Origin: a virus
Taxonomy: Duplodnaviria > Heunggongvirae > Uroviricota > Caudoviricetes
Strand: one strand, 5' to 3'
Virus record (IMG/VR): IMGVR_UViG_2778261535_000004
Coordinates: 1-7,270 of that record
Length of the DNA stretch: 7,270 bases
The notes under the pieces were generated by a model. The model had not been told where the DNA came from and searched no databases. It saw only the letters and a list, made by a program, of their open reading frames with translations. Numbering within the stretch: the stretch's first letter is position 1; each line of letters opens with the position of its first letter. Position numbers and translations under genes: made by a program. This document shows positions 1 through 7,270 of this stretch, one piece after another.

Positions 1-49
1 TAACGGCTGGAAATCATTCAATACTCGCACTATCGGAAGTTCACCAGCC

Positions 50-90
50 AGCCGCAGTATTCTGCCATGACAAGTTGCTGCGGCTTTTTA
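50..90 (+). terminator. Weak candidate plus-strand intrinsic terminator (possibly for a convergent gene upstream of the window)
   Basis: Inverted repeat agccgcag (50-57) / ctgcggct (78-85) followed by ttttt (85-89). The loop is 20 nt, so the hairpin is weak. Confidence 0.25.
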
Positions 91-93
91 TGT

Positions 94-381
94 TTAACGG
101 ATAAACAGCCAGACCAGCAGACACGCCACCACCGGCACAGCAAAATCCATCAGGCTTGCTACATCCCACGCGCGTGGATCAAAACCGCCCCACCACGGCA
201 TATTCATGCGCTTGCCATGCCCGAACATTTCAATCCAGCGATATTCTGCCTGGGTGTGTTCACGCGCAATGAAGAACGTACAACCGGCTATCGCTCCGTA
301 AGCCCAGTTCCCGGTAAAAAGACCAATCAGTAGCTGCGCAGCCACAGCACAAAGAGCATGAAGGAAAGGTGTTATATCCAT
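94..381 (-). CDS. Hypothetical small membrane protein (95 aa, about three predicted hydrophobic helices)
   Basis: ATG at 381..379 preceded by a strong Shine-Dalgarno AGGAGG (plus 386-391), 13 nt after the stop of the preceding gene. Hydrophobic stretches FLHALCAVAAQLLIGLFTG, WAYGAIAGCTFFIA and VASLMDFAVPVVACLLVWLFI. Stop TAA at 96..94. Confidence 0.55.
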   Translation of the reverse strand: MDITPFLHALCAVAAQLLIGLFTGNWAYGAIAGCTFFIAREHTQAEYRWIEMFGHGKRMNMPWWGGFDPRAWDVASLMDFAVPVVACLLVWLFIR

Positions 382-385
382 TACT

Positions 386-391
386 CCTCCT
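386..391 (-). promoter_or_regulatory. Shine-Dalgarno sequence (AGGAGG) of the 95-aa membrane protein gene
   Basis: Minus strand reads TGA-TAAAGGAGGAGTA-ATG; a near-consensus ribosome-binding site a few nt upstream of the ATG. It supports the minus-strand ORF over the overlapping plus-strand ORF 67..333. Confidence 0.6.
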
Positions 392-394
392 TTA

Positions 395-1096
395 TCAGAT
401 ATCGCTTCGGGAAGTTGATAACAGCTTTAATTCTGACTCAATTTCATCAACTCTTTCAGTCAGTTTCTGGATATGGTGAATCAGTGGAACAACCAGACGT
501 TCGTACATTACACCTTCGGCAACAAGGCCATTGCTGGAAATAGCTTCCGGTGCATCATCTTCGTTAGCTGGTCGCCAGTGTACAAACTGAGGGGCAATTT
601 CTCCTACTTCCTCGGCAATCAATCCGTAGAATCCCCAGTCACGCCTGTCATTTTCGCATTGTGACCTGTACCACACAGGGCGCATCCTGAAAATGAGATC
701 AGCGTGCTCTGAATCTATTGTCTCTACTGAATGTTTATAGCGGATAGACGATGTTGACCGCAGCACAGACGAAATTGCAGGGTCAGGATTAAGATAAAGG
801 TTTGCCGCCGCTGTAGTCGTGGCCAAATTCCATAAATAAAACGCTTCACGACCTGTCAGTGGATAAAAATCTCCGCCATAACGACCACTTTCCAGATCGT
901 TCACTTCCACTTTGTTTTTCAGCTTATTATCAACTTCAGTTTTTGTGTATCTGGTGCTGATATCCTGCTTTGCACTGGTCATATCAGTCTGAAGCGTTGA
1001 TACTTTTCCGTTAATTGAGGAAATATCTTCCTTAGTTTTACTGACATCTCCCTTTAGCGTGGTGATATCTCCTGGAATTACTGTCGATGTAGCCAT
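395..1096 (-). CDS. Tail-fibre-domain protein with C-terminal peptidase S74-type intramolecular chaperone domain (233 aa)
   Basis: ATG at 1096..1094 with GAGGGAG 5 nt upstream. The C-terminal ~118 aa (from S-S-I-R-Y-K at aa 116-121, then DWGFYGLIAEEVGEIAPQFV...GLVAEGVMYERLVVPLIHHIQKLTERVDEIESEL) fit the pattern of the autoproteolytic chaperone domain of phage endosialidases and tail fibres (Ser-Lys dyad 5 residues apart, hydrophobic core, terminal coiled coil). The N-terminal ~115 aa are Ser/Thr/Lys-rich and fibre-like. Confidence 0.7.
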   Translation of the reverse strand: MATSTVIPGDITTLKGDVSKTKEDISSINGKVSTLQTDMTSAKQDISTRYTKTEVDNKLKNKVEVNDLESGRYGGDFYPLTGREAFYLWNLATTTAAANLYLNPDPAISSVLRSTSSIRYKHSVETIDSEHADLIFRMRPVWYRSQCENDRRDWGFYGLIAEEVGEIAPQFVHWRPANEDDAPEAISSNGLVAEGVMYERLVVPLIHHIQKLTERVDEIESELKLLSTSRSDI

Positions 1097-1105
1097 TTGT
1101 CTCCC

Positions 1106-1387
1106 TCACATCCAGCCACGAAGTTGATGCTCAACAACAACCGCGTATTTATCGAATATTGACGATTTTTTTGCATCATTAATGATGCGCACGTTTACAA
1201 AATATCCGTCTTCCTTAACACATACCGGTTCGCCATCTTCAGTCAGTTCTCCGGTTTCTTTGTACACGTTACCTATCACGTCAATAAGAATATCATCCTG
1301 CATCGTCTCGTCGTCATAATAGCCAGTGCTATCCATAAAGGCCGAAAAGTCGGCCCTGTCGGCAAATTTGAGGGTTAAGTCTCGCAT
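1106..1387 (-). CDS. Hypothetical small acidic protein (93 aa), translationally coupled to the tail fibre gene
   Basis: ATG at 1387..1385 overlaps the fibre stop (TAATG, 1-nt overlap). Product is strongly acidic (about 20 D/E against 10 K/R). Stop TGA at 1108..1106 lies 9 nt before the next start. No family recognised from sequence alone. Confidence 0.6.
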   Translation of the reverse strand: MRDLTLKFADRADFSAFMDSTGYYDDETMQDDILIDVIGNVYKETGELTEDGEPVCVKEDGYFVNVRIINDAKKSSIFDKYAVVVEHQLRGWM

Positions 1388-3783
1388 TATATTTTTTCTC
1401 CCTGCTGCGCTGCTGTTAATTCCCTGTGCCAGATACGCAAATTTCGGACGTGCCCGAACAGATGGCGGCTGCCACTGGACGCCTTTCCACCGATAGTGAT
1501 GAATCCACCAGTGTACTTCTGATTTTGATATGCTGAAGTTGTCAATGCCCCGAAAACACCATTGACAACAACTTGCAACCTTCTGTCTTCCGAAAATAAA
1601 AAACCAACGATATTATGGCGCTTAGTTCTTGCAAGAGTACTATTATACTCTTTAATGGCATTTGAGTCGCCGTTTGTGATTATCGCTTTATTACCACGAG
1701 TAGCAAAACCAAGGTACATATAACTTTGATTTATTATATCTGTGGAATCTCCCGTTGTTGTTATATCCAGAATCCTTGCTCCACCAGTAATATTAGGCAT
1801 AAAGCCAGGTTCCCATAGTGTATTTACTTCAACAAGACAACTTATTGCAGGAGTTGACCAGTTTAATTTTACAGGGACAGTAACCATATCACTGGCTCTT
1901 GTTGCACCAGTTCCCGACGTAATGATAAATGATGACGCATGAGTTCCCTTTTCAAACTGAGGGGTGGTCATCATTATCTGGTCTCCGGCCTGTATGGAGC
2001 GCCCGTCCGCAGCTATCTCAAAACGAGCGTGAATACTTTTCGGTTCTGGTGATTTATATGTAAATTCGATGCGTAACCATCCGTTAGCTTCTCTGTATAT
2101 GACATGATTGACAGCATCCTCACCATTCGGAATTTTTAATATTTCTCCGGTGCCGCAATCTATATATGACTCAGCAACCAGTGTGTTGCTTGTTCCGTCA
2201 TCGTTCACATAAGCTACGCGAGGTCTGATTAATATATCAGTCCCTTTAACACGGCACGAAAGTGTAACTGATTCATTTGCATCAACACTGATTACACGGG
2301 GATAACCACTCGTAATTAATGTCGCCCGGCCATCCAACGGAGTTCCCGTAACCGTGAATGTTCCATATGTAAACCCATACCCGTCAGTTTCACTAGTCAC
2401 CGATAATGCAGATTTCAGATAATTCCATAAGGATGGTGTATTACTATAATAAAGTGTGTTTGTTCTCTGCCCCTCTATTAACAACCCCATTTTTTCAAAT
2501 CTGGGTTCATCTACAGACGCAATACAAAGCCCCCCGGATTTATCAATATATGTCGCTTCAGATGCCCGCTTAAACTTAACAATCTTGTCGCCAGGCATTA
2601 TTATTTCATCATCACCAATAACAATCTTTTTATATGATGGCGAAAAGCCCGTAATCATATCCAGTGAATCGTTAAACGGTATCCACACATCAGGCAGCGG
2701 TTGTAAGACATATTTATACGGCTCTGCTGCCTGGCTTGCATACTCTCTGGCTGCATCTTCACTTGCTTTAGCTGCCGTCTGGCTTGCTGCCGATGCTTTC
2801 GCTGAGTTCGCAGCCGCTGTTTCGCTCACCTTTGCGTTGGTTTCACTGGTTTTTGCTGCTTTTTGGCTGTTGGCTGATGCAGTGGCAGAAGCAGCCGCCG
2901 CGCTTGCAGAACCAGCTGCGGCATTCTCGCTTTGGGCTGCTGCATCCTGACTGTTTTTCGCCGCAGTTTCGCTGGCTTTGGCATTCGTTTCGCTGGTCTT
3001 CGCTGCCGTCTGGCTGGACTTTGCGTTAGTTTCACTCGTCTTCGCAGCTTTCTGGCTGTTAGCCGCGGCAGTTGCTGATCCAGCTGCTGAAGTCGCAGAA
3101 CCAGCTGCGGCACTCTCGCTTTCAGCTGCTGCATCCTGACTGCTTTTCGCCGCAGTTTCACTGGCTTTGGCATTCGTTTCGCTGGTTTTCGCTGCCGTCT
3201 GGCTGGACTTTGCGTTGGTTTCGCTCGTCTTTGCGGCTGTCTCGCTATTTTTCGCGTTGGTTTCTGATTTTTTGGCTGCTGTCGCGGAGTTTGCCGATGC
3301 AGTCTTTGAGGTCGCTGCCGCCTGTGCACTATTAGCTGCATTCGTTTCTGAGGTTTTCGCCGCGTTCTTTGATGATGCCGCTGCAGTTTCGGATTTCTTT
3401 GCCGCCGCTGCGCTCTGAGAGGCGGCTTCGGCGTTGCGTGCCACTTCTTCCACCATTGCCTCAAAACGACGCAATGCCTCCGGCATGACATCATCTTCCG
3501 TCATGGCACCGAGAAAATCATTCAGCGTACCTGGTCTGGAGCCTTCATAGACGGTAATGGTCCCGGCATGTGAAGGCGGAAAACCTTCAACCAGCAGGGT
3601 GACGCTGTACTGGCCATACTCAACATCCATGCTGTAACGTCCGGCTTCATCCGGATTTTCAGAAGCCACCGTGTTCACCAGTACCGTGGTGCTGTTACGC
3701 TTTGCCTTCAGTTGAATAGTGCAGTTCTGTATTGGTTTTCCCGCACCATCTTTCAGCACACCTGAGATTTTTACTGCTGCCAT
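1387..3783 (-). CDS. stf: Side tail fibre protein, mosaic: lambda-Stf-like N-terminal domain, Ala/Ser/Thr repeat shaft, non-lambda distal domain ending in a LamG-like jellyroll motif (~798 aa from the ATG)
   Basis: ORF 1387..3789 starts with GTG-GAT-ATG; the ATG at 3783..3781 has GGAG about 5 nt upstream and is the likelier start, giving MAAVKISGVLKDGAGKPIQNCTIQLKAKRNSTTV..., which resembles the lambda Stf N-terminus. Residues ~121-347 are AAKTSETNAK-type repeats. The C-terminus ends ...GGFITIGGKASSGSRHLFGHVRNLRIWHRELTAAQ, matching the conserved last strand of LamG-like/concanavalin-A-like domains (F-G-x-I/V-D/R-x-V/L-R-I-Y/W-x-R-x-L-T/S-x-x-E/Q). Stop TAA at 1389..1387. Confidence 0.85.
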   Translation of the reverse strand: MAAVKISGVLKDGAGKPIQNCTIQLKAKRNSTTVLVNTVASENPDEAGRYSMDVEYGQYSVTLLVEGFPPSHAGTITVYEGSRPGTLNDFLGAMTEDDVMPEALRRFEAMVEEVARNAEAASQSAAAAKKSETAAASSKNAAKTSETNAANSAQAAATSKTASANSATAAKKSETNAKNSETAAKTSETNAKSSQTAAKTSETNAKASETAAKSSQDAAAESESAAAGSATSAAGSATAAANSQKAAKTSETNAKSSQTAAKTSETNAKASETAAKNSQDAAAQSENAAAGSASAAAASATASANSQKAAKTSETNAKVSETAAANSAKASAASQTAAKASEDAAREYASQAAEPYKYVLQPLPDVWIPFNDSLDMITGFSPSYKKIVIGDDEIIMPGDKIVKFKRASEATYIDKSGGLCIASVDEPRFEKMGLLIEGQRTNTLYYSNTPSLWNYLKSALSVTSETDGYGFTYGTFTVTGTPLDGRATLITSGYPRVISVDANESVTLSCRVKGTDILIRPRVAYVNDDGTSNTLVAESYIDCGTGEILKIPNGEDAVNHVIYREANGWLRIEFTYKSPEPKSIHARFEIAADGRSIQAGDQIMMTTPQFEKGTHASSFIITSGTGATRASDMVTVPVKLNWSTPAISCLVEVNTLWEPGFMPNITGGARILDITTTGDSTDIINQSYMYLGFATRGNKAIITNGDSNAIKEYNSTLARTKRHNIVGFLFSEDRRLQVVVNGVFGALTTSAYQNQKYTGGFITIGGKASSGSRHLFGHVRNLRIWHRELTAAQQGEKI
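2749..3429 (-). repeat. In-frame low-complexity Ala/Ser/Thr-rich repeat region of the tail fibre shaft (about aa 121-347)
   Basis: Translation is dominated by reiterated AAKTSETNAK / SQTAAKTSETNAKASETAAK motifs; the DNA is reiterated GCN/ACN/TCN-rich sequence. It ends at ...KASEDAAREY (about 2740-2757). Confidence 0.8.
2790..3270 (-). repeat. Tandem direct repeat with 189-bp (63-codon) period, about 2.5 copies, inside the fibre shaft
   Basis: Plus-strand block starting 'gcagaaccagctgcggcattctcgctttgggctgctgcatcctgactg...' at 2906 recurs at 3095 ('gcagaaccagctgcggcactctcgctttcagctgctgcatcctgactg...') with near-identity for ~150 bp; a partial further copy flanks it. Protein-level repeat NSQKAAKTSETNAKSSQTAAKTSETNAKASETAAK(S/N)SQDAAA(E/Q)SE(S/N)AAAGSA... 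Confidence 0.75.
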
Positions 3784-3794
3784 ATCCACTCCAC

Positions 3795-3821
3795 AAAAAA
3801 GCCCGCCTGAACCGGCGGGCT
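3795..3821 (-). terminator. Putative rho-independent terminator between lom and the tail fibre gene
   Basis: Minus strand reads AGCCCGCC-GGTTCA-GGCGGGCT followed by TTTTTT (plus strand: aaaaaa at 3795-3800, stems at 3801-3807 and 3814-3820). The T-tract runs directly into the GGAG ribosome-binding site of the fibre gene. Confidence 0.5.
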
Positions 3822-3847
3822 GTCATAACACTGTGTTACCTGGCTAA

Positions 3848-4447
3848 TCAGAATTTATAACCGACACCCACGATGAAACCGTCAGTGCGCCAGTCACCAC
3901 TGCCGGAGCCTTCATAAGCAATATCAATGGCCACGGATTCGGTCGGGTTAAACTGCACGCCAGCTCCCCACGCCAGAGACGTGTTGCTGTGGCGACCGTC
4001 ATCACTTCCGGTCAGCACATCGTGCGTTTTCCCCTTATTGTCAGTTACGCGGAGATAATCCCCGGAAAAAGTCGACACACGGCTGTAAGCCATACCCGCC
4101 ATCGCATACGCGCTGAACCATTCATTCACGCGCACAGACGGCCCCACCATCACGCTGAACCAGCGGTTACGCACGGAATCTTCATGCCAGCGGGTATTGC
4201 TGTAACGGGTAAGCTGGCGATTCTTGTCTCCTGCATAGCTGAATGACGTCACCAGCCCCAGTGTGTCCGTAAATTCATAACGGTATTTCACGTTAATGCC
4301 CTTCAGGTCATCGTTGCCGGGCATATCAGTATGGGACTGAAGATAGCCGCCGCTTAGTGTGGACTGATGCTCTGCTGCACTCGCTGGCGTACCAGCGGCG
4401 GCCAGCCAGACTACTGCAGACAGAATAACAGCACATAATTTACGCAT
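3848..4447 (-). CDS. lom: Lom outer membrane beta-barrel protein (Ail/Lom/PagC/Rck family), 199 aa
   Basis: ATG at 4447..4445 preceded by GAGAGG; N-terminal signal peptide ([28 protein letters not shown]); ends in aromatic residues (...[10 protein letters not shown]) typical of outer-membrane barrels; recognisably lambda-Lom-like ([32 protein letters not shown]...). Position J-lom-stf as in lambda. Confidence 0.9.
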
Positions 4448-4471
4448 AATTACCTCTCGCTTTTCTGCAAT

Positions 4472-4496
4472 AAAAAAGGCGCCATTTCTGGCGCCC
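4472..4496 (-). terminator. Putative rho-independent terminator between J and lom
   Basis: On the minus strand the sequence reads GGCGCCA-GAAA-TGGCGCC followed by TTTTTT (plus strand: aaaaaa at 4472-4477, stems at 4478-4484 and 4489-4495). It lies 20 nt after the J stop and just upstream of the lom ribosome-binding site. Confidence 0.5.
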
Positions 4497-4516
4497 GTAT
4501 TGGGGTTATAAATATT

Positions 4517-7270
4517 TCAACGGATACTGATACCGGAAGCAGCTTTTTTGGTCACAATCACCGTACAGTCTGTGATGTTACCTGCGCCCTGATTGCCTTT
4601 CTGGAAAATCTTAAACTCCAGAGTGACGCTACCACCACCACTCGGCATATCAATAACCGCACTGTAACTACCGGGAATGGCTCCTTTAGTTTCTCTGGAT
4701 GCGATTAATACGCCATTTTTGCGAACTTCAAAACCATAACCCGTGTATCGCGTACCTCCCGGGTTATTACCGCTCCCCGGATCGTCATACGCCACACCGT
4801 TAAAAATAATGGGCGGAATAATAATCTGGCGGTCAAAGTTATGATCATCGTAAATGGTGACTGTAACCGTCCCGTTTGGTGTTTCCGTGTTACCCCACGT
4901 ACCAGCCTTTTTCGGAAATGGTTTGGATACAGTTTTAACGAAGTCACCTCTGACCTGGTTCGCCTCCAGCATGCCCTTAATCGTACAGTTTTCATTTACC
5001 GTGACGTTGTTGAGCGTCCCGGAGTTCGCATTCACGTTACCGCTGATATCGGCATTTTTCGCCGTCAGCCGCCCGTCCGGTGTCAGGGAAAATGCCGGAG
5101 GATTACCGCCGCTGGTAATGGTGGGAGCCGTCAGATACTTCAGGAACACTTCGTTCATGAATATCTGGTTGCCCTGCGCCACAAACATCGGCGTTTCATT
5201 CCCGTTTGCCGGGTCAATAAACGCGATACGGTTAGCGGCAACCAGGAACTGGCTCAGTTTGCCTTCCTCCGTATCCTCCATGCTGAGGCCAAGCCCCGCG
5301 ACATAATGCCTGCCGTCTTCGGTCTGCTCAATTTTGACGCCCCACATGGCATTCCATTTATCGTTGGCGTCTTTCCACTCTTTCGAAAACTCCTCCAGTT
5401 TGCTGGCGTTATCCTCCGTCAGCTCGACTTTTTCCAGCAGCTCCTTGCCGAGATGGGATTCGGTTATCTGGCCTTTGAAAAAATCCAGGTAACCTTCCGC
5501 ATCATCGCTCGCCCGACCGACAGCCTCCACGAATGCCGATTTGCCGACGGTGTTCACACTGCGAACGTAAAAATAATAATCATGGCCCGGTTTGATATTG
5601 ATACTGGCGGCTATCCAGTACAGCGCCGTGCCAAGATAGCGGGCTGTGGTTTCAACCTGCCTGATATCCGCAATCCGCTTTTCCGAGAACCAGAACTCAA
5701 ACTGTACAGTCGGATCATAAACCGCAAGATGCGGCGTGGCGGTTATCTGAAAATAGCCCGGCGTCAGCTCAATCCGCGATGGCGCTGCCGGTGCGGCAAT
5801 CCGGAACGATACCGACGCCGGATCGCCCTGCTGCCCCCACGCATTTACCGCCCGGACTGTCAGACTGTAATTTCCCAGAGCCAGCTGCCTGAAGCGGTAT
5901 GTGGTTTCCGTCGTCCGGGCCGTGCTGACCAGCCGCTCACTGCCGTCATCCGCTGCCACGGTCAGGCGAAGCATAAAGCTCACGCCCTTCACCACCTTCG
6001 GCGTATCCCAGCGCGCCAGTACCTGGTATTCCCCGCTGTCTGCGGTGACTTCTGCGGTCAGGTGCTGCACTGCTGGCGGCGTGACACCATTCACCGTGCC
6101 GCTCTGGTCGCCGTCAAAGTGCGCCCCGTTATCCACAATGGCTTCTTTTTCCGGTACATGCTGCACGGCAGTGATGGCATACGTGCCGTCGTCGTTCTCA
6201 CGGATACTCACACAGCGGAACAGGCGCTGGCGCAGCGTCGGCAGCTTCAGCCCCCACACGCTGTATTCAGCAACGCCGTCAGGAACACGGCTCACTTTCA
6301 CCTTCACGCCGTCGGTGACGGACTGGACCTCCACGCTGACCGGATTCCCCTGTCCGTCAACCAGGCTTATCAGCGTGGTGCCGGAGGATGGCAGCGTGAT
6401 TTCACGGTCGAGCGTCAGTGTCCGCGTCTGGCTGTTCACCGCCAGCACGCGCCCGCCGATGCTGATACCCGCATAGTCATCATCACAGATTTCAATGACA
6501 TCGCCCGGTACATGGCGAAGCCCTTCTGCACCCACGCTGAAGTCCACGGTCTGCGTTTCCAGCAGCTCCGTTTTAATCAGCCACAGCCCGGCGCGGTGTG
6601 CCTGCCCCCGGCTGGTACAGCCAAAGGCATCCATCTTCGTGACGTTACGACCGTAACGGAGAATGGCCTGCGTATCTTCAACAAGCTCTGTCGCCGTCTC
6701 CCAGCCGTTATTCGGGTCAATCCAGTTCACCTCAACGGCATTATGGCGGTCCTTCAGGGCGCTGAAGCTGTAGCGGAACGGCGCGCCATCATCCGGCATC
6801 ACCACATTACTGCGGTTATAGGTCCACACCTTATCCGACGGTCGGTCCTGCACGAACGTCAGCGTCTGCCCGTTCCATACCGGCATACAGCGCATCGCCG
6901 AGCAGAAATCACTGAGAACATCCCACGCCTTACGCTGTGTGGTCAGGTAGGCATTACAGGTGATGCGCGGCTCCGTGCCACCAAAGCCATCCGGCACCGA
7001 CTGGTCGCAATTCTGGCCGATGACATACAGCGCCCATTTGTCCACATCCGCCGCACCGAGACGCTTCCCCATGCCGTAGCGCGGATGGGTCAGCATATCC
7101 CACAGACACCAGGCCATGTTGTTGCTGTATGCCGGTTTAAACGTCCCGTCCCAGATACCGCTGTATTGCCGCGTCTGCGGGTTATAGTTCGACGGCACCT
7201 GCAGAATGCGCCCGCGAAGATGATAATTACGGCTCACCTGCTGGCTGCCGAACTGCTCCGAATCCACCTG
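4517..7270 (-). CDS. J: Host specificity protein J (tail tip / central tail fibre), C-terminal 916 aa; 5' end lies beyond the window
   Basis: Long minus-strand ORF open to the window edge, stop TGA at 4519..4517. Translation ([45 protein letters not shown]... [17 protein letters not shown]...) is recognisable as lambda gpJ over most of its length; the last ~150 aa are more divergent. Position immediately upstream of lom matches the lambda order J-lom-stf. Confidence 0.9.

What the first reader, a model, noticed from the sequence alone, without database searches (positions are those of the whole stretch)
94..381. Small 3-helix membrane protein with a strong ribosome-binding site at the end of the fibre operon
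A 95-aa protein with three hydrophobic helices is not a virion structural component but is encoded in the same tightly spaced gene string, 13 nt after the S74 gene and behind a near-consensus AGGAGG. Small membrane proteins at the distal end of tail-fibre modules are plausible lysogenic-conversion or superinfection-exclusion factors, but the function here is unknown and I did not recognise the family.
Basis: inference. Interest (0 to 1): 0.5.

Follow-up and report, generated by a model that had tools for sequence, protein, structure and literature searches.

The report
Conserved small membrane protein after fibre genes
The 95-codon gene is real and encodes a highly conserved small inner-membrane protein of unknown function that phages of many types carry directly after their receptor-binding (tail fibre or spike) genes, which makes it a good candidate for a factor that changes how infected or lysogenic cells meet further phages.

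Summary
Window 94-381 (minus strand) is a genuine protein-coding gene. It starts 13 nt after the S74 fibre gene, behind an AGGAGG. Codon-position variation is 12/6/35 and no allele has a stop. The overlapping plus-strand ORF is spurious.

The protein matches PHROG family phrog_1443 (function unknown) and has no Pfam, NCBIfam, PADLOC or PDB relative. AlphaFold2 gives a confident three-helix bundle (pLDDT 94). The family core is H8, R40-E41-x-x-Q44-A45-E46-Y47-R48, W72, D79 and P83.

The family comprises 443 clusters at 50% identity, and the gene is in 35% of complete E. coli genomes. In lambdoid, P2/HP1-like and P22-like phages and in environmental phages it lies just after receptor-binding genes of unrelated types. 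Standalone chromosomal copies (Aeromonas, Leclercia, alphaproteobacteria) are also under purifying selection.

The best reading, which is inference and not demonstration, is a non-virion accessory protein at the inner membrane. It would act on a conserved host process tied to phage entry or receptor display. It is not homologous to any known exclusion or conversion protein. In this window it has no promoter or terminator of its own, so it looks co-transcribed with the late genes.

Interest is moderate.

The parts
94..381 (-). Gene for the 95-aa small membrane protein (family phrog_1443); last gene of the late/fibre operon
382..394 (-). 13-nt intergenic spacer holding the ribosome-binding site (AGGAGG at 386-391, 4 nt before the ATG)
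   Evidence: The same AAAGGAGG(A/C)GTAATG is found in 44 of the related loci.
313..372 (-). Helix 1 (residues 4-23), with near-invariant His8 and conserved Ala12/Gln16 on one face
223..306 (-). Helix 2 (residues 26-53): a moderately hydrophobic membrane part (26-39) that continues as an amphipathic helix carrying the family signature R40-E41-x-x-Q44-A45-E46-Y47-R48-x-I50 (window 232-264)
163..222 (-). Conserved Trp/Gly-rich loop (residues 54-73: G-x-G-K-R-x-N-M-P-W-W-G-G-F-D-x-R-x-W)
100..162 (-). Helix 3 (residues 74-94), with conserved Ser76, Asp79 and Pro83; the most hydrophobic segment
395..1096 (-). Upstream neighbour: 233-aa fibre-type protein with a Peptidase_S74 (intramolecular chaperone) domain
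1106..1387 (-). 93-aa protein of unknown function (phrog_1361) between the Stf-like fibre gene and the S74 gene
1387..3789 (-). 800-aa Stf-like side tail fibre (prophage tail fibre N-terminal domain), with a 189-nt tandem repeat at 2830-3246
67..333 (+). Overlapping plus-strand ORF; not a gene
   Evidence: No family hit. Interrupted by stop codons in 13 of 23 alleles, and its codon-position pattern (30/5/12) mirrors the minus-strand frame.

Best explanation
Window 94-381 encodes a real, translated, non-enzymatically-annotated small inner-membrane protein of the uncharacterised family phrog_1443.

Shown by the analyses:
- It folds as a compact three-helix bundle.
- Each helix has one conserved face.
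- A conserved polar cluster (His8, Arg40/Glu41, Gln44, Glu46, Asp79) lies near one membrane face.
- That cluster is followed by an invariant Trp/Gly-rich loop.
- It is the terminal gene of the receptor-binding-protein (RBP) module.
- In this prophage it has no detectable promoter or terminator of its own.

Inferred from the charge distribution: the N-terminus and the conserved loop face the cytoplasm and the C-terminus faces the periplasm.

Inferred from the lack of its own signals: in this prophage it is made together with the late fibre genes.

Most likely mechanism (inference): it is an accessory factor and not a virion part. It docks onto, or acts on, a conserved host inner-membrane process that governs phage entry or display of surface receptors. 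Examples are genome translocation across the inner membrane, or lipid-carrier-dependent synthesis of surface glycans. An infected or lysogenic cell would then stop being a productive target for further phage.

The protein stays constant while the RBPs upstream vary. It therefore cannot be a blocker of one particular receptor and must act on a step common to many hosts.
For: Real gene under purifying selection.

Confident fold and conserved polar core.

Charge bias: about 6.5 Lys/Arg on the N-tail plus loop side against 0.9 on the other side.

Position directly after RBP genes of unrelated kinds:
- In 76 of 82 E. coli and viral loci it follows one of two S74 fibre types at 9-45 nt; in the other 6 it follows Stf plus a 92-aa protein.
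- Leclercia P2/HP1-like prophage: it abuts a 939-aa S74 fibre.
- Comamonas: after a 2520-aa J-like protein.
- phiHAP-1: after the fibre assembly gene.
- P22-like Gally and 611R6: after the tailspike.
- Two Burkholderiales prophages: between a DGR-diversified variable gene and avd.
- Environmental viral contigs: one of the two nearest upstream genes belongs to a cluster whose representative matched tail/spike/fibre PHROG families in 57 of 75 loci. 14 of 43 non-redundant neighbours carry a pectate-lyase-type beta-helix.

Host-beneficial or host-neutral, not phage-only: syntenic chromosomal copies in Aeromonas have dN/dS 0.15-0.19, and there are standalone copies in Leclercia and alphaproteobacteria.

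Prevalence: 1886 of 5426 complete E. coli genomes, median 2 copies.

Conversion-locus position, and an OafA neighbour in P22-like phages (PMC8787464).
Against: - No functional data exist for any member. Literature searches found nothing.
- No homology to any known exclusion, conversion or defence protein.
- No promoter or terminator of its own here or in phage 21, so expression from the repressed prophage is not supported.
- High sequence conservation is unusual for proteins that are in an arms race with incoming phages.
- Some copies are not next to RBP genes. In Aeromonas phage PS1 it follows a helicase/terminase-like gene, and in a Desulfovibrio prophage it precedes a Mu-type portal.
- Topology is unsettled. 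TMHMM, as recorded in the phage 21 entry, gives 2 TMDs, N-in and C-in. The Aeromonas C-tails are Arg-rich.
Confidence: 0.38

Rival explanations
1. Generic cellular small membrane protein (a tiny enzyme, ion or lipid binder, or a regulator of a membrane complex) with no phage-specific role. Phages carry it as cargo. Its position after RBP genes is kept because the conserved gene, together with the conserved S74 3' end, acts as a homology anchor for swapping fibre cassettes by recombination.
For: - Standalone chromosomal copies with no shared neighbours across lineages, under purifying selection.
- A conserved His/Glu/Gln/Asp/Arg cluster near the membrane face that looks like a binding or catalytic site.
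- In Gally the similarity to the window runs about 75 nt into the 3' end of an S74 gene. In 611R6 a 38-aa fibre fragment precedes the gene.
- In E. coli the same gene lies downstream of three different fibre configurations.
Against: - A passive anchor does not explain retention after non-S74 RBPs in unrelated phages: beta-helix tailspikes, a DGR target, and a fibre assembly gene.
- It does not explain the strong purifying selection on phage-borne alleles.
- No fusion to, or operon with, any enzyme or transporter was seen. All 150 listed representatives are short proteins, at most 146 aa.
Confidence: 0.25
2. Factor that modifies or down-regulates surface glycans, in the manner of seroconversion proteins. 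From the inner membrane it would inhibit or redirect a conserved step of O-antigen, capsule or ECA assembly. This would change the receptor recognised by glycan-binding fibres and spikes.
For: - The upstream RBPs are often glycan-directed: pectate-lyase beta-helix in 14 of 43, plus S74/endosialidase-type, GDSL esterase and Peptidase_G2 domains.
- It occupies the tailspike-integrase conversion slot in P22-like phages, once beside an OafA O-acetylase.
- There is precedent for small membrane inhibitors next to tailspike genes: epsilon15 Iap (PMC8787464).
Against: - No similarity to Iap or to epsilon15 gp23 (hhalign probability below 1%), and no hit to any Pfam family, glycan-modifying families included.
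- Known conversion genes have their own promoters and terminators and are often on the opposite strand. This gene does not and is not.
- It is present in lambdoid phages isolated on E. coli K-12 and C; from my own knowledge, those strains lack O-antigen.
Confidence: 0.2
3. Morphogenetic helper of the fibre or spike: a membrane-anchored assembly or quality-control factor. This would be analogous in position to the tail-fibre assembly chaperones that are encoded just after fibre genes.
For: - It lies immediately downstream of RBP genes and is translationally close-coupled to them, with gaps of 9-45 nt or adjacent stop and start codons.
- In several phages it is embedded inside structural operons.
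Against: - Chromosomal copies are maintained without any phage genes nearby.
- The same protein follows structurally unrelated RBPs.
- S74-type fibres carry their own intramolecular chaperone (Pfam description).
- From my own knowledge, the known fibre chaperones are soluble proteins.
Confidence: 0.1
4. Lysis-related membrane protein (a holin, antiholin or lysis-timing factor), as with the small holin that follows the tail fibre gene in T7-like phages (the T7 example is from my own knowledge).
For: - Its size and helix count resemble class I holins.
- One of 74 members gave a weak hit to a putative holin family, E = 0.0036.
- Late co-expression is inferred.
Against: - It has no charged C-terminal tail: mean length 7 residues with 0.7 Lys/Arg.
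- No endolysin or spanin gene lies next to it in the window or in the loci examined.
- It has a long, invariant loop, and conservation reaches 59% identity across orders. From my own knowledge, that is atypical for holins.
- Stable chromosomal copies do not fit a lethal pore-former.
Confidence: 0.05

Closest known systems
PHROG family phrog_1443 (unknown function)
   Same: Full-length profile match (residues 1-94 against positions 1-94 of 97, E = 6e-58). This is the family the protein belongs to.
   Different: The family has no annotation, no Pfam or NCBIfam counterpart and no solved or annotated structure.
Cor (phi80/N15/mEp phages) and Llp (T5): exclusion proteins encoded next to receptor-binding genes (from my own knowledge)
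   Same: A small envelope protein encoded beside the RBP gene. The idea of blocking re-infection is the same.
   Different: - Those are outer-membrane lipoproteins that block one specific receptor (FhuA).
- Here a lipobox-like IAGC exists only in the enteric clade: 61 of 114 close relatives against 5 of 125 family representatives. It rarely comes with a basic N-tail.
- The protein is a helical membrane bundle.
- It does not co-vary with the RBP.
Iap, the alpha-polymerase inhibitor of Salmonella phage epsilon15 (and D3): small membrane seroconversion proteins near the tailspike gene
   Same: A small hydrophobic protein encoded near a glycan-binding tailspike gene in a temperate phage (PMC8787464).
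   Different: - No sequence or profile similarity.
- Iap has two TMDs and is 66 aa.
- It lies on the opposite strand behind a terminator, together with a Wzy-like polymerase gene.
Inner-membrane superinfection-exclusion proteins: T4 Imm, P22 SieA, HK97 gp15 (from my own knowledge, plus PMC10883804)
   Same: A small phage-encoded inner-membrane protein that is not a virion part. A block of genome entry is one of the mechanisms proposed here.
   Different: - No hit to any family other than phrog_1443 and two other PHROG families, both also of unknown function, in Pfam, PHROGs or PADLOC.
- From my own knowledge, those genes are not systematically linked to RBP genes and are not conserved across bacterial orders.
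P2 Fun(Z): lysogenic-conversion gene between the fibre-assembly gene G and the sheath gene FI
   Same: In phiHAP-1 the homolog occupies the same slot, between the fibre assembly gene and the sheath gene.
   Different: Fun(Z) is a 528-aa protein on the opposite strand, lying between the V-operon terminator and the F-operon promoter.

Membership tests
phrog_1443 | Significant full-length match to the family profile | tested here: met
   E = 6.2e-58, residues 1-94 against profile positions 1-94 of 97
Moron (autonomous accessory cassette in a prophage late region) | Own promoter upstream and own terminator downstream | tested here: not met
   No sigma-70-like site on the gene's strand and no terminator in window 1-1400. 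None in phage 21 either. Consensus scans only. In Gally a terminator-like hairpin and a promoter-like site do precede the gene.
Moron (autonomous accessory cassette in a prophage late region) | Base composition different from the flanking phage genes | tested here: inconclusive
   GC is about 0.49-0.52 over the gene against 0.39-0.48 in the adjacent fibre genes. The difference is modest.
Cor/Llp-type exclusion lipoproteins | Lipoprotein signal peptide with a lipobox Cys, conserved in the family | tested here: not met
   A lipobox-like motif is at that position in 5 of 125 family representatives. Motif plus basic N-tail occurs in 1 of 125. Position 34 is Cys in only 13% of representatives.
Cor/Llp-type exclusion lipoproteins | Co-variation with the cognate receptor-binding protein | tested here: not met
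   The same protein follows unrelated RBPs
Iap-type seroconversion inhibitors (epsilon15) | Sequence or profile similarity to Iap | tested here: not met
   hhalign probability 0.06%
Iap-type seroconversion inhibitors (epsilon15) | Change of O-antigen structure on expression | not testable with these tools
   Needs LPS profiling of strains that express the gene
Class I holins | Three transmembrane helices | tested here: inconclusive
   AF2 gives three helices. Hydropathy supports two strong and one weak. The TMHMM note in the phage 21 record says 2 TMDs.
Class I holins | Highly charged cytoplasmic C-terminal tail | tested here: not met
   The C-tail averages 7 residues with 0.7 Lys/Arg. The query ends 1 residue after helix 3.
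Class I holins | Encoded in a lysis cassette next to an endolysin gene | tested here: not met
   The neighbours are fibre genes, then dinI/int, pin, sitABCD or structural genes
Inner-membrane exclusion proteins (Imm, SieA, SieB, HK97 gp15) | Homology to one of these families | tested here: not met
   Pfam, PHROGs and PADLOC return no family other than phrog_1443 and two other PHROG families of unknown function
Inner-membrane exclusion proteins (Imm, SieA, SieB, HK97 gp15) | Blocks genome entry of a superinfecting phage without blocking adsorption | not testable with these tools
   Needs plating, adsorption and DNA-entry assays
Prolipoprotein diacylglyceryl transferase (a label on one Aeromonas UniRef entry) | Match to the Lgt family profile | tested here: not met
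   No Lgt hit among 74 members even at E <= 1. The label was seen.

The most novel reading that the evidence does not exclude
The family is a previously unrecognised, near-universal 'receptor-module companion'. It would be a miniature inner-membrane enzyme or inhibitor, with a His/Glu/Gln/Asp/Arg site at the membrane face, that switches off a conserved host step. Candidates are lipid-carrier-linked glycan assembly and the inner-membrane route of phage genome entry. Phages with any kind of fibre or spike would co-inherit it with the RBP cassette, and some bacteria (Aeromonas, Leclercia, sphingomonads) would have domesticated it as a stand-alone anti-phage or envelope gene.
Probability: 0.15. 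Interest if true: 0.8.

Novelty: new variant of a known kind. Interest (0 to 1): 0.5.

Why it matters
A 95-aa protein present in about a third of complete E. coli genomes, often in several copies, has no assigned function. Its family has 443 clusters at 50% identity across Proteobacteria and their phages. It keeps about 60% identity between E. coli phages and Aeromonas or Comamonas.

It recurs immediately after receptor-binding genes in siphoviruses, myoviruses, podoviruses and a DGR cassette. That is a strong guilt-by-association signal and gives a concrete, cheap experiment. If the protein controls phage entry or receptor display through a conserved host step, it would be a broadly acting exclusion principle. 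That would bear on prophage-mediated immunity and on phage-therapy host range.

If it has no such effect, its linkage to RBP cassettes would still be useful. It would mark the right-hand boundary of fibre modules and be a likely recombination anchor for fibre swapping.

Tried and rejected
- **Plus-strand ORF 67..333 as the real gene:** rejected. It has stops in 13 of 23 alleles, no family hits, and the wrong codon-position pattern.
- **Lipoprotein (Cor/Llp-like), prompted by IAGC at residues 31-34:** rejected as a family trait.
- **The 'Lgt' label on an Aeromonas entry:** unsupported.
- **A specific functional link to the Peptidase_S74 chaperone domain:** rejected. Only 2 of 43 environmental upstream neighbours have S74, while 14 have a beta-helix depolymerase fold.
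- **Homology to epsilon15 Iap or gp23:** none.
- **Homology or analogy of gene type to P2 Fun(Z):** a different kind of gene.
- **Kapi1 hyp24 (between tailspike and integrase) as a homolog:** Kapi1 is not among the 55 records listed (12 further weak matches were not shown), so this is probable but not certain.
- **Sequence or profile search of the PDB:** nothing.
- **Weak Pfam hits to PhoR_N and VirB3 (5 of 74 members each, below cutoffs):** judged to reflect the helical-hairpin architecture and not homology.
- **Position-independent insertion-energy estimates:** all three helices are marginal. The family-wide values are unreliable because of alignment shifts and were not used beyond ranking the helices.
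- **Literature searches for the gene, its SEED/UniRef names or the locus:** nothing specific found.

Full report
**1. What is in the window.**
The 7.27-kb window is the right end of a lambdoid prophage late operon, all on the minus strand:
- a J-type tail-tip protein, cut by the window end;
- an Ail/Lom outer-membrane protein;
- an 800-aa Stf-like side fibre (PF08400);
- a 93-aa protein (phrog_1361);
- a 233-aa fibre-type protein with a Peptidase_S74 chaperone domain;
- the 95-aa ORF of the finding (94-381).

A near-identical prophage (97% over window 1-1382) shows what follows: a convergent dinI-like gene and the integrase next to dusA. So the ORF is the last gene of the operon and of the prophage arm.

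**2.
The ORF starts at an ATG 13 nt after the S74 gene's stop codon. The spacer reads TAAAGGAGGAGTA, with AGGAGG 4 nt before the ATG.

It is a real gene:
- It matches phrog_1443 over its full length (E = 6e-58).
- It has 575 cluster representatives in the large protein collection and 443 clusters at 50% identity in a profile search.
- Among 23 alleles, variable sites fall 12/6/35 by codon position and no allele has a stop.
- The overlapping plus-strand ORF 67-333 carries stops in 13 of 23 alleles and matches nothing.
- dN/dS against other phage alleles is 0.16-0.23.

**3. The protein.**
AlphaFold2, run with a 34-sequence alignment, gives a very confident model (pLDDT 94, pTM 0.79) with three helices at 4-23, 26-53 and 74-94. 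A two-residue turn separates helices 1 and 2, and a 20-residue loop precedes helix 3. Helices 1 and 3 are strongly hydrophobic. The membrane part of helix 2 (26-39) is weaker and continues as an amphipathic helix.

Across the divergent family, the conserved residues are H8 (93%), R40 (99%), E41 (98%), Q44, A45, E46 (96-97%), Y47, R48, I50, R58, P62, W72 (94%), D79 (79%) and P83 (94%). Each helix has one conserved face, and the H8/E41/D79 triad is intact in 90 of 121 representatives. This looks like a packed bundle with a polar site near one membrane face, followed by a Trp/Gly-rich interfacial loop.

Lys/Arg counts are 6.5 on the N-tail plus loop side and 0.9 on the other side. That predicts N-in, loop-in and C-out. 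This is inference. The phage 21 record notes a TMHMM result of 2 TMDs, N-in and C-in, and the Aeromonas C-tails are Arg-rich. The topology therefore needs an experiment.

**4. No known relatives.**
- There are no Pfam, NCBIfam or PADLOC hits.
- A permissive Pfam scan of 74 diverse members gave only sub-threshold hits to two-helix hairpin domains.
- Sequence and profile searches of the PDB found no relative: the only hit, E = 0.37 to a 24-residue stretch, is not significant.
- Sources call it 'hypothetical protein', 'Ybl63' or 'putative membrane protein'. One 'Lgt' label is unsupported.
- All 150 listed representatives are short, at most 146 aa, and no fusion to another domain was seen.

**5. 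Where it occurs.**
The gene alone is found in 1886 of 5426 complete E. coli genomes, with a median of 2 copies and up to 6. It is also in 72 phage records, including phage 21, mEp460-like and lambda-like gut phages, the PhiR panel and P22-like podoviruses. Beyond E. coli it occurs in Aeromonas, Comamonas, Acidovorax, Leclercia, Pantoea, Halomonas, sphingomonads, Chelativorans and Desulfovibrio.

**6. Context: the main result.**
In phages the gene sits immediately after the receptor-binding module, whatever that module is:
- **E. coli and viral loci:** 76 of 82 have one of two different S74 fibre genes 9-45 nt upstream. The other 6 have Stf plus a 92-aa protein (phage 21).
- **Leclercia P2/HP1-like prophage:** it abuts a 939-aa S74 fibre and is followed by more tail genes.
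- **Comamonas:** it follows a 2520-aa J-like protein.
- **Halomonas phage phiHAP-1:** it lies between the fibre-assembly and sheath genes.
- **P22-like Gally and vB_EcoP-611R6:** it lies between the tailspike gene and the integrase gene, and in 611R6 next to an OafA O-acetylase. The Kapi1 paper treats that slot as a candidate seroconversion locus (PMC8787464).
- **Two Burkholderiales prophages:** it lies between the variable gene of a diversity-generating retroelement and avd. The 119-nt VR/TR pair has 11 of 13 mismatches at template adenines.
- **84 environmental viral contigs:** in 57 of 75 informative loci, one of the two nearest upstream genes belongs to a cluster whose representative matched tail/spike/fibre PHROG families. 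Of 43 non-redundant neighbours, 14 carry a pectate-lyase-type beta-helix, 2 carry S74 and 1 carries Peptidase_G2. Others carry GDSL esterase, T7-fibre or endosialidase-N domains.

From general knowledge, RBP genes are a small minority of phage genes. This adjacency is therefore far above what chance would give.

There are exceptions. In Aeromonas phage PS1 the gene follows a helicase/terminase-like gene, and in a Desulfovibrio prophage it precedes a Mu-type portal.

**7. Chromosomal copies.**
- In Aeromonas the gene is syntenic across species (Pirin upstream; RIO1 kinase and lipid A acyltransferases nearby; no phage genes). Its dN/dS there is 0.15-0.19 at dS of about 0.57.
- Leclercia has a copy between an oligopeptidase A gene and a MetE-like gene followed by ABC-transporter genes.
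- Alphaproteobacterial copies follow ligA, AMP nucleosidase or HerA.
- No neighbour is shared between these lineages.

The protein is therefore kept for a function that does not need a phage. That argues against virion-assembly and lysis roles.

**8. Expression signals.**
No promoter-like site on the gene's strand and no terminator were found in the window or in phage 21. In Tritos a short GC hairpin with a T-run lies in the 42-nt gap. In Gally a 9-bp terminator-like hairpin follows the tailspike gene and a promoter-like site precedes this gene. These are consensus scans and are not above the shuffled expectation. The window copy is best read as co-transcribed with the late fibre genes. Independent expression elsewhere is possible.

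**9. Mobility.**
In Gally, similarity to the window extends about 75 nt upstream of the start, into the 3' end of an S74 gene. In 611R6 a 38-aa 'tail fiber' fragment precedes the gene. So the gene moves between phage types together with the conserved end of a fibre gene. It probably serves as the right-hand homology arm for fibre-cassette exchange.

**10. Interpretation.**
*Shown:* this is a real, strongly conserved small membrane protein. It is the terminal gene of the RBP module, it is widespread, and it is not homologous to any characterised protein.

*Inferred:* it is an accessory, non-virion factor at the inner membrane. It acts on a conserved host process tied to phage entry or receptor display. 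The supporting points are:
- the RBP linkage;
- the conversion-locus position in podoviruses;
- the domesticated chromosomal copies;
- the constancy of the protein despite RBP turnover, which excludes a receptor-specific blocker.

I give this 0.38. The rivals are:
- a generic cellular membrane protein carried as cargo or as a recombination anchor (0.25);
- a glycan-pathway modifier in the manner of Iap (0.20);
- a fibre morphogenesis helper (0.10);
- a lysis protein (0.05).

**11. Comparison with known systems.**
By position and type it resembles Cor/Llp, epsilon15 Iap, P2 Fun(Z), T4 Imm, P22 SieA and HK97 gp15. It fails every testable membership criterion for those families. It is a member only of phrog_1443.

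**12. Verdict.**
The gene is not ordinary in the sense of being explained. It is a catalogued but uncharacterised family with an unusually consistent genomic association. Interest is moderate (0.5). It is best filed as a new variant of a known kind, namely RBP-adjacent accessory membrane proteins of phages.

Noticed in passing
L111:3785-7054 (Comamonas nitrativorans) and L112 (Pigmentiphaga humi): A complete diversity-generating retroelement. The variable gene has its VR at 4810-4928. It is followed by the family homolog, a 128-aa avd-like ORF, the TR at 5697-5815 and a reverse transcriptase. 11 of 13 VR/TR mismatches are at TR adenines. The small membrane gene is inserted between the DGR target gene and avd.
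   Followed up: yes
L222:4926-5000 (phage Gally) and L224:3845-3958 (vB_EcoP-611R6): P22-like podoviruses carry remnants of the 3' end of a siphovirus S74 fibre gene just upstream of the small membrane gene. This is a mosaic joint showing that the gene travelled together with the fibre gene's end.
   Followed up: partly
window 395-1387: The fibre module is split in an unusual way. A 93-aa protein of unknown function (phrog_1361) overlaps the stop of the 800-aa Stf-like gene. It is followed by a stand-alone 233-aa protein that is mostly coiled coil plus a Peptidase_S74 autocleaving chaperone domain. After self-cleavage, only about 115 residues would remain in the virion.
   Followed up: no
window 2830-3246: A 189-nt tandem repeat (2.2 copies, 85% matches) inside the Stf-like gene. 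It encodes Ala/Ser/Thr/Lys-rich repeats (…KTSETNAKSSQTAAK…). The long antisense ORFs in this region (for example 2826-3494) are probably by-products of the repeat.
   Followed up: no
L135:4990-8527 (Aeromonas rivipollensis); also L090, L093, L095, L099: A syntenic chromosomal copy of the family in several Aeromonas species, after a Pirin gene and near RIO1-kinase and two lipid A acyltransferase genes. No phage genes are nearby, and dN/dS is 0.15-0.19.
   Followed up: partly
L223:5386-8835 (phage 21): Phage 21 carries a complete sitABCD iron/manganese ABC transporter as cargo, on the opposite strand immediately after the small membrane gene.
   Followed up: no
window 280-291 (residues 31-34, IAGC): A lipobox-like motif inside helix 2. 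It is conserved in the enteric, Aeromonas and Comamonas clade (61 of 114 close relatives) but absent from the wider family (5 of 125), and it usually lacks a basic N-tail. It is probably a coincidence of helix packing (small residues plus Cys), but it may explain the SignalP and 'Lgt' annotations in public records.
   Followed up: yes
L001:5980-6060 and 7384-7500: In the related RefSeq prophage, PGAP annotates tiny 'capsid protein' and 'terminase' pseudogene fragments flanking the fibre-end genes. These look like annotation artefacts and not real remnants.
   Followed up: no
L221:3917-4180 (Aeromonas phage PS1, 237 kb); also AVP1, pAEv1810, PS2, ACP1: Large Aeromonas phages encode an 87-aa relative that matches only the conserved loop and helix 3 (residues 36-88). 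It follows a helicase/terminase-like gene and not an RBP gene. This is an exception to the RBP linkage. These look like large lytic phages, though I did not verify their lifestyle. If they are, the family is not restricted to temperate phages.
   Followed up: partly

What the first reader, a model, noticed from the sequence alone, without database searches (positions are those of the whole stretch)
94..1387. Three-gene accessory cassette (acidic 93-aa, S74 protein, membrane protein) packed behind the fibre with 1-13 nt gaps
The three genes are spaced TAATG overlap, 9 nt and 13 nt, each with its own Shine-Dalgarno sequence, and no intrinsic terminator separates them from the fibre gene or follows them inside the window. 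This looks like one co-transcribed unit travelling with the fibre distal domain. None of the three is a classical lambda tail gene, so the unit as a whole may be an uncharacterised receptor-binding or host-interaction module.
Basis: inference. Interest (0 to 1): 0.55.

Follow-up and report, generated by a model that had tools for sequence, protein, structure and literature searches.

The report
Side-tail-fibre accessory genes plus membrane protein
Behind the side tail fibre gene of this E. coli lambda-like prophage sit three real, tightly packed genes: the first two belong to a tail-fibre kit shared with lytic coliphages, and the third is a small membrane protein that many phages place after their receptor-binding genes; all are common but uncharacterised.

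Summary
Three minus-strand ORFs lie at 1106-1387 (93 aa), 395-1096 (233 aa) and 94-381 (95 aa). They are spaced by a TAATG overlap, 9 nt and 13 nt, and each has a Shine-Dalgarno sequence. No canonical terminator lies between them. All three are under purifying selection (dN/dS 0.13-0.34).

- **93-aa protein:** an acidic protein whose start always overlaps the stop of a LamG/GTA-spike-type fibre gene, even at 30-48% identity and in lytic T1-like and 9g-like phages. It is probably a fibre-specific assembly or tip partner.
- **233-aa protein:** a short second fibre protein with a conserved N-terminus, a coiled coil, and a self-cleaving S74 chaperone domain (Ser116/Lys121 invariant). It is optional, has a 346-aa allele, and assorts independently of the fibre tip.
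- **95-aa protein:** a three-helix membrane protein from a broad proteobacterial family. It was absent from the four lytic or unclassified fibre loci checked. Elsewhere it sits right after unrelated fibres and tailspikes, or alone on chromosomes.

Functions are inferred; none has been characterised. Interest is moderate.

The parts
1387..3789 (-). Side tail fibre (Stf-type), 800 aa. It has a conserved N-terminal tail-attachment domain, an Ala-rich repeat shaft, and a distal LamG/GTA-spike-fibre-type domain. The core of that domain (aa ~450-775) is hypervariable and its last 25 aa are conserved.
   Evidence: Pfam phage_tail_N 5.5e-67. NCBIfam GTA_spike_fiber at aa 437-632, 3.6e-18. Conservation profile. 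C-terminal LamG-type motif HLFGHVRNLRIWHRELT shared with distant fibres.
1385..1389 (-). TAATG stop/start overlap between the fibre and the 93-aa gene, an arrangement typical of translational coupling.
   Evidence: Sequence. In 78 of 78 related loci the fibre stop overlaps the start by 1 nt (TAATG) or 4 nt (ATGA).
1106..1387 (-). 93-aa acidic protein (pI 4.3, 20 D+E against 10 K+R) with no signal peptide or TM segment. PHROG 1361. Proposed fibre-specific assembly factor or tip partner.
   Evidence: PHROG 6.8e-46, with no Pfam or NCBIfam hit. Always lies directly after a LamG-tipped fibre. AF2 pLDDT 86.7, alpha/beta sandwich. dN/dS 0.34.
1097..1105 (-). 9-nt spacer GGGAGACAA carrying the SD for the 233-aa gene. 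The two ORFs are in the same frame, separated by TGA plus two codons.
   Evidence: The 9-nt gap is constant in 80 or more loci.
395..1096 (-). 233-aa short tail-fibre protein. It has a conserved N-terminal ~27 aa, a coiled coil (aa ~8-65), a small tip (aa 66-115), and a C-terminal S74 intramolecular chaperone (aa 116-233).
   Evidence: Pfam Peptidase_S74 27.3 bits against a cut-off of 22. PHROG 3299 C-terminus 1.2e-139. PDB 8hqz L-shaped tail fibre 2.3e-7. dN/dS 0.17.
1016..1096 (-). Codons 1-27 (MATSTVIPGDITTLKGDVSKTKEDISS): an N-terminal segment shared by the 233-aa and 346-aa alleles and by the T1-like and 9g-like phage homologues. Proposed docking segment.
   Evidence: Alignment. tblastn of aa 1-36 finds 53 phage records among lambdoid, ~50-kb T1-like and 9g-like phages.
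734..751 (-). Predicted autocleavage site and catalytic dyad: Ser116 (749-751) and Lys121 (734-736). Cleavage between Thr115 and Ser116 would leave a 115-aa mature chain.
   Evidence: Codons checked. S116 and K121 are invariant in 23 homologues down to 24% identity. They align to TSGIEYKK of 8hqz.
382..394 (-). 13-nt spacer TAAAGGAGGAGTA with a strong SD (AAGGAGG) for the 95-aa gene.
94..381 (-). 95-aa three-helix membrane protein (helices at aa 4-23, 26-52 and 74-94) with an invariant loop REHTQAEYRWI...MPWWGGFD. PHROG 1443.
   Evidence: AF2 pLDDT 94.7. Alignment with 24 invariant columns. No Pfam, NCBIfam or PADLOC family. dN/dS 0.13.
50..85 (.). Hairpin just after the 95-aa stop codon. A U-tract is present only on the plus strand, so it is probably the terminator of the convergent DinI-like gene. 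It may also be a 3' end or stabiliser for the fibre operon.
   Evidence: Convergent DinI-like gene seen in L001.
3800..3821 (-). Intrinsic-terminator-like site between lom and the fibre start. The fibre and the three genes lie downstream of it.
   Evidence: Phage 21's curated record annotates a terminator just upstream of stf, there between J and stf.

Best explanation
The region is the distal end of the late tail operon of a lambdoid E. coli prophage. It is a composite of two things.

**(A) A portable lateral-tail-fibre kit.**
- It consists of a fibre with a LamG/GTA-spike-type distal domain, followed by a 93-aa acidic cytoplasmic protein whose start codon overlaps the fibre stop. I infer that this protein is made in step with the fibre and acts on its distal domain, either as a dedicated folding or trimerisation helper or as a retained tip partner. 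That would make it the functional counterpart of lambda Tfa without being related to it.
- Optionally, a second short fibre protein follows. Here it is 233 aa, with a trimeric coiled coil, a ~50-aa tip and an S74 intramolecular chaperone. I infer that the chaperone folds the trimer and then cuts itself off at Thr115|Ser116. I also infer that the mature 115-aa trimer docks through its conserved N-terminal ~25 residues to give a bipartite or branched side fibre, as LtfB docks on LtfA in T5-like phage DT57C.

**(B) A 95-aa three-helix inner-membrane protein.** It belongs to a proteobacteria-wide family and is not a virion part. Phages repeatedly insert it right after their receptor-binding genes. 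I infer that it acts in the envelope of the lysogen or infected cell, for example in exclusion or in protecting the cell or progeny from the phage's own adsorption apparatus.

**Shown versus inferred.** Shown here: gene reality, junctions, domain content, the catalytic dyad, and the linkage patterns. Inferred: every biochemical role.
For: **Module identity.**
- The order fibre, 93-aa homologue, S74 protein occurs in lambdoid prophages (63 of 68 judgeable IMG/VR loci, which also carry the 95-aa gene).
- It occurs in Nonagvirus ESCO3 and in a metagenomic 9g-like contig, L090.
- It occurs in the T1-like BASEL phage PeterMerian, with identities of 42%, 48% and 56% and a TAATG overlap.

**93-aa protein tied to the fibre.**
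- The stop/start overlap is present in 78 of 78 loci.
- Homologues at 30-41% identity still directly follow LamG-type fibres.
- It remains where the S74 gene is absent (phage 21; L089).
- It is cytoplasmic and acidic and has a confident fold.

**233-aa protein.**
- Pfam S74 scores above its threshold.
- Ser116 and Lys121 are invariant.
- It has a coiled coil resembling the P22 needle and T5-like fibre shafts.
- Its length and sequence are conserved at 56% identity in lytic phages.
- dN/dS is 0.17.
- The N-terminus is shared between alleles whose bodies are otherwise unrelated.

**95-aa protein.**
- It was absent from the three lytic-phage loci and one unclassified metagenome locus checked.
- Homologues at 57-68% identity lie directly after a pectate-lyase fibre in a Citrobacter lambdoid prophage, between tailspike genes in a Salmonella myovirus-type element, and after the P2-type H fibre in Aeromonas with an ATGA overlap. 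They also lie after a Laminin_G_3 fibre in Chelativorans, after an S74 fibre in Desulfovibrio, and one gene after a gpJ-like protein in Comamonas.
- Chromosomal copies occur in Aeromonas and in sphingomonads.

DT57C provides the precedent for two-protein branched lateral fibres with S74 domains (PMC4728585).
Against: **No direct evidence.** No literature or database function was found for any of the three genes (paper searches).

**93-aa protein.**
- It does not co-vary with the fibre tip: it is 88-96% identical while tips are 33-60% identical. That is unusual for a tip-specific chaperone, although the conserved jelly-roll core strands could be its target.
- LamG-type fibres exist without it (Chelativorans L124).

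**233-aa protein.**
- A 115-aa mature chain is very small for a receptor-binding fibre.
- The protein is conserved rather than hypervariable.
- Its docking partner is unknown.
- BASEL annotators called the homologue a 'putative lateral tail fiber chaperone'.

**95-aa protein.**
- No promoter of its own was detected, so expression in lysogens is unproven.
- 60% or higher identity across hosts with unrelated RBPs argues against a receptor-specific mechanism.
- Sphingomonads, which to my knowledge lack LPS, carry chromosomal copies, which argues against an LPS-only target.
Confidence: 0.55

Rival explanations
1. One reading: the three genes form one co-evolving accessory module that travels with, and is specific to, the LamG-tipped distal fibre domain.
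For: The genes are tightly packed with no internal terminator. The three-gene order is kept in 63 of 68 E. coli prophage loci.
Against: - Genome counts differ several-fold, and this fibre tip occurs in only 12 of 5426 genomes.
- Sixteen tip clusters mix freely with both alleles of the second gene.
- The S74 gene is absent in phage 21 and L089.
- The 95-aa gene is absent from the lytic carriers checked and is present behind unrelated RBPs and on chromosomes.
Confidence: 0.1
2. The 233-aa protein is not a fibre subunit. It would be a trans-acting chaperone that borrows the S74 fold to trimerise the main fibre, which has no S74 domain and no Tfa. The 93-aa protein would be a co-chaperone, and neither would end up in the virion.
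For: - The main fibre lacks any known chaperone.
- Homologues are annotated 'putative lateral tail fiber chaperone' or 'chaperone of endosialidase'.
- The protein is conserved rather than hypervariable.
- The mature part is small.
Against: - To my knowledge, S74 domains are known to act only in cis.
- The invariant Ser/Lys cleavage dyad only makes sense if an N-terminal product is released.
- The 346-aa allele carries a ~190-aa beta-rich body at the position of a receptor-binding domain.
- Fibres of phage 21 and L089 have no such gene next to them.
Confidence: 0.2
3. The 233-aa ORF is a decaying 3' remnant of a longer ancestral fibre gene left by recombination. The two small ORFs would be unrelated filler.
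For: The whole protein aligns to the last ~240 residues of a 1385-aa fibre family, PHROG 3299. The locus is visibly mosaic.
Against: - dN/dS is 0.17 over 23 alleles.
- It has its own SD and ATG, with a constant 9-nt spacer.
- The same length and architecture are kept at 56% identity in lytic T1-like phages.
- The catalytic dyad is intact.
Confidence: 0.03
4. The 95-aa protein works in virion production, for example as a membrane platform for fibre assembly or as a holin-like lysis modulator, rather than in exclusion or envelope protection.
For: It lies in the late operation with a strong SD and no detectable promoter of its own. It has three helices and is about 100 aa, like class I holins. 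In a Comamonas prophage it lies among small ORFs after gpJ.
Against: - It was absent from the lytic-phage loci with the same fibre genes that were checked.
- It has no holin or other Pfam family.
- It is not in a lysis cassette, and its neighbours lack endolysin domains.
- Conserved chromosomal copies lie outside prophages.
Confidence: 0.12

Closest known systems
Branched L-shaped tail fibres LtfA/LtfB of T5-like phages DT57C and DT571/2 (Golomidova et al. 2016, PMC4728585)
   Same: - There are two adjacent fibre genes.
- The second protein has a short conserved N-terminus, thought to dock it on the first fibre.
- It has a C-terminal pfam13884 self-cleaving chaperone with a predictable cleavage motif.
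- Branches recombine independently.
   Different: - Here the first fibre has no S74 domain and ends in a LamG-type jelly roll.
- A 93-aa gene is wedged between the two fibre genes.
- The second protein is far shorter (233 aa).
- No sequence similarity of the N-terminus to T5-like phages was found.
- Docking is untested.
Lambda Stf with its Tfa tail-fibre assembly protein (and the P2 H/G and Mu S/U pairs)
   Same: A small gene immediately downstream of the side or lateral fibre gene, in the same operon. The fibre has the same N-terminal tail-attachment domain (phage_tail_N; PDB 9e7m match 7.6e-49).
   Different: - The 93-aa protein has no Pfam, NCBIfam or PDB sequence match to any Tfa family.
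- It is half the size of lambda Tfa (about 194 aa, from my own knowledge).
- It is paired with a LamG-type tip, not a lambda or T4 gp37-type tip.
Intramolecular chaperone (Peptidase S74) of endosialidases, T5 pb1 and GA-1 gp12
   Same: The domain is detected above the Pfam threshold, the Ser...Lys(+5) dyad is invariant, and the domain sits C-terminal to a trimeric stalk.
   Different: The domain makes up half of a very small stand-alone protein, rather than the end of a 700-1400-aa fibre or spike.
Receptor-blocking or seroconversion genes placed next to RBP genes. Examples: T5 llp beside the pb5 gene (PMC4728585), and cor in T1/phi80-type phages, gtrABC after the P22 tailspike and epsilon15 gp21/22 (these three from my own knowledge)
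   Same: A small envelope protein gene sits directly beside the receptor-binding gene. Among the loci examined here it was found only in prophage or chromosomal contexts.
   Different: - The 95-aa protein is a polytopic inner-membrane protein, not a lipoprotein.
- It matches none of these families.
- It is over 55% identical behind at least five unrelated RBP types.
- It has chromosomal homologues.
- No exclusion phenotype is known.

Membership tests
Peptidase S74 / intramolecular chaperone auto-processing domain (233-aa protein) | Sequence match to PF13884 above the curated threshold | tested here: met
   27.3 bits against a cut-off of 22, at aa 116-172. phmmer hit to the DT57C-type L-shaped fibre 8hqz, 2.3e-7.
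Peptidase S74 / intramolecular chaperone auto-processing domain (233-aa protein) | Catalytic Ser with Lys five residues downstream at the cleavage site | tested here: met
   S116 and K121 are invariant in 23 homologues down to 24% identity. Codons are at 749-751 and 734-736.
Peptidase S74 / intramolecular chaperone auto-processing domain (233-aa protein) | Located at the C-terminus of a trimeric fibre or spike stalk | tested here: met
   The coiled-coil region at aa ~5-65 matches the P22 gp26 needle and a T5-like fibre shaft. The domain runs to the C-terminus.
Peptidase S74 / intramolecular chaperone auto-processing domain (233-aa protein) | Autoproteolytic release after trimer folding | not testable with these tools
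   Needs expression with SDS-PAGE or mass spectrometry of wild type against S116A and K121A.
Tail fibre assembly proteins (lambda Tfa, P2 G, Mu U, T4 gp38/gp57A) (93-aa protein) | Sequence or profile similarity to a described Tfa or chaperone family | tested here: not met
Tail fibre assembly proteins (functional class) (93-aa protein) | Gene immediately downstream of, and co-inherited with, the fibre gene it serves | tested here: met
   Stop/start overlap in 78 of 78 loci. Adjacency is kept at 30-48% identity in four phage groups.
Tail fibre assembly proteins (functional class) (93-aa protein) | Required for fibre folding, or binds the fibre tip | not testable with these tools
   No multimer prediction or experiment was available.
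Branched two-protein lateral fibre (LtfA/LtfB type) | Second fibre protein with a conserved N-terminal docking segment and a variable body | tested here: met
   The 233-aa and 346-aa alleles share only aa 1-27. The same N-terminus occurs in T1-like and 9g-like phages.
Branched two-protein lateral fibre (LtfA/LtfB type) | Physical attachment of the second protein to the first fibre | not testable with these tools
   Needs cryo-EM, pull-down or multimer modelling.
Moron (autonomously expressed prophage gene) (95-aa protein) | Own promoter and terminator | tested here: inconclusive
   No sigma-70-like site upstream on the minus strand. The hairpin after the stop lacks a U-tract on that strand. 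The scan is only a consensus match.
Known exclusion, seroconversion or defence families (Cor, Llp, GtrA, PADLOC systems) (95-aa protein) | Profile match to a described family | tested here: not met
   No Pfam, NCBIfam or PADLOC family, including when 34 family members were scanned. PHROG 1443 has unknown function.
Holins (95-aa protein) | Small multi-TMD protein encoded in a lysis cassette next to an endolysin | tested here: not met
   It has three helices, but it lies at the fibre end of the tail operon. It has no holin family hit and no endolysin neighbour in any context examined.

The most novel reading that the evidence does not exclude
Two unrecognised families are hidden in a very common prophage region.

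1. The 93-aa protein would be the founding member of a new class of fibre partner, dedicated to LamG/GTA-spike-type lateral fibres of lambda-like, T1-like and 9g-like coliphages.
2. The 95-aa protein would be a host-derived inner-membrane factor that phages of many tail types recruit next to their receptor-binding genes. It would alter the cell envelope generically, excluding superinfection or preventing progeny from re-adsorbing, through a target conserved from Escherichia to Comamonas.
Probability: 0.3. Interest if true: 0.6.

Novelty: new variant of a known kind. Interest (0 to 1): 0.42.

Why it matters
**Host-range engineering.** Side and lateral fibres set the first step of host recognition, and they are the parts swapped when lambda-derived particles and therapeutic phages are engineered. 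This work shows that a LamG-tipped fibre always comes with a 93-aa partner, and often with a second self-processing mini-fibre. It also shows that the same kit moves between temperate and lytic coliphages. That tells engineers which genes probably have to be moved together, and it marks the conserved segments that flank the hypervariable tip.

**The membrane protein.** The 95-aa gene is present in about a third of complete E. coli genomes, often in several copies. It is linked to receptor-binding genes of many kinds. If it changes phage susceptibility, it would be a widespread and so far unnamed contributor to prophage-mediated resistance.

Tried and rejected
**Searches that gave nothing.**
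- Sequence profiles for the 93-aa and 95-aa proteins gave no family in Pfam, NCBIfam or PADLOC.
- The PDB sequence search for the 93-aa protein gave only chance hits.
- The afdb50 library was unavailable.
- Six literature searches and four papers gave no functional data on these genes. The papers were the two BASEL papers and the two Eligo STF-engineering preprints.
- Rfam gave no RNA family in the window.

**Ideas considered and rejected.**
- The 233-aa ORF as a pseudogene remnant: rejected on purifying selection and on its conserved architecture in lytic phages.
- The 95-aa protein as a holin: rejected on genomic context.
- The 95-aa protein as a GtrA-like flippase: no profile match.
- Read-through fusion of the 93-aa and 233-aa ORFs, which share a frame: noted but not supported, because the stop codon differs (TGA here, TAA in PeterMerian) and each ORF has its own SD.

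**Technical points.**
- A first dN/dS value of 0.74 for the 95-aa gene was an artefact of unaligned length variants. It was corrected to 0.13.
Full report
**1. What is in the window.**

All genes lie on the minus strand:
- a partial gpJ tail-tip gene (4517-7267);
- lom (3848-4447; Ail_Lom 1.4e-119);
- an 800-aa side tail fibre (1387-3789);
- the three ORFs of the finding: 1106-1387 (93 aa), 395-1096 (233 aa) and 94-381 (95 aa).

The fibre has the prophage tail-fibre N-terminal domain (5.5e-67). That domain matches a solved 94-residue 'tail fiber protein' chain, 9e7m (7.6e-49). The fibre also has an Ala-rich repeat shaft (a 189-nt unit repeated 2.2 times) and a distal 'GTA head spike fibre' domain. 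It ends in a LamG-type last strand, HLFGHVRNLRIWHRELT.

Near-identical regions in complete E. coli genomes place this block at the end of a lambdoid prophage, next to a convergent DinI-like gene and the integrase at dusA.

**2. Checking the observation.**

- the fibre TAA overlaps the ATG of the 93-aa gene (TAATG), with GGGAG upstream;
- the 9-nt spacer is GGGAGACAA;
- the 13-nt spacer is TAAAGGAGGAGTA.

A consensus scan finds only two terminator-like sites on this strand. Both flank lom, and one ends 11 nt before the fibre start. None lies between the fibre and the three genes. After the 95-aa stop there is a stable hairpin, but its U-tract is on the other strand. The hairpin is therefore best read as the terminator of the convergent gene.

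The ORFs are real genes. Pooled dN/dS is 0.34, 0.17 and 0.13. A first value of 0.74 for the 95-aa gene was an alignment artefact.

**3. The 93-aa protein.**

It is acidic (pI 4.3) and has no signal peptide or membrane segment. It matches only PHROG 1361, of unknown function.

The family is small. There are 48 clusters at 50% identity among 1.8 billion representative proteins.

Its position is its defining property:
- In 78 of 78 related IMG/VR loci the fibre stop overlaps its start, by 1 nt (TAATG) or 4 nt (ATGA).
- The same adjacency holds at 52% identity in phage 21.
- It holds at 48% in the T1-like BASEL phage PeterMerian and at 89% in Nonagvirus ESCO3.
- It holds at 32-41% in three metagenomic contigs. 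In each, the upstream protein ends in the same LamG motif.
- It holds at 30% in PhiR55_1, where hhalign gives 99% probability.

It stays when the next gene is missing (phage 21, L089). Its partner is therefore the fibre, not the S74 protein.

An AlphaFold model is confident (pLDDT 86.7). It is a small alpha/beta sandwich with no informative structural relative.

I infer a fibre-specific assembly factor or tip partner. Two cautions apply. It does not track tip variation: it is 88-96% identical while tips are 33-60% identical. And a LamG-type fibre without it exists in Chelativorans. What is conserved in all these fibres is the start and end of the distal domain (aa ~355-445 and 776-800). That is a plausible common binding surface.

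**4. The 233-aa protein.**

Pfam Peptidase_S74 scores above threshold at aa 116-172. The protein aligns end to end with the last ~240 residues of a 1385-aa fibre family. It also matches the S74 region of the T5-like L-shaped fibre 8hqz.

Ser116 and Lys121, the cleavage nucleophile and its base, are invariant in 23 homologues down to 24% identity. Residues ~5-65 are coiled coil.

The gene has a 346-aa allele at the same place. That allele shares only the first ~27 residues, then carries a ~190-aa beta-rich body and a different S74 subtype.

Full-length 231-aa homologues at 56% identity occur in lytic T1-like phages. One is annotated 'putative lateral tail fiber chaperone'.

The invariant cleavage dyad, the conserved N-terminus and the allelic bodies fit a second, short, self-chaperoned fibre subunit best. 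Such a subunit would dock by its N-terminus, as proposed for LtfB on LtfA in DT57C (PMC4728585). A trans-acting chaperone remains a serious rival. A decaying gene remnant is unlikely.

**5. The 95-aa protein.**

The model is very confident (pLDDT 94.7). It has three helices with a long, strictly conserved loop, REHTQAEYRWI...MPWWGGFD. No described family matches.

It was absent from the lytic-phage loci checked (ESCO3, PeterMerian, L090) and from the unclassified metagenome locus L089.

Its homologues at 57-68% identity lie in these positions:
- immediately after a pectate-lyase fibre in a Citrobacter lambdoid prophage;
- between two tailspike genes in a Salmonella element with a baseplate wedge;
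- after the P2-type H fibre in Aeromonas salmonicida, with an ATGA overlap;
- after a Laminin_G_3 fibre in Chelativorans;
- after an S74/pectate-lyase fibre in Desulfovibrio;
- one gene after a gpJ-like protein in Comamonas.

Other copies are chromosomal and outside prophages. In two Aeromonas species the gene sits beside pirin. In sphingomonads it sits beside nadB, pnp or ligA.

It is therefore a host-type membrane protein that phages repeatedly place behind receptor-binding genes. By analogy with receptor-blocking and seroconversion genes that sit beside RBP genes, I propose an envelope-level role. That role could be exclusion, or protection of the cell or progeny from the phage's own adsorption machinery.

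This is inference only. No promoter of its own was detected. Its conservation across unrelated RBPs argues for a generic rather than receptor-specific target.

**6. Is it one module?**

Within E. coli lambdoid prophages, yes by synteny: 63 of 68 loci with enough sequence show the full order.

By evolution, no:
- Among 5426 complete E. coli genomes, this fibre tip is in 12 (3 at full length). The 93-aa gene is in 988, the 233-aa body in 742 and the 95-aa gene in 1886, with a median of two copies.
- Sixteen tip clusters pair freely with both second-gene alleles.
- DNA similarity to phage records breaks exactly at module borders. One conserved block is the 93-aa gene plus the first 65 nt of the next gene (1032-1393). 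Another is the 95-aa gene (104-393).

The picture is of two variable receptor-binding segments separated by conserved linker genes, with a separately mobile membrane gene at the end.

**7. Verdict.**

The locus is a very common but uncharacterised arrangement.

It is a new variant of the known multi-protein lateral-fibre locus: a LamG-tipped fibre, an obligatory 93-aa partner and an optional S74 mini-fibre. To that it adds an RBP-linked membrane protein of unknown family.

Nothing here is categorically new. The two small families are, however, concrete and testable leads for host-range engineering and for prophage-conferred phage resistance.

Noticed in passing
window 3800-3821 and 4477-4496 (minus strand): lom is bracketed by two strong terminator-like hairpins with T-runs, one after J and one just before the fibre start. 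It therefore looks like an insulated moron, and the fibre and the three genes would need antiterminated late transcription.
   Followed up: partly
window 50-85: A hairpin of about -17.5 kcal/mol is followed by UUUUUAU only on the plus strand. It is likely the terminator of the convergent DinI-like gene seen in L001 at 8735-8983. On the minus strand it sits about 8 nt after the 95-aa stop, without a U-tract.
   Followed up: partly
window 2830-3246: The fibre shaft contains a 189-nt (63-aa) tandem repeat, 2.2 copies at 85% match, with 21/42-nt sub-periods encoding the Ala/Ser/Thr/Lys/Glu-rich AAKTSETNAK-type motif. The long plus-strand ORFs here (for example 2456-2950) are mirror artefacts of this composition.
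   Followed up: no
window 1097-1108; also L094, L005, L090, L006: The 93-aa ORF and the next ORF are in the same reading frame, separated only by one stop codon and 2-3 sense codons. The gap is 9 nt here and in L090, and 12 nt in PeterMerian, phage 21 and PhiR55_1. The stop codon differs between lineages (TGA or TAA), so functional read-through seems unlikely, but the multiple-of-three spacing recurs.
   Followed up: partly
window 1460-2440 (fibre aa ~450-775): This distal-domain allele is rare: 12 of 5426 complete E. coli genomes, and 3 at full length. The flanking sequence is common. Across 79 loci the region falls into 16 clusters at 80% identity or more, whereas aa 1-440 and the last 25 aa are about 90% conserved.
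   Followed up: yes
L087 6001-6309; L103 about 3937-4309: In two Aeromonas species the 95-aa homologue is a stand-alone chromosomal gene just downstream of a pirin gene. In A. rivipollensis (L087), two lipid A acyltransferase genes also lie within 4 kb. Sphingomonad copies sit next to nadB, pnp or ligA. This suggests a native cellular function that predates capture by phages.
   Followed up: partly
L001 8980-9060 (equivalent to window ~1-60): RefSeq annotates a tiny 'capsid protein' pseudogene fragment, and 'terminase' in other records, in the stretch after the 95-aa gene. This is probably a spurious or relic annotation at the prophage end.
   Followed up: no
L090 7446-8153; L004 1295-2005: In 9g-like phages the S74 gene is followed by a ~235-aa protein with a Gly-rich N-terminus and a Cys-rich C-terminus (in L090), and by further small ORFs with no Pfam hits in L090, instead of the 95-aa membrane gene.
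   Followed up: no
L005 (phage 21) and L092 (Lambda_2E9): Immediately beyond the 95-aa gene these phages carry a sitABCD iron/manganese transporter operon on the opposite strand. The prophage end after the fibre block is therefore a cargo insertion site.
   Followed up: no

What the first reader, a model, noticed from the sequence alone, without database searches (positions are those of the whole stretch)
395..1096. Stand-alone short protein carrying a peptidase-S74 intramolecular chaperone domain downstream of the fibre
S74-type self-cleaving chaperone domains normally sit at the C-terminus of long tail fibres or tailspikes. Here one sits on a 233-aa protein whose mature part would be only ~115 aa, a short Ser/Thr/Lys-rich fibre-like segment. 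This could be a second, miniature fibre, or the remnant of a swapped-out fibre gene that kept its own start and ribosome-binding site. Either way it marks past or ongoing exchange of receptor-binding modules at this locus.
Basis: partly seen in the sequence, partly recalled or inferred. Interest (0 to 1): 0.6.

Follow-up and report, generated by a model that had tools for sequence, protein, structure and literature searches.

The report
Miniature second subunit of side tail fibre
A 233-residue prophage protein with a self-cleaving folding domain is a conserved, selected gene, most likely the smallest known form of a second subunit that plugs onto the phage's side tail fibre; it is not a leftover of a swapped-out fibre gene.

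Summary
Window 395-1096 (minus strand) encodes a 233-aa protein with a Peptidase_S74 domain above Pfam's cut-off. Ser116 and Lys121 are invariant in 25 homologues.

The "remnant" reading is rejected:
- All 86 lambdoid copies examined are intact.
- dN/dS is 0.16, and it is low in both halves of the protein.
- Stand-alone homologues of 225-235 aa occur in virulent T1-like phages.

The gene is the third member of a cassette: a fibre with a lectin-like C-terminal domain, then a ~92-aa protein (p93), then a protein with an invariant N-terminus (M-x-T-x-T-x-IP-x-DI-x-x-LK) and a C-terminal S74 domain. I found this cassette in lambdoid, Drexlerviridae, Queuovirinae and T5-like phages. It includes IrisVonRoten Gp24, published as a distal fibre attached to a proximal fibre.

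In E. coli prophages the third gene is a 234-aa allele, a 346-aa allele, or absent (phage 21). It is conserved (93-99%), while the neighbouring Stf C-domain is hypervariable (33-61%).

Best reading (inferred, untested): a minimal distal fibre subunit, about 115 aa after cleavage, that docks through its N-terminus. It is a variant of a known kind and of moderate interest.

The parts
395..1096 (-). ORF233: stand-alone protein with N-terminal anchor, coiled coil, short tip and S74 chaperone domain (stop codon at 395-397)
   Evidence: ORF list; Pfam S74 hit; 86 intact homologues; dN/dS 0.16
1052..1096 (-). Codons 1-15: N-terminal motif M-x-T-x-T-x-I-P-x-D-I-x-x-L-K, the presumed docking peptide
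   Evidence: M1, T3, T5, I7, P8, D10, I11, L14 and K15 are invariant across third-gene proteins of lambdoid, Drexlerviridae, Seuratvirus and Tequintavirus phages, including IrisVonRoten Gp24. The docking role is inferred.
917..1066 (-). Codons 11-60: predicted alpha-helical heptad coiled-coil stalk
   Evidence: AF2 helices 11-47 and 52-60, at low confidence; hydrophobic a/d spacing at 11, 14, 18, 25, 28, 32, 35, 39, 46, 55, 59; length varies by in-frame repeat indels among homologues
752..901 (-). Codons 66-115: short conserved tip that precedes the cleavage site
   Evidence: Conserved in stand-alone and long-fibre homologues; dN/dS 0.13; three short strands predicted at low confidence
734..754 (-). 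Thr115-Ser116 predicted scissile bond and Lys121 (T-S-S-I-R-Y-K)
   Evidence: S116 and K121 invariant; same T-S-x4-K spacing as T5 pb1 Thr1263-Ser1264...Lys1269 (PMC4690869). Cleavage itself is not shown.
398..751 (-). Codons 116-233: intramolecular chaperone (Peptidase_S74) domain with a C-terminal helix
   Evidence: Pfam PF13884 on residues 116-172; C-terminal helix 198-232 with pLDDT 70-84; dN/dS 0.12
1101..1107 (-). Shine-Dalgarno GAGGGAG for ORF233, overlapping the TGA stop (1106-1108) of the 93-aa ORF
   Evidence: Read from the sequence; a 9-nt spacer is kept in seven of the eight phage contexts compared
1106..1387 (-). p93: 93-aa protein (phrog_1361, unknown function), always directly upstream of third-gene proteins
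   Evidence: PHROG hit; 52% identical to the KarlJaspers homologue; 118 of 118 loci carrying the anchor motif have p93 directly upstream; found in 181 phage records
1387..3789 (-). Stf: 800-aa side tail fibre. N-terminal phage_tail_N domain, Ala/Ser/Thr-rich repeat shaft, and a C-terminal GTA-spike-fibre / lectin-like domain (residues ~361-800, nt ~1390-2709) that is hypervariable between loci
   Evidence: Pfam and NCBIfam hits; 40% identity to the KarlJaspers lateral fibre over residues 265-800; 33-61% identity between lambdoid loci; Laminin_G_3-type matches, below Pfam's cut-off, in two homologues
94..381 (-). p95: 95-aa predicted membrane protein (phrog_1443), last gene of the operon, with an AAGGAGG ribosome-binding site 13 nt after the ORF233 stop
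   Evidence: lies downstream of both third-gene alleles; annotated as a putative membrane protein in phage 21
3800..3821 (-). Terminator-like hairpin after lom. No terminator-like site is found between stf and p95.

Best explanation
ORF233 is the third gene of a four-gene late operon (stf, p93, ORF233, p95). It most likely encodes a minimal distal subunit of a two-part side tail fibre.

Proposed mechanism:
1. It is translated by coupling to p93.
2. Three chains come together through the C-terminal S74 intramolecular chaperone domain.
3. That domain nucleates folding of the short tip (residues 66-115) and zips up the heptad coiled coil (residues 11-60).
4. The Ser116/Lys121 dyad then cuts the Thr115-Ser116 bond and releases the 13.7-kDa chaperone.
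5. The remaining trimer of 12.5-kDa chains docks through its invariant N-terminal peptide onto the distal end of the Stf fibre (its conserved C-terminal parts, or p93). This adds a small, conserved tip or cap beside the hypervariable lectin-like Stf domains.

What is shown: the domain, the dyad, purifying selection, the cassette synteny across phage families, and the shared N-terminus with larger distal fibres.

What is inferred: trimerisation, cleavage, docking, presence in the virion, and what the tip binds.
For: - Domain and dyad: S74 domain above Pfam's cut-off. S116 and K121 are invariant, with the same T-S-x4-K geometry as T5 pb1.
- Selection: 86 of 86 copies intact. dN/dS is 0.16 overall, 0.20 for the mature part and 0.12 for the chaperone part.
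- Cassette across phage families: the order fibre, ~92-aa protein, S74 protein occurs in KarlJaspers and SECphi27 (Drexlerviridae), KurtStettler (Seuratvirus), ESCO3 (Nonagvirus), HMD-P4 and IrisVonRoten (Tequintavirus), and lambdoid 2G7b. All three proteins are homologous between the window and KarlJaspers.
- Shared N-terminus: nine of the first 15 residues are invariant in seven third-gene proteins of 225-574 aa. All seven have an S74 domain.
- Published model: the 574-aa member, IrisVonRoten Gp24, is modelled by AlphaFold-Multimer as a T-shaped fibre attached to the proximal fibre Gp22 (PMC11990801).
- Linkage to p93: 118 of 118 loci with the anchor motif have p93 ending 9-12 nt upstream.
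- The tip is a real fibre end: the same tip plus chaperone module ends single-chain lambdoid Stf proteins P0063 and P0064.
- Operon structure: no terminator inside the operon.
Against: - The mature part has no domain large enough to be an obvious receptor-binding domain. Only about 50 residues lie between the coiled coil and the cleavage site.
- The protein is uniformly conserved (median pairwise identity 0.96) next to a hypervariable Stf C-domain. That is unlike a specificity determinant.
- Phage 21, Perceval and ev243 have the same kind of Stf and p93 but no third gene, so it is dispensable for that fibre type. Their Stf C-domains show no feature that separates them from fibres that have a third gene.
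- I found no virion proteomics, structure or mutant data for any stand-alone member.
- Monomer AF2 models were poor (pLDDT 54), and no multimer model could be run.
Confidence: 0.55

Rival explanations
1. Trans-acting assembly factor. The protein is not part of the virion. It helps Stf or the lateral fibre to fold or trimerise, as the BASEL annotation 'putative lateral tail fiber chaperone' implies, and is then discarded.
For: - It occupies the place that Tfa occupies after stf in lambda (established knowledge).
- It is annotated as a chaperone in KarlJaspers, PeterMerian, KurtStettler and HMD-P4.
- It is highly conserved while the Stf C-domain varies, as expected of a general helper.
- Its mature part is very small.
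Against: - S74 domains act in cis on the chain they belong to and are cut off afterwards (PMC4690869).
- The same N-terminus heads proteins of 333-574 aa with real fibre or receptor-binding parts.
- Phage 21-type phages keep Stf and p93 without it. p93 always accompanies this fibre type, so it is the better chaperone candidate.
- No match to Tfa-type families.
Confidence: 0.22
2. Non-functional remnant. It is the 3' end of an older single-chain Stf gene, left behind when a new receptor-binding module plus p93 was inserted, and it persists only by linkage.
For: - Residues ~37-233 are 51-58% identical to the C-termini of long fibres, including lambdoid Stf proteins with phage_tail_N at the N-terminus.
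- phrog_3299 aligns the whole protein to the end of a 1385-position profile.
- Occasional truncated copies exist (1 of about 57 of this allele).
Against: - 86 of 86 copies intact with the ATG kept.
- dN/dS 0.16, with both halves constrained.
- The stand-alone form is conserved at 57-60% identity in virulent phages with compact genomes.
- The N-terminal motif is conserved across four phage lineages.
- Strong coupled ribosome-binding site.
Confidence: 0.04
3. Lysogen-expressed accessory gene (a moron) with a role in the host cell rather than in the virion, like the neighbouring lom and the small membrane protein p95.
For: It lies at the right end of the late region next to lom, p95, a DinI-like gene and the integrase, where morons accumulate.
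Against: - No own promoter or terminator signal above background.
- Translationally coupled to fibre genes.
- Present in strictly virulent phages inside their fibre loci.
- No hit to defence-system families.
Confidence: 0.04

Closest known systems
IrisVonRoten (Bas32, Tequintavirus) Gp24, the 'T-shaped' distal lateral tail fibre (Humolli et al. 2025, PMC11990801)
   Same: - Same gene position: third gene after a fibre with a lectin-like C-terminal domain and a ~92-aa protein.
- Same invariant N-terminal 15-residue motif.
- C-terminal S74 chaperone domain.
- Published AlphaFold-Multimer model places it on the end of the proximal fibre.
   Different: - Gp24 is 574 aa with two predicted receptor-binding domains between the N-terminus and the chaperone domain. 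ORF233 has only a coiled coil and about 50 residues there.
- Apart from the N-terminus and the S74 domain the sequences do not align (23% identity overall).
Drexlerviridae 'putative lateral tail fiber chaperone' / 'chaperone of endosialidase' proteins (KarlJaspers bas06_0035, SECphi27 gp79, PeterMerian, JK16)
   Same: - Full-length homologues, 225-235 aa, 57-60% identical over residues 1-223.
- Same three-gene cassette.
- Same dyad.
   Different: - They are in virulent T1-like phages, next to the primase and recombination genes, not in a lambdoid late operon.
- No p95 downstream.
- The function in the annotation is a guess, not a test.
T5 pb1 (L-shaped tail fibre) and K1F endosialidase C-terminal intramolecular chaperone domains (Peptidase S74)
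   Same: - Same Pfam family.
- Same Thr-Ser...Lys cleavage motif and spacing.
- C-terminal helix as in the trimeric coiled-coil core described for pb1.
   Different: - In those proteins the domain ends a fibre or spike of about 1000 residues or more with a large receptor-binding or enzymatic part.
- No PDB chain is detectable by sequence or profile search.
DT57C LtfA/LtfB branched lateral tail fibre (Golomidova 2016, PMC4728585; Ayala 2023, PMC10713586)
   Same: Works alike in principle: a second fibre protein with its own S74 domain attaches through its N-terminus to the first fibre protein, not to the tail.
   Different: - The docking system differs. The LtfB N-terminus resembles phiEco32 gp15, not the motif found here.
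- No ~92-aa gene is described between ltfA and ltfB.
- LtfB is a full-size receptor-binding fibre with a shown host-range role.
Lambda Tfa / Mu gpU-type tail fibre assembly proteins
   Same: A small gene after stf in lambdoid phages; needed for fibre maturation (established knowledge).
   Different: - No sequence match.
- Tfa proteins are separate chaperones without a protease dyad.
- Here the chaperone domain is part of the protein it folds.

Membership tests
Peptidase S74 / intramolecular chaperone domain (PF13884) | Profile match above the curated cut-off | tested here: met
   27.3 bits against 22, E = 4.6e-6; residues 116-172 match profile positions 1-57 of 58
Peptidase S74 / intramolecular chaperone domain (PF13884) | Catalytic Ser with Lys five residues downstream, at the start of the domain | tested here: met
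   S116 and K121 invariant in 25 sequences; T115-S116...K121 matches T5 pb1 T1263-S1264...K1269
Peptidase S74 / intramolecular chaperone domain (PF13884) | Located at the C-terminus, with a C-terminal helix for the trimeric coiled-coil core | tested here: met
   The domain runs to the C-terminus; helix 198-232 is predicted with pLDDT 70-84. The trimeric state itself is not testable here.
Peptidase S74 / intramolecular chaperone domain (PF13884) | Preceded by an intertwined trimeric beta structure whose folding it nucleates | tested here: inconclusive
   Only three short strands (86-88, 100-102, 111-113), at pLDDT below 50 in a monomer model.
Peptidase S74 / intramolecular chaperone domain (PF13884) | Autoproteolytic release after folding | not testable with these tools
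   Needs expression of wild type and of S116A and K121A mutants
Third-gene distal fibre proteins of the fibre, p93, S74-protein cassette (IrisVonRoten Gp24-like) | Invariant N-terminal motif M-x-T-x-T-x-I-P-x-D-I-x-x-L-K | tested here: met
   MATSTVIPGDITTLK; nine positions invariant in seven proteins from four phage lineages
Third-gene distal fibre proteins of the fibre, p93, S74-protein cassette (IrisVonRoten Gp24-like) | Gene directly downstream of a p93 homologue, which follows a fibre with the conserved lectin-like C-terminal domain | tested here: met
   Window layout; homology of all three genes to KarlJaspers; 118 of 118 loci
Third-gene distal fibre proteins of the fibre, p93, S74-protein cassette (IrisVonRoten Gp24-like) | One or more receptor-binding domains between the N-terminal anchor and the chaperone domain | tested here: not met
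   Only a coiled coil (11-60) and about 50 residues (66-115). No domain hit there except a coiled-coil-type match below cut-off. The region is uniformly conserved.
Third-gene distal fibre proteins of the fibre, p93, S74-protein cassette (IrisVonRoten Gp24-like) | Physical attachment to the proximal fibre in the virion | not testable with these tools
   For Gp24 itself this rests on AlphaFold-Multimer.
Tfa-type tail fibre assembly chaperones | Sequence match to a tail fibre assembly family | tested here: not met
   No such Pfam, NCBIfam or PHROG hit
Gene remnant / pseudogene | Relaxed selection, disrupted copies, no conservation outside close relatives | tested here: not met
   dN/dS 0.16; 86 of 86 copies intact; 57-60% identical full-length homologues in Drexlerviridae
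DT57C LtfB-type branch fibre | N-terminal ~45 residues similar to phiEco32 gp15 | not tested
   Known only from the paper. No sequence comparison was run. Treated as a functional analogue, not as the same family.

The most novel reading that the evidence does not exclude
The mini-protein is an intermolecular use of an intramolecular chaperone. Its S74 domain first builds a small trimeric coiled-coil plug. [quoted passage not shown] In this reading it acts as a permanent trimerisation cap that any of the hypervariable Stf C-domain alleles can use. That would explain why it carries no receptor-binding domain, why it stays 93-99% conserved beside a 33-61% variable partner, and why it spreads with the cassette between temperate and virulent siphophages.
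Probability: 0.15. Interest if true: 0.6.

Novelty: new variant of a known kind. Interest (0 to 1): 0.35.

Why it matters
Side and lateral tail fibres decide which strains a phage can adsorb to, and they are the parts engineers swap to retarget phages and lambda-based delivery particles.

This locus shows that a common Stf type has three gene products, not one. It is present in about 13% of complete E. coli genomes (720 of 5426). The variable lectin-like Stf domain travels with a conserved ~92-aa protein, and often with a small S74 protein that shares its N-terminus with full-size distal fibres.

Anyone transplanting such Stf modules should carry p93 and the third gene along. The invariant 15-residue N-terminus is a candidate universal plug for attaching other distal modules.

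The mini form is also a compact model (233 aa) for studying S74-driven trimer folding and cleavage.

Tried and rejected
1. mEp460 as the ancestral single-chain Stf. Its S74 end is unrelated to this protein (BLASTP E = 0.15).
2. AF2 monomer model of ORF233: pLDDT 54, so only the secondary structure was used. Foldseek of that model against the PDB gave no match with E below 2.
4. AF2 model of p93 from a shallow alignment: pLDDT 48, not used.
5. Profile search of the PDB by sequence: no hit, even at E = 10.
6. Genome-contig scan: only 4 loci, 3 of them short or contaminant contigs filed under unrelated taxa.
7. Stop-codon readthrough fusing p93 to ORF233. The two are in frame with a TGA stop in lambdoid copies, but the virulent phages use TAA and KarlJaspers is out of frame. 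The 9-nt spacer is better explained by translational coupling.
8. A feature of the Stf C-domain that separates phages with a third gene from those without: none seen.
9. Rfam, PADLOC and NCBIfam: no hits for ORF233, p93 or p95.
10. Literature searches for virion proteomics or mutants of the stand-alone family: nothing found.

Full report
**What is in the window.**
All genes lie on the minus strand and form the right end of a lambdoid late region:
- J, cut by the window edge (4517-7267)
- Lom (3848-4447)
- an 800-aa side tail fibre, Stf (1387-3789)
- a 93-aa ORF, p93 (1106-1387)
- the 233-aa ORF of the finding (395-1096)
- a 95-aa membrane protein, p95 (94-381)

Terminator-like hairpins follow J and lom, and none lies between stf and p95. 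The stf stop overlaps the p93 start by one base. The p93 TGA stop overlaps a GAGGGAG ribosome-binding site, 9 nt before the ORF233 ATG. An AAGGAGG site lies in the 13 nt between ORF233 and p95. So stf, p93, ORF233 and p95 look like one translationally coupled operon.

**Check of the observation.**
Pfam Peptidase_S74 matches residues 116-172 at 27.3 bits against a cut-off of 22. The local sequence is R113-S-T115-S116-S-I-R-Y-K121. S116 and K121 are invariant in an alignment of 25 short and long homologues. In T5 pb1 the Thr1263-Ser1264 bond is cut, with Lys1269 as partner (PMC4690869), and the spacing here is the same. By that analogy the mature part would be residues 1-115 (12.5 kDa). Residues 1-65 are 42% Ser+Thr+Lys with a heptad pattern.

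**Not a remnant.**
- I extracted 86 lambdoid copies: 80 IMG/VR loci, three phage genomes, one E. coli chromosome, two genome contigs, and the window itself. All are intact, start with ATG and are 227-241 aa long.
- Nei-Gojobori dN/dS over 52 distinct sequences is 0.16. It is 0.20 for codons 1-115 and 0.12 for codons 116-233.
- 720 of 5426 complete E. coli genomes hold at least 80% of window 1-1500.
- The exact protein is in NCBI as 'tail fiber domain-containing protein', in a 90%-identity cluster of 2928 sequences.
- tblastn finds full-length stand-alone homologues (57-60% identity over residues 1-223) in about 45 virulent Drexlerviridae genomes.

**The cassette.**
In KarlJaspers and SECphi27 the homologue follows a ~650-aa lateral tail fibre and a 92-aa protein. 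The fibre is 40% identical to Stf residues 265-800, and the 92-aa protein is 52% identical to p93.

The same order occurs in these phages:

| Phage | Group | Third-gene length |
|---|---|---|
| 2G7b | lambdoid | 345 aa |
| HMD-P4 | Tequintavirus | 333 aa |
| KurtStettler | Seuratvirus | 510 aa |
| ESCO3 | Nonagvirus | 351 aa |
| IrisVonRoten | Tequintavirus | 574 aa |

I scanned five of these third-gene proteins (all but ESCO3) and the KarlJaspers homologue against Pfam, and each has an S74 domain. An alignment of seven third-gene proteins (ESCO3 not included) shows M1, T3, T5, I7, P8, D10, I11, L14 and K15 invariant, although the middle parts are unrelated.

IrisVonRoten Gp24 is the 'T-shaped' fibre that Humolli et al. 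(2025) model as attached to the proximal fibre Gp22. Gp22 has a galectin-like domain protruding from its C-terminus. That description matches the Stf type found here.

**How tight the linkage is.**
- About 56 carry a 227-234-aa gene and about 42 a 345/346-aa gene. A few are truncated.
- All 118 loci with enough upstream DNA have a p93 homologue ending 9-12 nt before the ATG.
- These loci are mostly E. coli prophages and so are not independent. The independent support is the recurrence in four phage lineages.

The converse does not hold. Phage 21, Perceval and ev243 have Stf, p93 and p95 but no third gene. p93 occurs in 181 phage records, including Vequintavirinae. So p93 belongs to the fibre type, and the third gene is an optional addition that needs that context.

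**Who varies.**
Compared with the window, the Stf C-domain in the lambdoid loci is 33-61% identical, p93 is 84-99%, ORF233 is 93-99% and p95 is 88-100%. Stf C-domains are mosaics shared between temperate and virulent phages. The 234-aa allele is uniformly conserved, whereas the 346-aa allele has a more variable stretch at residues 41-100. Module exchange at this locus is therefore real. It concerns the Stf C-domain and the choice of third-gene allele, not decay of this gene.

**Origin of the module.**
Residues ~37-233 are 51-58% identical to the C-termini of long fibres. These include lambdoid Stf proteins with phage_tail_N at the N-terminus (P0063, 735 aa; P0064, 958 aa). ORF233 is thus the anchor peptide and coiled coil joined to a tip-plus-chaperone module that also ends single-chain fibres.

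**Mechanism.**
I commit to the minimal distal subunit model at confidence 0.55. In this model:
- S74-driven trimerisation comes first.
- The Thr115-Ser116 bond is then cut.
- The mature trimer docks through its N-terminus onto the Stf distal end or onto p93.

Trimerisation, cleavage, docking and presence in the virion are all inferred.

The main rival is a trans-acting chaperone that never enters the virion (0.22). It is weakened because S74 domains act in cis, because the same N-terminus heads full-size fibres, and because p93 is the better chaperone candidate. The remnant and moron readings each get about 0.04.

The weak points of my model are:
- There is no recognisable receptor-binding domain.
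- The protein is strongly conserved.
- It is dispensable in phage 21-type phages.
- No experimental data exist for it.

**Comparison with known systems.**
- It is a member of the S74 family. All features that could be tested are met.
- It belongs to the Gp24-like third-gene group by anchor, synteny and chaperone domain, but it fails the 'has a receptor-binding domain' feature. I therefore file it as a minimal variant.
- It works like DT57C LtfB, a second S74-bearing fibre attached to the first one. The docking sequence differs, according to the paper.
- It is unrelated to Tfa.

**Verdict.**
This is a real, functional gene, already annotated generically in thousands of genomes and never characterised. 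It is a new variant of a known kind and of moderate interest (0.35).

Noticed in passing
window 1106-1387 (-); L004 6720-6998; L094 5001-5279; L095 5001-5279: The 93-aa protein (phrog_1361, no Pfam family) accompanies every fibre with this lectin-like C-terminal domain. It occurs in 181 phage records spanning lambdoid, Drexlerviridae, Dhillonvirus, Queuovirinae, T5-like and Vequintavirinae phages, with or without a third gene. Its C-terminal L-R-x-W-(A/M) is conserved. Its function is unknown; it could be the fibre's chaperone or a joint protein.
   Followed up: partly
window ~1390-2709 (-), Stf residues ~361-800: The Stf C-terminal domain is hypervariable between otherwise near-identical prophage loci (33-61% identity). 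It is a mosaic. Long stretches are nearly identical between lambdoid 2G7b, Nonagvirus ESCO3, Seuratvirus KurtStettler and T5-like HMD-P4. Phage 21 combines a 2G7b-like first half with a KarlJaspers-like second half. This points to recent exchange between temperate and virulent phages.
   Followed up: partly
window 94-381 (-): A 95-aa predicted membrane protein (phrog_1443) ends the operon in lambdoid phages only. It follows either third-gene allele, or follows p93 directly in phage 21. dN/dS is 0.21. No defence-family or Pfam hit.
   Followed up: partly
window 1097-1108 (-); L011, L012, L013, L094, L100 junctions: The p93 stop and the third-gene ATG are separated by exactly 9 nt in seven of the eight phage contexts compared, which keeps the two ORFs in frame. 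The stop is TGA in lambdoid copies and TAA in virulent phages. KarlJaspers is out of frame. I read this as a constraint from translational coupling, not as readthrough.
   Followed up: yes
L013 6001-7533 (KurtStettler bas22_0024): This third-gene protein has its S74 domain at residues 208-259 but continues for about 250 more residues. The extension includes a Gly/Trp-rich stretch and a Cys-rich, Pro/Thr-rich C-terminal tail. That is unusual for a domain that normally ends the protein.
   Followed up: no
phage records (orkinos, ityhuna, JLBYU19, JLBYU10, AV105); IMG/VR loci L117, L124, L135, L192, L207, L212: In several Drexlerviridae genomes the homologue matches in two pieces and is annotated as two ORFs. 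About 8 of about 107 complete prophage third genes are truncated (90-323 aa). These may be occasional inactivation or sequencing frameshifts.
   Followed up: no
window 2830-3264: A 189-bp tandem duplication (2.2 copies, 85% match), with 42-bp and 21-bp sub-repeats, lies in the Ala/Ser/Thr-rich shaft of Stf. AT skew is strongly negative there. Repeat number differs between loci, so the shaft length varies.
   Followed up: no
L008, L009, L010: Near-identical copies of this E. coli prophage gene sit on short, low-coverage contigs filed under Collinsella, Corallococcus and Alkalicoccobacillus assemblies. These are most likely contamination or binning errors.
   Followed up: no
window 1-93; L003 2001-2057; L002 5980-6060: The left edge of the window matches the DNA that lies next to the DinI-like gene and integrase in mEp460 and in E. 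coli PEC41. There RefSeq annotates a small 'capsid protein' pseudogene fragment. The fibre operon therefore abuts the attachment and integrase end of the prophage.
   Followed up: no
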